Origin: an uncultured Gemmatimonadaceae bacterium
GTDB lineage: Bacteria > Gemmatimonadota > Gemmatimonadetes > Gemmatimonadales > Gemmatimonadaceae
Assembly (NCBI GenBank): GCA_963817955.1
Contig: CAWFQK010000002.1
Span: 1,099,326 to 1,163,325 of the forward strand
Direction of reading: 5' to 3'
Length of the DNA stretch: 64,000 bases
Below are positions 1 to 64,000 of the stretch, one piece after another. The notes under the pieces were generated by a model. That model worked only from the letters and a program-made list of their open reading frames with translations. It did not search any database and had not been told where the DNA came from. The stretch's first letter is position 1. Every line of letters begins with the position of its first letter. Made by a program: the position numbers and the translations under genes.

Positions 1-310
1 CCTGGTTGAGCAGTACGCGCTGGCGATGAAGCGCAATCAGCCAGGCGGACCACTCGTTCAGACGATTCGTCGTACGCTTCCCTCCCTCTCGGAGAATCTC
101 AAGAACCAGTTCGGAACAATTTCCGAGCTCGTGATGTCTGTAAATCTGGCGGCAACTCGCGGCGCCAGCGAAGCCGTTCGGGTCCGTACGTTGCGTGAAG
201 GCGTCGCACAGATCAAACAGGCGCTGGAGATCGCGATGAAGCAGACAAGAGACAGGCATACGTCCAAAGATGATCGAGGCCAAGCCCCAAAGGATCAAGG
301 CGCATCGTAA
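1..310 (+). CDS. Hypothetical protein, 3' part (5' end outside the window)
   Basis: The frame is open from the window edge (LVEQYALAMKRNQ...) to TAA at 308-310; helical, protein-like composition. Confidence 0.6.
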   Translation, partial: LVEQYALAMKRNQPGGPLVQTIRRTLPSLSENLKNQFGTISELVMSVNLAATRGASEAVRVRTLREGVAQIKQALEIAMKQTRDRHTSKDDRGQAPKDQGAS

Positions 311-454
311 CTCAATGTAGGACAAGCTCCTACATCTGGGCTTCCTCGCTTGCTTTGATCGTCTGGTGCCGATATGCTCTCAGGTGACCTGTCGGTTTAT
401 TGCCTACGACGTGTAAGGATTTCACGCAAACGAACGACGGTTCAAGGACCTAAC

Positions 455-1684
455 ATGCACGTTCCTACCCGCCTGCGCTGGCCGGGTATCCGCAACGCGA
501 GTGCGGTCGCATTGACGATTGGCCTGGCCATTTTCCTGGCCGCCTGTGGTCAGAACCACCCCAACTCGATCTTCCACAGACGCACGGAGATCAATCGGGA
601 CGTCGATCATCTTTTCCAGATTCTGATCTGGGCGGGAACGGCGGTGTTCGTTCTCGTCGAGGCGATTCTGGTCCTGACGCTCATTCGGTTTCGCAGGCGC
701 CCCGGACAGCCCGAACCGAAGCACGTACACGGGAACACCACCCTCGAGATCACATGGACGGTCATTCCGCTCCTGATCTTGATTATGATCGCGATTCCCA
801 CCATTCGAACCATCTTCAAGAGTCAGACGAAGGCGAGCGCCAACGCACTGCAAGTCGAAGTGATCGGCCATCAGTGGTGGTGGGAATTCCGCTACCCGCA
901 GTACCAGATCGTCACGGCGAACGAGTTGTATCTGCCGATCGGCCGGACGGTGAACTTCACGCTCAAGACGCAAGACGTCATTCACTCGTTCTGGGTGCCG
1001 TCGCTCGCGGGCAAGCGCGATGTCGTGTCGAACCACGTGAACTATCTGTGGTACACTCCAGACTCGACGACCGCGAACGTGTTCAATGGATCCTGTGCCG
1101 AGTATTGCGGCACGAGCCACGCGAACATGCGCTTCAAAGTGTTCACGGTGGCGGCAGCCGACTTCGAGAGCTGGGCCAAGCATCAGCAGGAACCCGCGGT
1201 CGGCAGTCCGAGCGGCACTGACACGACGACGCGAGCCGCTCCGGCGCCGGTGACGCAGGCCGGCTTTCTCTCCTTCCCGAAAGAGCAGATCCCGGGCTAC
1301 GCCGTGCCGCAGACGCCGCTGCCGCCGTCACTCGCCTTCAACGACAACTTGACGGGCGACCCGGCAAGCGGCGCGAAACTCATTGTCGGCGCCGGCGGCT
1401 GCCTCGCCTGCCATTCCATCAAGGGCAATCCCATGATGGTCGGCGTCATCGGGCCGAATTTGACCCACATCGCATCCCGGACGACGATCGGTGCGGGTCT
1501 CTACCCAAACGATGCCAGACACCTCGCCCGGTGGATCAAGAACGCGCCAGTCATGAAGGCGGGAATTCTGATGCCGTCGCTCGGCGCCAACCAATATGAC
1601 CCTGTACGCAAGATGACGATGCGGCCCGGTCTCAGCGACCAGCAGATCGCCGACATCGTGGCATACCTGCAGACGCTGAAGTAA
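455..1684 (+). CDS. coxB: Cytochrome c oxidase subunit II with fused C-terminal cytochrome c (caa3 type)
   Basis: Lipobox LAAC, two TM helices, GHQWWWEFRY, DVIHSFW, CuA motif CAEYCGTSHANM, heme c motif CLACH; AAGGA upstream of ATG 455. Confidence 0.95.
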   Translation: MHVPTRLRWPGIRNASAVALTIGLAIFLAACGQNHPNSIFHRRTEINRDVDHLFQILIWAGTAVFVLVEAILVLTLIRFRRRPGQPEPKHVHGNTTLEITWTVIPLLILIMIAIPTIRTIFKSQTKASANALQVEVIGHQWWWEFRYPQYQIVTANELYLPIGRTVNFTLKTQDVIHSFWVPSLAGKRDVVSNHVNYLWYTPDSTTANVFNGSCAEYCGTSHANMRFKVFTVAAADFESWAKHQQEPAVGSPSGTDTTTRAAPAPVTQAGFLSFPKEQIPGYAVPQTPLPPSLAFNDNLTGDPASGAKLIVGAGGCLACHSIKGNPMMVGVIGPNLTHIASRTTIGAGLYPNDARHLARWIKNAPVMKAGILMPSLGANQYDPVRKMTMRPGLSDQQIADIVAYLQTLK

Positions 1685-1712
1685 CGAACCGCTGAATCGG
1701 AGACACAGACGA

Positions 1713-3710
1713 ATGGCAACCGCCGCCGTCAGCCCATCGTATGCTCATGCCGGCATGCATCAGCCCAGTGGGCTCTGGAGTTGGCTCACGACCGTCGACC
1801 ATAAGCGCATCGGCGTGCTCTATCTGTTCACGGCGCTGACGTGGTTCCTGGTCGGTGGGATCGAAGCGATCATCATGCGGGCGCAGCTCCAGGGACCGAA
1901 CGGTCGCGTGGTCTCGCCCGAGACATTCAACATGTTGTTCACGATGCACGGCACGACGATGATCTTTCTCGTCGTCATGCCGTTGTCGGCCGCGTTTTTC
2001 AACTTTCTCATCCCGCTGCAGATCGGCGCCCGCGACGTCGCGTTCCCGCGACTCAACGCCTTCAGTTATTGGGTGTACCTGTTCGGTTCACTCTTCATGA
2101 ACTCGTCGTGGCTCATCGGCGCGGCGCCCAACGACGGTTGGTTCGGCTATGCACCGCTCACGACGCTCGCCTACTCGCAGGGCCTGAACATCGACTTCTG
2201 GATGCTCGGCCTGCAGATCCTCGGCGTGTCGTCGCTCGCGGCGGCGTTCAATTTCATCACCACGATCATCAACATGCGCGCACCGGGGATGAACCTCATG
2301 CGCATGCCGATGTTCACGTGGATGGCGTTCATTGTGCAGTTCCTCCTCGTGCTGGCGTTCCCGGTCATCACGGTCGCACTCGTGTTTCTCCAGTTCGACC
2401 GCTTCTTCGGCACGAACTTCTACACGATGACCGCGGGGGCCGACCCACTGCTCTGGCAGCACCTGTTCTGGATCTTCGGCCACCCCGAGGTCTACATCCT
2501 CATCCTGCCGGCATTCGGGCTCGTGTCGGAGATCCTGCCGACCTTCTCGCGCAAACCGATCTTCGGGTATCCGGTCATGGTGTATTCGGGGATTCTCATT
2601 GCCTTTCTCGGCTTCGGCGTGTGGGCGCACCACATGTTCGCCGTCGGCATGGGCCCGATCGCCGACTCGGTGTTCTCCGTGACCACCATGCTCATCGCGA
2701 TCCCGACCGGTGTGAAGATCTTCAACTGGATCTTCACCATGTGGGGCGGCACGTTGCGCTTCACCGTGGCGATGAAGTTCGCGATCTCGCTCGTCGCACT
2801 CTTCACGATCGGCGGCATCTCCGGCGTGATGCACGCGTCACCGCCGGCCGACTTGCAGCAGACCGACACCTACTTCGTCGTCGCGCATTTCCACTACGTG
2901 CTCGTCGCCGGTTCGCTGATGGGTCTCTGGGGCGGCATCTACTATTACTTCCCGAAGATCACGGGTCGCCTGCTGAGCGAGAAGATCGGCAACTGGCACT
3001 TCTGGCTCACCTTCATTGGCGTCAATCTCACGTTCATGCCGATGCACTGGTCGGGTCTGTACGGCATGCCGCGCCGCATCTACACCTACGACGCGGGCCA
3101 GGGCTGGGGGATGTTCAACCTGATGAGCTCCCTCGGCGCGTACCTCCAGGGACTCGCCGGGATCGTGTTCGCGTACAACATCTTCCGTAGCCGCAAGCAC
3201 GGCGAGATCGCCGGCAACGATCCGTGGGGCGCTCCGAGCCTCGAGTGGTCGACCACGTCGCCGCCGCCAGACTACAACTTCGCCGTGATCCCGACCGTGA
3301 CTTCGCGGTATCCGCTCTGGGACGTGAAGTCGCCGGAGCTGACGGCCGACGTGCCGCATAGCCGGCACGGAGATGAGCGCAGCGAGATCTCCCTGGGCGG
3401 CAAGAAGGTGGCAGAGTTCCACGATCACATGAGTGCCGGTACGCCGGAAGGCGGACGCAACCCGGGCGCGGTGCAACCACCGACCAAGCTGTCACAGAAG
3501 ACGGCGGAAGAACTCGGCATTCCAATGCCCTATTCCACGATCAAGCCATTGTTCGTCGCACTGTTCATGGTGTTGATGTTCGGAAGCCTGTTGCTCATTC
3601 ACAAAGACAAGACGACGCTCGCGATTGGCGGCGTCCTCGTCTTCGCCACCATGATGACGACCTCTCTTTACGCCTGGCTGACAGCGCCGCTCGAACCGCA
3701 GCACCACTAG
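1713..3710 (+). CDS. coxA: Cytochrome c oxidase subunit I (A1 type) with C-terminal extension
   Basis: DHKRIG, FTMHG, GHPEVY, WAHHMF, AHFHY, GMPRR motifs. Confidence 0.97.
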   Translation: MATAAVSPSYAHAGMHQPSGLWSWLTTVDHKRIGVLYLFTALTWFLVGGIEAIIMRAQLQGPNGRVVSPETFNMLFTMHGTTMIFLVVMPLSAAFFNFLIPLQIGARDVAFPRLNAFSYWVYLFGSLFMNSSWLIGAAPNDGWFGYAPLTTLAYSQGLNIDFWMLGLQILGVSSLAAAFNFITTIINMRAPGMNLMRMPMFTWMAFIVQFLLVLAFPVITVALVFLQFDRFFGTNFYTMTAGADPLLWQHLFWIFGHPEVYILILPAFGLVSEILPTFSRKPIFGYPVMVYSGILIAFLGFGVWAHHMFAVGMGPIADSVFSVTTMLIAIPTGVKIFNWIFTMWGGTLRFTVAMKFAISLVALFTIGGISGVMHASPPADLQQTDTYFVVAHFHYVLVAGSLMGLWGGIYYYFPKITGRLLSEKIGNWHFWLTFIGVNLTFMPMHWSGLYGMPRRIYTYDAGQGWGMFNLMSSLGAYLQGLAGIVFAYNIFRSRKHGEIAGNDPWGAPSLEWSTTSPPPDYNFAVIPTVTSRYPLWDVKSPELTADVPHSRHGDERSEISLGGKKVAEFHDHMSAGTPEGGRNPGAVQPPTKLSQKTAEELGIPMPYSTIKPLFVALFMVLMFGSLLLIHKDKTTLAIGGVLVFATMMTTSLYAWLTAPLEPQHH

Positions 3711-3724
3711 CAACGGCAATCAAC

Positions 3725-4378
3725 ATGGCTACCGCAGTGGCATCCCACGCGCATCCCCCGACCAGTACGGGTCTCGATCACCGCAAGATCGGAATCTGGG
3801 CGTTCATCGGGTCGGAGTGCATGCTGTTCGCGTCGCTCATCTCGACCTATCTGATCTACAAGGGACGCAGCGTCGTCGGGCCATTCCCGCACGAGGCGTG
3901 CGATCCACCGAAATGCGCGACGCACCTCAATGCCATCCTCAACATCCCGGTCACATCCATCTCGACGTTCGTGCTCCTCATGTCGTCGCTCACCATGGTA
4001 CTCGCGCTCGCGGCGGTGGAGAACAAAGGCAAGCCGGGCTACGAAGGCATCAAAGGCTCGTCCAAGCTCTGGCTGTTGGCGACGGCGCTCCTCGGCACCA
4101 CGTTCCTCGGCTTTCAAGCGTTCGAGTTTACGTCATTCGTCCATGAGGGACTGACCCTCAGGACCAACCTCTTCGGCTCGTCGTTCTTCACACTGACCGG
4201 GTTCCACGGAGCCCACGTTACGGTGGGCGTCCTCTGGCTGGTGACCCTGTTGGCGATCGACATCAAACGCGGGCTCGGTCCAAAGGATGCATTGATCGTC
4301 GACATTTCCGCGCTGTATTGGCACTTCGTCGACGTCATCTGGATCGCGATCTTCACGCTGGTGTATCTCATCAAGTAG
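3725..4378 (+). CDS. coxC: Cytochrome c oxidase subunit III
   Basis: FIGSECMLF, TGFHGAHV, YWHFVDVIW. Confidence 0.95.
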   Translation: MATAVASHAHPPTSTGLDHRKIGIWAFIGSECMLFASLISTYLIYKGRSVVGPFPHEACDPPKCATHLNAILNIPVTSISTFVLLMSSLTMVLALAAVENKGKPGYEGIKGSSKLWLLATALLGTTFLGFQAFEFTSFVHEGLTLRTNLFGSSFFTLTGFHGAHVTVGVLWLVTLLAIDIKRGLGPKDALIVDISALYWHFVDVIWIAIFTLVYLIK

Positions 4379-4396
4379 CAGCCGGAGCCGACGACC

Positions 4397-4744
4397 ATGG
4401 CTGATCAGGATTTCACGCACACGAATCCCGCGATCGACGTGCACGCAATGGGCGAGATGCACGAGCACCCCACGTGGCGCGAGTACAGATGGGTGGCGCT
4501 CGTCCTCGCTCTCATCACGGTCTTCGAAGTCTGGGTGTACTACACGCCGTTCAACGCTTCACGGTGGTTCGTGCCGGTGCTGTTGGTCATGTCGGCAATG
4601 AAGTTCTCGATCGTCGTCCTCTTCTACATGCACCTGAAGTACGACCATAAAGTGTTCAGGGCCCTGTTCACCGGACCGCTGATGATCGCGATCTCCACCG
4701 TCATTGCGCTGTTCTTCCTCCTGGCGAAGATCGCGGGGCGGTAA
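4397..4744 (+). CDS. Cytochrome c oxidase subunit IV (prokaryotic)
   Basis: Three TM helices, FYMHLKYD motif, operon position. Confidence 0.85.
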   Translation: MADQDFTHTNPAIDVHAMGEMHEHPTWREYRWVALVLALITVFEVWVYYTPFNASRWFVPVLLVMSAMKFSIVVLFYMHLKYDHKVFRALFTGPLMIAISTVIALFFLLAKIAGR

Positions 4745-4746
4745 GA

Positions 4747-5640
4747 ATGGTGTCCCTCGCGCTGCTGCACACCGGTGCGCGGCTGAGCCCGACCACTTTC
4801 ACGGTTCATTCGAGCACCGTCGTCGGCATTGCCGGCTTGGCCGCGTTGTACGAATGGGCAGCGCGCCACGAGTGGCAAACGGTCACCGGCGACGAATCGG
4901 GCCATGCGCCTCACTCGACACGCACCGCCCAACCGTCTACCGGGCAGCGCGCCTGTTACTATGGCGCGCTCGTCACGATGTTCTTCACACTGAACGGCTG
5001 GCTGCACGATCTCAGCGATTCCTACCTGTTCAGCGCGCATATGCTCCAGCACCTGTTGCTGAGTCTCGCCATCGCGCCACTGATGGTCATGGGCACTCCC
5101 GGCGGCATGTTGCGGCCAGCGCTCTCGGTGCGCGGCGTGCGCGCCGTCGCTGCATGGCTGACCAAGCCAATGCACTCTTTCGCAATCTTCATCGTCGTCA
5201 TGGCGGCTTGGCATCTGCCGCCTCTGTACAACTATGCCCTGGCGCACCATCCCGTGCACATTCTGCAGCACCTGATGTTCCTGGTCGCATCGGTGCTGAT
5301 GTGGTGGCCGGTTCTCAGCCCGCTCCCGGAACTGCCACGGCTCAGCTACCCGGGACAAATGCTATACATGTTCCTGCTCACCATCCCGATGGCGATTGTG
5401 GCCGTATACATCACGTACGCCGATACCATCCTCTATCCGCTGTACGCCAGCGCGCCCCGTATCTGGGGGATCACCCCAATGAACGATCAGCTCATCGGCG
5501 GGCTCATCATGTGGATTCCTGGCGGGTTGTACTTCTACACCATCATTTCGATCGTCTTCTTCCGGTGGCAGCAACGAGACGGGGTCGAAACACAAGCCGG
5601 CGCGCAAGTGGATTGGCGGATCGAGGAAGGGGCCGTCTGA
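4747..5640 (+). CDS. ctaG: Cytochrome c oxidase assembly factor, Caa3_CtaG family
   Basis: LFSAHMLQH, WHLP, DQLIGGLIMWIPG. Confidence 0.9.
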   Translation: MVSLALLHTGARLSPTTFTVHSSTVVGIAGLAALYEWAARHEWQTVTGDESGHAPHSTRTAQPSTGQRACYYGALVTMFFTLNGWLHDLSDSYLFSAHMLQHLLLSLAIAPLMVMGTPGGMLRPALSVRGVRAVAAWLTKPMHSFAIFIVVMAAWHLPPLYNYALAHHPVHILQHLMFLVASVLMWWPVLSPLPELPRLSYPGQMLYMFLLTIPMAIVAVYITYADTILYPLYASAPRIWGITPMNDQLIGGLIMWIPGGLYFYTIISIVFFRWQQRDGVETQAGAQVDWRIEEGAV

Positions 5641-5716
5641 GAGCAGCGCTTTCAGGGTGGCTACTCGGCGAGTGTCGAGTTGCCAGTGATGAGTTATGCG
5701 TTGCGCGTTTTTAAAC

Positions 5717-5740
5717 ACTCACAACTCACAACTCACAACT
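5717..5740. repeat. Heptamer tandem repeat (ACTCACA x3) in an intergenic region, with a partially complementary GAGTT-type arm upstream
   Basis: cactcacaactcacaactcacaact read directly; GAGTTGCC and GAGTTATGCG at about 5677-5700. Confidence 0.6.
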
Positions 5741-5923
5741 GGACACTCGAACCTCGCCGACCGGCGATGGTGGCCGGCAAACCAGGCCCCCCGCGCGACT
5801 ACTCTGCACGATTGATGAGATTTCCTCCGCGTTCCTCCGCGCGCTCTGCGGTGTGCTCGCACGGGCACCATCCGCGATCCGTCTGGAGAGGTAGCCACTA
5901 CCACAAGCCTAGCTCATAGTAGT

Positions 5924-6238
5924 TCCACGATCGCGACGGCGATGCTCGGCAACCTGCTCGGCAACCTGCTCGGCCAATGGATCGGCACCAAACGCCCCCT
6001 CATTGAGCGGCTCAACGGCATGTTCGCGGTCGGCGCGCTCGGCATGATGGGGGCATGATGGGAACTGGTCAATTACCACGGCAAGGTCATGCCGCTCGAG
6101 GCCGTCAATTTTCAGTCGGTGTTCCGGACGTGGCTCGATCCGGTAAACGCGTCGCTCGCCTTCGCCCTCACGTTCGTTCTTGTTTGGTTCGGCGCCCTCT
6201 ACGCGCTTTACCGCAAGGATATCTTTTTCAAGGTGTAG
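5924..6238 (+). pseudogene. Internally deleted remnant of a heparan-alpha-glucosaminide N-acetyltransferase-like (NagX/DUF5009-type) membrane protein
   Basis: Fragments STIATAMLGNLLG..QWIG..RPLIERLNGMFAVGALGMM and the C-terminus WLDPVNASLAFALTFVLVWFGALYALYRKDIFFKV* lie in different frames; no start and most of the gene missing. Family call is from recall, not a search. Confidence 0.6.
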
Positions 6239-6272
6239 TGCCTGGGTACCATAGTTGCCCGTTGATCATGAC

Positions 6273-7904
6273 ATGACGCAGACTTTTTCCCGAGCGGGCT
6301 TCGCCGCCCAACTCACCATCGCAGCATTCGGCGCCGTACTCTTCGCCGTCCCAACTGCCGGGGCCGTGGCGCGCCCAAGACTCGAGGTTCGCGCCGAAAC
6401 AACGGTTGCCGGACACGCACCCGGCAAAGCCGCCCGGACCTCGAAGAAGGCACAGCGCCGTCCGAAGAAAAGACCGCCAACCCAGGCACGGGCGGCTGCC
6501 GCCAGGAAACCGCCAGCGGGACCCGCGTGGAGCAGCCCGCGTGGCGCGGTTGCCCTGTCCAGCGCGGTGGGCGCGGCGCTGGCCGGCCACACCCGCAGCG
6601 GTGAGTGGGGAGCCATGATCGTATCGCTCACCCGCGGCGACACGCTATTCGAGCAGAATGCCGACACCATGATGCAGCCAGCGTCAACGATGAAGATGTA
6701 CACGTCGGCGGTAGCGCTCGATCAATTCGGCCCCGATTACACCTTCCGAACGCCGGCATTACGCGACGCACCGGTAGGTACCGACGGCACGCTCGCCGGC
6801 AATCTCTATCTGCGGGGGGTCGGCGACCCGTCGATGAGCGCGCGCTTCTGGCACCAAGAAGAGCCGATGGACGTGTTGGCCAAAGCGATCGCCGCCGCCG
6901 GGATCAAGCACATTCGCGGCGACATCGTGGGCGATCCTTCGGCGTTTGATGAGAAGCTGGTGCCGGACGGATGGAAGACCAGCTACCTCGGCGCTGCCTA
7001 CGCGGCACGTGTCTCGGCGCTGTCGCTCAACGAGAATCTCGTCTGGGTGGTGGTGAAGCCCGACGGTAACAAGGCGTCGGTCACGCTCGACCCCGCGACG
7101 ACGGCCATTCCTCTCGAGAGCTCGGTGCGCGTCAGCGGTGGAGGGGGCGGCCAGATCAGCGCGTCGCGCCGCTCGGACGGCACGATTAGCGTACGCGGCT
7201 CCATCGGCTCACGTTCTGGGCCCTTGAAGTACTCATTGGTAGTCGACAACCCTGCGTTGTTCACGACCGGTGCGCTACGCGCCTCCCTGATGAAGGTCGG
7301 CGTCACGATAGACGGTCAAACGCGTCTCGGTGCGACACCGGAGAACGCCACACAAGTGGCGGCCGTTGCATCGCCGCCACTCGCCCAGATCATTGGCGAA
7401 ATGGACCGCGAGAGCATCAACGTGTTCGCCGAGCTGTTGTTCCGCGCATCCGCGCACGCGGCGACGAATCGCGTCGGATCGGCCGAAACCGGACTCGCCA
7501 ATCTACGCGACTTTATGTCCAAGAAGGTGGGGGCGCCGGGCACGATGGTGGACGTGATGGACGGCAGCGGTCTGTCTCAGCTCGATCACGTCACGCCGCG
7601 CTCGATGGTGGAACTGCTCGGGTACGTGCATCAGGCGCCATGGGGACCGGTGTTTCACGCCGCGTTGCCGGTCGAGGGCGAATCGGGCACACTCAAGCGC
7701 CACGGCAAGGGCGCTCCATCGCGCGGCAACCTGCATGCGAAAACCGGGACGACCAACACCGTCGCGGCACTTGGCGGTTATGTCACCGCCAAGAACGGCG
7801 AGGTGCTGGCCTTTTCGCTGATCTACAACGGCAGCGATCGATGGAACGCCAAAGCCGCGATGGACCAGATCGGCGCGACCATGGCGGAGTTCGTGAGAGA
7901 ATAG
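6273..7904 (+). CDS. dacB: D-alanyl-D-alanine carboxypeptidase/endopeptidase (PBP4, peptidase S13)
   Basis: SxxK (PASTMK), SxN (ESIN), KTG (AKTGT), DGSGLS. Confidence 0.92.
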   Translation: MTQTFSRAGFAAQLTIAAFGAVLFAVPTAGAVARPRLEVRAETTVAGHAPGKAARTSKKAQRRPKKRPPTQARAAAARKPPAGPAWSSPRGAVALSSAVGAALAGHTRSGEWGAMIVSLTRGDTLFEQNADTMMQPASTMKMYTSAVALDQFGPDYTFRTPALRDAPVGTDGTLAGNLYLRGVGDPSMSARFWHQEEPMDVLAKAIAAAGIKHIRGDIVGDPSAFDEKLVPDGWKTSYLGAAYAARVSALSLNENLVWVVVKPDGNKASVTLDPATTAIPLESSVRVSGGGGGQISASRRSDGTISVRGSIGSRSGPLKYSLVVDNPALFTTGALRASLMKVGVTIDGQTRLGATPENATQVAAVASPPLAQIIGEMDRESINVFAELLFRASAHAATNRVGSAETGLANLRDFMSKKVGAPGTMVDVMDGSGLSQLDHVTPRSMVELLGYVHQAPWGPVFHAALPVEGESGTLKRHGKGAPSRGNLHAKTGTTNTVAALGGYVTAKNGEVLAFSLIYNGSDRWNAKAAMDQIGATMAEFVRE

Positions 7905-7922
7905 AGACTCGGGTCCCGTCTC

Positions 7923-9059
7923 TTACGACTCCTTGATGTCGACTCCGCGCTTGCGCAGCTCATCGATATATCCCTGAGCGGGCACGCACTCGTCCGGGGT
8001 GTGCACGCCAAGGGGCTGCACTTGGCCGCGCACCTGCATCAGCCCGGTGATCGATAGCGAATACCCCGTCGTCCGCATCATCGCGCTGATCTCGTGCTGC
8101 TGGTCATAACAGTCGACCAACTCGAACGTCTTCTTCGCAGCCGCACCGTTCTTCTTGCCGCTCACGATCACGCGCAGCGCCACGAGGTCATGCCCTTTCG
8201 GCTTGTTCAGCTTCGGCATCACCGAGGCGATGAACGCGTCCCGCGGCACGATCATATGGCCCTTCACATCCACCGGCTTGAGATCGAGCAGGCCCATCTC
8301 CCGAACATCTTCCATGAGCCGGGCGTGCCCGGGATATCGAAGCGTCTTGTACTCCATCGTCGGGATCTTGCCTTCGTACGTGAACGCCATGGTGGACAAC
8401 CCGCCCGCCGTATGAAACGCCTCGAGATCCGAAAAATCGAACTTCACCGGCTCGATCTCCGACAGCGCCTTCACCTGCGTGCGCTTGCCGTTTCGCAGCA
8501 CCCACGACAGCGTGGTGTAGTAGTCGAGTGCACCCTCGAGCGAATACACCAGCATGTAGTTGAGCGGCGGCTCCGGATGTTGTGGCAGACCGCCAACAAA
8601 GATCTTCACGGAGTCGACGCTATCGAGTTGCCGGATCCCGTACTCAGCGAGAATGTTCACCATGCCGGGCGCCAACCCGGAATCGGGCACCACGGTGATC
8701 TTCTTCCGCCGGGCTTCGGCGTCGAGCTCCTTCTGCTTGAACACGATCTCGGTATTGCCGCCGAGATCGCAAAAATGAACGCCGGCCTCGACGGCAAGCC
8801 GCGCCATGTCGTAATTGAAGTAATATGGAATCGCGCTCATGACCGCATCACACTCGCGCATCACACCCAACACTGCGGCGTTGTCGCGAACGTCGAGCGG
8901 CGTCGGGAGCAGCCGCGGCCCGGAGTAGGGCGCCAGAAACTCAGGAATGTGTCCGACGTGAATATCGGCGAGACGTACCTCGGTAACGTCCTTATCCTGC
9001 AGCAGGTCGTAGGCACATGCCGAGCCTTGCAAACCCGCACCCAATACGAGCATCCGCAT
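7923..9059 (-). CDS. Saccharopine dehydrogenase / lysine 6-dehydrogenase family oxidoreductase
   Basis: N-terminal GAGLQG Rossmann motif, DSGLAPG, YKTLRYPGH, AMMRTTG. Confidence 0.88.
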   Translation of the reverse strand: MRMLVLGAGLQGSACAYDLLQDKDVTEVRLADIHVGHIPEFLAPYSGPRLLPTPLDVRDNAAVLGVMRECDAVMSAIPYYFNYDMARLAVEAGVHFCDLGGNTEIVFKQKELDAEARRKKITVVPDSGLAPGMVNILAEYGIRQLDSVDSVKIFVGGLPQHPEPPLNYMLVYSLEGALDYYTTLSWVLRNGKRTQVKALSEIEPVKFDFSDLEAFHTAGGLSTMAFTYEGKIPTMEYKTLRYPGHARLMEDVREMGLLDLKPVDVKGHMIVPRDAFIASVMPKLNKPKGHDLVALRVIVSGKKNGAAAKKTFELVDCYDQQHEISAMMRTTGYSLSITGLMQVRGQVQPLGVHTPDECVPAQGYIDELRKRGVDIKES

Positions 9060-9160
9060 GCGGTCAGTCTCCGTGAGAGCGTGAAAGCTGTCGAAACCTA
9101 CATGAGGCCGACTCAGCCGTCACCTGCGCGCGCGCAGGTTCCTCGTTCATTTCACCTGGC

Positions 9161-9616
9161 ATGATGTTTTTTGGAAGAAATTCCGACTGGCGTAGACATC
9201 TCATTCACGACGATGCCGGCATCGCCGCCGTGCTCTCTGCGACTCATCGTATCGCGGTGCTGGGCATCAAGATGGACCCCTCCCAGGCCGCATATTACGT
9301 CCCCGAATACGCGCAGGGCGCAGGGCTCGAGATCGTGCCGGTGCCAATCTACTACCCGGACGTGACGGAGATTCTCGGCGAGCGTGTGTACCGGAACGTA
9401 TCCGACATTCCAGGGGATGTGGACATGGTGAACGTTTTTCGTCGTCCGAGCGACGTCGCGGCGCACGTTGACGACATACTGGCCAAGAAGCCAAAGTCGG
9501 TCTGGATGCAACTCGGAATCCAGAATGATGCGGCGGCGGAGCGTCTGGCCCGCGCCGGCATCGACGTCGTACAGAACCGCTGTCTGATGGTGGAGCTGCG
9601 CCAACACGGCAAATGA
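9161..9616 (+). CDS. CoA-binding protein (YccU-like)
   Basis: VDMVNVFRR, VWMQLGI, VVQNRC. Confidence 0.88.
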   Translation: MMFFGRNSDWRRHLIHDDAGIAAVLSATHRIAVLGIKMDPSQAAYYVPEYAQGAGLEIVPVPIYYPDVTEILGERVYRNVSDIPGDVDMVNVFRRPSDVAAHVDDILAKKPKSVWMQLGIQNDAAAERLARAGIDVVQNRCLMVELRQHGK

Positions 9617-9631
9617 GGCGCGATGCAGCGC

Positions 9632-10588
9632 CTACTCTATCCGGATCTGCCCGCGCCTGGCGTCGAGAGTCCACCGATGCTCGGCGAGCCGTTGCGCTAT
9701 GCTACGCTCGCCGATCGATGCCCAGTGGCCGGCTTGAAGTACAAGAATGTCATCGTGGGTCATGCGCGTCGCCTGGCCGCTCAGCGCCCTTTCCGCATCC
9801 GGCAGCGCTCCGCCCACGCGCAAGCTGATGCGATCGGTGCGTGGATCGAACGTAGGCGCGAAACGCGACAGCACATCCAGACCGATCACGACGCCGCTAT
9901 CCATACCGCGCGCGACTGAAACGGGAATGTTCGTATAGGTGAGGCGCCCAATCGTGACCGAGTCGGCCGTTGCTGGCCCAGCGCTGGCCGCGGTACCTCT
10001 TCCATCCGTCGATGCGAACCGGCGAATGCGTAGTGCCGCTGCCATCGAGTCGCTGAGCATGATTCCGCGCGGCCGGCACGAGATCACCGCCTCCACCGGA
10101 TGCCCGTTCACTCGGAGCGTCGTACGACCAATGGTGTTATCGACGTCCGTATGTTGGTAGCCCACCGTTAGCACGGAGTCCGGCGCGATGATGCGCGTCG
10201 GATGCGCTATCAGCCATTCGGCGCGTTCGCGCTCACCAGCGCCAAGCGACGGCGCCAGGCCGGCGAGTGCCCGGTACTCGCCAATCGAGAGATACACTGG
10301 CGCGAGATCGCTGGCGACCAGGGGAGCCCAGTCGCGGCCGCCAAACTGGATCGCCTCCTCCATCAGCGTTGCGCCCACTCGGGGCGCGCCGCGTTCTACC
10401 AGGTATCGTCCGAGCGCCCATCGGGCGCCTGGATCATGCGGCTTCGCGTTGACGGCAGCGTAGAACTCCGATTCCGCGCGAACAAGTGCGCCGGCGCGGA
10501 GCAGCGAATCAGCGGCGTGATTGAGCTGCGCGTCCGCGCCAGCGGCGAGCGCGAGCGTCCAGCCGATGGCGATGTAACCACGAACCAT
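9632..10588 (-). CDS. Secreted hypothetical protein, N-terminal TPR-like repeat and C-terminal retropepsin-like fold
   Basis: Signal peptide, TPR-like 'ARWALGRYL', 'VIGLDVLSRF' typical of aspartyl-protease-like folds; no DTG catalytic motif. Confidence 0.55.
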   Translation of the reverse strand: MVRGYIAIGWTLALAAGADAQLNHAADSLLRAGALVRAESEFYAAVNAKPHDPGARWALGRYLVERGAPRVGATLMEEAIQFGGRDWAPLVASDLAPVYLSIGEYRALAGLAPSLGAGERERAEWLIAHPTRIIAPDSVLTVGYQHTDVDNTIGRTTLRVNGHPVEAVISCRPRGIMLSDSMAAALRIRRFASTDGRGTAASAGPATADSVTIGRLTYTNIPVSVARGMDSGVVIGLDVLSRFAPTFDPRTDRISLRVGGALPDAERALSGQATRMTHDDILVLQAGHWASIGERSIAQRLAEHRWTLDARRGQIRIE

Positions 10589-12234
10589 CATTGCTGCATC
10601 AACACCAGTGAAGCGAGTAATTCGACATCTGGATCCAACACGACCCGGGCAGGAGGAGTGCCGAGCGGAATCCGAAGCTCCGTCGTCGTACCCGGCGCCG
10701 CCGGCACCTGCATGATCCCGCGATGCATGGTCCCTGACGAATCGACGACGGCCACGGTGAGAGGAAACCGAAATACGCCGAAGCGAGCTCGTTGCGTCAC
10801 TCTGATGACGACCTCGCGTGCACTCGAGTCATACGACCACGTCGCGTTCACTTCAGGGAAACCCGGCCGTCGCAGCCACTGGTCGAAGAACCAGCCCAGC
10901 GACTGTCGAGACTCGTGCTCTAGGGCGGCGCGCAGATCGTCGGTCACGGCCGTGCCGTGCCGGTGCGCACGATAGTAACTCCGGAGGCCATCGAAGAAGG
11001 CGCGTTCGCCAACCTGAACACGCAGCATGTGCAGCACGAACCCACCTTTCTCGTAGCTATTCCTGTTCAGTAGCGCAAACAGATTGGTTTCGATCGTGTC
11101 GATCACGGGCCGCTTGGGAACCGAGATCGTGTCGTAGAGCACGGCCCGGCGGATTCCACTCATCTGCCCATGAAATGCGCTGTCGCCACGTGCTGCACGA
11201 GTCCAGAGAGCGGAGAAATACGTGGCGAATCCCTCCGATAACCACAGGTGTGGCCAATCGCGCTCCGTCACAGCATCGCCAAACCACTGATGCGCCGTCT
11301 CATGCGCGATCAACACGTCAGACACACTGTGGCGGCGGAACGCCTCGTCCGAGTAGAAGATCTCGCTGGCGTTCTCCATGCCGCCAAAGCGGGTGGACGA
11401 CTGCACGTGCGCGAGCTTCTCATAGGGAAACGGACCGATGAGGCTCGAGAATAGCTGCACGATCTCACCCGCGCGCGCGAAGGGACCGGGCATGTAATCG
11501 CGCTGTTCCGGCGCCGTATACACTGATTGGGAAACACACCGTTGCAGCTCGGCGAGCCCACAATCCGTCTCGCCAAGGTCGAATCTCGCCAGCGGCGCCG
11601 CTGCAATTGCCATGAGATAGACAGGAATGCGCCGCGTTTCGCGCCACACCCACTCGACGTGCGATACGCCATCCGCCGTGGTCACCGTACGCGAAGAGAG
11701 AAGCATTCCGTTAGCGACTACCGTACGACCGGCGGGCGCGCGCACGCGCCAGGTCACCGTTGCCTTGTCGCTGGGATGGTCGATACTCGGAATCCAGTGC
11801 CGCGCGCGATTCGGCCAGTTGTCGCTGAAATACGTCCACCGTCCAGCGCTATCCTGGTGCACGATGAGCCCATCGCTCACTGCGCCGCCATAATCCACTA
11901 CAACAATGCGCGTGTTCGGGCGCCCTCGGGCCGTTGGAATCGCGACGATGCCGTCATGCTGCACGAAGGGCGTTTGTCGGCCATCCACCTTGACGCCATT
12001 CACCCGAAGATCGAGCAAATCGAGCATGAGCGAGTCGGCCGGCGCCGTGCGCGACACCGTCAACGTGGCGACCGCATGAATGATCGACCCGCTGTCGGGG
12101 AGTTCGATCGCGATCGCGTAGTCCGTTACGGCGAACGCGGAACGATACGGGCGAATCTGCTGGGCGCCGGCCGCGGCGACAGACAGACACGCCATCGCGG
12201 CGGTGAAGCACGCTGCGCGCGAGAGGCGAATCAC
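10588..12234 (-). CDS. M1 family zinc aminopeptidase, secreted
   Basis: GGMEN, HETAH-x18-E (WLSEGFA), YEKG; GTG start just after the kinase stop. Confidence 0.9.
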   Translation of the reverse strand: MIRLSRAACFTAAMACLSVAAAGAQQIRPYRSAFAVTDYAIAIELPDSGSIIHAVATLTVSRTAPADSLMLDLLDLRVNGVKVDGRQTPFVQHDGIVAIPTARGRPNTRIVVVDYGGAVSDGLIVHQDSAGRWTYFSDNWPNRARHWIPSIDHPSDKATVTWRVRAPAGRTVVANGMLLSSRTVTTADGVSHVEWVWRETRRIPVYLMAIAAAPLARFDLGETDCGLAELQRCVSQSVYTAPEQRDYMPGPFARAGEIVQLFSSLIGPFPYEKLAHVQSSTRFGGMENASEIFYSDEAFRRHSVSDVLIAHETAHQWFGDAVTERDWPHLWLSEGFATYFSALWTRAARGDSAFHGQMSGIRRAVLYDTISVPKRPVIDTIETNLFALLNRNSYEKGGFVLHMLRVQVGERAFFDGLRSYYRAHRHGTAVTDDLRAALEHESRQSLGWFFDQWLRRPGFPEVNATWSYDSSAREVVIRVTQRARFGVFRFPLTVAVVDSSGTMHRGIMQVPAAPGTTTELRIPLGTPPARVVLDPDVELLASLVLMQQ

Positions 12235-12235
12235 G

Positions 12236-13375
12236 TCAGCGGCCGAACAACTTGCCAAACAACCCGCCCTCGCCGGGCTGGGACGTGCCCTCGGCGGCCG
12301 CGGCCGCGAGCGCATCGGAGAATTCGATCGTGTTCTGGTGCCGCTCGTCCGGATTTCGCTGCAATGCCTTACCGAGTACGCGCTCGACACTCTCCGGAAA
12401 GCCAAATTCCGGCCGCATCTTCCGGAGCGGTGTTGGGTCGCTGCGCAGACGAGCGATCATCAGCTCTTGCTGCGTGCGCCCATTGAATGGAAGCTTGCCG
12501 GTAAGCATCTCATACGTCATGAGTGCGAGCGAATAGATATCGGTACGCGCATCGAGCGGCTTGCCACGCAATTGCTCCGGGCTCATGAATTCCGGCGTGC
12601 CGAGAATGATACCGGTCGCTGTGAGTTTCTGCAGCTCCGTGCCCGCCTTGCGTTCCTTGGCGAGACCGAAGTCCATGACCACGGCGTAGTCGGAGCCATC
12701 GGCGGCCTTGCACACCATCACGTTCTCAGGCTTGAGATCGCGATGCACGATCTTCAGGTCGTGCGCCACGTGCAGACCGGCCGCAATGTCACGCACCAGG
12801 CGCACGACCGAATCGAGCGGAATATGTCCGAGCCGATTCGTTCGATCGGAGAGGATCTCGCCATCGACGAACGGCATCACCACGTACACCAGACCGTCTT
12901 CGGTCTCGCCGAGGCGGATGATATGGCAGACATTCGGATGGGCGAGCCGCATCCCGAGGCTCGCTTCACGTCGCAGACGCGCCATGGCGTTGGCGTCCTG
13001 TGACAGCGCCGCTGATAATACTTTGATTGCATATCGCTCGCGCGTCGCGACGTCATTTGCATGATACACGAAGGACATCCCGCCCTCGCCCACTTTTTTC
13101 ACGATCTCGTACCGGCCCTGAAGCGTCGTGCCAACGAGATTGACGTACGTGAGCGGCACACCTGCATCGACGTGACCGTGCGGAGTCGTGGCGCGAGGTG
13201 GCGTCGCGGTCCCGGCGGAGCTTTCCACAACTGGCGTGGAGATCGCCGGGGTCATCACCGCATTTCCCGACGGCGTGAGCAACCGCGTCCCGTCGCGCGT
13301 GCAGAAGCGCGCGTCATCGGGGTACGTCTTGCCGCAGGCGGGGCAACGATTCATAGAGAAAAATGGCGATGCCAT
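12236..13375 (-). CDS. Hanks-type Ser/Thr protein kinase with N-terminal zinc ribbon
   Basis: CPACG..CTRDG, GEGGMS, AIK, HRDLKPEN, DFG, GTPEFMSPEQ. Confidence 0.93.
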   Translation of the reverse strand: MASPFFSMNRCPACGKTYPDDARFCTRDGTRLLTPSGNAVMTPAISTPVVESSAGTATPPRATTPHGHVDAGVPLTYVNLVGTTLQGRYEIVKKVGEGGMSFVYHANDVATRERYAIKVLSAALSQDANAMARLRREASLGMRLAHPNVCHIIRLGETEDGLVYVVMPFVDGEILSDRTNRLGHIPLDSVVRLVRDIAAGLHVAHDLKIVHRDLKPENVMVCKAADGSDYAVVMDFGLAKERKAGTELQKLTATGIILGTPEFMSPEQLRGKPLDARTDIYSLALMTYEMLTGKLPFNGRTQQELMIARLRSDPTPLRKMRPEFGFPESVERVLGKALQRNPDERHQNTIEFSDALAAAAAEGTSQPGEGGLFGKLFGR

Positions 13376-13399
13376 TGCCCACCGTCAAATGCGCCTACG

Positions 13400-14356
13400 T
13401 CACCCCCCGAGAAGCTCGTGCAGTCCGTCCCATTCGATATTGCCGCCGCTCAGAATCGCCACGGTGGGGCCGCGAGGCGTGAACTTCTTCTCGAGAAGTG
13501 CCGCGACGGTGATCGCCCCGCTGGGCTCGACGACGAGCTTCATGCGGTCGAGCAAGAGCCGCATTGCCCGACAGAGTGCCGCGTCGTCCACGAGCACGAC
13601 GTCGTCGACGTACCGCTCATGGTGCGCGAACGTCAGCTGCCCCACCTCGACCGCGAGGAGCCCATCCGCGAGGCCGCCGGTGTGCTCGAGTTTCACCGGC
13701 CGTCCCGCTGCGCGGGCGCGACTGAGCTTCGGTGCTCCCGTCGGTTCCACGCCGATGACACGCGCGTTCGGCAACCGCAACTTGATGGCCGCTGACACGC
13801 CGGCGCTGAACCCGCCGCCGCCAACCGGCACGAGCACGGCCTCGACGTCCGGAAGGTCTGCCGCGATCTCCAAGCCCACGGTGCCCTGCCCTGCGATGAT
13901 CGTCGGATGATCGTACGGCGGAACGAGCGTCGACCCGTCCTGTTTCACCAGCTCCTCGGCCTTGCTCATGCGATCGGCCGTCGTCCTGCCGGCCAGAACC
14001 ACCCGTGCCCCTAGGCGCTCGGCACCACCGCGCTTGGCGGCCGTGACGGTCGTCGGCATGACGACCGTGGCTGGGACTCCAAATAGTTTCGCGGCGAGCG
14101 CAACGGCTTGCGCGTGGTTCCCCGATGAGGGCGCGATGACGCCACGCTTCCGCAGCTCCGGATCCATGCGCGACAGAAAATTGTACGCGCCCCGGAACTT
14201 GAACGCGCCGCCACGCTGCAACACCTCCGGTTTGATCCAGACCGGTGCGCCGACCTGTTCGGAGATCGCGTCAGCAGGAAGTAAGGGCGTGCGAACGGCG
14301 ACGGGCGCTAGCACCTTCGCTGCAGCCTCCAGATCGTCGATGGTCACCAAATGCAT
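13400..14356 (-). CDS. PLP-dependent threonine/serine dehydratase family protein
   Basis: GAFKFRGA, SSGNHAQ, PVGGGG, SGGN. Confidence 0.9.
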   Translation of the reverse strand: MHLVTIDDLEAAAKVLAPVAVRTPLLPADAISEQVGAPVWIKPEVLQRGGAFKFRGAYNFLSRMDPELRKRGVIAPSSGNHAQAVALAAKLFGVPATVVMPTTVTAAKRGGAERLGARVVLAGRTTADRMSKAEELVKQDGSTLVPPYDHPTIIAGQGTVGLEIAADLPDVEAVLVPVGGGGFSAGVSAAIKLRLPNARVIGVEPTGAPKLSRARAAGRPVKLEHTGGLADGLLAVEVGQLTFAHHERYVDDVVLVDDAALCRAMRLLLDRMKLVVEPSGAITVAALLEKKFTPRGPTVAILSGGNIEWDGLHELLGG

Positions 14357-14361
14357 GTCGC

Positions 14362-15645
14362 TCAAGAGAACACCCGGTTCCGGCCAGTAGTTTTTGCCTT
14401 GTAGAGGGCGGCGTCGGCTTCCTGCAGCAGCACCTCGGTCGAGATGGAATCGTTGCCGCGGCCGAGCGCCAGCCCGACGGAAATGGTTTGACTCAATGAA
14501 GCTCCGGCAGGGCCGAATGTGTAGTCGTCGACGTGCTGCCTCAGGCGCTCGGCAAAGGTGATCGCCCCCTGCCAACCCGTGTCCGGCAGAACGATCACGA
14601 ACTCGTCGCCGCCAAAGCGTGCGACGGCGTCCGTATCACGCGCCGTGGATTTCATGATCGCCGCGAGCTGCTGCAACACGATGTCGCCCACCGGATGTCC
14701 GCGCGAGTCGTTGATGTCCTTGAAGTGATCGAGGTCGATCGCGACGACGGCCACTGTGGAGCCCCGGCGGCGCGCGTGGCGCAGGTCGGAGCGGAGCCGC
14801 GCTTCGAGGGAACGACGATTCATGCAACCGGTGAGCGGGTCGCTGCCCACCTGTTCCGCCAAACGGTCGTGCATCGCCTGGAAGCTGCGAGCCAGCAGCG
14901 TGAGCTCATCGGGCCAGCGCTCCGCGCCAAGCTGCGGAAGCGTCGCGATCTCGCCGCGCTCCACCACCTTGCAATACATCCTCAATGCATCCATGCGTTC
15001 GCGAAAGCTGCCGAACGTAGAGATGAGCACCGTGCTGATGATCGAGAACAACACCACGTTGAAGGCGACAGCGAGCGTCGTGGGACGCGGGCCGGTCACG
15101 AACTCCGGCATGCGGAGCGTCGCCGCCACATACGCCACGACCGTGAGCGCCGCAGCCAGCGAACCGTGACGACGGCCGAAGTAGAACACTCCGAGCTGCA
15201 TTGAAAGAAAACCGAGCAGCAGAATGCGATGCATCTGCTCCGGCGTGCTCGTGAGATAGCAAAACGTGGCGAGTGCGCCGATGTCGGCCGTGAGCAGCAG
15301 CGATGGGAACCAGAGCTGGACGCGGCGCGACGGCGAGTGCTGAAGCATCCAGGTCGTCGCCATGACGACGCCGACATAACAGGCGCCGATGGTCGCCATC
15401 GCGACGAACCCGTCATCGACCGTCGAGGGGAACAGGAGGGTCAGCAGCACCATGGCGCCGAGCGCGAGGTACCGGACCCAGCGCTGCCACAGGAGCACCT
15501 CGCAACGCAGCTTTGCCTGTTCGGCGAGCAGTGCCTCTCCGAGCTCCACGGAAACCAGTGGCAGCTCCTGCGTGACCCCCGCCACAGACAGTGGCAGGGT
15601 CGTCATCGTCGTCGGTTCGGGCTGACTGCGGACTGGAGAGGACAC
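14362..15645 (-). CDS. Membrane-bound diguanylate cyclase (GGDEF)
   Basis: About 6 TM helices, HAMP-like linker, DPLTG, DLDHFKDINDSRGH, RFGGDEF. Confidence 0.92.
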   Translation of the reverse strand: MSSPVRSQPEPTTMTTLPLSVAGVTQELPLVSVELGEALLAEQAKLRCEVLLWQRWVRYLALGAMVLLTLLFPSTVDDGFVAMATIGACYVGVVMATTWMLQHSPSRRVQLWFPSLLLTADIGALATFCYLTSTPEQMHRILLLGFLSMQLGVFYFGRRHGSLAAALTVVAYVAATLRMPEFVTGPRPTTLAVAFNVVLFSIISTVLISTFGSFRERMDALRMYCKVVERGEIATLPQLGAERWPDELTLLARSFQAMHDRLAEQVGSDPLTGCMNRRSLEARLRSDLRHARRRGSTVAVVAIDLDHFKDINDSRGHPVGDIVLQQLAAIMKSTARDTDAVARFGGDEFVIVLPDTGWQGAITFAERLRQHVDDYTFGPAGASLSQTISVGLALGRGNDSISTEVLLQEADAALYKAKTTGRNRVFS

Positions 15646-15804
15646 ATCTGGCTTCGCGGGACGAGACTAAGCTACAGTGTGGCAGCAGGGCCGGAAAGAT
15701 TAGCACCTGCAACGATGTGTTCCATCCATCTGCCAACCCATCTCAGGACAAACGGGGTCAGCGCCAGGCGCTGACCCCGTTTGTCACGCCGCGAACTCGG
15801 GAGG

Positions 15805-18330
15805 CTATTCCTCGTCGCCCTCGGATTCCGGGCTCACGCCTGCGGACTCGTCCATCCCCTCATCGCCCAGATCCACATCGTCGTCGGGCACGACACGCGC
15901 GACGTCCATCACTGAATCGTGCGACTCGAGGTTCACGAGCCTCACTCCTTGCGTGTTGCGTCCAGCCACCCGGATGCCCCGAACCGGCATGCGGATCGCG
16001 ATGCCCTGCTTGGTGATGAGCATCAACTCATCGTCCGGCAGGACTTCCTTGATGGACACCGCGTCGCCGGTCTTGTCAGTGCGGTGGACGGTGATGATGC
16101 CCTTGCCGCCGCGCTTCTGCACGCGATACTCGTCGATCGGCGAGCACTTGCCCATGCCCAGCTCTGTGACCACCAGCAGGTTGGCCTCACGCTTGATGAC
16201 CACCATGCCGATCAACGCATCGCGCGGTCCGAGCTCGATGCCCTTTACACCCGTGGTATCGCGACCCATCTCGCGCACGTCCTGCTCGTGGAAGCGAATG
16301 GACAGCCCGTGGCGCGTCGCAAGGACGATGTCGCTCGTGCCGCTCGTCACCTGCACGTCGATCAGCTCGTCGCCCTCCTCGATCTTGATCGCCTTGATAC
16401 CCGTCGTGCGCACGTTCGAATACTGCGAGAGCGCCGTCTTCTTCACCGTGCCTTTCTTCGTCGAGAAGAGCAGGAATTGATCGTCGGGGAATGAACGCAC
16501 GGTCACGATGGCCGAGACCTTCGTATCGGCCGACACGTTGATCATGTTGACGATCGGCTTGCCCTTGGCTGCGCGCCCCGCCTGCGGAATCTCGTGCACC
16601 TTGAGCCAGAAGCAGCGGCCATCGTCGGTGAACACGAGTACATAGTCGTGCGTCGACGCGACGAAGAGATGCTCGACAAAATCCTCATCCTTGAGCGTCG
16701 CACCGTTGTTTCCACGTCCACCACGTCGCTGCTTCTTGTATGTGGACGCCGAGGTGCGCTTGATGTAGCCCGAGTGCGAGATGGTGACGACCATCTCCTC
16801 TTCGGCAATCAAGTCCTCGATCGTAAACTCGCCCTCGTCGCTCGTGATCTCCGTGCGGCGCTCGTCGCCATACTTGCGAGCGATCTCCGTGAGCTCATCC
16901 TTGAGGATCTTCATGCGCGCGTCCTTGGAGGCGAGGAGCGCACGCAGATCCTTGATGAACGCCTGCACTTCCGTCAGCTCTTCTTCCAGCTTGTCGATCT
17001 CGAGGCCGGTGAGCTTGGCGAGGCGCATGTTGAGGATCGCCTCGGCCTGCCGGTCGGACAACTTGAACCGCTTCTGCAGTTGCGCGCTCGCCGACGGTGT
17101 ATCCTCGGCCTTGCGGATGAGCTTGATCACTTCGTCGATATTGTCGACGGCAATCTTGAGCCCCTCGAGTATGTGTTCGCGCTCGAGTGCCTTGTCGAGA
17201 TCGAACTGCGTGCGACGGACAATGATCTCATGTCGGTGCGTGATGTAATGCTCCAGCACCTCCTTGAGCGGCATCACCTTGGGCACGAGGCTGCCCGTGG
17301 CCGGATCCGGCACGAGCGCCAGCATGATGACGCCGAACGTCGACTGCATCGCGGTGTGCTTGTACAGCTGGTTCAGCACCACACGCGGAATGGCGTCACG
17401 CTTCAGCTCGATGACAATGCGCATTCCGTCCTTGTCGGACTCGTTGCGCAGGTCGGATATGCCTTCGAGTTTCTTGTCACGTACCAGGTCAGCGATGTTC
17501 TCGATGAGCTTGGCGCTGTTGACCTGGTACGGGATCTCGTTGACGACGATTTGCGACTTGTTCGAGGATTCCTTTTCCTCGATGACCGCGCGGGCGCGCA
17601 TGACGATGCGTCCGCGCCCGGTTTCCTGGTAATCCGTGATGCCGGCGCGGCCGTAGATATAGCCGCCCGTCGGAAAATCCGGACCCTTGATGAACTTCCG
17701 GATGTCGGCGCCGCTGGCCTCCGGATGCTCGACGAGGTGGATAATGGCGCTGACGACCTCGCGCAGGTTGTGCGGCGGAATGTTCGTCGCCATGCCCACA
17801 GCAATGCCCGACGATCCGTTGACGACGAGATTGGGAATGCCGGCCGGCAGAACCGAAGGTTCTTCGAGGTGGTCGTCGAAGTTCGGAACGTAGTTGACGG
17901 TGTTCTTCTCGATGTCCGCCAACAACTCCATCGCGATCGGCATGAGCCGCGCTTCGGTGTAGCGGTACGCCGCCGCCGGATCGCCTTCCACCGAACCGAA
18001 GTTGCCCTGGCCGTCGATCAGCGGACACCGCAGCGAGAACTCCTGCACCATACGCACGAGCGCGTCATACACGCTCGAGTCGCCGTGCGGGTGATACTTG
18101 CCTAGCACATCACCGACCACGGTCGCCGACTTCTTGTATGGACGTCCGGGCACCAGACCGAGATCGTTCATCGCGTACAACACGCGGCGGTGCACAGGCT
18201 TGAGCCCGTCACGCACGTCGGGAAGTGCGCGAGAGACGATGACGCTCATCGAGTAATTGATGAACGACTCTTTGATCTCGTCGTCGATCAGGCGCGGGAG
18301 AATACGTTCGCGATTGTTGGGAGCGGTCAT
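15805..18330 (-). CDS. gyrA: DNA gyrase subunit A
   Basis: [31 protein letters not shown], GyrA-box QRRGGRG, C-terminal pinwheel repeats. Confidence 0.97.
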
Positions 18331-18590
18331 GTCGTGTCGGAGGAAGCGATCAGCGAGCGGCAAGTGCCTGGGCGCGCGCGGACTTCAGCACGCGGCGAAG
18401 GACCCCAAAATGGAGACATTCCGAGACTTCTAAATGTACCCGAAAACACAACGAAACGCAACGGCAAGAAGGCGCTGTAAGTTGTTAATTGTCAATAGCT
18501 TGCAATGATCGTATTTCCGGTACTGTTGGGTGCGAAAAAGGGCGTCCGAACCGGACGCCCCTCGCACCATGACGCCGAACCGTCGAGTGC

Positions 18591-19397
18591 TCATTCCGGC
18601 GGTGTGGACGATTCTGGCCGCCGCAGATCGGGGTTCGCCGGGCGGCGCATTTGCGCCTCTTCCTCATCAGCTTCGGCATCGGCCTGCTCCTCCTCGTGCC
18701 GTTCGCGCGCCAGCGCTTCCGAGCGCTCGCGACGATAGCGCTCGTACCAGTCGCGCGTGATCTCACCGGCAAGCTCACGGTTGCCGAGCCCGAACGACAG
18801 CGACAGCGCCAGCGCGATCGCTCCAAACAAAATGGCGAATGCTGTCGTCACGATGTCCGTCGCGATGCCCAGCTGCTGCAACGCCATGAAGATCGCGAGC
18901 AGGATGACGCCACCACGGCCCAATCGGGCGAGCGAACGCCCGCCGTGCACCGCACCCGCCGATGCGGCGATCAATCCCCCGACGAATCCCCCGAGCACGA
19001 TGCCGACGAGAATGATCACGATCGCCGCGATCACGCTCGGGATGTAGCTCACCAGCGTCGACACCACGTTTGCCAGCGAGTCGAGTCCGAGCGAGTTCGA
19101 CGCGAGCAGGATCACGGTGAACATCACCAACCAGAACACCAGGTTGGCGAGCACACGCGTCGGATTCACGTGCGTCCCGGAGCGCTCCACCGCCTGAGTA
19201 ACGCCGCCGCGCTCGAGCAGGTAATTCAGCCGAATCCGACGCAGCCCCCGCTCGACCCATCTCTCGAGCAGCTTCGCGAGCAGATAGCCGGCGAAGAGAA
19301 TGACCAGCGCGCCGAGCAAGGCCGGAAGCGTCTGTCCGAACACCCGCTGGAAGCTCGTTTGCAGGCGATCGCTAAAATCGGTCGTGTCTTGTTGCAT
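18591..19397 (-). CDS. Small-conductance mechanosensitive channel-like TM-helix repeat protein (CmpX-like)
   Basis: Repeated 'LPALLGALVIL' / 'IPSVIAAIVII' helices, ALQQLGIA, FGLG. Confidence 0.8.
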   Translation of the reverse strand: MQQDTTDFSDRLQTSFQRVFGQTLPALLGALVILFAGYLLAKLLERWVERGLRRIRLNYLLERGGVTQAVERSGTHVNPTRVLANLVFWLVMFTVILLASNSLGLDSLANVVSTLVSYIPSVIAAIVIILVGIVLGGFVGGLIAASAGAVHGGRSLARLGRGGVILLAIFMALQQLGIATDIVTTAFAILFGAIALALSLSFGLGNRELAGEITRDWYERYRRERSEALARERHEEEQADAEADEEEAQMRRPANPDLRRPESSTPPE

Positions 19398-19503
19398 TGT
19401 GGGTGAATCTAAGGAGCTTGCGTCTGTGGCATAGGGTCAAACGGTCAGGCATCTCGTCTCCCGTGTCCCGTTGTCTGTGTGACCGCAGACGGCGCAACAG
19501 CCA

Positions 19504-19545
19504 TTTAACGCAGAGAACTGCAAGAGAACGCAGAGAACTGCAGAG
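19504..19545 (+). repeat. Left arm of a REP-like inverted repeat array (GCAGAGAACT units); target of IS110 #1
   Basis: tttaacgcagagaactgcaagagaacgcagagaactgcagag; 19510-19529 is the exact reverse complement of 21416-21435. Confidence 0.8.
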
Positions 19546-19579
19546 CTATCTGAGGTTATCCGTCAAGGGGAAAAGGACG

Positions 19580-20878
19580 TCATGCAGTCGCGGGGACGAG
19601 GTGCGCGGTGAGGGGTGAGCCGCGGTGTTCGAGCGCGCGGACATAGCGCGCGTCGTCATACGGGATGCTGTCGTGCCAGCAGCGCCAGAGAATCCGGATC
19701 CATTTGAACGCGAGCGTGCGAATGGCGGCGTGATGCGACTTGCCGCGTTGTCGTTGCAGGTGATAGAACGCGCGCGCCCAGGGGACGTGCGGTAGCGAGT
19801 ACTGTGCGAACTCATGAAAGGTCTGGCGAAGAAACTTCGAGGTCGCCCAGCGCCAGTGCACCACGCAGCTCTTGCCGCTGCGCACGGTAATCGGGGCGAT
19901 CCCTGCGGTTTGCTGCACGTCCGCCGCTGAGGGGTAGCGCGTGCGGTCCGAGCCAAACGCGACCAGGAGCCGCGGTGCGAAGGCCGCGCCGGCGCCCGGC
20001 ACTGACTGAAAGATCACTGCATCGGGATGGGCGGCGAACGCCGCGGCGATCCGCTTCTCGAGCGCGACCAGACTCGGGTGCAGGGCCAGCAACTGGCGGG
20101 CGAGCATCTGCGCATGGAGGGCATGGGACTCGATGATGGCCGGGTCGCGCGTCAACGGGGTGGCCGTGGCGATTGCCTCCAGGCGCGCCGTGATGCCCGA
20201 CTGGCTGCGGCAATTGTGCGCCGTGTAGAACGTCCGCACCGTCGCGGGGCGCGCGCGCTGCAGGGCTTCCAGCGTGGGCCACCGCTCCAGAAAGTCGCAG
20301 GCCAGGGGCGCACTGAGGTCGGTGCCGGCCACGGTGAGGGCGAGGGGGAAATAGGCCTTGAGCACGGCCTGCAACTGCTGCGTGAGCCGGGTCCGCATGT
20401 CCACGAGCGTGCGCCGGATCTGCACGAGGTAGTTGAGCGAGCGCGTGGCGGCATCCTCCGGCATCCAGGGGTGCAACTGGGCCTGATGGTGCGTCAGCAA
20501 GGCGAGCAGGAGCCGCGCATCCGGCACGTCGTCCTTGGCGCCGTTGGGGGAGAACACTTGGCGGAAGCGGCACAGGCTGCGCGGATTGACGGGATAGAGC
20601 ACGAGGAACGGCGCCTCGAGGAGCGCGTGGACAATCGGGCCCCGCGAGGTCTCCAGGGCGATGCCGATCGGTTGGCCCCCGAAGCGGTGCGCGAGCGTGG
20701 CGAACCAGGCCGCGAGCGCCTCAGGGGTGTGCGCGAGGCGGACGGTCTCGACGGTCGCCGAGTCGGCGGCCTGCAGCGCGATCTCGTGGTGCTGGTCGCC
20801 CCAGTCGAGGCCGATCCGGGCCGCGAGTGGGATCAGTGGGGTCAGCGGAGTGGTATCCATTAGAGGAGTGGCATCCAT
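19580..20878 (-). CDS. IS110 family DEDD recombinase/transposase (432 aa)
   Basis: GLDWG, ALETS, VNP, KDDVPDA (D-E-D-D), PGAG, GIAP..RSGK catalytic serine. Confidence 0.95.
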   Translation of the reverse strand: MDATPLMDTTPLTPLIPLAARIGLDWGDQHHEIALQAADSATVETVRLAHTPEALAAWFATLAHRFGGQPIGIALETSRGPIVHALLEAPFLVLYPVNPRSLCRFRQVFSPNGAKDDVPDARLLLALLTHHQAQLHPWMPEDAATRSLNYLVQIRRTLVDMRTRLTQQLQAVLKAYFPLALTVAGTDLSAPLACDFLERWPTLEALQRARPATVRTFYTAHNCRSQSGITARLEAIATATPLTRDPAIIESHALHAQMLARQLLALHPSLVALEKRIAAAFAAHPDAVIFQSVPGAGAAFAPRLLVAFGSDRTRYPSAADVQQTAGIAPITVRSGKSCVVHWRWATSKFLRQTFHEFAQYSLPHVPWARAFYHLQRQRGKSHHAAIRTLAFKWIRILWRCWHDSIPYDDARYVRALEHRGSPLTAHLVPATA

Positions 20879-20924
20879 GAGACGCTCCGGACAAAGGAAA
20901 GGGTCGCAGCACGGGTCGCCGGGG

Positions 20925-21210
20925 CCACGCACGCTTCGGCACTCGAAAGTCTTATAGCAGTCGTCGAGGGGTCGTCTCTCGCAGTCGTCTCTCGCAGTCG
21001 TCTGCCCTGACCCGCTTGACACACGTCAGTATCTGAGGATTCGTTTCACCGAAGCGCATCATCCGGCTCGTCGGGCTCTGCAGATTCGTCGCACGAAAGA
21101 CCGTAGGCAGTCGTAGCCGGGTGGTGCGTGTTCCCTCTTCTGCCTACACCGCAGAAGCAGTTTCAACTGGCGCGGAAGACGTGCGACCCGCACCCCTCAC
21201 TCGGCGCAGC
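20925..21210 (-). ncRNA. Putative bridge RNA of IS110 #1
   Basis: Stem CCGGCT/AGCCGG (21063-68, 21115-20) encloses target-matching segments; stem CGCTTCGG/CCGAAGCG (20932-39, 21049-56) encloses CCTCAGATA, identical to the element's right end. RNA ends are approximate. Confidence 0.75.
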
Positions 21211-21297
21211 GGAAGAACTAAAGATAGGACCGTGAAGGATTGTCTCGCCTGGAAGTCTTGGCTGATGCCGTCGTGACGCTCCGATGGTATCGCCCAG

Positions 21298-21360
21298 GTC
21301 GGGATCATCAACGATATCGGCGGAATGCTTGTGGACTCGGCAATCACGGTTCATTCCACC
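21298..21360 (+). pseudogene. Possible N-terminal fragment of a GxxExxY-family gene
   Basis: Translation VGIINDIGGMLVDSAITVHST resembles the GxxExxY N-terminal helix; the rest is absent; lies between the GCAGAG-type inverted repeats. Confidence 0.4.
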
Positions 21361-21390
21361 AATACGCGCTTCCCTCTTCCGTACGCTTAC

Positions 21391-21450
21391 AGTTCTCTCC
21401 TGCAGTTCTCTCGCAGTTCTCTTGCAGTTCTCTGCGTCCTCTGCGTTAAA
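21391..21450 (-). repeat. Right arm of the REP-like inverted repeat array
   Basis: agttctctcctgcagttctctcgcagttctcttgcagttctctgcgtcctctgcgttaaa, complementary to 19504-19545. Confidence 0.8.
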
Positions 21451-21469
21451 AGCTGTTCTATCGGTCACC

Positions 21470-21490
21470 GAGATCCTTCGCTTCGCTCAG
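21470..21490 (+). repeat. REP-type element GAGATCCTTCGCTTCGCTCAG|GATGACA, split by IS110 #2 (remainder at 22730-22736)
   Basis: The rejoined sequence is the reverse complement of TGTCATCCTGAGCGAAGCGAAGGATCTC, a widespread palindromic repeat motif (from recall). Confidence 0.8.
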
Positions 21491-21512
21491 CAACTGTCTT
21501 GAAAGTCAAGGA

Positions 21513-22715
<1,203 letters not shown>

Positions 22716-22815
22716 CTCAGAGATACAAGGATGACAGACAATTCGCCCACTCATTTCCGCGAAGACCCCCCTCTAGGGTAGACGCGCCGGTGTCACCGGA
22801 CCTCCGCGAAGGTCA

Positions 22816-23043
22816 TTAGTTCCTCGTCCCCCGCTTCACGTCAAAGATCACGCTGCGCTTGCACGTGGCGCAGATCAACCATTCGCGCCGCCGCGAGTAG
22901 CCCAACCCGAATGAACCGCCGCCGATGCTGCGGGCGGTGAGTTGCGTACCATCGCGTGGGCAGACCGCCGCGCCGCCGCTCGCGTATGCATCGCGAATCG
23001 CGCGCTCCTCGACCAGCTCGTACTTCGCTGATTCAGCGGTCAT
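22816..23043 (-). CDS. Small zinc-ribbon hypothetical protein
   Basis: CPRDG...CATC; ATGA overlap with the upstream dehydrogenase. Confidence 0.7.
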   Translation of the reverse strand: MTAESAKYELVEERAIRDAYASGGAAVCPRDGTQLTARSIGGGSFGLGYSRRREWLICATCKRSVIFDVKRGTRN

Positions 23044-24077
23044 GAGATCCGCACTACGATTTTGCCGAACTGCGCGCCGCTCTGCAGTCGCTCGAAGGCG
23101 GCCCGTCCGTCGTTGAGCTGATACACGCTATCGATCGGGGGCAGCAACCGTCCCCGTCGCAGTTCGCCGACGACCGCGTCGAAGTCGGCGTCACTGCCCA
23201 TGGTGGAACCGAGAATCGACCACTGATTCCAGAACAGTCGGCGCACATCGGTTTCGACCATCGGGCCTGACGTGGCACCACAGGTCACGAGCCGCCCGCG
23301 CCGACCTAGCGCGCGCAAGGATTGATTCCAGGTCTCTTTGCCAACGTTGTCCACGACAACATCAACGCCACGTTTGCCAGTCTGATCGCGAATCGTGCGG
23401 GCGACGTCCACCTCGTTCCGATTGAGGCATTCGTCGGCACCAAGTCCCGCGGCGCGACGCAACTTCTCGTCACTGCTCGACACCGCCCAGACACGGGCGC
23501 CGAGCTGTTTGCAGATTTGAAGCGCCGCCAACGCCACGCCCCCGCCAATGCCCCAGATCAGCACGCTCTCGCCCGCCCGCACACGTGCGCGCGTCACGAG
23601 CATGCGCCACGCAGTGAGCGTTGCCAGCGTGAAGGCCGCAGCCTGCTCGGGTGAAACGCTGGCCGGCACGGAACGGACGTTCACCGCCGGCACCACGATG
23701 TACTCGGCCATCGTGCCGGGATAATGCTCGCCGAGGATGCCGAACTGCGGACAGAGCGGTTGCTCACCCTCGAGACAATACTCGCAGGTTCGATCACTCA
23801 AACCCGGATTGACGACGACGTAGTCGCCGGCCGAAACGTCCGTCACCTCGGCGCCTACCTGGTCGATGACGCCGCAGGCATCGGCGCCCAGTGTCCACGG
23901 CGGCGTGATGGTAACACCGGGCAAACCCGGTAGGACGAACAGGTCGAGATGATTGAGCGCTGCCGCCTTCACGCGAATGCGCACATCAGTTGGGCGCTGC
24001 ACTTCGGGCGCGGGAATGTCGTCACGCCACTCGATGCGATCGAGCCCACCGTGAGTGGAGATGGTAAGTGCTTGCAT
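23040..24077 (-). CDS. Zinc-binding alcohol dehydrogenase / MDR family oxidoreductase
   Basis: LNHLD, structural-zinc region CEYC...C, GIGGGVA, GATSG, GKIV. Confidence 0.9.
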
Positions 24078-24134
24078 CACAGGCCGATTATATTGAGTGC
24101 GACGGAAACTAGGCCTCTCTCTGAGTACACGCGA

Positions 24135-25394
24135 ATGTCAGCCATCAAAGTGCCGCCGCTCGGGGAATCGATCGTCGAAGCCACGATCTCACGATGGCTG
24201 AAGAAGGAAGGCGACCGCATTGTCCCCGGCGACACACTGGTCGAGCTCGAGACCGACAAGATCACCGTCGAGGTGCCGGCCATGAGCGCGGGTGTGCTGA
24301 CGAAACGCGCACGGGCCGAAGGGGATGTCGTGAAGGTCGATGATCTCCTCGCCGAAATTGACGAGAACGCTGCCGTCGCGGCCGCCCCGGAGCCTTCCCC
24401 CGCCGCCACCACGATCGCAGCCCCCACGCCGCTGCCAAACGCGCCCGCGGTGCCACGCGACGTTCGTGTCTCACCCGCCGCGCAACGAGTTGCCGCCGAA
24501 CGCGCGACGGACTTGTCGACGGTACAGGGAACCGGACGCGGCGGCGTGGTGAGCAAGCCCGATGTAATCGAGAGTGGCGAGCTGCGAGCTGCGACGCCCA
24601 AGGAACAGCCGAGCGCGAACCTGACGCCGCGTCGTCAAGAAACCAAGCCTACCCCCGCACCGACCGCACCGACCGCACCGGCCGCGCAGCCCGCCAGCGA
24701 GCGCGAGACGCGGGAGAAGATGACGACTCGACGCAAGCGCATCGCCGAGAATCTGCTCGAGTCGCAACACGCGACAGCGCACCTAACGACGTTTAACGAG
24801 ATCGACATGTCCGCCGTGAGCGCGGTCCGCGAGCGGCTCAAGGAACGAGTGGAAAAGGAACACGGCGTGAAGCTGTCGTTCATGCCGTTCTTCGTGAAGG
24901 CAGCATGCCTCGCTCTCAAGGCCTATCCCACGGTCAACGCGCAGGTCGATGGTGACTCGATCGTCTACAAGCACTACGTGAACATGGGTATTGCCGTCGC
25001 GTCGGAAGGCGGCCTGGTCGTGCCGAACGTGAAGGACGCAGACCGGAAGGGGTTGCTCGATATCGCGCGGGACATCACGGGACTCGCGAAGAAGGCGCGC
25101 GAGACCAAACTCACGATGGAAGATCTCACTGGCGGCACGTTCACGATCACGAATGGTGGCGTGTTCGGCTCGCTCCTCTCGACGCCAATCATCAACTATC
25201 CCCAGGTCGGCATCCTTGGTTTGCACAAGACTCAGGATCGGCCCGTGGCGATAAATGGCAACGTCGAAATTCGGCCGATGATGTACACGGCGCTGTCGTA
25301 CGACCATCGCATCATCGACGGACAGAATGCCGTACTGTTCCTGGTGCGCGTAAAGGAATTGATGGAGGATCCGGCGGCCATGTTGGTGGAATAG
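24135..25394 (+). CDS. sucB: 2-oxoglutarate dehydrogenase E2, dihydrolipoamide succinyltransferase
   Basis: Lipoyl domain ETDK, E3-binding [22 protein letters not shown]. Confidence 0.95.
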
Positions 25395-25439
25395 AGGAAG
25401 TCGGCGCCGCCGCCGGTGACCTCCAGTTACTCTTTCGCC

Positions 25440-26825
25440 ATGAACACTTCTGACGTTGTAATCATCGGCGGCGGGCCGGGCGGCTATGTCGCGGCCCTTC
25501 GCGCGGCACAGCTCGGACTCAACACGGCCTGCGTCGAGATGGATAAGACGCTCGGCGGCACCTGCGTCAATGTCGGCTGCATTCCGTCGAAGGCGCTGCT
25601 CACCTCGTCCGAACATTACGAGTTTGCGCGACACGCGGCGGCGGCGCACGGCATCAAGCTCGGTGACATCGAGCTCGACCTCCGCACCCTGCTCCAGCGC
25701 AAGGACGACGTTGTCGACCAGAATACCAAAGGGATCGAGTTCCTGTTCCGTAAGAACAAGATCACCTGGGCCAAGGGCAAAGGCACGCTACGCCCCGGAA
25801 ACGTCGTGGAAGTCTCCGACGGATCCAGCTATCAGGCGAAGCACGTCATCATCGCCACCGGCTCCGTGCCCATCGAGTTGCCCTTCCTCAAGTTCGACGA
25901 AGAGCGAATCCTCTCGAACGTCGGCGCGCTCAAGATACCCCAGGTGCCCAAGCATCTGATCGTCATCGGCGGCGGTGTGATCGGACTCGAGCTCGGGTCG
26001 GTGTGGAAGCGGCTCGGCGCCGCTGTCACGGTGGTCGAGCTACTCCCTGGAATCTTGCCTGGGATGGATGACGACATAGTCAAGGAAGCGCACAGGGCGC
26101 TGCGCAAACAAGGACTCGACATTCGCACGGGTACGCGGGTGACGAATGGCGGCCGCACTGAGGACGGCGTATTTATCGAAGTCGAGAAGGATGGGACGGC
26201 CGACCGCATCGAGGGCGACTGCGTTCTCGTATCCGTTGGACGCCGACCGGCGACCGGCGGCATCGACGCCACAGCGCTCGGGCTCAACGTCGGCAGGCGA
26301 GGGGAGATTCTCGTCGACGACCAGATGCGCACAAACCTGCCGAACGTCTTCGCGGTCGGCGATTGCGTTCCCGGACCCATGCTCGCGCACAAGGCGGAAG
26401 AGGAGGGCGTCGTTGCCGCCGAAGTGATCGCCGGCAAGCCGATGCACATGCACTACACGTCGATTCCGAGCGTCGTATATACCTGGCCGGAAATCGCGGC
26501 CGTCGGATTGACAGAGCGACAGGTGAAAGAAAGCGGCCGCGCCTACAAGACCGGCAAGTTCCCGTTCTCGGCGAACGGACGTGCACGGTCCATGGGCGAA
26601 ACCGTTGGCTTCGTGAAGTTCATTGCTGACGCAACGACCGACGAACTGCTCGGCGCGCACATGATCGGGCCGAACGTCTCGGAATTGATCGCCGAGGTAG
26701 TGCTTGCGTTCGAGTACAGAGGTTCGTCTGAAGACATCGGCGTGACGGTTCACGCGCATCCGACATTGTCGGAGGTCACCAAGGAAGCGGCGCTCGCCAC
26801 GCTCGGACGCGCGTTGCACATCTAA
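25440..26825 (+). CDS. lpdA: Dihydrolipoamide dehydrogenase
   Basis: GGGPGGY, GGTCVNVGCIPSK, GGGVIG, HAHPTLSE. Confidence 0.97.
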   Translation: MNTSDVVIIGGGPGGYVAALRAAQLGLNTACVEMDKTLGGTCVNVGCIPSKALLTSSEHYEFARHAAAAHGIKLGDIELDLRTLLQRKDDVVDQNTKGIEFLFRKNKITWAKGKGTLRPGNVVEVSDGSSYQAKHVIIATGSVPIELPFLKFDEERILSNVGALKIPQVPKHLIVIGGGVIGLELGSVWKRLGAAVTVVELLPGILPGMDDDIVKEAHRALRKQGLDIRTGTRVTNGGRTEDGVFIEVEKDGTADRIEGDCVLVSVGRRPATGGIDATALGLNVGRRGEILVDDQMRTNLPNVFAVGDCVPGPMLAHKAEEEGVVAAEVIAGKPMHMHYTSIPSVVYTWPEIAAVGLTERQVKESGRAYKTGKFPFSANGRARSMGETVGFVKFIADATTDELLGAHMIGPNVSELIAEVVLAFEYRGSSEDIGVTVHAHPTLSEVTKEAALATLGRALHI

Positions 26826-26826
26826 C

Positions 26827-27309
26827 GTGTCAGGCTACTTTGCCCTCGACCCGCGGCCGCTGCGGCCGGAAGATACGCAAGACTCGCGCGTACTTCTGAT
26901 GGGAGCGCTGGGTATCACCCCATACATCGATCGTGCGATCGAGGTATTGGAACTCGCCGAACGCCGTGACGATCCCGAGCATCGCGCGCTCGTAATCGCG
27001 CGCGATGGAACGATTGCGGGACTCGTGCTCTACGGCGCTATCGCCGGAACCGACGGTGGCGCGCGGCTGCATACCGCGATTCTTGCACCCGGTGTAGACG
27101 TGGACGACGTCGGCGAACGGCTGATGCGCGCCATGTCCACGGCATCGCGAGACGCCGGCGCGCGTTTCATCCTCGCTGAGCTGCCGGATGATCCCGCCAT
27201 CGGCACTGTTCTGACGCTGCTGCGCGACTTCGGCTTTCAGGAAGAAGCGCGCGTACCCGATTTCTACCGCGAAGGCATCGCGCTCACATTTCTCCGACTG
27301 AATCTCTAG
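26827..27309 (+). CDS. GNAT-fold protein with a degenerate acetyl-CoA-binding motif
   Basis: GFQEEARVPDFY C-terminal GNAT motif; similar to the GNAT at 49453. Confidence 0.65.
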   Translation: MSGYFALDPRPLRPEDTQDSRVLLMGALGITPYIDRAIEVLELAERRDDPEHRALVIARDGTIAGLVLYGAIAGTDGGARLHTAILAPGVDVDDVGERLMRAMSTASRDAGARFILAELPDDPAIGTVLTLLRDFGFQEEARVPDFYREGIALTFLRLNL

Positions 27310-27343
27310 CCCGCGATGCGCAGATCGCGAAGAACGCCGAGCC

Positions 27344-27886
27344 TCAGGGCTTGCCGATCGTCGCCTTGACCTGTTCGAGGAATAGCGCCTCTAGGCGTCC
27401 GCTCGTTCCACACGGGAACCGATCGGAGCTGCTGCCGGACATATCCTGACCCATGGGGACGAACGTCGTCTGAACCTTGGTGCCACCGTTCCCGTCGGTC
27501 ACCACGCTCGTCAGCAGCGACATATAGATTCGATAGCTGGCGGCCTTGGGCCCAGTCATTCCGGTGCCACAATCAACTAGCTGCGCCATCGGCTGGCCGT
27601 CGAACTGCCGCGATCGATAAAACATGGGATTGCCGATCTGATGGGCCGCTGGGTTATCGACCGTGAGCGGAATCTCCAGGTCGGCATAGACCTTCCTCAC
27701 GGCGAGCCAGACAGTGGCCGGGGGCGCCGCGATCGTGATGGCGGTGGCGGTGGGACGATCGGCAAGGAGTTGTCCCGTTTCGGCGCTGGAGAAGATCGCC
27801 GCCTGCCGGGGGGTGATTTCCTCTTCGGTGGTATTGCCGGCAGTCGCGCAGCCGCACAGGAGGAGGACAAGGAAGGTACGACGCAT
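27344..27886 (-). CDS. Hypothetical lipoprotein
   Basis: MRRTFLVLLLCGC lipoprotein-type signal. Confidence 0.7.
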   Translation of the reverse strand: MRRTFLVLLLCGCATAGNTTEEEITPRQAAIFSSAETGQLLADRPTATAITIAAPPATVWLAVRKVYADLEIPLTVDNPAAHQIGNPMFYRSRQFDGQPMAQLVDCGTGMTGPKAASYRIYMSLLTSVVTDGNGGTKVQTTFVPMGQDMSGSSSDRFPCGTSGRLEALFLEQVKATIGKP

Positions 27887-27959
27887 GAGAAAATTGGTTG
27901 AGGACGGCACACGATGCAGGAAATTGCAGGAGTTGCAACCCCAACATCATCACATGATC

Positions 27960-29057
27960 ATGACGCCAATTCGATTGCTCTGCTGGACCACCGCCACAGC
28001 GGTCGTCCTCGGCTGCGCACGTACGACGGTGACTCCACAACCGACACCGGGGAGCCGCACAACACTGTCTTCGGCGGTAACTGAAGCGAACGTTCGTGCC
28101 AAGCTATATGTGCTCTCGGCAGACTCTATGGAAGGACGAATGACGGCGGCGCCCGGCGGTGCGCGCGCCGCACGATATATCGCTGCGCAGATGCAGATCG
28201 CGGGACTGCGACCAGGAGGCGACAGCGGGTTCTTCCAGCGTATTCCCGTGTCGGTCGCAGCCGGTGGCACGCCACGCAGCGTCGACAGCTTCGCTACATG
28301 GGACACCATTCCCGTCGCGCGCCGCGGCATGGCGGTGAATGTCATCGGAATTTTGCCGGGCGAGATCGGCGATAGCGCGATCGTCATCGACGCGCATTAC
28401 GACCACCTCGGTCGTGCGCCAGGAGGTCGCTGTCGTCCCGAGGGTGCGGACTCGATCTGCAACGGTGCCGATGACGATGCATCGGGCACTGTCGCCATCC
28501 TCGAGATCGCAAAATCGCTTGCTGCGGGACCAAAGCCGCATCGCACGATTGTCTTTGTGGCAACAACCGGCGAGGAAGTAGGGTTGGTCGGCACGCGATG
28601 GTACATCGCGCATCCCGCTGTGCCGCTCGATCACATGACCGCCAACCTCGAGATCGAAATGATCGACCGCCCGGATTCGCTCGCCGGCGGCGCAGGGCGC
28701 GCCTGGCTCACCGGCTACGATCGCTCATCGATGGGCGATATGTTCGCGGTGGCAGGACTGCCAATTGTACCTGACCGCCGCCCCTGCCAAGGATTTTTCG
28801 AACGCAGCGACAACATTGCGTTTGCGCGCGCTGGCATTCCCGCGCACACGCTGTCCACCTTCGATCTGCACGCCGACTATCACCACGTCAACGACGAAGC
28901 GCAGCTTGCCAACATTCCGCACATGACCGGAGTGATTCGCGGCGCGGTCTCGGCCGTCGATCTGTTGGCGAACGGTCCGTCGCCCAAGTGGTATGACGGC
29001 CGACGGCCGCCGGCGACGGGACGGATCATGGTTCCTGGCTGCTCGCCGGTGCGTTAA
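27960..29057 (+). CDS. M28 family metallopeptidase (probable lipoprotein)
   Basis: DSMEGR, AHYDHLG, NGADDDASG, GEEVG, RSDN, DYH. Confidence 0.9.
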   Translation: MTPIRLLCWTTATAVVLGCARTTVTPQPTPGSRTTLSSAVTEANVRAKLYVLSADSMEGRMTAAPGGARAARYIAAQMQIAGLRPGGDSGFFQRIPVSVAAGGTPRSVDSFATWDTIPVARRGMAVNVIGILPGEIGDSAIVIDAHYDHLGRAPGGRCRPEGADSICNGADDDASGTVAILEIAKSLAAGPKPHRTIVFVATTGEEVGLVGTRWYIAHPAVPLDHMTANLEIEMIDRPDSLAGGAGRAWLTGYDRSSMGDMFAVAGLPIVPDRRPCQGFFERSDNIAFARAGIPAHTLSTFDLHADYHHVNDEAQLANIPHMTGVIRGAVSAVDLLANGPSPKWYDGRRPPATGRIMVPGCSPVR

Positions 29058-29659
29058 GGCAGGCATCCCAGCGCTTGGAGCGCGACTGGTAGTGCCAGTC
29101 GCGCCCACTCGGCGTACATCACGCCCGATGGATGAAGTCCATCACTTGCCGTGAGCGCCGGATCCCCCGACGCGGTACGCGAAACTGGCGTGATGTCGAG
29201 CAAGCGCGCGCCAGCGCGAGCGGTCTCGTCGCGCGCTACTGCATTGAATGCGTCAATGTCCAGCGAGATCCCCTTCCGGTTGCGTCCCGCAGCAAACGGC
29301 GTCACGCTCCAATCGGGAATTGAAAGCACGATCACGCGAGATGCACGGGATGCTGCGTACGTGACCGCGTGCGCCAGCAACGCGCAGAATTGCGTTTGGA
29401 ATTCGTCGATTGGCCGACCGCGGTATTGGTTATTCACGCCGATGAGCAGCGTCACCAGGTCGTAGGACCGGGCCAATCGCGCCGCGTGGATTCCTGCCAA
29501 TAACTCGTCCGTCGCCCAGCCCGTCCGCGCAACGATCGATGGATCCGCGACGGAAATGCCGCATGTGCGCAGCATCGCGACAAGGCGCGCGGGCCATCCC
29601 TCATCGGCGGGAACAGCTTCGCCGATTGTGTATGAATCGCCGAGACACAGGATGCGCAC
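29054..29659 (-). CDS. SGNH/GDSL hydrolase
   Basis: LGDSY, TGW, GVNN, DGLHP. Confidence 0.92.
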   Translation of the reverse strand: MRILCLGDSYTIGEAVPADEGWPARLVAMLRTCGISVADPSIVARTGWATDELLAGIHAARLARSYDLVTLLIGVNNQYRGRPIDEFQTQFCALLAHAVTYAASRASRVIVLSIPDWSVTPFAAGRNRKGISLDIDAFNAVARDETARAGARLLDITPVSRTASGDPALTASDGLHPSGVMYAEWARLALPVALQALGCLP

Positions 29660-29887
29660 CTAGGACTTCGGTGGCTTCTGGTGCTCCTCGGCGCGGGCAT
29701 TCTGCCCCATCACCAAACGGAGTTGTGAGAGAAACCGGGCGGGCCCCGCGTCATTCGGCAGTTCGGAGAGTGCCCGCATCACGTCGTGCTGACTCACCGC
29801 CAAGCCGGCGCTGAGCGTATTCGGATCGACGCCGACGCGTTCGAATTCGTGGAGCAGATGGGAAAAACGTTCAGCTTGCCTAGACAT
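29660..29887 (-). CDS. Small hypothetical protein
   Basis: GAGG upstream of the ATG; the stop abuts the SGNH start. Confidence 0.55.
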   Translation of the reverse strand: MSRQAERFSHLLHEFERVGVDPNTLSAGLAVSQHDVMRALSELPNDAGPARFLSQLRLVMGQNARAEEHQKPPKS

Positions 29888-30002
29888 GCTGCCCTCGGAT
29901 AGCTGTCCCCTTGAAGGTTCACCGGACACGCGTCCGCGTCAACGCTGAGACCGCTGCGCAAGGTGCGTTCCGCTACGGCAGTGGGTTGAGGAACTAACGG
30001 AA

Positions 30003-30042
30003 AACAGAACGGCCGGCTCCGAAAGGAGCCGGCCGTTCTGTT
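30003..30042 (-). terminator. Intrinsic terminator after the anti-sigma gene
   Basis: Perfect 18-bp stem AACAGAACGGCCGGCTCC-gaaa-GGAGCCGGCCGTTCTGTT; T-run on the minus strand. Confidence 0.85.
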
Positions 30043-30057
30043 CTGGAAGGCAAGCTC

Positions 30058-30510
30058 TTAGTGCGCCGCAGCCATGAAGACCGCGGTGACCGCAGCGACC
30101 ACTGCCACGAGGGCAGTGGTTGCAGCGAGGGCCGTAACAGGCGTCACGACGAACTCTCGGCGCCACCAGGGCGTAATGACCTGGGGGACGGTTTGTGGCA
30201 GCGCTTCCATGATGCGCGCCTCGAGATACGTCGGCGTGTGCATGCGGCGGCGGCGCTCGACTTCGACATTGATGTGTTTCCAGAACTCCACGTCTCGAGC
30301 CGTATCGCCCTTGCGGACGCTCGCCTCGGGAAGTTCGCCATCCAGCCACGCATGCAGCGCCGGCGCTAACACACGGGCATCCTGCTCCTGATGACCCAGC
30401 GGCACTTCTCGATCGGCAAGCGGGCGCTGGTTTTCGCTGCGCCGCGCAGGCCGAACTTGGTGACCGTCGAACCCGCCAAGGCCGTCATCGGAGCGGAGAT
30501 CGTCTACCAT
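30058..30510 (-). CDS. Putative anti-sigma factor (single C-terminal TM helix)
   Basis: Directly follows the ECF sigma; LHAWLDGEL anti-sigma-like motif. Confidence 0.7.
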   Translation of the reverse strand: MVDDLRSDDGLGGFDGHQVRPARRSENQRPLADREVPLGHQEQDARVLAPALHAWLDGELPEASVRKGDTARDVEFWKHINVEVERRRRMHTPTYLEARIMEALPQTVPQVITPWWRREFVVTPVTALAATTALVAVVAAVTAVFMAAAH

Positions 30511-30511
30511 G

Positions 30512-31093
30512 TTAGGCGTACTTTTCCTCAAGGAGTGCTTGGAGAGCTTCACGCGCGCGATGTACGCGCATCTTCAGCGCTCCGACCGTAGTACCGAGCA
30601 GATCAGCCATCTCCTCGTAGGAGCGGCCTTCTACGTGCTTCATGACGAACGCCTCGCGCAGGGATGCTGGTAGCGTCGTGAGTGCAAGGTCCAGATCACT
30701 GCGCAATTCGGTTCGGTCAAGTTCTTCATCTGGGGTCGCATACGCCGACGGTTGATCGTCTTCGTCGTAGCTCAGATGGGACCGGCGGATGTTCTTCAGC
30801 CAATCTTTGCAGCCATTGGCGACAATTCGGAACACCCAAGCATCGAAGCGACCGCGCACCTCCGCGAGATGCTGGTACGCCTTGATGAAGCTCAGCTGCA
30901 GGATGTCTTCGGCCACGTCCGGACTGCCGGTCATGCACAACGCATGTCGGTAGAGCGGGTCGCTATAGCGGGAAATCAGGACTTTGAACGAGTCGCGATT
31001 CCCACTCAGTACGCGCTGAATGATGAGTTGATCGGTGTTGTCCTGATCAACCAGGATCTGATCAGCCCGCAGGGCTGCTTCCGTCGTCTTCAC
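30512..31093 (-). CDS. ECF RNA polymerase sigma factor
   Basis: AEDILQLSF, FDAWVFRIVAN, LP..LREAF, SYEEMA, KMRVHRAR; start codon uncertain. Confidence 0.92.
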   Translation of the reverse strand: MKTTEAALRADQILVDQDNTDQLIIQRVLSGNRDSFKVLISRYSDPLYRHALCMTGSPDVAEDILQLSFIKAYQHLAEVRGRFDAWVFRIVANGCKDWLKNIRRSHLSYDEDDQPSAYATPDEELDRTELRSDLDLALTTLPASLREAFVMKHVEGRSYEEMADLLGTTVGALKMRVHRAREALQALLEEKYA

Positions 31094-31207
31094 GACAACA
31101 GAGTAACGCACTTTCCGCGCTTCGGACAGGGCGCTAGCCCTGCCGTCATGCTCCAGGAGGCTTGTCACGTTGGTATGACGAAAACACAGCGCGACGGGTA
31201 ACAACGG

Positions 31208-32287
31208 TCAGAACGCCTTCCATCCCCGAGCCCGTATTGCGGGTCCATGCTCGTCCAATCCGGGGGGGGCGAAGCGGATGCGGCCGCCGACACTCGAGGG
31301 CATTCCGGTAACGGCCGACGCGTTCACATCGCGCAACGATTCCAGGACCGTTCGCACAATGCCGTTCGGCACACCGGCGGCATCGAGTAACCGCGACCAT
31401 GTGGTCGCCGGCTTGGTGGCGAGTCGTTGTGAGAATTCCGTGACGATCCGATCGCGCTGCGCGATGCGGCCGGCATTTGTCGCGAGCGATGCATCGTCAG
31501 CCAGCGCATCGAGGTCCAACACGCGCGCGCACGCCACCCATTGCGCGTCACTCCCCACCGCGATGACGATGGGTTTGTCCTGAGCACGGAACAGTTGATA
31601 GGGCACGAGATTCGGATGCGCGTTGCCCCAGCGTTGCGCATCCCGTCCAGTGACGAGCGTATTTTGCGCCACATTGACGAGTGCGGCACGAGCGCTGTCG
31701 GCGAGCGAGATGATGATACGCGCGCCGCGTCCCGCCCGGTGGCGCTGCAGGAGCGCCGCGAGAACGGCGATCGCCGCGTCCTTCCCTGCGAGAATGTCGG
31801 CCAGGGCCACGCCAACTTTCATTGGATCGCCGTCAGGCTCACCGGTGATGGCCATCCATCCCGATTCCGCCTGCGTGACGAAGTCATAGCCGGGCCGATC
31901 AATGCCGGGTCCAAAGCCAGTGATCGTGCACCACACCAGGTCCGGCCGCCGCGTGCACCACTCGTCCGGTCCAATCCAGCGACGCTCCAGCGTCCCGATG
32001 CGGAAATTGTCCACCACCACGTCCGCTTCACCGATGAGCTGTTCGAGCAACTGCTGATCCTCAGCGAGTCCCAAATCCGCAGCAACACTCAATTTGTTTC
32101 TGTTGATGCTCAGGTAGTACGCGCTCAGCCCGTCGGCTGCGAACGGCGGCCCCCACCCACGCGTGTCGTCACCGGCTCCCGGGCGCTCCACCTTGATGAC
32201 ATCGGCGCCGAGATCCCCGAGGAGCATCGTGCACAACGGACCGGCCAGGACGCGGGTCAGATCGAGTACTTTGATTCCCTGAAGCAT
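31208..32287 (-). CDS. Class III CoA-transferase (CaiB/BaiF family)
   Basis: VLDLTRVLAGP, GADVIKVE, NRNK, PGYD catalytic Asp. Confidence 0.93.
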   Translation of the reverse strand: MLQGIKVLDLTRVLAGPLCTMLLGDLGADVIKVERPGAGDDTRGWGPPFAADGLSAYYLSINRNKLSVAADLGLAEDQQLLEQLIGEADVVVDNFRIGTLERRWIGPDEWCTRRPDLVWCTITGFGPGIDRPGYDFVTQAESGWMAITGEPDGDPMKVGVALADILAGKDAAIAVLAALLQRHRAGRGARIIISLADSARAALVNVAQNTLVTGRDAQRWGNAHPNLVPYQLFRAQDKPIVIAVGSDAQWVACARVLDLDALADDASLATNAGRIAQRDRIVTEFSQRLATKPATTWSRLLDAAGVPNGIVRTVLESLRDVNASAVTGMPSSVGGRIRFAPPGLDEHGPAIRARGWKAF

Positions 32288-32514
32288 TCGGTGTGATGAG
32301 GATACAAAATTGAATATTGCGATGGTGCGATTAAATTCCTGTTGACGCCCGCGCTACGGACTACCTCGACTTGATATCACTCCGTCTTGCGTAGCTGCTG
32401 CAGAATCATATACTTCCGCCACCAAAGCCTCGGGCCGCGCGAAGATAGCGCGCCCGGCGACGCGTGACAACGCAACGCTCCGCCGCACACCTTCGCCTCC
32501 CCGGGTTACATCTC

Positions 32515-33201
32515 ATGGTGGACAAGCCGCAAACGAATGACGCGCCCGCTACTGTGGGCTCTGCCGCGACACCGGCGGGGGGGCCACGTCACAGTCCGGG
32601 ACACCGTGGCGCCGACATGCGCGACACGATGGCCGAAATGGCGGAACGGGCCCAGATCATAAGCCAGGAAGCGGGCAGCAAGGTCGCAGCCGCGATGAAG
32701 GATGTCATCAGCGCCGCCGCCGGAATCACCGGCTTCGCCATCGAAAGCGCGCGCGATCTAGTGCAGTACATGGTGAAGCGGGGCCAGATGACGCCCGAGG
32801 AAGCCGAAAAGCTCATGCATGAGGCTGAGGTCGCTCATGCGAGGCGGCCAGCCAGCGAGCAAACCCGTCCAACCGCGACAAAGATTGCCGCCGACCGTGC
32901 AGCCGTCGCCAAGACTGAAGCAGCGGCGCGTGCTGCGGCACAGGCAGCAGCGATGCCGCCGCGCACCCCGTTTCGTCCTGCGCCGCCCCCCACCCCGACA
33001 CTCACCGACAGCCCAACGAAACCCGTTGCGAAGAAGCCGGCCGCGAAAGCTGCGAAGCCACTCGAGCCCGCGAAGGCTTCGATGAAGGCACCGGCGAAAG
33101 CGACCAAATCGGGCGTAAAATCGCCAGCCAAGGTGGCCAAGGCGCCCGCGAAGGGCGCGAAGTTGGCGAAGCCCGCCCCGAAGAAAGGCGGCAAGCGCTA
33201 A
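32515..33201 (+). CDS. Phasin-like protein with a Lys/Ala/Pro-rich histone-like tail
   Basis: MVKRGQMTPEEAEKL phasin-like segment; C-terminal KKPAAKAAKP-type repeats. Confidence 0.65.
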   Translation: MVDKPQTNDAPATVGSAATPAGGPRHSPGHRGADMRDTMAEMAERAQIISQEAGSKVAAAMKDVISAAAGITGFAIESARDLVQYMVKRGQMTPEEAEKLMHEAEVAHARRPASEQTRPTATKIAADRAAVAKTEAAARAAAQAAAMPPRTPFRPAPPPTPTLTDSPTKPVAKKPAAKAAKPLEPAKASMKAPAKATKSGVKSPAKVAKAPAKGAKLAKPAPKKGGKR

Positions 33202-33205
33202 TTCG

Positions 33206-34024
33206 TCAGCGCGCCACGGTCATTCCCCGGCGCCGCGCCAGCACGGCCTCCAGCAACTCGCGCATCGCGTCGGTGTCGGGGACACTGAACTCTGCGGCGG
33301 TTTCCCCCCGATCGGCTTCCGTGCCGACGCGCACCGTCACGGCATGCGGCTGAACCAGCCGTAGCGCACGAAAAGCGTCTTCGTCGGTGCGATCGTCTCC
33401 AGCGCACAACACCGATGCTCCGGCATGCGCCGCCCCCAACCGCTCGGCCAGGGCCACTGCGGCGGTTCCCTTGTCGACATCGACCGGCGGTCGAAGTTCG
33501 AGTACTTCCTTTCCGCGCGTGAGACGCAACCCCAAGTCCCGAGCGACCTCCGAAACCTGCTCGGTGAGCTCGGGAACGATGCCCGGGTGCGCAAGCCGGT
33601 AGTGAATGCTCAGCGTCCAACGCTTATCCTCGACCACAACGCCCATTCTTGTGCTCGCAATCACGTAGCAACGCTTCGCAGCAGCCGCAATGTGATGGGC
33701 GAAGCGCGCCACGTCCTCGAGTACGGCGGCCGGTGCATCCGGCGGCGCCAGCTCCATGCCATGATTGCCAATCGTCCAGAGTCCGGGAACGCCAACCAGG
33801 CGCCGCGCATCATCGGCGCCGCGGCCGGAGAGGATCGCGACGTAGGTGTCAGGCTGGTGAGTCAGGCCGGACAGTACCTGCTGCATGGCCGGAGATACGA
33901 TAGCGTGATCGGGACGCATCGCGATCGGCGAAAGTGTTCCGTCCACGTCGAGGAGGAGCATCAGCGGGCGGCCGGAAAGGCGTGTGGCGAGCGCCGGCGT
34001 CACAGGAAGCGCCGGGGTGGTCAT
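33206..34024 (-). CDS. otsB: Trehalose-6-phosphate phosphatase
   Basis: HAD motif DVDGTL, SGR, GNHG, DKG, GDDRTDEDAF. Confidence 0.93.
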   Translation of the reverse strand: MTTPALPVTPALATRLSGRPLMLLLDVDGTLSPIAMRPDHAIVSPAMQQVLSGLTHQPDTYVAILSGRGADDARRLVGVPGLWTIGNHGMELAPPDAPAAVLEDVARFAHHIAAAAKRCYVIASTRMGVVVEDKRWTLSIHYRLAHPGIVPELTEQVSEVARDLGLRLTRGKEVLELRPPVDVDKGTAAVALAERLGAAHAGASVLCAGDDRTDEDAFRALRLVQPHAVTVRVGTEADRGETAAEFSVPDTDAMRELLEAVLARRRGMTVAR

Positions 34025-34028
34025 GTCG

Positions 34029-35528
34029 TCACGCGATCACCGGCTGCGGATGTTCGGCATGCTGCGTCAGCATGATTTCGGTGGCGCTGCCGATGATGGA
34101 GTCGAGCCAGTCGAAGATGGTGGAGTTGTGCAATTGGCGCCGCATCCGATGCATGCGACGCTTGCGCTCCTCCGGCAACATTTCCAACGCCGTGCGAATG
34201 CCGGCCACGAACCCGTCCACATTGAAAGGATTGATCAGGACCGCACCGTCGATCTCCTCGGCACTCCCGGTGAAGCGGCTGAGAATGAGTACGCCTCGCT
34301 CGTCGAGCTGACAAGCGACAAATTCCTTGGCGACGAGATTCATCCCATCCTGAAGCGACGACACGATGCACAGGTCCGCGGCGCGGTAGACCGCGGCCAG
34401 CAGATCGGAATCCACGTTCTCGTTGATCAACACAATCGGCGTCCATTCGGCTCTGCCGAACTGCTCGTTGATCGCGATGACCGACTGAATCACCTCGCGC
34501 TCGAGTGTGTTGTACGCGGGCACATCGGTGCGGGACGGCGTGCAGACGAAGATGAACGTAAAGCGTTCGCAAAGTTCCGGCGATTCCGTCCACATCGTCT
34601 CGAGCGCGTGAATGCGCTCGCGAATGCCCTTTGTATAATCGATGCGGTCGACGCAGACGCCGAGTTGGCGAGTGCCCTTTGCATACCGCTGCCGCAACGT
34701 CTGAACCCGCGCGACACTGTCCGGCGAGCCGGCCATTGCCTCGAAGCGATCGACGTCGATGCTGATGGGAAACGCGCCAACGTGAACCACTCGATCACGA
34801 AAGTGCACGACCTGTTTCGCGTGATCGACCCGCGCATCCGGAATGAACTTGTCCACGCAGTCCAGAAAGTTCACCGCGTACCGGTCGATCTGGAATTCCA
34901 TCAAGTCGTTCCCCAACAACCCGCGCAACACCGCCTCGTGCGTGCCCGCGGGCAGGAGATGGAGAATGTCAGCTGGCGGAAAGGGAATATGCCAGAACTG
35001 GTGGATGAACAGCGCCGGCCGCATCGCACGCAGAAACTCCGCGGCGAGCGCGAAGTGATAGTCCTGGATCCAGGCCATCGCCCGCCCGGTGCACCGCTCT
35101 GCCTCATCCGCCACGGCGTGGGCAAAGCGAAGATTCACCGTACGGTACCGCTCCCAGAATTCGGTGCGATACTCGAAGTGCTGAATGAGCATGTGGCAGA
35201 TCGGCCACAGCGCGCGATTCGCGAAGCCGTGATAATAGCCATTGACGTCAGCATCATCGAGCCAGACGCGCCGCAACGTATAGCATTCCTCCCCGGGCGG
35301 CACCGCCACACGGCCGGTTTCGTCGGAGACGTCGCGATCGGCTGTGCCGGAGCCCCACGCCACCCACGTACCGTGGGTGCGGCGCATGGTGGGATCGAGC
35401 GCGGTCACGAGGCCGCCTGCCGGCTGCCTCACCTCGACACCGTGCACGCCGCGCATATGCTCGTACGGCTCGCGATTGGAAACGAGTATGAGCTTACAGT
35501 CGTTCAGGTAATGCGTGATATCGACCAT
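34029..35528 (-). CDS. otsA: Trehalose-6-phosphate synthase
   Basis: VSNR, GGLVTAL, WIQDYH, HIPFP, DRIDYTKG, DGMNLVAKEF. Confidence 0.95.
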   Translation of the reverse strand: MVDITHYLNDCKLILVSNREPYEHMRGVHGVEVRQPAGGLVTALDPTMRRTHGTWVAWGSGTADRDVSDETGRVAVPPGEECYTLRRVWLDDADVNGYYHGFANRALWPICHMLIQHFEYRTEFWERYRTVNLRFAHAVADEAERCTGRAMAWIQDYHFALAAEFLRAMRPALFIHQFWHIPFPPADILHLLPAGTHEAVLRGLLGNDLMEFQIDRYAVNFLDCVDKFIPDARVDHAKQVVHFRDRVVHVGAFPISIDVDRFEAMAGSPDSVARVQTLRQRYAKGTRQLGVCVDRIDYTKGIRERIHALETMWTESPELCERFTFIFVCTPSRTDVPAYNTLEREVIQSVIAINEQFGRAEWTPIVLINENVDSDLLAAVYRAADLCIVSSLQDGMNLVAKEFVACQLDERGVLILSRFTGSAEEIDGAVLINPFNVDGFVAGIRTALEMLPEERKRRMHRMRRQLHNSTIFDWLDSIIGSATEIMLTQHAEHPQPVIA

Positions 35529-35644
35529 GACTCGTCAGGACTAGCAACAGCCATGCCCGCTGCGGTACAGCTCGAATTGGCGACTGGCGAACGGCGGGGC
35601 GCCGAATACGTTTACCCCGATCGTCCCCCTGTCACACCAGGATC

Positions 35645-36124
35645 ATGCCCTCGCTACCACGCTTGCTGTCGAACGGCGCCGTTTTCTTGCTTGTCGCATG
35701 CGCGCAGACGCCGGCCCGGAACACGGCGCCGATACCGGCGACGGCCACAGCGACGGCCACCGTTCGCGACGAGATCGCTGCTACACTCGCACACGGGGCG
35801 CGTGCGTGGAATGCCGGCAACCTGGACGATTTTCTCTCCGATTATCTGCCGAGTGGTAGCACAAGCTTCGTGACCAATCGCGGCGTGCTGCACGGTTTGG
35901 ATGCCATTCGCGGCGTGTATGCCGCGCGGTTCGCCGCAGGTGCGCAGCGCGATTCGCTGCACTTCGAAAATCTCGAGGTCGATCTGCTGACGCCCGACGT
36001 GGTCAATGCTATCGCGTTCTATGTGCTCATGCGTCGCGACTCTGTAACGTCGCGCGGGCCGACGTCACTGCTGATGCGCCGTGTGGATGGACGTTGGCGC
36101 ATCGTACACGATCATAGCAGCTAA
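35645..36124 (+). CDS. NTF2/SnoaL-like (DUF4440-type) lipoprotein
   Basis: LVAC lipobox, AWNAGNLD, WRIVHDHSS. Confidence 0.8.
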   Translation: MPSLPRLLSNGAVFLLVACAQTPARNTAPIPATATATATVRDEIAATLAHGARAWNAGNLDDFLSDYLPSGSTSFVTNRGVLHGLDAIRGVYAARFAAGAQRDSLHFENLEVDLLTPDVVNAIAFYVLMRRDSVTSRGPTSLLMRRVDGRWRIVHDHSS

Positions 36125-37075
36125 GTGGCCGAGTCCATCGTCACGCGCGCGCCGACGCGCATCGATTTCGGCGGCGGCTGGACTGATGTCCCGCCCTACT
36201 CCGACGAAGTAGGCGGTTTCGTCTGCAATCTCGCCATCGCGCGATACGCCACCGTGACGCTGACGCGCGGCTCAGGACCGCCGCATGCGGACATGGCCGC
36301 TGCCGACCGCTCGATTGCGGATGCCGCCATGCGGCGTTTTCGCGTGCACGACTCCCATATCACCGTGCAGAGCGATTTTCCGCTCGGGGCCGGACTGGGC
36401 GGCTCGTCCGCGGCTGGCGTTGCGATCGTGGCCGCACTCGCTGCCGCACGGGGCGAGCGAATGACTCCGACCGCATTGGCCGAACTGAGCCGCAGCGTGG
36501 AAATGGCGGATCTCGGGATAGCCGGCGGGCGGCAGGACCACTACGCCGCCGCGTTCGGCGGGGCCCTCGGCCTGCGCTTCTCCGCCAGTGGTGTCGACGT
36601 GCGTCACATCCGCATTACTGCCAAGCTCCGCAGCGAGATCGAGCGCCGGTGCATGATCGTCTACACCGGCCAAAGCAGGATTTCGGGCGACACCATCAAT
36701 GCTGTGCTCCGAGATTACCAGCGCGGCGATGCCGCCGTCGTCGCGGCGCTGGCTCGCATGAGAAAGTTGGCCGAATCGATGGCCGCTGCGCTCGCCAACG
36801 GCGACTTGGACACGCTCGCGTCGTTGGTGAACGAGCACTGGTCGCATCAGCGGTTGCTGCATCCTGCCATTCCAACGGCCCACATCGACGAAATCATCGC
36901 ACGCGCTTACGATGCCGGGGCTCTTGGCGCAAAAGCCCTCGGCGCATCGGGCGGCGGCTGCGTATTGGTGATGGCGCAAGACCGCACCGTAGATGCGGTT
37001 CGCAAGGAGGTATCGTTACTCGGCGAGTTGCTGCCATTCCGAATTGATGAGAACGGAGTGGAACGATGCGCGTAG
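36125..37075 (+). CDS. GHMP kinase (HddA/fucokinase-like sugar-phosphate kinase)
   Basis: APTRIDFGGGWTD, PLGAGLGGSS, GRQD, GASGGG. Confidence 0.88.
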   Translation: MAESIVTRAPTRIDFGGGWTDVPPYSDEVGGFVCNLAIARYATVTLTRGSGPPHADMAAADRSIADAAMRRFRVHDSHITVQSDFPLGAGLGGSSAAGVAIVAALAAARGERMTPTALAELSRSVEMADLGIAGGRQDHYAAAFGGALGLRFSASGVDVRHIRITAKLRSEIERRCMIVYTGQSRISGDTINAVLRDYQRGDAAVVAALARMRKLAESMAAALANGDLDTLASLVNEHWSHQRLLHPAIPTAHIDEIIARAYDAGALGAKALGASGGGCVLVMAQDRTVDAVRKEVSLLGELLPFRIDENGVERCA

Positions 37076-38229
37076 CGCGCGGCGACGCCGTAGCGCTTAC
37101 ACTCGAGTTGGTCCGCATTGATTCACGCAATCCATCGCTCGTTGTGGGCGGCCCAGGCGAATCGGCGGTAGCCCGAGCGTTGTGCGAGGTACTGGCCGCG
37201 TGGGGGGTTCGCGTCGCGGTTCTCGAGCCAGTGGCGGGGCGGCCCACCGTCGTAGCACGCGTCGGTACGCCAGGCGCGCGCAGTCTCATGTTCAACGGCC
37301 ATCTCGACGTCGTTGGCGTCGAGGGCATGACACACGCGCCTTTTGCTCCCGATGTGCGCGACGGACGCCTGTACGGCCGCGGCGCGGCGGACATGAAGGG
37401 GGGAGTCGCGGCGATGTGCGCTGCTGCGGTTACCGCTGCAGATCAATTGCTCGAGGGAGAGATCGTGATCGCCGCCGTGGCCGACGAGGAATTCGAGAGC
37501 ATCGGTACTCGTGCGCTCCTCGATAGCGGCGTGCGCGCCGACGCCGCCATCGTCACCGAGCCGACCCACCTCGCGATCATGCCGGCGCATTTGGGATTCG
37601 TATGGCTCGATGTCACCACATATGGGCGCGCTGCACATGGGAGCCGGTGGGATCTGGGGGTCGACGCCATTCGACATGCGGGACTCATCCTGGCCGAGCT
37701 GGATCGGTTCGACGCGGAGGAGCTCCCGACGCGCGCCCATCCGCTGCTCGGCCGGCCATCGATCCATGCCTCCGTGATCGAGGGCGGAAGCGGTATGTCG
37801 ACGTATCCAGATCGGTGCATCGTCCAAATCGAGCGGCGTACGATTCCCGGCGAATCTCCGGAGCTGGCAAGACAAGAATTGGAGGCGCTATGCCGACGTG
37901 CCGCCGAGCGTCAGCCGACGCTGCGCGCTAACGTGCGCGTGACCTTCGCACAGCCACCGAGCGACGTGGCCATTGAGGCACCGATCGTACACGCGCTGGA
38001 CGGCGCGCTTCGCGGCGCGAATGAACCGGTCCGCGTGGAAGGAATGACCGCCTGGACAGATGCGGCGCTGCTCAATGCCGCCGGCATTCCGGCGGTCTGT
38101 TTCGGCCCAGGCGACATTACACTGGCGCACGCAGCCGAAGAGTGGATTCCCATGGATGAGATCGAGCGCGCGACCAGTGTGCTGGCGCGTCTCGCAACGA
38201 GTTGGTGTGGAGGAAGAAGCCAAGCATGA
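37066..38229 (+). CDS. M20 family deacylase (ArgE/DapE-like)
   Basis: GHLDVV, GRGAADMKG, DEE, EPT, AHGS, AHAAEE. Confidence 0.9.
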   Translation: MRVARGDAVALTLELVRIDSRNPSLVVGGPGESAVARALCEVLAAWGVRVAVLEPVAGRPTVVARVGTPGARSLMFNGHLDVVGVEGMTHAPFAPDVRDGRLYGRGAADMKGGVAAMCAAAVTAADQLLEGEIVIAAVADEEFESIGTRALLDSGVRADAAIVTEPTHLAIMPAHLGFVWLDVTTYGRAAHGSRWDLGVDAIRHAGLILAELDRFDAEELPTRAHPLLGRPSIHASVIEGGSGMSTYPDRCIVQIERRTIPGESPELARQELEALCRRAAERQPTLRANVRVTFAQPPSDVAIEAPIVHALDGALRGANEPVRVEGMTAWTDAALLNAAGIPAVCFGPGDITLAHAAEEWIPMDEIERATSVLARLATSWCGGRSQA

Positions 38230-38447
38230 CGCAGTTGACACACGATCAGTACAACACCTTGGAGCATGCCGTAGCACATGGCACGCGCATCGTCGTCCAC
38301 CGCAAGGGACGACGTCAATATGTGATCATTCCCCTGCGTCTACACGTGCAGGGTAGCCGCGAAGCCATCGAGGCGCGGAACCCGACGACCGGGCACGAAT
38401 TGACACTTTACCTCGATGAAGTGGACGCGATCGAGGTGGTGAAATGA
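38226..38447 (+). CDS. Small hypothetical protein
   Basis: ATGA overlaps with both neighbours. Confidence 0.7.
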   Translation: MTQLTHDQYNTLEHAVAHGTRIVVHRKGRRQYVIIPLRLHVQGSREAIEARNPTTGHELTLYLDEVDAIEVVK

Positions 38448-39106
38448 CGCGCGGACCTGATGATTCTGATGGGACCGCGTTCCCCATGTTGGCCATCTAT
38501 GCCGACGAGTCTTGCCTGGGCAACGGACGGGAAGGAAGTAACCCGGGCGGGGCGGCGGGCGTCATCGAGTATGTACACCCCGAGACCGGAAATCTGACGC
38601 GTTGGGACTATTGGGTGTCGGAACCGGGAACGACAAACAATCGGATGGCGCTGAGGAGCGTGATCGAGGCCTTTCGCGGCATCTCGCGCAAGGGCGTGCA
38701 CTTCCGGGTGACATTCACGAGCGATTCACAATATCTCGTGAAGGGGATGAGCGAATGGGTGTTCGGTTGGATGTCGCGCGGTTGGACGAAGAAGGTTGGT
38801 CCGATCCTCAACCTTGAATTGTGGCTGGATGCGGTCGAGGCCGTGCGCGGGCATCAGGTGAGCTGGCAATGGGTGCGCGGACACGAAGGACATCCGCAGA
38901 ACGAGTATGCAAACGATCTGGCGGTGCGGGCCGCTCGCGAGCAACTCAGCTCGAACGGCATCGTATCGTCAAACTTCGATGCGTGGCTCGCGGCACAGCG
39001 CGAACGGGGGCGCATGGCCGTGGATCCGCAACCGTTTCCCGACGGCGCTCGCTTCAAGGCGCTGCGTCCCTATCCCTCGGCGACGAGGCCGACCTTGCTT
39101 ACGTAG
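38444..39106 (+). CDS. rnhA: Ribonuclease HI
   Basis: YADESCLGN, TTNNRMAL, SDSQY, WVRGH, NEYAND. Confidence 0.9.
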   Translation: MTRGPDDSDGTAFPMLAIYADESCLGNGREGSNPGGAAGVIEYVHPETGNLTRWDYWVSEPGTTNNRMALRSVIEAFRGISRKGVHFRVTFTSDSQYLVKGMSEWVFGWMSRGWTKKVGPILNLELWLDAVEAVRGHQVSWQWVRGHEGHPQNEYANDLAVRAAREQLSSNGIVSSNFDAWLAAQRERGRMAVDPQPFPDGARFKALRPYPSATRPTLLT

Positions 39107-39132
39107 GTCCGCATTTGCGGAAGGCGGTATCA

Positions 39133-39315
39133 ATGAAGCGCGTCATACTAGCACTGATCATCGGCTTGGCCGCGGGGTATCATTGGGGATATGACGATGG
39201 GAACGACGGCAATCCCTCGATCGTCTGGCGCACACTGGACAGGTTCGGGGCGGCCAGAGTAAAAGCGGCGCAGGAAGAGACTCAGCGGCGCGTTGACGAG
39301 GCGGGACGGCCTTAG
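39133..39315 (+). CDS. Small hypothetical secreted or membrane protein
   Basis: MKRVILALIIGLAAGY signal-like N-terminus with AAGG upstream. Confidence 0.6.
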   Translation: MKRVILALIIGLAAGYHWGYDDGNDGNPSIVWRTLDRFGAARVKAAQEETQRRVDEAGRP

Positions 39316-39340
39316 AGCGTACACCCCAAACCCTTCCCCT

Positions 39341-40018
39341 ATGGATGCCGTCGATCGGATGTTCCGCCACCTCGTGCGGACGATTCGTTCCCGTTTTCCG
39401 CAGTACCTCGGGCAGTCCTTCGACGTGACCGAGCTTTACCAAGACATTATCCCGTACCGCCATCATCGGCGGGAGCTCGGACTCGAGACGAATGACGATT
39501 ACGAGATCGCACTGACCGAGCTGCTCTCAGGCGCTCGTGATTATCTGGTCGTCGACGACCGCATGCGCGACACACTACGCGCTCAGTTAGCGTCGGTAAA
39601 TCCAGATCCGACAGGTTTCAAGCAATTCGCCGGCTCCAGCGTCGCCATCTCTCCCTCGGCGCTACGCAGTCTCGATATCGGCCCGGCCGACGATGCCGTG
39701 CCACGAACCGCAGTGGTCTCGGCCGACGCTGTTACTGGCGCCGAGAGCCCAGCACCACGGAGCGAGGCTGCGACGCCGCCACCGAATCTTGCTGCTCGGC
39801 GATCGGTGGGATTGGCCACGCCTAGCTCGAATGCCATTTCCCCCCGCCTAGGCGAACGCTGCCGATCGTGCAGCGAAGAGCTTCCCAGTGGGCGTGCAAT
39901 CACATTCTGCCCGCACTGCGGCCAGAATGTAACGACCATGAATTGTGCCGCCTGCGGCTCGGAGCTCGAAGTGGGTTGGAAGTTCTGCCCCACCTGCGGC
40001 AAACCAGCCGCGACATGA
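39341..40018 (+). CDS. Double zinc ribbon domain protein
   Basis: C-terminal CRSC..CPHCG..CAACG..CPTCG. Confidence 0.8.
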   Translation: MDAVDRMFRHLVRTIRSRFPQYLGQSFDVTELYQDIIPYRHHRRELGLETNDDYEIALTELLSGARDYLVVDDRMRDTLRAQLASVNPDPTGFKQFAGSSVAISPSALRSLDIGPADDAVPRTAVVSADAVTGAESPAPRSEAATPPPNLAARRSVGLATPSSNAISPRLGERCRSCSEELPSGRAITFCPHCGQNVTTMNCAACGSELEVGWKFCPTCGKPAAT

Positions 40019-40096
40019 TGCCGGGCAGGTGTATTGCCAACGCACGGCCCGGGTGCTGCATGGAGGAGAACGCGCACCCCCAGATCTGAGACAGAC

Positions 40097-41231
40097 ATGA
40101 TCCACGATAGCTATCGGCGCCACGCTGCCGCTCGCGCCATAACGTTCCTTGGCCTCATGCTCTCCGCCGGATGTGCAACGGCTGGCATGGGCTCGTCCAC
40201 TGCGACGGCCGGCACCGCGACCGAAAGTCCTGTGGTGCGTCACAGCGTGAACAGCTGGCGGATCGCGACCTTCGAGCACATGGATCTCTGGCTACACGGG
40301 TTCGCCCTGCTCACCAGTGATACTGGCCGCGTCCCCTTTTTCGCGCGCGGATACAAACAGCAGATCACCGCGGTGAAACGGCAGCGCAATCTGTTCACGC
40401 AGCTCGATGCGAACCAGCAGACGCTCTCGGCGCGCTTCGCGTCGAATCCGGCGCTCACGAATGCGCAATTCCTGGCGATGTACTTCCCGTCGTTCCAGGA
40501 AATCGTGAACGCTACGGACCTGTTCATTCGCTCGCAGGGCAACCCGCGCGCCGCAAGCGATCCGCAGATGCAACAGGAGATCGCCATCATGGCCGCGACC
40601 TTTCCCTCAGGCGCGGATCGCGACTGGCTGCGGATCTTTGTGCAGAGTCTGCAGGATGAGAACAACCGGTTCTACCACACGTACTGGACGGGCGAGCAGC
40701 AGATGCGCGGTGCAGCATACGCCGCGATTCAGCAACAATGGACATCGACGTGGTATCCAAAGCTATCGCGCTTCCTGAATAACACGCAGCAGGGGGCCGG
40801 CCAACTCGTGCTGTCGCTCCCGTTGGGGGGCGAAGGACGCACGATCAACGACAGCAAGCAGGCGAACATCATCGCGGTCGACTTCCCCTCGACGGTGGAC
40901 GCGGCGCCCCAGGCGCTCTTCACCTTCGTTCACGAAGCCGTCGCGCGGATCGTTCAGGAGTCGATAAACGACAACACGACACCGGCCGAGCAGCGGTCGG
41001 GCGCAATGGAGGGGTACGTCGGCAATGGCGCCGTCAGGGGCGGAGCGCTCCTGTTACAGCTGCGTCGCGCCCGACCTCGTCCAGGACTACATGCGCTACT
41101 ATCTCCGTACGATGGGCCGCCCGGCGCCCAGCGGCGGTGCAGCTGTGCCGTTCGCATCCGCTTTCCCCCTGCCCGAGGCAATCCTCACCTCCATCGGCCG
41201 ACAGATCGACGCGGTACTCGGCGGGATATGA
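40097..41231 (+). CDS. Hypothetical lipoprotein with an apparent 1-nt frameshift near 41061
   Basis: SAGC lipobox; coding sense continues from GGALLLQ into VAPDLVQDYMRYYL in another frame ending at 41231. Confidence 0.65.
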
Positions 41232-41290
41232 CGCGGGCTGGCACTGCGAGAACCGTTTGGCTGTTCGGATGATACGAGTAGTATTCAAAT

Positions 41291-42127
41291 ATGGCTGACA
41301 CACCATCTTCCGGTCCGCCCACTCCAGGCCTCAACCGCGGCGCTCTCGAGCGCGTGCTGGCGCGTGCGGCCGAGCTTCAGAGCGGCCCGAACGACTCGGC
41401 GGAAGAGTTCTCCGAAGCCCAACTGCTGGAGCTGGGACGTGAAGTTGGACTGTCGCCGCAGAGCCTGCGCCAGGCGCTCGCCGAGGAGCGCACGCGCTGC
41501 GCGCTGCCCGACGACGAGACGGGATGGTCGGCAAGCCTGTTCGGCCCATGCCACGTGGGCGCTGTACGCACCGTGCCTGGTCGTGCCACCGACGTGCTGG
41601 CCGCAATCGACGCCTGGATGCAGCGGCGCGAGCTGCTGATCGTGAAGCGTCACCACGCCGATCGAATCGTCTGGGAACCACGCCGGGATTTTCTTGTCGG
41701 CCTCAAGCGCGCGTTGCGTGTCGGCGGGCGCGACTACGCGCTGTCCCAGGCCTTCGAAGTGAGCGCGACCGTGATCCCAGTGGACGACGCTCTGGTGCAC
41801 GTCGGCCTCGATGCCGACTTCAAGTCCGCCCGTCAACGGTCCGCCAAGCGGTTCGTCTTGACCACCACCGCCGGAGCAGCCATCAGTGGGTCGCTGTTCA
41901 TCATGGGTGTGATGACTGCAATTGCCGCCGCGCCGGTGGTGGTGCTCGCCGGCGCCGGCTTCGTAGGGGCACGGGCGCTCCAGGCGCATGTGGTCGGGCG
42001 CGCGCAGCTCGCACTCGAGCAGCTGCTCGATCGGCTGGAACGCGACGATCTTGCCCGTGGCGGTGCTGACTCATTCCTCGGCGCGATCGTCGCCGCGGCG
42101 ACTGCGCTCCCGCCGCGGCGCCTTTAG
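41291..42127 (+). CDS. Hypothetical membrane protein
   Basis: ERVLARAAELQ...ELGREVGL...ALAE N-terminal motif; two C-terminal TM helices. Confidence 0.75.
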   Translation: MADTPSSGPPTPGLNRGALERVLARAAELQSGPNDSAEEFSEAQLLELGREVGLSPQSLRQALAEERTRCALPDDETGWSASLFGPCHVGAVRTVPGRATDVLAAIDAWMQRRELLIVKRHHADRIVWEPRRDFLVGLKRALRVGGRDYALSQAFEVSATVIPVDDALVHVGLDADFKSARQRSAKRFVLTTTAGAAISGSLFIMGVMTAIAAAPVVVLAGAGFVGARALQAHVVGRAQLALEQLLDRLERDDLARGGADSFLGAIVAAATALPPRRL

Positions 42128-43182
42128 CGCCAGCCCACGACCAGCGGTTTCGTGCGGGCGCGCTCCACGAGCCAAGCCATCGCACGATTGCTCAACACCC
42201 CGACCATGCTGAGCAGCGTCAACGATTTGACCTCGGAACGCGAGATCTTCACGACCTCCCGGCGGACCAGCGTCCCCGGCGTGCGAGTGAGATCGCGTAG
42301 CGTGGCATAGGCGAAGAGCAGCGGCAGCGCGCAGAAAAGGCGGATCGACACGGCGCGGCGCGGTATCGCGAGAAAATATGCCTTCGCTTGGTCGAGATCC
42401 TGCCAGGCCAGCTGCACGAGCGCGGCCAGGGCGGCGCGGTTCTGAGACGAGAGCTCGGCGGCGAGAATGGTTGCGTGCGCGCTCCCGTGCTCGCGGAGCA
42501 GCTGTTCCGGGATGTAGATGGAGTTCTCGTGCTCGGCGTCTCGCGCGACGTCCTTGAGGATATTGACCGTCTGCAACGCCTCAGCGAAGGCGCGGCAATG
42601 TTCGCGCAGCACCGTGTACTGCGCTACGCCGATGCTCGGCGAATGCTCGTACCAGAGATCGGTGAGCAGGTACCCGACGGTGCCGGCAACGTAGTAGCAG
42701 TACTCTTTGTACTCGTCGATGCTCTGGATGCGAACGCCATGCGGGTACGCGAGCACGAACTTCCGCATGCCGACGATCATTTCGCTCACCCAATGTCGCA
42801 CGACGCCGCGCGTCCGCTCGGGCAGGTCACCATAGCTGACGAACACCAGATCGGTGTTCCTGACCAGTCGCGCGTACGCCTCATCGCCGCGCGAGGACGA
42901 CATCGCTGCAATGAACGCAGCCACGGAGCGGTCATCCACGGCGTGGTCGCTGTGGAAGCAGGCGGCCAGAGTCTCGAACAGCGCCGCCTTTTCTTCCGCC
43001 GCCAAGTCGGGCTGATCTTCCACGGTATCAGCGATGCGGCAGAGGAGGTAGGCACAACGAACGGCGGCCCCGAGGTCGCCAGGCAGCAGGCGAATGCTCA
43101 AGGCAAACGTGCGCGACACCGCCGGAAGCATGTCCCGACAGAAGTCGTTCGCCTGTTGTGTCCGTGAGTCGCCGTGCACCAT
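42124..43182 (-). CDS. Squalene/phytoene synthase family (head-to-head isoprenoid synthase)
   Basis: VSRTF, YLLCRIADTVED, YCYYVAGTVG, LQTVNILKDVARD, VKISR. Confidence 0.9.
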   Translation of the reverse strand: MVHGDSRTQQANDFCRDMLPAVSRTFALSIRLLPGDLGAAVRCAYLLCRIADTVEDQPDLAAEEKAALFETLAACFHSDHAVDDRSVAAFIAAMSSSRGDEAYARLVRNTDLVFVSYGDLPERTRGVVRHWVSEMIVGMRKFVLAYPHGVRIQSIDEYKEYCYYVAGTVGYLLTDLWYEHSPSIGVAQYTVLREHCRAFAEALQTVNILKDVARDAEHENSIYIPEQLLREHGSAHATILAAELSSQNRAALAALVQLAWQDLDQAKAYFLAIPRRAVSIRLFCALPLLFAYATLRDLTRTPGTLVRREVVKISRSEVKSLTLLSMVGVLSNRAMAWLVERARTKPLVVGWR

Positions 43183-43284
43183 GGTCTCGCGTTGCTCGCG
43201 TTTGCCTCGCCGCTCCGGTTACACTACAGCGTCGGTACGCGGGAAGATAGCCAAAGAACCATCGCGACGCGTTCACAACCGCTC

Positions 43285-44919
43285 ATGTCCCTGACGCCAC
43301 CAACCAAATTTCGAGGCATTTTCCGCGCTGACGACGACGCGCGTGCCGTGTACGCCGAGGCGGCGGGCATCGCGCGCATCTGGCCGCGCGCGGTGGCGGT
43401 GCCGCTCGACCATGACGATCTCGTGACACTCGTCCGGTGGGCGGCGGCGGATCGAATCCCGCTCATTCCCCGCGGGTCGGGAAGCAGCATGCCGAGCGGA
43501 GCGATCGGCGATGGCGTCGTTGTCGACATGAGTCGCTGGCGGCACATCGGAGATGTCGACGTGGCAACGCGCACGGTTCGAGTGGGACCCGGGGCGCTAT
43601 GCGGCGACGTCGATATCGCGGCGCGGAAGCATGGCCTCCGCTTTCCGGTCGATCCGTCGAGCGGGGCTGTCTGCACGGTGGGAGGCATGGCATCGACGAA
43701 CGCGGCCGGTTCGCATTCCATGTACTTCGGTGCAATGAGGCGGTGGGTTCGGACGATCGATTGCGTTTTTGCCGATGGCTCACGAGCCGAGATTCGCCGC
43801 GGCGCGCAGCCCCCTGCCGGTGTTCCGGCCATCGACCGCTTCTTGTCCATTGCGGACATGATCATGGACGATGAATCGACGAGGCCGTCGATCCATCGTG
43901 GCGTGTTGAAGGACTCCTCCGGGTATGCCCTGAACACCTACGCGCAATCGCGCGATCTGGTGGACATCCTCGTCGGCAGCGAGGGCACGCTGGCGTTTTT
44001 CACCGAACTGGAGCTCGATCTCATTCCTGTGCCGGTGGCCACGAGTAGCGCTCTTGGCGCATTCTCCACGATCGAGCAGGCGGTGGTCGCGGCAGGACGG
44101 GCACGCGCGGCGGGCGCGGTCGCTTGTGAGCTGCTGGACAAGACGTTTCTCGATGTAGCAGCATCCCGCGGAGCGGAACGGCCGCTGCCGGCGGACACCG
44201 AGTCGGCCCTCCTCGCTGAAGTCGAGGGAATCGACGCAGCGGCGGCGGCGCGGACGGTGCGAGCGGTGGAGCAAATTTTCCGCGACAACGGCGCAACCAC
44301 GGTTCGCGTGGCGCTGGATGCGGCGACCGAGACCGAGTTGTGGGAGTTGCGGCATGCGGCGAGTCCCATTCTCGCGAAGCTCGATCCATCACTCCGGTCC
44401 ATGCAGTTCATCGAAGACGGTGCGGTGCCGCCGGAGCGGTTGGCCGATTACGTGCGAGGCGTTCGGGCCATTCTCGCAACGAACGATACGCGCGGCGTGA
44501 TCTTCGGCCACGCGGGCGACGCACACGTCCACGTGAACCCCTTGGTGGACGTGAGCCGAGCAGATTGGCGCATTCGCGTTGGAAGAATTCTCGACGGGGT
44601 TGTCGAGCTGACAGCCTCGCTCGGTGGCACGCTCACCGGCGAGCACGGCGACGGGAGACTCCGCACGCCAATTCTGCCGCGCGTCTGGTCGAGAGAGGCA
44701 CTGGAGCATTTCCGCGCTGTGAAAATCGCCTTCGATCCCGCTGGCATTCTCAACCCGGGCGTGAAGGTGGCGACACCGGGCGAATCGGCCCTTGGCGAGA
44801 TCAAGTACGATCCGATGCTGTCGCCGCTCGGGTCACGAGCCCGCGCCGCGCTCGACGTGGTGGACCAGCAGCGCGCCTACGATCGTTTTCGCCTCGATCT
44901 TCTCGATCAGAGCGATTGA
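43285..44919 (+). CDS. FAD-linked oxidoreductase (GlcD/D-lactate dehydrogenase family)
   Basis: PRGSGSS, GSEGTL, GHAGD, GEHGDG, FDPAGILNPG. Confidence 0.9.
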   Translation: MSLTPPTKFRGIFRADDDARAVYAEAAGIARIWPRAVAVPLDHDDLVTLVRWAAADRIPLIPRGSGSSMPSGAIGDGVVVDMSRWRHIGDVDVATRTVRVGPGALCGDVDIAARKHGLRFPVDPSSGAVCTVGGMASTNAAGSHSMYFGAMRRWVRTIDCVFADGSRAEIRRGAQPPAGVPAIDRFLSIADMIMDDESTRPSIHRGVLKDSSGYALNTYAQSRDLVDILVGSEGTLAFFTELELDLIPVPVATSSALGAFSTIEQAVVAAGRARAAGAVACELLDKTFLDVAASRGAERPLPADTESALLAEVEGIDAAAAARTVRAVEQIFRDNGATTVRVALDAATETELWELRHAASPILAKLDPSLRSMQFIEDGAVPPERLADYVRGVRAILATNDTRGVIFGHAGDAHVHVNPLVDVSRADWRIRVGRILDGVVELTASLGGTLTGEHGDGRLRTPILPRVWSREALEHFRAVKIAFDPAGILNPGVKVATPGESALGEIKYDPMLSPLGSRARAALDVVDQQRAYDRFRLDLLDQSD

Positions 44920-45022
44920 TTCCCGCTTGTCGCCCGCCGAGCGACGCCGTTGATTTCGCGTCGGCCGGCGATGACGCATCGCCCATCGCCCATCATCGCC
45001 CACGCTCACGCCGATTGCATCG

Positions 45023-45784
45023 ATGCCCAGCCCCCGCTACTACGCCGACCCCGTTCTCTCCCTGCTCGCGCGTCCGAGCTTCACGCAGCCCGAGCATCTG
45101 GCGGTGAGCTATGTCGGCGACAGCACCGACGGAGAGCGGCTCGCGGAATTCGCCGGCCGGCTGTGCTACATGAGTCAGCACAATCCGGCCAAGCGAGCGA
45201 CGCGCGACTACCTGGAGAACATCAAGAAGCAGGGGCACGGTAGCGTCCTCGAGCACGCGAACTACTCGATTCTCCTGGAAGGCGTGAGCCGTTCGTTGAC
45301 GCACGAGATGGTTCGTCACCGCGCCGGATTCGCCTACTCGCAGCTGTCGCAGCGGTACGTGGATGAGTCTGAGGCGAGCTTCGTGATTCCTCCGGCCATC
45401 ATCGGCGACGAGGCTCTCGAGGGCATGTGGCGCGAGCAGGTGGAGCAGGCGCAGACGGTGTACGTCGAGCTAGTGGCGAAGTTGATGGAGCGCTATGGCT
45501 GGGTGGCGGACAAGGTCCACCGGCGGAAGATGGCGCGTGAAGCCGCACGGGCCGTGCTGCCAAATGCGACGGAGACGAAGATCGTCGTCACGGGAAACGT
45601 GCGCGCCTGGCGTACGATGCTCGAGCTGCGATCGAGCGAAGGCGCCGAGCTGGAAATTCGTCGCCTCGCGCTCGCCGTGCTGCGACTGCTGCAGCGCGAA
45701 GCGCCGGGATTCTTCGCAGACTTCGAAATCTTTCAGGCAGAGGATCGGCGAGAAGCAGCGAGGATCGGTTACCACAAAGTCTGA
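45023..45784 (+). CDS. thyX: FAD-dependent thymidylate synthase
   Basis: GHGSVLEH, RHRAGFAYSQLSQRY, AREAARAVLP. Confidence 0.95.
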   Translation: MPSPRYYADPVLSLLARPSFTQPEHLAVSYVGDSTDGERLAEFAGRLCYMSQHNPAKRATRDYLENIKKQGHGSVLEHANYSILLEGVSRSLTHEMVRHRAGFAYSQLSQRYVDESEASFVIPPAIIGDEALEGMWREQVEQAQTVYVELVAKLMERYGWVADKVHRRKMAREAARAVLPNATETKIVVTGNVRAWRTMLELRSSEGAELEIRRLALAVLRLLQREAPGFFADFEIFQAEDRREAARIGYHKV

Positions 45785-45799
45785 GGGGGGGACAACTGA

Positions 45800-46870
45800 G
45801 CCCGCTCTGTCGACACAGGATCGATCGGCGTCCAGATGGAATCCCTCGCTGTCTAGATCGAATGCACGCTTGCGCAGCCGGGATCGATCCTCGTCTAGAT
45901 CGAATTCACGCGTGTTCAGGTGGAAGTCACGGCTGCTCAGATGGAATCCCTCGCTGTCTAGATCGAATTCACACCAGTGAAGATGGAAGTGCCGCCTGTC
46001 GAGATCGAACCGGTTCTCACCAACACGCCTCTGACGCGCGCCCACTCGCCTGTCACGCGCGTCCACTCGCAATCCTCGCTTGTTCAGCTGGGATGATGTG
46101 ACGTCCACCTGCGATTGCCTCTCGGTCAGCTCGGATCCCTTCCGGTCGAGATGTAACCCACGCGTGTCCAGGGGTGACTCGCCGGTGCGGAGATCGCACA
46201 GCGCCGGTGCAAGCACGAACCCCTCGCGTGCAAGCACGAACCCTTCGCAATCAACATCGGACTCGCCGCCGTCTAGGAGGCTTCATCGCTCGTCTCGCTC
46301 GGATGCCCGCGTGCTCACGAGTAACTGCGCGCCGTGCCGGAGGGATCGACGTGTGTCAACCGAGGATTCATCGCGTACAACATCAGACCCTCTGCCGTCA
46401 ACAGCAGACCCTCGGCCGTTGAGGCCTCTCTCACGCGACCCCATGTCGGAATCATCCGTGTCGACATGGAATAGATCGTTGTCGACATGGGATAGATCGT
46501 TGTCAACGTACAATGGCTTCGTGTTCACCTGCAATAGCTCGGAATTCAGGACCCAGTCGTGCGCGTACAGCAGGGATGGCTGACGTATAAGGTGGAATCG
46601 TCTGCTGTGCAGGCCCCACGCTCGATCGTCAAGATCGAATGCGGTCGTGTTGAGGACGGACTCCGCACCTGACAGGCAAGACCATCGCCTCTCACGCAGA
46701 CACCGATCGGTTCACACGGCACGTCGCGCCGTCCCTCGACGACTCCGACACATCCGAAGGTACCTCCGTCGTTTTCGACGACCACTGCGTCGCTGTCGAC
46801 GACCATTTTATCGCTTCCGACGACATTTCCGTTGCTTCCGACGACCACTTCACTGCTTCCAATGGCGAGT
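45800..46870. repeat. Degenerate 21-nt-periodic tandem repeat region
   Basis: Identical 31-mer at 45833 and 45938 (105 nt = 5x21); GTGCAAGCACGAACCC at 46207 and 46228; 21-mers at 46460 and 46481; GCTTCC at 46813, 46834 and 46855. Confidence 0.8.
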
Positions 46871-47027
46871 GCGGCACGTCTCACACCTGTTATTCCTCAT
46901 TTCGCTCCGGCGCTTCGGCGCCCGCCGGCGTGCCGTTCTCTTTCAGCGCGCACGGAGTCCCTCGGAGGCCATCTGAAAGATCGTGAAGGCCGCACCGTGG
47001 AGATGCTCCGCCGCAGCGGCGCGGCGG

Positions 47028-47102
47028 CACGAGACACGATCACAACATACGAGACGCGGGACACGCGACACGAGACATCAGATCGTGTCTCGATGTCTCG
47101 AT
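47028..47102. repeat. Heptamer-based (ACGAGAC/GTCTCG) imperfect palindromic repeat cluster
   Basis: cacgagacac..acgagacgcgggacacgcgacacgagacatc followed by gtgtctcgatgtctcg. Confidence 0.55.
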
Positions 47103-47160
47103 CGGAAGAAAATCATTGCGCGACAAAATCAGCACTCCTATTTTGCGCGAAGATCGCAGG

Positions 47161-47176
47161 TGGCATTTGTTTTGCG
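47161..47176 (+). promoter_or_regulatory. Candidate sigma54 (-24/-12) promoter
   Basis: TGGCATTTGTTTTGCG fits TGGCAC-N5-TTGC with exact GG-N10-GC spacing, about 90 nt before the operon start. Confidence 0.6.
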
Positions 47177-47265
47177 CCATCGCGTCGCTGGATTGAGCGC
47201 ACGACTCACTCTCGCAGTTCGAGCATCTGGCGGCCGATTCGCCGCGGACGATCAACAGAGATGGA

Positions 47266-48396
47266 ATGACCCGTATCGGGTTCGCGTACAACCAAAAACC
47301 TGAAACGAGCGTGGGCCTCGTGAGCGCTGCGTCGTCGGAGCCGCGCTCCGACGAGGAGCCTCCCAGTATCAGCGACGTCTATGCGGAGTGGGACTCCGCA
47401 GAAACGATCGACGCCGTCGCGTCCGCGCTCTCACCGTACGGCGACGTGATCCGCCTCGAGGCGAACGAGGAGTTCCCCGAGCGGCTGCAGGCCGAGCGCC
47501 CCGACATCGTGTTCAACATTGCCGAAGGCCTCTACGGCGCGAATCGCGAAGCTCACGTCCCGGCGATCTGTGAGTTCTTCGACATCCCCTACTCCGGAAG
47601 CGACCCCTTCACTCTGTCGCTCTGCCTGCAGAAGGCAAGAACGAAGGACATTCTCACGGCGTACGGCATTCCAACGGCGGCGTATGTTCTGATCCAATCG
47701 GCTGCAGACGTCGAGTCTATCCTCAAAGGGAATTCCCCCGTCGGCCCTCCATCGCCCACCACGCCGCTCTTTCTCAAGCCGGTTCAGGAAGGCTCCAGCA
47801 AGGGAATCACGGAGAAGAATCTCGTACGCTCACCCGAGGAGCTCGCGGTCCAGGCCCGTTTTCTCCTCGACGCATACCAGCAGCCGGTGATCGCCGAAGC
47901 ATTTCTTCCCGGCGCCGAGTTCACGTGCGGCGTCCTGGGCAATGGGGCGAATGCGCGCGTGCTACCGCTCGTCGGAATCAACTTCCAGTCGCTGCCGCAA
48001 GGCGCACTGCCAGTCTACGGCTACGAAGCGAAGTGGATATGGGACACACCACAGAATCCGCTCGCAATCTTCGAATGCCCCGCGAAAATCGACCCCGGCC
48101 TGCGGAGCGCAATTGACGACGCAGTGCTCCGCGCCTATCGCGCTGTCGGTTGCCGCGACTGGTCGCGCATCGATGTCCGACTCGACGCGGACGGCATCCC
48201 GAACATCATCGAAGTGAACCCACTCCCTGGCATTCTGCCGAACCCGGAGGACAATTCCTGTCTTCCCAAGGCCGCCCGCGCCGCCGGGCTGTCGTACGAT
48301 CATCTCATTCAGTCCGCGCTTCAGCACGCCGCCGAGCGAACCGGGGTGCAGCTACTCCCCTCGCCGATAGCTGATCTCCCATCACGGGTCGCATGA
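47266..48396 (+). CDS. D-Ala-D-Ala ligase-like ATP-grasp enzyme 1
   Basis: VFNIAEG, PYSGS, KP..EGSSKGI, RIDVR, IEVNPLPG; lacks the canonical Ddl N-terminal GG.S.E motif. Confidence 0.88.
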   Translation: MTRIGFAYNQKPETSVGLVSAASSEPRSDEEPPSISDVYAEWDSAETIDAVASALSPYGDVIRLEANEEFPERLQAERPDIVFNIAEGLYGANREAHVPAICEFFDIPYSGSDPFTLSLCLQKARTKDILTAYGIPTAAYVLIQSAADVESILKGNSPVGPPSPTTPLFLKPVQEGSSKGITEKNLVRSPEELAVQARFLLDAYQQPVIAEAFLPGAEFTCGVLGNGANARVLPLVGINFQSLPQGALPVYGYEAKWIWDTPQNPLAIFECPAKIDPGLRSAIDDAVLRAYRAVGCRDWSRIDVRLDADGIPNIIEVNPLPGILPNPEDNSCLPKAARAAGLSYDHLIQSALQHAAERTGVQLLPSPIADLPSRVA

Positions 48397-49451
48397 AAGT
48401 CGCCATTCTGTTCGACGGCGCATCCGCCTACGCCACGACTCCCGACCTGCTCATCCTCGGCACCGTGCAGGCAATCGAATCGTCGCTGGCAGCGGAAGGA
48501 AACGAAGTGGTCCACGTCCCGGTGTTTCACGACGGCAAGTGGATCGAGAAGCTGCGGCGCGGGAAATACGATCTCGCCTTCAACATGTGCGAGGGGATCG
48601 ACGGCATCGCCACGATGGAATCCGCCGTGATCTCCGTCCTCGAGCTGTTCAGGATTCCGTTCACGGGTGCGTCGAGCTACTGCACTGCCGTCTGCCTCCG
48701 CAAGCAAGTCATCAACGGGCTGCTGGAGAAAGCGGGGCTGCCGGTGCCACGCTTCACGTCCATTCGGCGCGGTGATCCGTTGGTGAGTGTCGGCTATCCG
48801 GCCATCGTGAAGCCGGCCGCGGAAGACGCCTCACTGGGAGTAGAGCAGCGGTCGGTAGTGCGGAACACGCGCCAGCTCGCCGAGCGCGTGGAAGCGATGC
48901 TCGGCTTGTGGGACGAACTGCTGGTGCAGCGGTATGTGGACGGGCGCGAGGTGAACGTCGGGATCCTGGGCGAGGCGGTGCTGCCGATTGCCGAAATCGA
49001 CTTCAGCCGCATGCCGAGTGGGCGCTGGCACATCGTGACCTACCAATCGAAATGGATGACGGGCAGCGTAGACGACGTCGGCACCGAGCCACGCTGTCCA
49101 GCGCGGCTGCCGGCGAAGGTGGCGAACGAGGCACGACGCGTGGCGCTTCGGGCCTGGAAGCTCGTCGGTGGCGTTGGCTACGGGCGGGTGGATATGCGCA
49201 TCGACGCGAACGGCCAGCCCTGGATTCTCGAGGTGAACGCGAATCCCGACATTTCGCCCGACGCCGGCCTGGCGCGCATGTCCCGGGTGGCAGGGATCGA
49301 GTACGGCGCGCTCATTCGGAACATCTGCGAGCTCGGGCTCGCACGCAGCAACGGAACGGGGCGCGCCGACGCATGGGCGCTCGCTCAGAAGTTGTCCGGT
49401 GTAGACAGCCCTCCGCCGGAGTGCGATCTGTTCGCGGTGAACCAGGAGTGA
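48393..49451 (+). CDS. D-Ala-D-Ala ligase-like ATP-grasp enzyme 2
   Basis: AFNMCEG, PFTGA, KPAAEDASLGV, GRVDMR, LEVNANPD; ATGA overlap. Confidence 0.88.
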   Translation: MKVAILFDGASAYATTPDLLILGTVQAIESSLAAEGNEVVHVPVFHDGKWIEKLRRGKYDLAFNMCEGIDGIATMESAVISVLELFRIPFTGASSYCTAVCLRKQVINGLLEKAGLPVPRFTSIRRGDPLVSVGYPAIVKPAAEDASLGVEQRSVVRNTRQLAERVEAMLGLWDELLVQRYVDGREVNVGILGEAVLPIAEIDFSRMPSGRWHIVTYQSKWMTGSVDDVGTEPRCPARLPAKVANEARRVALRAWKLVGGVGYGRVDMRIDANGQPWILEVNANPDISPDAGLARMSRVAGIEYGALIRNICELGLARSNGTGRADAWALAQKLSGVDSPPPECDLFAVNQE

Positions 49452-49452
49452 A

Positions 49453-50017
49453 ATGCCGGTGAGGCTCGGCGCCCTGCAGAAAGGGCATCGAAACCGTATT
49501 CGTGAAATCCTCGACGCGACAGCCGTCTTTCGCGACGAGGAAGTGGCGGTGGCACTCGAGTTATTCGATGAGACCTTCGCGGCGGGACCGACCCGCGCGC
49601 CGTACGATCCGGGCGACGGCGTGGCCAATTACGAGTTCGTCGGGTCGTTCTCGCGCGAAGGCCAACTCATCGGATACGTCTGCTACGGCGCCACTCCGGG
49701 CACTGATCGTACCTACGATCTCTACTGGATCGCCATGCATCCGGAGTTTCAAGGCGGAGGCGGCGGCAGCCAGATGCTCGAAGAAGTCGAGCGCCGCCTC
49801 CGCCAGCGCGGACGCTCGATTGCTCGTTGTCGAAACGTCGTCGCGCGCCGATTACGCGCCGACGCGGCACTTTTACGAAGCGCGAAGCTACATCTGCACC
49901 GCATCGCTGGCCGATTACTATGCGCCCGGCGACGACCGGGTGGTATTCACGAAGAAGCTGCAAGCCAACGAGCCGCGAGCAACGTCCCTCTCCTTCAATC
50001 GGAGTCGTCGTGCATGA
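49453..50017 (+). CDS. GNAT family N-acetyltransferase (apparent 1-nt insertion near 49811)
   Basis: LYWIAMHPEFQGGGGG, then ARLLVVETSSRADYAPTRHFYE..YYAPGDD in the shifted frame, ending in a TGA that overlaps the KamA ATG. Confidence 0.82.
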
Positions 50018-51192
50018 GTGACTGGCAGAAGATCATCCGCGAGAGCGTGGACACTCTCGACAAGCTCGCCGAGAAGTTCGGACGGGACGTCATCGATGTC
50101 GAGGCGCTCCAGCCGGCCTTCGACAACTTCCAGATGCGCATCACGGCGAATACCCTGGCGACGATCAAGGAGATCGGCGACCCGATGTGGCAGCAGTTCG
50201 TGCCCACGACGCAGGAGCTCGACATCGTCGATGGCGTGATCGACTCGCTGGACGAGGACGGCGACTCGCCTGTGCCGAACATCACCCACCGCTATCCCGA
50301 CCGCGTGTTGTTCCTGGTGAGTCCGGTGTGTGCTAGCTACTGCCGCTTCTGCACGCGACGGCGCAAGGTCGGTGATCCGGAGAAGATTCCGCTCAACCAG
50401 TACGACTCGGCCTTCGACTACATCCGGAAACACCCCGAGGTCCGCGACGTGATCCTCTCGGGCGGTGATCCGATGATGCTGTCGGACCGCCGGCTGGAGT
50501 ACATCTTCCAGCGCCTCCGCGAGATTCCGCATATCGAAATCATCCGCATCGGCAGCCGCATCACGTCCCATCTGCCGTCGCGCATCACGCCTGAGTTCTG
50601 CGAGATGGTCAAGAAGTACCATCCCGTGTACATGAACACCCATTTCAATCATCCCGCCGAGCTCACTCCGGAGACGGTGGCGGCACTGGCGCGGCTCGCT
50701 AACGCCGGTGTGCCGCTGGGGAGCCAGACCGTGCTCCTGCGCGGCGTGAACGACGACCCCATGATCATGAAGGAGCTGATGCAGAAGCTCCTGAAGGCGC
50801 GCGTTCGCCCCTACTACATCTATATGGCCGATCAGGTGGCGGGCGGTGAGCACTTCCGCACCACTGTAGAGAAGGGGCTCAAGATCGTGAAGGCGCTCCG
50901 TGGCTGGACGAGCGGCCTGGCCGTGCCGCACTTCGTGATTGACGCGCCAGGAGGCGGCGGCAAGGTGCCGCTACTCCCCGAGTATGTGGAGGAGATCAAT
51001 GAGGACGAAGTGATCTTCCGGAACTACGAGGGGCAGCGCTTCGTCTACAAACAGCCCCGCCTGCCGGCGATCGCCGCGAGCGCATGCGGCGACGCGGCAG
51101 CGGCTGAGTCGGATATCGTTCCCATTCAGACTGGCAAGAACCCGCGGCCGAAACGGAAGACGGTGGCGCGGAAACAACGCACCGGGACCTGA
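50014..51192 (+). CDS. kamA: KamA-family radical SAM enzyme (lysine 2,3-aminomutase type)
   Basis: THRYPDRV, CASYCRFC, SGGDP, THFNHP, RPYY, DAPGGGGKVP (PLP lysine); GGAG upstream. Confidence 0.9.
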   Translation: MSDWQKIIRESVDTLDKLAEKFGRDVIDVEALQPAFDNFQMRITANTLATIKEIGDPMWQQFVPTTQELDIVDGVIDSLDEDGDSPVPNITHRYPDRVLFLVSPVCASYCRFCTRRRKVGDPEKIPLNQYDSAFDYIRKHPEVRDVILSGGDPMMLSDRRLEYIFQRLREIPHIEIIRIGSRITSHLPSRITPEFCEMVKKYHPVYMNTHFNHPAELTPETVAALARLANAGVPLGSQTVLLRGVNDDPMIMKELMQKLLKARVRPYYIYMADQVAGGEHFRTTVEKGLKIVKALRGWTSGLAVPHFVIDAPGGGGKVPLLPEYVEEINEDEVIFRNYEGQRFVYKQPRLPAIAASACGDAAAAESDIVPIQTGKNPRPKRKTVARKQRTGT

Positions 51193-51219
51193 GCGGCACC
51201 ACCGTCCGTCCGCCGCCGC

Positions 51220-54200
51220 TCAGGGCACGTCTGGTCCTGGGTCCTTCAACTCGTCTTTCCTGAGAAACGGCACACCGTCCGTCATCCACTTTGGTGCCGG
51301 CGCGCCCTTCAGGTAGTGATCGAAGAACTGAAAGTAGCGGATCGTGAGATCCTTTCGGTTCGCCAGACCACGCAGCCCGTGACCCTCGCCTGGGTAAGCG
51401 AGCAGGATCGCGTTCTTTCCGTTGTAGCGGAGCGCATTGTAGAAATTGAGTCCCTCTATGAACGACACGGTCGGATCCGCCGTCCCGTGCATGATCAGGA
51501 TCGGCTCCGTCACCTCCGGCACGTGCGTGAGCGCCGACTCATTGCGATAGAGTTCCGGCTTCTCCCATGGGGACACGCCCCACCGCCCCTGGCCATAGAT
51601 GTAGTACTCGTTCCCATTGGCTCCGCTGCCGCCGCTCACTTGGTACGACCAGCCCCATTCCTGGTTGAAATCGGTGAAGAGATCCGTGACACCGGCTCCC
51701 ACGCCGACCGCCGCGAACATGCGTGACCTCGTCGCAATGAACGCCGCGCCCTCCCCGCCGTAGCTATGGCCGTTCAACCCGATGTGCTTCGGATCCGCAT
51801 AGCCCATTGCGATCACTTTGCGCGTCGCCGCCTCCACTGCGTCCAACTGGTCCGTATGCGACGACCCGGTGTGGTAGTACACGTCGGGGACCATCATGAT
51901 GTAACCGCGACTTACCCCCTCGGTGGGCGACGCGCCCATCCCCGTCAGATACGACGGCGCTGAATAGCGATTCAGGTTCTGTGTGTTCTTCTCGTAGAAG
52001 TTCACGATCATGGGACGCTTCTCGCCGGACTTGTAATCATCCGGCAGCGTGAGCATACCCTGCAGCTTGTGCCCGTCGCGATCGGCGAAGTCGAACAGGA
52101 TGCGATGGCCCCACTGATACTCCGCCTGCTGTGGATTGGCATTGGTAATACGTTTCGCGCTCTTGAAATCCGGCCCGGACACGTAGACATCAGGGAACTC
52201 GGCGAAAGTCTGCCGCGTGAACAGGAACTGGTCAGCCTTTGCCGCCCGCGCCGGCACACTGAACGCCGCATCGTCATAGACGATTTCACTCAGCCGCCCA
52301 TTTTCCAGACGGTAGAACCCGTCTTTCTTCGTCAGCTCGCCAAACACCGAGAGCGTCACGGGGGCGGCAAGATCGATCTCCTGACCCGTGCGTATTCGGC
52401 GGCTCGCGGTGGAATCGATCGGCGCCGTCCGCGCGAGACGAAGCGACATACGATTCTTTGCGCCAACGCCAGCGGTGATATTCCGCGCTGCCGACGCGCC
52501 ATCGAGCGGCAGCAGCCACAGATCGTATTTCGCCTCGACCACCACGTTCTTGCCATCGCTCGTGTAGGCGGCCACACCGTACGGTGGCTTGGGCCCGGGA
52601 TGGTCGAACTCCGAGTTCGCGAAGTTCGGCGCGCCGGCTCCGAGGACGACCGACGTGCCCGCATCGAGATCATAGGCGTGGAACTTGTCGTCGGCCCAAT
52701 AGACGAACTTCCGGCTGTCCGGCGAGATGCCGAACACGGCGGCCTGCGTATACTGGCCCGTGAGCATGGGCGTCCGCTCTCCGGTCGCCGTGTTCACACG
52801 ATAGAAGTCTGCCGCGGCTGGCTTGTAGTCCGAGATATACCGCCGCGCGTCGCGTCCAACCCCCCAGCGTCCGTCGGGCGAGAGCTGAATGTCGCGCATC
52901 GTCGAGTCGGTGAGCGCGACATACTTGGCGCCCACCACGTCGAACGCTTCTCGATACGTGAAGTTCCGATCCTGCTCGGCGCGCACCATCTGCATCGACT
53001 GGATGTAGCGGTCATTCGTACGCCACACGTCCACGTCGGCAATGGAATCGGTGCTCCGTCGGCGCGTCGTGTCCGCAGCGGCCGTTTGCGGCATCACGCC
53101 AAAGAACACACGTGTCCCGTCTTCGCTCCAGGTGAGCGGCGCCTGATCGCTGATTACCCAATCCTTGGGAAATTGCGTTGCCCCGGCGACATCGAGGGTC
53201 GCCGGCAGGACGCCGGCTGTCGCCAGAGCGACCCGCACGTTGGGAAAGATGATGAGCACGTTGTCGCGTTCGCGCATCTTCTCCACGTCCTTCCCCTTGA
53301 GCACCGTCACGCCCGTACCGGCGTCGTTCCAGGCCAGCCTGCTATAGACGCGGGCGTCGTTGTCGAGCGCTTGCGTGCTACCGGTAGCGAGATCGGTGAC
53401 AAATAACCCGTTCCCGTCGCGCACTGCGGCATTGACGGTGTACGCGAGCAGATCACCCGCGCGATTGAACTCGGCGTCGCCTACGCTGCCAATGAACTGC
53501 GTGCGTCCCGTCGTCAGATCGGCGAGGAGGGCATCGCTTCCCTCCGCAGGCCGCTGCGAGCCTCCACGTCCGCCAGCACTGGCATCGGCCGGCGGCGCAC
53601 CTCCGCGGCCCCCCCGGCCACCGCCTGCCGATGCCCGCCGCCGCAGCATGAGAAACTTCGAATTGGCGGCAAAGGTGGCCGATTGCATTTCGCGCCACGC
53701 CTGCGTCTTGCCGGTCGCCAGCTCGCGAAGCTCAGTGCGCCGGACCGGTGTGGCTGCCGGGCCGCCGCGGCCGCCGGCCGTCGGCGCACCAGGCGCAACC
53801 CCACCACCCCCCGCGGGTACGCCCTCCCCCGCGGCTGCGCCGCGGGCGCCGCGGCCATTGCGCGCCGGCTGCGAATCCACCTGATACGCGATCCACCGTC
53901 CATCGGGCGAGAAGGTCGGGTTCGATGCGTTGGGAATCACGACGTCCCGATTCGCCGGCAAATCCATGATGTGCAGCTCCGGCTTGGAATCGGCCGGCAA
54001 AACGTTCGTGTATCGGTACACCCATATCGCCCACCTGCCGTCGCTCGAGATCCGTTCGCCTTCGATGCTGCGCCAACGCGTGTAGTCGCCTGCGGTGAGC
54101 ACCTTTTTCGGCATCGAACCGGTGCGCGCGTCACCAGCTTGCGACACGGAGCCGGCGGTCTGTGCACCAGCACGAGGAACACTCACGAACAGGGATAGCA

Positions 54201-54300
54201 GGCCGAGCGCCGCTGCAATGCAGGCGGTGGCTCTGGCGGCTGGGCGGGGAGCGGGAGAACAGAGCACGAGAACGACTCTCGATGGAGGGGGAGCCGCCAA
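51220..54300 (-). CDS. S9 family (prolyl oligopeptidase-like) serine peptidase, secreted
   Basis: Beta-propeller repeats (SPDGRW), GHSYGG, HGTAD, GEGH; start codon uncertain. Confidence 0.9.
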   Translation of the reverse strand: MAAPPPSRVVLVLCSPAPRPAARATACIAAALGLLSLFVSVPRAGAQTAGSVSQAGDARTGSMPKKVLTAGDYTRWRSIEGERISSDGRWAIWVYRYTNVLPADSKPELHIMDLPANRDVVIPNASNPTFSPDGRWIAYQVDSQPARNGRGARGAAAGEGVPAGGGGVAPGAPTAGGRGGPAATPVRRTELRELATGKTQAWREMQSATFAANSKFLMLRRRASAGGGRGGRGGAPPADASAGGRGGSQRPAEGSDALLADLTTGRTQFIGSVGDAEFNRAGDLLAYTVNAAVRDGNGLFVTDLATGSTQALDNDARVYSRLAWNDAGTGVTVLKGKDVEKMRERDNVLIIFPNVRVALATAGVLPATLDVAGATQFPKDWVISDQAPLTWSEDGTRVFFGVMPQTAAADTTRRRSTDSIADVDVWRTNDRYIQSMQMVRAEQDRNFTYREAFDVVGAKYVALTDSTMRDIQLSPDGRWGVGRDARRYISDYKPAAADFYRVNTATGERTPMLTGQYTQAAVFGISPDSRKFVYWADDKFHAYDLDAGTSVVLGAGAPNFANSEFDHPGPKPPYGVAAYTSDGKNVVVEAKYDLWLLPLDGASAARNITAGVGAKNRMSLRLARTAPIDSTASRRIRTGQEIDLAAPVTLSVFGELTKKDGFYRLENGRLSEIVYDDAAFSVPARAAKADQFLFTRQTFAEFPDVYVSGPDFKSAKRITNANPQQAEYQWGHRILFDFADRDGHKLQGMLTLPDDYKSGEKRPMIVNFYEKNTQNLNRYSAPSYLTGMGASPTEGVSRGYIMMVPDVYYHTGSSHTDQLDAVEAATRKVIAMGYADPKHIGLNGHSYGGEGAAFIATRSRMFAAVGVGAGVTDLFTDFNQEWGWSYQVSGGSGANGNEYYIYGQGRWGVSPWEKPELYRNESALTHVPEVTEPILIMHGTADPTVSFIEGLNFYNALRYNGKNAILLAYPGEGHGLRGLANRKDLTIRYFQFFDHYLKGAPAPKWMTDGVPFLRKDELKDPGPDVP

Positions 54301-54349
54301 GATACAGTCAATTCGGCGCCGGGGCGAGGAGGTGCGAGTTACCCGTTGT

Positions 54350-54391
54350 GAGTTATGCGGCGCGAGTTAGTAAGCTCGTGCCGCATAACTC
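54350..54391. terminator. Hairpin downstream of the EF-G paralog (terminator or REP-like)
   Basis: GAGTTATGCGGC...GCCGCATAACTC, perfect 12-bp outer stem. Confidence 0.55.
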
Positions 54392-54423
54392 TTGACTGGA
54401 AACCCGAACCTTCGCGACCGTCT

Positions 54424-56547
54424 CTAATGCGCTCCCGCGAGTTCCTCTTCCTTCTCCTTGTCGTGCTCCTCGATGACCTTCTGCGCCACCTCGTGCGGGG
54501 CTTCCTCGTAGCCTTTGAAATGGCGCTTGAAGAAGGCGCGCCCCTGTGTCATTGATTGCAGCGAGCTGGCGTAGCGGTGCAGCTCCGCCTGCGGAACGAT
54601 GGCGCGAATCACCGTACCCGACGCCGTCCGAAGGATCAGTGCCCAGGATATGGCCTCGGCGCGACGAGAGGTCGCCGAGCACGTCACCCATATAGTCATC
54701 AGGGGTAACGATCTCCAGCTCGTCGAGCGGCTCGAGCAACACCGGCCTGCACTTCGCGGCGCACCGACTTGAAGGCCAGGATGCCCGCCATCTTGAACGA
54801 CATCTCGTTCGAGTCGACCGTATGGTACGAGCCGTCGAACAGCTCGCCAGGAAGTCGACGAGCGGGTAGCCGGCGAGCACGCCGCGCTACGGGGCTTCGA
54901 CTGAATGCCCCTGCTCCACGGCGGGAATGAACTTGCCGGGAATCGAGCCTCCGACGATCTCGGTCCTCGAACCGGAACCTCCACCTCGCGCGGCACGGAA
55001 GCAATGCGCACCCAACAGTCGCCAAACTGACCTCGTCCGCCCGATTGCTTCTTGTGCTTTCCCTGTCCTTCGGCGCGCGCGCTTGAATCGTCTCTCGGTA
55101 GGCGATCTTCGGCCTCGAGAGTTCGGCCGACAACGCCGAATTTTCTTTTCAGTTTGCTCATATTCGACTTCCAGATGCCGCTCGCCCAGTCCGGAGACGA
55201 TCGTCTCGTGCGTCTCGGGGTTGCAATGCATTCGAAGAGGTCGGATCCTCGTCGTGGAGACGATGGAGTCCCAGCTGCAACTTCTCCTCATCGGTCGCGG
55301 TTGACGCGTGCACCGCCATCTGGACTGCCCTCGGGAAAACTGATCTGCGCCAGCCGCACCGGATGCTGCGCGCGTCGAGAGCGTGTCGTTCGTGTGCGTA
55401 TTGCGCATCTTGGCGACACACCCAATGTCGCCGGCGTGGAGACGCGGCATCTCGATGCGCTCTTTCCCCTGCGAAATTGAGAGGTGGTTGAGCTTCTCGA
55501 TGCCGGAGCGCGTCGCGTTATTGAGCTCGTCCCCATTCGGTGACGGTGCCAGCGTAGAGCCGGAAGAACGTCACCTCGCCGACATGCGGCTCGGACGTCG
55601 TCTTGAACACATGCGCGACCGCCGGCGCATCGTCCAGGGCGTGGATCTCGACCGTCTCGTCGCCCTCGGCACCCGTGAAGGCGTGCAGCTCTTCCATCTC
55701 GAACGCGCTGGGCATGAGCTCGATCATGGTCGCTCAGCACCGCCTGCATGCCGTAATTCAACTCGCTGGAAACGCAGAAGAGCGGAAAGAGCTCCATGCG
55801 CTTCATCGCCTCCTTCATGCCAGCGATGGCTTCGTCGCGCGAAATCTCTCCGCCTTCCAAATAGTGCTCGAGCAACGTGTCGTCGGTGGCGGAGATCGAT
55901 TCGATCAACTCAGCGTAGTACTTGTCGAACAGCTCCTTCGACTCGGCTGGAATGTCCGTCTCCTCATACTCGCCCGTCTTGGCGCCGCGCTTGTAGACGT
56001 GCGCCTTCTTCGAGAAGAGGTTGACGATGCCGTGGAAGCTGGCGCCTTGCCCTACCGGCACCTCAACGGGAATGACCTTCGTGGTCAGGCGCGACTTGAT
56101 CTGCTGATAGACGCTATCGAAGTCCGCATGCTCCTTGTCCATCATCGTGACGACGAACAGCACCGGGTCCCGGCGTGCAACCGCCTCGCGAAACATGCGT
56201 TCTGTGCCTACCTCGACCCCCGCCGTGGCGGGAATGACGCAGAGGGCGCCGTCTGCAGCGGAGAGACCGGCGATCGCGTCGCCCTGGAAATCGAGATACC
56301 CGGGCGTGTCGATGAGGTTGACCTTGTTCTCCTGCCACTCGGCGAAAGCGCAGCCTAGGTTGATCGAGAAACCGCGCTCGATCTCTTCCGCGGCGGTGTC
56401 CGTGAGGGCGGTACCGTCTTTCACCGAGCCGTGCCGCTTTGAGCTCCCTGACACGAAGGCGAGCGCATCGACCAGACTGGTCTTGCCGCTCGCCCCGTGC
56501 CCCACCACCGCGATGTTGCGGATTTCCGAGCCTTTGTACTCCCTCAT
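54424..56547 (-). pseudogene. fusA: Elongation factor G paralog (EF-G2-like) with many frameshifts (pseudogene or sequencing errors)
   Basis: [80 protein letters not shown] spread over all three frames. Confidence 0.85.
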
Positions 56548-56856
56548 AATCGTCGACTCCCACGCTTGAAGGCTTACGGCAGAGTGCCGATGCGCGGGGC
56601 TACATCGAGCCACGCGCGCAGGATTTCGTCGCCCACGGAGTTGTCCAACTTCGCGATACGTACGGCGATCGCCCGTCCGGATGGGCGGTACGTCGTGGTG
56701 CGAGAGGGCAACCTTGGAATGCGCTCCTCACCCTGTCCCCCTTAGCCTGGCGCTGTCGGCAAGGGGCGTCAAGGGGAAAGGCACCTACGTGCAATGCCAA
56801 GGTTGCCTGACCGGTCCGGTCAGCGAGGATCATTCTGGGCCTGCCCCGAACGGAAA

Positions 56857-56880
56857 TGGGACCGGCTTTCGCCGGTCCCA
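56857..56880 (-). terminator. Intrinsic terminator-like hairpin
   Basis: TGGGACCGGC-GAAA-GCCGGTCCCA followed by TTT on the minus strand. Confidence 0.6.
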
Positions 56881-56913
56881 CATCATCCAACGCTGACAAG
56901 TCAGTTTTCCCGT

Positions 56914-57453
56914 TCAATCTCCTTCAGTATCGAACGCCAGTCCGTCCGCTTCCCTCATCCGCTCAATCACGGACTCGAGCGGCGCGAACACTGGTGCGGT
57001 GATTCCAACGACTGGTCCGATCGATACGCTGATGGCGCGCCGAGCACCTTCTGGCCAATCCGGCATCGACAGCCCGGCAACCAGCCTTCGAATCATTTGT
57101 CCGCATTCGTTCAGCAACTGATTCGCCGTCGAATGCAACGTCTCGAGGGAGATCTCGAGATCGCTTGTTACGAGCTGCCCCGCTGAATCCCTCCAGGCAG
57201 CGTCCCCAACCGCTCCCCGTTCCGGCCAGATGCCGAGGTGACGGATCGCCTCGGTCCGTCCGTCATTCGACCGATGTGACTCGACGGCCGCTGCCAACGC
57301 CAACGCCAACGACTCCGGATTCGGTTCCCCGTACAACGTCACGATGTCTCGCGACGGCCGCTCGGACGAATGCAACGGCGACGGGACGGAGTTCACGTGC
57401 GCCAGTACGGGCGAGTGATCGGGGTTCTCCTCGAGCATGACGAGGATGTCCAT
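56914..57453 (-). CDS. Hypothetical protein
   Basis: AGGAGG ribosome-binding site before MDILVMLEE; followed by a terminator-like hairpin. Confidence 0.6.
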   Translation of the reverse strand: MDILVMLEENPDHSPVLAHVNSVPSPLHSSERPSRDIVTLYGEPNPESLALALAAAVESHRSNDGRTEAIRHLGIWPERGAVGDAAWRDSAGQLVTSDLEISLETLHSTANQLLNECGQMIRRLVAGLSMPDWPEGARRAISVSIGPVVGITAPVFAPLESVIERMREADGLAFDTEGD

Positions 57454-57643
57454 TCCCCCCCTCCTGGAATTGGTCCTGCTCAAAATTGCCTCTTGCTGCA
57501 ACGATCGTTGCGGCACCAAAGTTTCACACCTTCGGTGAGCAGGCGCACCATCGGTTGAACTCAGGCCACATCAACAATGTTCCTTGTACAACCGCCGGGC
57601 AGTGTTCTCCGTCACATACAAGTGGGCGTCCCCTGAACCGCAA

Positions 57644-58093
57644 TCAGGCCTTCTGCAGGGCCGGAATGGCAAAGCGCATGCCCACCACTAGCGCGCCACC
57701 CAGAACCAGTGCGAAGACGAGGCGATCTCCGAGCGGTAGCACGCTAGACAAGCCGCTGCCCGCCGACCACGCGACGATCCAGGATATCACGAACTCGGCG
57801 GTAGCCACGAGCCCGGCGGCGATGGATTCGCGGCGATGAAGCCGAGCCGCCAGCCAGAGAAACACGATGCTCCACGCGAACGTGGCGACGACATGGAGCA
57901 CGATGCCCGCGAGGACCAGACCCGCCGCGCCGGCACTCGGCGTCCGGTGCAACACCACGGCACTCACCGCCGCGAACGGCAGCCCGGCGTTGCCGAGACG
58001 ATGCCCAAAGGCAATGAGGGCGCCGGTCGTCGCAGCTGACGCGACGCCGCCGACGACGAGTATGGGCGATTGCAGGGAGAGTTGGGCTGACAC
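57644..58093 (-). CDS. Hypothetical four-TM membrane protein
   Basis: Four hydrophobic helices. Confidence 0.65.
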   Translation of the reverse strand: MSAQLSLQSPILVVGGVASAATTGALIAFGHRLGNAGLPFAAVSAVVLHRTPSAGAAGLVLAGIVLHVVATFAWSIVFLWLAARLHRRESIAAGLVATAEFVISWIVAWSAGSGLSSVLPLGDRLVFALVLGGALVVGMRFAIPALQKA

Positions 58094-58226
58094 CTTTCAA
58101 AGCAAATGACGGAAGGACACGCGCTCAAGCCCCAATCGCGTTTCAACAAAGTGTAACGGGCAACTCCGGCGCTCGCTCGCCAGCGATCGGGGCGGGCGTG
58201 TCGTTCATAACATGTCGTCCATAACG

Positions 58227-58260
58227 AAAAAAGGCCCCGGCGATTGCCGGGGCCTTTTTT
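58227..58260. terminator. Bidirectional intrinsic terminator
   Basis: AAAAAAGGCCCCGGC-gatt-GCCGGGGCCTTTTTT. Confidence 0.9.
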
Positions 58261-58269
58261 GCTGGAACC

Positions 58270-58994
58270 TTACATCTGGATTATCGGCCCGCCGTCGTCC
58301 ACGCAGTCCGGGTTATCCGGAGACGGATCGCAGGGGAGCCCGACCGTAATGCTGTAACCGCTGAAGTGCTTGACGCGGCGCCAAACCAGGCCGGTCGAAA
58401 GACTGATGTACGTGCGCAACGTCTGGTCAAACGCAGCATCGGTGGCGCCTGCCATGCCGAGGTCAGGCGTGTAATAGATGCCGAAGTTCCGGAGCAGTTC
58501 GCGATGCGACGAGAAGTGGCTCGAGATGACCGAAGCATACGCCGCAGTCGTCAACGTAACAGTCTTCGTCGGATTGAATCGAAGCGCTGGCGAGAAATCG
58601 ATGGCCGGTCCGGCATTGTTGGAGGAACCGTACTTCGCGCGGACCGTGATCGACTGTCCGTCCGCAGCGTCGTGCACGGCTTGTCCCACGTGCCAGCGCC
58701 ATATCCATTGGCTGGGTTCGTCGGATCGCAGACCGATCCCGCTGGGAAGTTCACCGTATAGAGCCCATCGCCGATCACGAACTTGCCGCCCTTCGCAGTA
58801 AGCGTGATCGTCGTCGTGCGGAACCCAGAAAAGTGATACGCGCCGTCCACGTCGAGCGACGGTGCAGCACTCGGTGAAATGCTCTGACGGGCAGTGGGGC
58901 TGGGGCTCGTCGCAGTATCGGAGCAGCCGGCGATCACTACGATCGCAGCTCCCGCGATCAGAGTTCTGGAGATTCCGCGCATGGTTTTAATCAT
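58270..58994 (-). CDS. Hypothetical lipoprotein with an apparent 1-nt frameshift near 58665
   Basis: IAGC lipobox; WDKPCTTL continues as DGQSITVRAKY...VKHFSGY in another frame. Confidence 0.7.
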
Positions 58995-59107
58995 CAAGAG
59001 GGAGATAGACCCACTTCGTCCGTCTTCGAACGACCAGGGAAACGGTCACCGAAGATACTGTACTCAGCAATTCGGCGCCAGCGAAATTATTGCCGCTTTG
59101 GCCCATG

Positions 59108-62100
59108 CTATCGTTTCGCGAGCACGTCGTAACGTCTTATCATTTCATCGTATCCGAGCTTCTTGACTCGATCGCTGTACCGATCGATTGCGGCGCGGAC
59201 CGTTTCTCGGTCAAATTCGACTAACGATTCTGCACAGGCAGCTGTAAGCCACGCCGCTATATAGAGATCGGACGATTCGGCCAAAACGACCGAACGCTTG
59301 AACATATCTATCGCCTCGTCGCGTCTTCCATCGAGCGCGCTCAACCGAATAGACAACGCCTCGACGATTTCACGGCCCTGAAACCAGTCCGGCCTACTCT
59401 TCATCCGCTCCGACACCTCGGCCACAGCTCTGCGAACGCCATCCATTCGCTCCAATTCCAGGTAGCACAGACCAGCCCCAGCCATCGCGCCAATCTCGAT
59501 GTCCGACTGTCCTATGCGTTGCGCCAGCGGAATCGTTGCTTCGTAGAGCTCGGCAGCCGATTCCCACAACCCAAGCTCTCGCTCCACATGGGCCATGTTG
59601 TACAGCGAGGCGAGTTGATACTCGCTGTGCTTGACTGCGGCGAAGAGCGCGAGGGCTTCTCCAAAAAGCTCTCGTGCACGGTCGTACTCACCGCATTTTT
59701 GTAGCAACACACCGAGATTGACCGCGCCCACGCCCCACAAATCCGGCATGCCCGCCGCACGGGCAACGGAAATCCCACGGCCGAATGCCTGTTTTGCATC
59801 GTCCAACCGAGCTTCAAATTGCGCCGCGATCCCCATGTTACCGTAGCACCGCGCCATCCCCCGCACATCTCCGACTGCCTCGAACATCTCGAGCGCACGA
59901 GTGTAGATCTCCATCGAACGGCGCGGCGACTTCACTGATCATGCTGTTGGCGAGACGGTTGAGAGCGTCACCTAATAACGTCCGATCACCAATACCCTCG
60001 GCCATTTCGACGCCTTCTGTCGCCGTGCGCTCCGCCGTCCGCCGGTCGCCCAGTCGGCCATGCGTCTGCGATGCCATGATCAGAAGCGCGACGCGTTCGC
60101 GGTCTACACCCAACCGCTTCGCCTCGGCATCCAGAGTCGTCAGGGCGTCGAGTGTCACCTTGGCCGGCTGACCCAACTCCATCCGCGCCCGCTCGCGCAT
60201 TCGGCGGAGAGCCAAAGCACGCACTTCGTCCGCTGCGCCCTCGAACCATTCGATCGCCAGGTCGCACAATTCCTCGACCTCGTCAAAGCGCCCGCCGGTT
60301 TCGGCAACGTGAGCGAGCGCGACGCGAATCTCCGCGAGCTGAGCCGGTGTCGTGGCGTTGCGCGCGGCAACATGCAGGTACGTCCCGGCTGCGCCGTGCG
60401 CGTACACGCCGTCAGCCGATTTCGCCGCCGTCTGCGCCCAGATGTAGGCCTGTTCACCATCGCCAGCCGCGTCAAAATGCAACGCAATCTCACCAGGCCG
60501 GTCGGGCGCTCGCTTCGCCAACGATTGCGCCACCCGCTCGTGAATCTGCTTCACCCGATCACGCGGAATCGAATCGACGAGCACCTCGGCGATTTCGTCG
60601 TGGGCGAATGCGTACCCGCCCAGCTTTCGCTCAAATGTCGGCCGCAACAGTCCCGTGTTGAGCGCCTCTGAAATCGCCAGCCGGACAGCAGGCTCGCTGC
60701 CAGCGCCTGCCGCTGCGAGCAATCCAACATCGAATTCCCGTCCGACGATCGCGGCTATCCCGAGCACCGCATGAGTGCTCGACGAAAAGCACGCGAGTCG
60801 CTGCGCGATGAGCGCCGGACGGCCGGCCGGCAAGCGAAGCTCGGATACCGGCCGCCACTCCCACCGGCTGCCGTTGTGCCAGATCGCGCCGTCTTCGACC
60901 AGCGCACGAAGCATCTGCGCGATGAAGAGCGGATTCCCTTCCGTGTGGCGATATAGAAAAGCCAGAAACTCGCGAGCGATCTGCTGTTGGTGAAACGCCG
61001 CCTCGAGCCACTGCTTCACCTCATCGCGCGTCAAACGCGACAACACGAGTTCGCGCGCGATATCATATCGCGACAGCATTTGTCGATACGACGACGTGTC
61101 ATACGCGTTGTCGGGGCGGTGCGCGAGACAGATCATCACGCGATCGGTATCGAGCCGGGTCATGACGTGCTCGAGCGCATCCCACGTCGTGCTATCCGCC
61201 CACTGCATCTCGTCGAGAACCAGGACGAGCGGACGTGCCGCCGCCAGCGCTCGAACATAATCCGTCAGTTCACCGAGGAGCCGGTACTGGCTTCCCGTTG
61301 TCGACGCGCTGTTCGCTGATCGGCCGAGCGCCGGCTCCAGATGCTGGAGCTCCGTCCACTCTCGTTCGGGGGCGGTCGGGAATCGGTGTGTTGCCCGCAG
61401 GAGTCCGCTCCACGCTCCGTAGGGCTGCGGCACGCCGAGCCGCAACGACGACGCCATCGCGAACGCACCCCCGCGCATCCGAACTTCCGACTCCAATTGA
61501 CGGACGAGCATCGCGGTGCCGAGCCCGGTTTCGCCGAATACCGACACTACTCGCGGTTGACCGGCGCATGCCTCATCCAGCCAGCGAGTCAATGACGTCA
61601 GCTCTTGCCGTCGTCCAGCGAGGCGGTCGATCGCCAAGGGACGATGCAACGCCTCGTGATGCGGGAGCGGCGCGGCCATTGCGCCATCTCGGCCCTGAGA
61701 TTGAATGCGCACGAGCGCCGCAGCGGCGGCGGCAACCACACTGTCGTAAGTTCCACCTTGTTCAGGCGCGGATGCTGAACCGAGTGAGAGCGTCAGGTGC
61801 TCGAGGCCATCACCGAACGAGTGCACCCGAACGGCCGCACAGATGCGTTCACCCACCGAACGACCTTCTTCTGCCGTTGCACCGGCAAGCACCATCACCA
61901 AGCGGCCGTCCACGCGACCCACGTGATCGTCGCAGCGTAGCGTGTGTCGCACAATCTCTGCGACGGCACTCAGGTTCGATTCGAGAGTCGTGCGCCCGTC
62001 AGTCGACGGCTCCCCCGGATCCACCTCCGCCAACAGCACCGCCACCGGCTGCTTGGGGGCAGCCGCCGATAGCGCCGCCTGCGCGGCGACGACGAACTCG

Positions 62101-62207
62101 TCTGGCGATCGGTAGAAATGAGGCACGACGGGGGGGCTTTCCAGGAAATTCAGCCGAGACTCGCTCAGTGGCCTTTCTACCGTAGGACGCCACACACGCG
62201 CACGCAA
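59108..62207 (-). CDS. Degenerate GGDEF domain + AAA/STAND NTPase + TPR protein (apparent frameshift near 59930)
   Basis: LTLSLGSA..QGRD GGDEF-type C-terminus; LAGRRQEL, GETGLGT, LVLDEMQWAD, TEGNPLF, FAHD; TPRs continue across the frameshift (NSMISE|SPRRSMEIY). Confidence 0.8.
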
Positions 62208-62297
62208 GGCCGTTCTTCAAGACGTTAACAATACGGTGAATCTACGCGTCTACCAATCGGCTACTGATTGATGGTCTGCCGAGGATCAATTCGGTCT

Positions 62298-63992
62298 ATG
62301 CGCTACACCGTCATTTTCTCCATTGCGCTCGTCGCGGCATGCGCCAATCAGGCGCAGCGCACTCCAGCCGGACTTTCGCCGGCCGAAACGGCCGCTCAGC
62401 CGCGCGAGCTGCTGCCGGACGAGCAGATCGAGCAGGTCCTCAACCGCCTTGCGTTCGGACCGCGACCCGGGGACGCTGAGCAGGTCCGCGCCGTGGGCGT
62501 AGACCGCTGGATCAACCAGCAACTGCATCCGCAACAGATTGCCGACGCCAACACCGGGGCGCTCGTGGCAAAGTACCCGGTGCTATCGACGAATACGGGC
62601 GATATCATCCGCGACTACGACGTGGTGCAACAGCTGCAGCGCCGCGTGCGCGCGGCGGACAAGGGCGATACGACCATCAAGCCCGCCGAGATTCGCCGGC
62701 AGATCCTCGCCAACAATCCGCAACTTGCGGACGTAGTGCGCAAGTCGCAGCAACTCGTGGGTGAGGTGCAATCGGCCAAGCTCGCGCGCGCGGTGGCTTC
62801 CGACCGGCAGCTCGACGAAGTGATGACCGACTTCTGGGAAAATCATTTCAGCGTCTTCGCCGGTAAAGGACAGGTGCGTCTCTTTCTGGCGCAGTACGAT
62901 CGTGATGTCATTCGTCCCCACGCGCTCGGCAAGTTCCGCGATCTACTCGGCGCTGTGGCGAAGAGCCCGGCGATGCTGTTCTTCCTGGACAATGCACAGA
63001 GTGCGGCGGACAGCACGCAGCCGACGCTCTCGGCGCGCTTCGCCGCTCGCGGTGCGCGGCCAGGCGTTGGGGCACGGCGCGGACTGAACGAGAACTACGC
63101 CCGCGAGTTGATGGAGCTGCACACACTGGGTGTGGACGGCGGCTACACCCAGCAGGACGTGCAGGAAGTCGCGCGCGCGCTCACCGGCTGGGGCTTCAAC
63201 CGGCAAACAGGCGCGTTCCTGTTCAACCCCAACATGCACGATGCCGGCGCAAAGACGATTCTTGGTCACGCATTCCCGTCGGGACGCGGCCAAGCGGAGG
63301 GAGAGGAAGTACTCGACATCCTGTCGCGCGCACCGTCCACTGCACGATTCATCACCAGCAAGCTGGCGCGGCGCTTCGTAAGCGATGACCCTCCGAAAAC
63401 ACTCGTCGATCGCTGTAGCAACACATTCCTGCACACCGATGGTGACATTCGCGCAACGGTAAGCTGCATCGTGACGTCGCCTGAGTTCTTCAGCCGCGCC
63501 GCCTATCGCGCCAAGGTAAAGACACCGTTCGAGGTCGTGACCTCGGCGTTGCGCGCCCTGAACGCGTATCCGGACACAACGCCACGCACGGCGCTGATCG
63601 TGGCGCGGCTGGGACAGCCGATCTTCGGCCGGCAGACGCCGGACGGATGGCCTGATCGCGGTGACGCCTGGATGAATACGGGGGCAATTCTCAACCGGAT
63701 CAACCTTGGCCTGAGTATCGCTACTGGTCAGGTGCCAGGCGCGCGACCGCAGCAATGGGTGTACTTCGACTCGCTACGCGTACTGCCACGCGCGCAGCAG
63801 GTGGACGGTGTCGTCCGATACATTCTCGGCGGGCAGGTATCCGCCGAGACGCGCGAGGTGCTGATGAGCGGTGACAACCCAATGCTGTCGCACGCCACCG
63901 CGAAAGGTGTCAAAGGCACGACGGTGGACCTGGGGAACTTGCCCCAGATAATCGGACTCGCGCTGGGTGCGCCCGAGTTCCAACGCCGCTAG
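62298..63992 (+). CDS. DUF1800 family protein (lipoprotein)
   Basis: LNRLAFGP, DFWENHF, SPAML..LDN, NENYARELMELHTLG, PEFQRR. Confidence 0.92.
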   Translation: MRYTVIFSIALVAACANQAQRTPAGLSPAETAAQPRELLPDEQIEQVLNRLAFGPRPGDAEQVRAVGVDRWINQQLHPQQIADANTGALVAKYPVLSTNTGDIIRDYDVVQQLQRRVRAADKGDTTIKPAEIRRQILANNPQLADVVRKSQQLVGEVQSAKLARAVASDRQLDEVMTDFWENHFSVFAGKGQVRLFLAQYDRDVIRPHALGKFRDLLGAVAKSPAMLFFLDNAQSAADSTQPTLSARFAARGARPGVGARRGLNENYARELMELHTLGVDGGYTQQDVQEVARALTGWGFNRQTGAFLFNPNMHDAGAKTILGHAFPSGRGQAEGEEVLDILSRAPSTARFITSKLARRFVSDDPPKTLVDRCSNTFLHTDGDIRATVSCIVTSPEFFSRAAYRAKVKTPFEVVTSALRALNAYPDTTPRTALIVARLGQPIFGRQTPDGWPDRGDAWMNTGAILNRINLGLSIATGQVPGARPQQWVYFDSLRVLPRAQQVDGVVRYILGGQVSAETREVLMSGDNPMLSHATAKGVKGTTVDLGNLPQIIGLALGAPEFQRR

Positions 63993-64000
63993 AAGCAGGG

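Follow-up and report, generated by a model that had tools for sequence, protein, structure and literature searches.

A single-copy IS110-group element with a predicted bridge RNA in an interspersed repeat of a Gemmatimonadaceae genome

Results

The element and its insertion site

The window, by which we mean the whole stretch of 64,000 nt that was analysed, contains an IS110-family element of 1,680 nt that reads on the minus strand from 21225 to 19546 and is inserted at a CT core. The element body (19546..21225) is the sole full copy detected when the genome was searched with blastn. It is held by an interspersed host repeat of about 350 nt with about 47 copies, and the corresponding empty site, CACGGTCCTCTGCAG, is present in 14 exact copies in the genome and in 35 at no more than one mismatch, nearly all of them at the same position of one repeat family. 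These empty-site copies fix the boundaries of the element as CACGGTC-CT/ATCTTTAG...CAGATAG/CT-CTGCAG. On the left, the target arm CACGGTC (21228..21234) is followed by the first copy of the core dinucleotide CT (21226..21227). The right junction (19538..19555) comprises the donor arm CCTCAGATAG (19555-19546), the core CT (19545-19544) and the right target arm CTGCAG (19543-19538). CT flanks the element on both sides and is single in the 14 exact empty sites. Furthermore, metagenome contigs of repeat copies, obtained from four DNA runs of one study, omit 1682-1683 nt between 19542/19543 and 21226; the contigs of these runs covered the element in part. An earlier reading of the DNA made from the sequence alone (hereafter, the sequence-only reading) had proposed an IS110 element at a repeat with CACGGTC-CT-CTGCAG as its empty target; the exact genome copies bear out this target, and the empty sites together with the recombinase bear out the element.

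The non-coding ends measure 347 nt on the left, close to the previous estimate of about 345 nt, versus 34 nt on the right. Assignment to the IS1111 group was rejected, since the right end has only 34 nt and the RNA model described below matches the left end alone. Besides the full copy, the genome holds one relic of 46 nt on contig C8, while 14 exact targets are free. Among the searched genomes, the element is present in 7 of 401 of its family and in 0 of 14 of its genus, and no closer relative exceeding 66% protein identity was found in genome contigs, metagenome contigs or the 401 family genomes.

The recombinase

The recombinase gene (19580..20878, minus strand; ATG at 20878-20876, stop at 19582-19580) is an intact open reading frame of 432 codons for amino acids, the length given by the sequence-only reading. 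Protein searches, for which 431 aa were used with M1 left off, yielded matches to PF01548 (7.9e-26) and PF02371 (8.9e-13), as well as to the NCBIfam entry NF033542, 'IS110 family RNA-guided transposase', with 151.7 bits versus a cutoff of 140. The DEDD residues D25, E76, D117 and D120 are unchanged in all nine sequences of alignment A3. Ser334, located in a conserved SG motif, is aligned opposite the 'ESGSS' stretch of IS621, which we take to hold the catalytic serine. The best Foldseek matches of the AlphaFold model (pLDDT 85) were IS621 (E 1e-13, target-normalised TM 0.75) and ISCro4 (TM 0.77), and the gene encodes an intact DEDD/Ser recombinase whose predicted fold is that of these bridge recombinases. 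Similarity to IS621 is otherwise low, with a phmmer E value of 3.5e-7 and a structural alignment that shows about 19-20% identity. Of the former description as a divergent, longer recombinase, the divergence stands, but the length is not unusual: it is typical of a large and widespread clade, as 756 plasmid records show a match over at least 80% of the protein.

A predicted bridge RNA in the left end

The core of the predicted bridge RNA (20921..21135, minus strand) consists of a target-binding and a donor-binding loop enclosed by a long-range helix in which CACGCA (21130-21125) pairs with TGCGTG (20931-20926). Covariance model R1 scores this core at 128 bits and matches nowhere else in the window or the genome. 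The model gave 69 matches in 100 sources, every one directly 5' of a recombinase gene and on the same strand. In these 69 related loci, compensatory changes were observed at 32 of the 34 base pairs modelled, and 88.0% of the cells were paired, versus 61.5% in shuffles (none of 500 as high) and 29-39% when the partners were slid. RNAalifold reported both-side changes at 12 of 18 pairs. The helices that close both internal loops covary across the 69 loci; that of the target loop is CCGGC/GCCGG on the minus strand. Within the target-binding loop, the inner hairpin UUCGU-GCG-ACGAA (TTCGTGCGACGAA, 21085..21097) shows both-side changes at 3/3 modelled pairs. Since the MAFFT alignment A2 is out of register by one column between clades at two helices, in their 3' strands, script checks and alignment A4, which is fitted to model R1 and composed of related sequences, were used instead.

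With the four guides constrained to be unpaired, the RNA of the window folds into the expected architecture (-101.9 kcal/mol), and two 5' stem-loops (21193-21181 and 21157-21137, within 21137..21193) precede the binding loops. In the unconstrained minimum-free-energy fold (-115.2 kcal/mol) the guide regions are paired and the loops are not formed. The apex of the donor loop (20958..21027) is about 49 columns longer than in most relatives in alignments A1 and A2 and includes a 13-nt tandem duplication (21002-20971); locus L085 carries an expansion of similar size. The possibility that this tandem repeat was copied from the terminal repeats of the host repeat was discarded, as the 13-mer occurs in the genome only in the element and blastn-short gave no significant match.

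No Rfam family was found within the element when 18500-23500 was searched with E values up to 1, and model R1 gave no match in 16 more distant loci (29-41% protein identity), mostly from actinomycete records. Given the distant relationship of the recombinase to IS621 and the lack of an Rfam match, the previous proposal of a bridge RNA of a subfamily distinct from IS621 appears fair. The sole Rfam match in 18500-23500 was a weak one to sX15 in the neighbouring element.

Target guides match the insertion flanks

All three loop strings pointed out in the sequence-only reading, TACGGTCTT (21105-21097), TTCGTGCGACGAA (21097-21085) and CTGCAGAG (21083-21076), lie at these positions of the minus strand. 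The right target guide, CUGCAGAG (21083-21076, within 21074..21083), pairs at 8/8 positions with CT-CTGCAG, so that CTGCAGAG is indeed the exact reverse complement of core plus right flank. It is followed by CC (21075-21074), resembling the handshake dinucleotide, a concept taken from PMC13626964. The left target guide, UACGGUCUU (21097..21105), is offset by +1 from the register most common in the family. At this offset it forms 6 Watson-Crick and 2 G-U pairs out of 8, versus 3/8 in the commonest register; the match with two wobbles described before is real, only in a register one nucleotide away from the usual one. Offset 0 was found in 23 of 29 pairs and -1 or +1 in the other 6, with +1 exclusive to the window and locus L111. 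The ideal target for the commonest register, ACGGTCTCTGCAG, has no site in the genome.

Covariation between loop and flanks among homologues, the check proposed along with the sequence-only reading, gave a positive result. With element ends set in most relatives by conserved motifs and equal core copies rather than by empty sites, the right target guide matched its own right flank at a mean of 6.86/8 Watson-Crick positions, with at least 7 in 23 of 29 distinct pairs (45 loci), versus a mean of 2.31/8 and no score of at least 7 in 720 cross pairs with flanks of other elements. For the left target guide the mean was 6.69/8 with its own left flank, at least 7 being reached in 20 of 29 distinct pairs (34 loci), versus 3.91/8 and 16 of 762 cross pairs. 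Guide/flank matches thus exceed chance, own pairs scoring far above cross pairs across the relatives. The core also covaries among the DNA, the right target guide and the right donor guide, as CT, CC or, in locus L101, CG. The base directly past the right target guide is complementary to donor position 7 in 36/36 rows, but this is a two-state, clade-linked character.

The idea that the C8 relic arose when the guides directed excision to a target-like site within the element was considered and found unsupported: the internal CT site at 21178 scores 6/8 with wobble, as do 28 further sites (29 in total), and 8 of the 116 CT sites score higher.

Donor guides and an atypical left end

The left donor guide, CCUCAGAUA(CU) (21028..21038, minus strand), reads in the sense of the right end, CCTCAGATAG-CT. 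It shows nine contiguous matches to this end, then mismatches at donor position 7 and at the second core base; as noticed earlier, CCTCAGATA at 21038-21030 is identical to the right end at 19555-19547. The right donor guide had been regarded as not clearly identifiable. Comparison with relatives places it at 20957-20951 as CUAUAAG, followed by the dinucleotide AC (together 20949..20957), which is not complementary to target positions 6-7 (TC). CUAUAAG matches CT+TATAG, the canonical left end found in the relatives and in the 46-nt C8 relic, but not the CT+ATCTT of the window copy, whose right donor arm pairs with its own guide at 0/5 positions in the canonical register. The extreme left end (21221..21225) is atypical, with ATCTT in place of TA, the canonical end in the relatives and the relic being TATAG. 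Among 34 tabulated loci, namely the window, whose end was placed by hand, and 33 relatives, the left-end hexamers were TATAGC (15), TATAGT (14), TACAGT (2), TATAGA (1), TATAGG (1) and ATCTTT, the last in the window only. A bulged pairing of CUA^AAGA with TCTTTAG (21224-21218) is possible, and sets CT 21223-21222 on the core positions of the guide.

Since the left end CT+ATCTTTAG is not complementary to CUAUAAG, excision of the copy in the window may be inefficient, provided that the junction was not misassembled; judging from the 0/5 pairing, we rate the chances of poor excision at about even.

A predicted promoter across the circle junction

The right end contains a -35-like hexamer, TTGACG (19561..19566, minus strand), which would form a promoter with the left end only on the circular form. 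Counting over the joined ends confirmed the arrangement TTGACG-N16-TATCTT given before. Among the relatives, 33 of 46 loci carry a -35-like hexamer (TTGACA in 27, TTGACG in 5, TTGACT in 1) placed 15 nt ahead of the right end; these 15 nt plus the 2-nt core result in a 17-nt spacer to TATAG(C/T). A sigma-70-like promoter is thus predicted across the junction of right and left ends, with a geometry that is conserved in relatives.

Discussion

The locus is very probably a single-copy insertion sequence of the IS110 group that carries a predicted bridge RNA ahead of the gene, in its left end, and this RNA appears to read both the insertion site in the host repeat and the element's own ends. By analogy with the biochemistry of IS621, the circular form would join the right-end TTGACG to the left end and so transcribe the bridge RNA, and the recombinase would exchange strands at CT.

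Bridge RNAs were described in 2024 (Durrant et al. 2024, PMC11208160), and bridge recombinases with their RNA are known from IS621 and ISCro4 (PMC11208160; Hiraizumi et al. 2024 and 2026, PMC11208158 and PMC13626964; PDB 8WT6-9, 9T56). With these the element has in common a DEDD (RuvC-like) domain, a coiled coil and a Ser-bearing Tnp domain, as well as an RNA that lies upstream of the gene within the left end and in which one or more 5' stem-loops are followed by the target loop and the donor loop. In both cases the 5' strand of a loop reads like the top strand for 8-9 nt and the 3' strand complements the top strand over 7-8 nt, core included. Likewise shared are the CT core, a promoter rebuilt on the circle, here predicted from sequence, and a repeat as target. 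In contrast, the protein of the window is only about 19-20% identical and has 432 aa versus 326-341 aa, the extra length residing in longer termini and in about 70 aa that form a helical insert (model residues ~176-244). Its RNA core of about 215 nt (165 model positions) differs by the long-range closing helix and a donor-loop apex of variable length, the right target guide has 8 nt, and the target is an interspersed repeat of about 350 nt. In Durrant et al. (PMC11208160), bridge RNAs are predicted for ISPpu10, ISAar29 and ISHne5 (legend of Extended Data Fig. 10), and 85.7% of the ISfinder IS110s are predicted to carry one; by their description, these share with our element diverse loops, a target/donor complementarity of 8-14 nt and insertion into repeated intergenic sequences. 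With the IS1111 group, the element shares the recombinase family and the RNA-guided logic, but that group is described as having the RNA in the right end and long subterminal inverted repeats of 7-17 bp (PMC11208160), unlike the left-end RNA of the window.

It could be argued that the non-coding end is a mere leader or promoter, that the protein picks the target and that the loop matches are coincidental. The single-sequence fold, which does not form the loops on its own, would fit this view, but the own versus cross guide scores and the covariation of core and helices are not expected from coincidence, and the protein has a bridge-recombinase fold; we consider it extremely improbable. Another question is whether the copy in the window, although of the same kind, is a decaying and immobile remnant, whose RNA and ends no longer cooperate owing to the altered left junction, the guide shift of one nucleotide and the enlarged apex of the donor loop. 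The 0/5 pairing of right donor arm and guide, a left-end hexamer unique among the tabulated loci, the single full copy in spite of the free exact targets and the sparse occurrence in family and genus are in line with decay. However, the ORF is intact with every catalytic residue present, all helices and three of the four guides are intact, and the bulged pairing, which sets CT on the core positions of the guide, is possible. Moreover, neither the expansion nor the offset amounts to a defect by itself, since L085 has an expansion of comparable size and 6 of 29 pairs use an offset of -1 or +1. On balance, a remnant seems rather doubtful to us.

The atypical left junction itself might result from an assembly or sequencing error that hides a true canonical end, CT+TATAG. 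A 5-for-2 nt difference at one site of a 9-contig assembly, the canonical end of the C8 relic and the lack of any independent contig across 21217-21226, where that of run X4 ends at 21217, speak in favour of an error. Against it, the difference is unlike a simple homopolymer slip, and the rest of the element agrees with the assembly, including a 219-nt X4 contig with one differing letter, which leaves an error improbable. If the junction is genuine, the copy could represent a natural 'locked-in' element, in which the change at the left crossover abolished donor complementarity, so that recombinase and RNA could still be made and excision would be impossible. We regard this as a tentative reading and on the whole an unlikely one; were it true, the window copy and the C8 left-end relic would be in vivo cases of bridge recombination failing.

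Under the preferred reading of a bridge-RNA element of the IS110 group, the locus is a divergent new example of an established mechanism, of a kind already known, and leaves that mechanism unchanged. The comparative evidence extends bridge RNAs to the clade of long recombinases, for which a map of the guides and a covariance model are now at hand. For genome annotation, the element, its target repeat and the nearby relic are explained. The natural variation of the clade comprises core identity (CC and CG cores), guide register (-1/0/+1) and donor-loop size, with tolerance of inserts that reach or exceed about 50 nt, and these features could be used by engineers. Members of the clade were found in records of Gemmatimonadaceae, Longimicrobiales, Acidobacteriota/Thermoanaerobaculia and Opitutaceae/Verrucomicrobiota MAGs, as well as in contigs from soil, sediment and other metagenomes.

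Insertion into an abundant host repeat

The element, an IS110-family insertion sequence on the minus strand (21225→19546), is 1,680 nt long plus a duplicated CT, and the genome has no second full copy. In minus-strand orientation, its insertion into a host repeat has the layout ...AATCCTTCACGGTC-CT|ATCTTTAGTTC ... CCTCAGATAG|CT-CTGCAGTTCTC.... The sequence-only reading, whose quoted strings were all found where it had placed them, gave CACGGTC-CT-CTGCAG as the empty target, and the uninterrupted site (CACGGTCCTCTGCAG) does occur 14 times exactly in the 4.53-Mb genome, or 35 times if one mismatch is allowed, nearly always at one position of a single repeat family. When an empty repeat copy was used as blastn query, 49 matches of at least 150 nt were obtained, itself and the interrupted copy included, with a depth of 46-53 across the ~350-nt core. 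Metagenome contigs carrying copies of the repeat omit 1682-1683 nt between 19542/19543 and 21226.

The target repeat is interspersed, about 350 nt long and present in ~47 copies (window 21226-21512 and 19490-19545; for example, positions 144530-144882 of host contig C2). Judged by its sequence it looks like a MITE, since its ends are inverted and made of tandem CTGCAGTTCTC-like units with outer termini ...CGTTAAAAGC. A second, unrelated IS110-family element, also single-copy, lies ~290 nt away at the outer edge of the interrupted repeat copy (21513-~22790, minus strand, 323 aa, PF01548 and PF02371). Its 5' non-coding end contains, on the opposite strand, a weak Rfam sX15 match (22534-22691; 35.4 bits with a gathering score of 55, E 0.0028).

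Recombinase and its relatives

The open reading frame has the 432 aa initially reported; search queries started at 20875 and hence lacked M1. The protein contains the Pfam domains DEDD_Tnp_IS110 and Transposase_20 and matches NCBIfam NF033542, 'IS110 family RNA-guided transposase', with 151.7 bits (cutoff 140). Among solved structures, ISCro4 (E 5e-8) and IS621 (E 3.5e-7), two known bridge-RNA recombinases, come closest by sequence. These were also the top Foldseek matches (IS621, E 1e-13, target-normalised TM 0.75; ISCro4, TM 0.77; ~19-20% identity) of an AlphaFold model for which a 9-sequence alignment was the input (mean pLDDT 85). In that alignment D25, E76, D117 and D120 are invariant, and the SG motif (S334) is present in eight of the nine sequences. 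The exception, L021 from an Opitutaceae MAG, has N in place of the serine (alignment A3, columns ~353-357) and may be an inactive copy or locally misaligned. The extra length resides chiefly in a ~70-aa helical insert between the two long helices, together with longer termini. The protein is thus long, as had been claimed, but this is a property of the clade, since the insert is common to relatives from several phyla and, of 1,113 matching plasmid records, 756 span 80% or more of the protein's length, all at <60% identity.

Relatives were encoded in 86 of 109 candidate stretches from genome contigs (80 kept; best 66% identity, in a Gemmatimonadaceae MAG) and in 122 of 156 from metagenome contigs (80 kept; best 65%). 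Matches at E <=1e-60 were found in 7 of the 401 genomes of the host's family, host included (best 65%), and in none of the 14 genomes of its genus. The unpublished genome G270 (locus L084) was excluded from all alignments, models and counts. One Acidobacteriota MAG carries nine copies (L001-L006, L008, L019, L025) and, since their flanks differ, the ends of this family are fixed directly: ...GGCCCG-CC|TATAGC...CTCAGATGT|CC-GGAGGCC, with the CC core within a palindromic repeat. The three copies in one MAG (L013, L016, L017) have identical flanks for >100 nt on either side; they belong to a larger repeated unit and do not represent independent insertion events. At L087/L088 (G336 C8) the recombinase gene is interrupted by a TAA and matches as two segments, and the guides match their flanks less well (left 6/8); from its sequence, this is likely a pseudogene copy.

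A structured RNA upstream of the recombinase gene

RNAalifold on 17 sequences recovered the first-loop closing helix and one second-loop helix, with changes on both sides in 12 of 18 pairs. A covariance model of 165 positions and 34 pairs, run against 100 sources, matched 69 places, each immediately upstream of a recombinase gene in the same orientation, and no match fell in any of 16 loci with 29-41% protein identity. The predicted RNA core in the window (20921-21135, minus strand, 128 bits) is the single match in the host genome. In the model-based alignment 88.0% of cells paired, versus 61.5% after shuffling (0 of 500 shuffles reached 88.0%) and 29-39% with slid partners, and 32 of the 34 pairs showed a compensatory change, figures that lean towards the structure because the model shaped the alignment and the sequences share ancestry. 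A long-range helix closes both arms (CACGCA/TGCGTG in the window, CGGGCA/TGCCTG in L013, CAAGCA/TGCTTG in L029). When all four guides were constrained to stay unpaired, the RNA of the window formed two 5' hairpins, the closing helix, and target and donor arms; the unconstrained fold did not recover this two-hairpin, two-arm architecture. The donor-loop apex exceeds that of most relatives by ~49 alignment columns, and this insert includes a 13-nt tandem duplication absent elsewhere in the genome; an insert of comparable size in L085 is unrelated.

Target guides covary with insertion flanks

In the convention of PMC11208160, 8-9 nt of the 5' loop strand pair with the bottom strand and 4-7 nt of the 3' strand with the top strand, and both pairings include the core. 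Guides were read from fixed alignment columns, and ends were placed by conserved end motifs and an identical dinucleotide left of the left end and right of the right end. The right target guide matched its own right flank at a mean of 6.86 of 8 positions (29 distinct pairs from 45 loci; at least 7 in 23 of 29), versus 2.31 in cross pairs (at least 7 in 0 of 720). For the left target guide, where both own and cross pairs took their highest score among three offsets, the means were 6.69 (29 distinct pairs from 34 loci; at least 7 in 20) and 3.91 (at least 7 in 16 of 762); the L093 pair, whose end is probably misplaced, was retained as a miss. The loop/flank covariation among homologs that had been proposed as a check is therefore present on both sides, and a smaller, hand-checked guide set gave the same picture.

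In the window, the right target guide CUGCAGAG pairs at 8/8 with CT-CTGCAG, being the reverse complement of core plus right flank as had been read. The left target guide UACGGUCU(U) forms six Watson-Crick and two G-U pairs at offset +1, but only 3/8 in the commonest register (offset 0 in 23 pairs, -1 in four, +1 in two, the window and L111). Core identity covaries between the DNA and both 3'-side guides, being CT, CC (L001-L012, L092, L100, L106-L110) or CG (L101). Right target guides of Opitutaceae-type relatives (L026, L028 and relatives) end in CA, from which their core may be TG. With regard to the handshake-guide idea (PMC13626964), in 36/36 rows the nucleotide that follows the right target guide is complementary to donor position 7, being A if the right end finishes ...GT and C if ...GG or ...AG; since this two-state character is tied to clade, it is weak evidence for a handshake base.

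Donor guides and an atypical left end

The left donor guide CCUCAGAUA, described as identical to the right end, shares nine contiguous matches with it, followed by a mismatch. The right donor guide, which the sequence-only reading could not clearly identify, is CUAUAAG at 20957-20951 (minus strand), the reverse complement of core+TATAG, and is conserved as CUAUA(A/G)G across most of the clade. Left ends of 33 placed relatives begin TATAGC (15), TATAGT (14), TACAGT (2), TATAGA (1) or TATAGG (1), counts that are not independent of the TATAG motif, which served in placement. The window copy has CT-ATCTT-TAGTTCTTCC in place of CT+TATAG, and in the canonical register 0/5 positions of this arm pair with the guide. 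A bulged alternative, CUA^AAGA with TCTTTAG, is possible, with the core then CT at 21223-21222. The atypical junction could also, though this is less likely, be an assembly error, since no read evidence spans it. Published descriptions have excision depend on recognition of the left junction bearing the right donor (PMC13626964) or only of the donor arms (bioRxiv 10.64898/2026.08.31.748434); since the window arm pairs at 0/5, the copy could be a poor excisor, a reading to which we give even weight for and against.

A relic on host contig C8 (4622-4678, minus strand) reads CACGGTC-CT-TATAGTTCTTCC... for 46 nt and then CT-CTGCAG. It is the element's left end with a canonical TATAG start, in another copy of the target site, and is 88% identical to the window element over a 60-nt blastn match. 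The internal CT corresponding to the relic's end (21178) has no notably good left target guide match.

Relation to known bridge-RNA elements

The element falls within the IS110 bridge-RNA group, as seen in its protein, the position and two-loop architecture of its RNA, strand rules, core and, by sequence, junction promoter; donor-loop matching is seen in the left donor guide and across the family, but is absent at the left end of the window copy. As had been suggested, it can be placed in a subfamily distinct from IS621, from which it differs in protein length and identity, RNA size, closing helix and variable apex. In the literature library searched, no paper linked IS110 or bridge RNA with Gemmatimon*, and the supplements of PMC11208160 may list this clade. 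The system is a further member of an already known kind: bridge RNAs have been known since 2024, with one predicted for 85.7% of the IS110 elements in ISfinder (PMC11208160), and the NCBI model already names the protein RNA-guided.

A predicted junction promoter

In 33 of 46 loci a -35-like hexamer precedes the right end by 15 nt (TTGACA 27, TTGACG 5, TTGACT 1), and in the relatives' joined ends, core included, a 17-nt spacer separates it from TATAG(C/T). The predicted junction promoter is conserved in geometry, and the window's joined ends give TTGACG-16-TATCTT, exactly as first noted.
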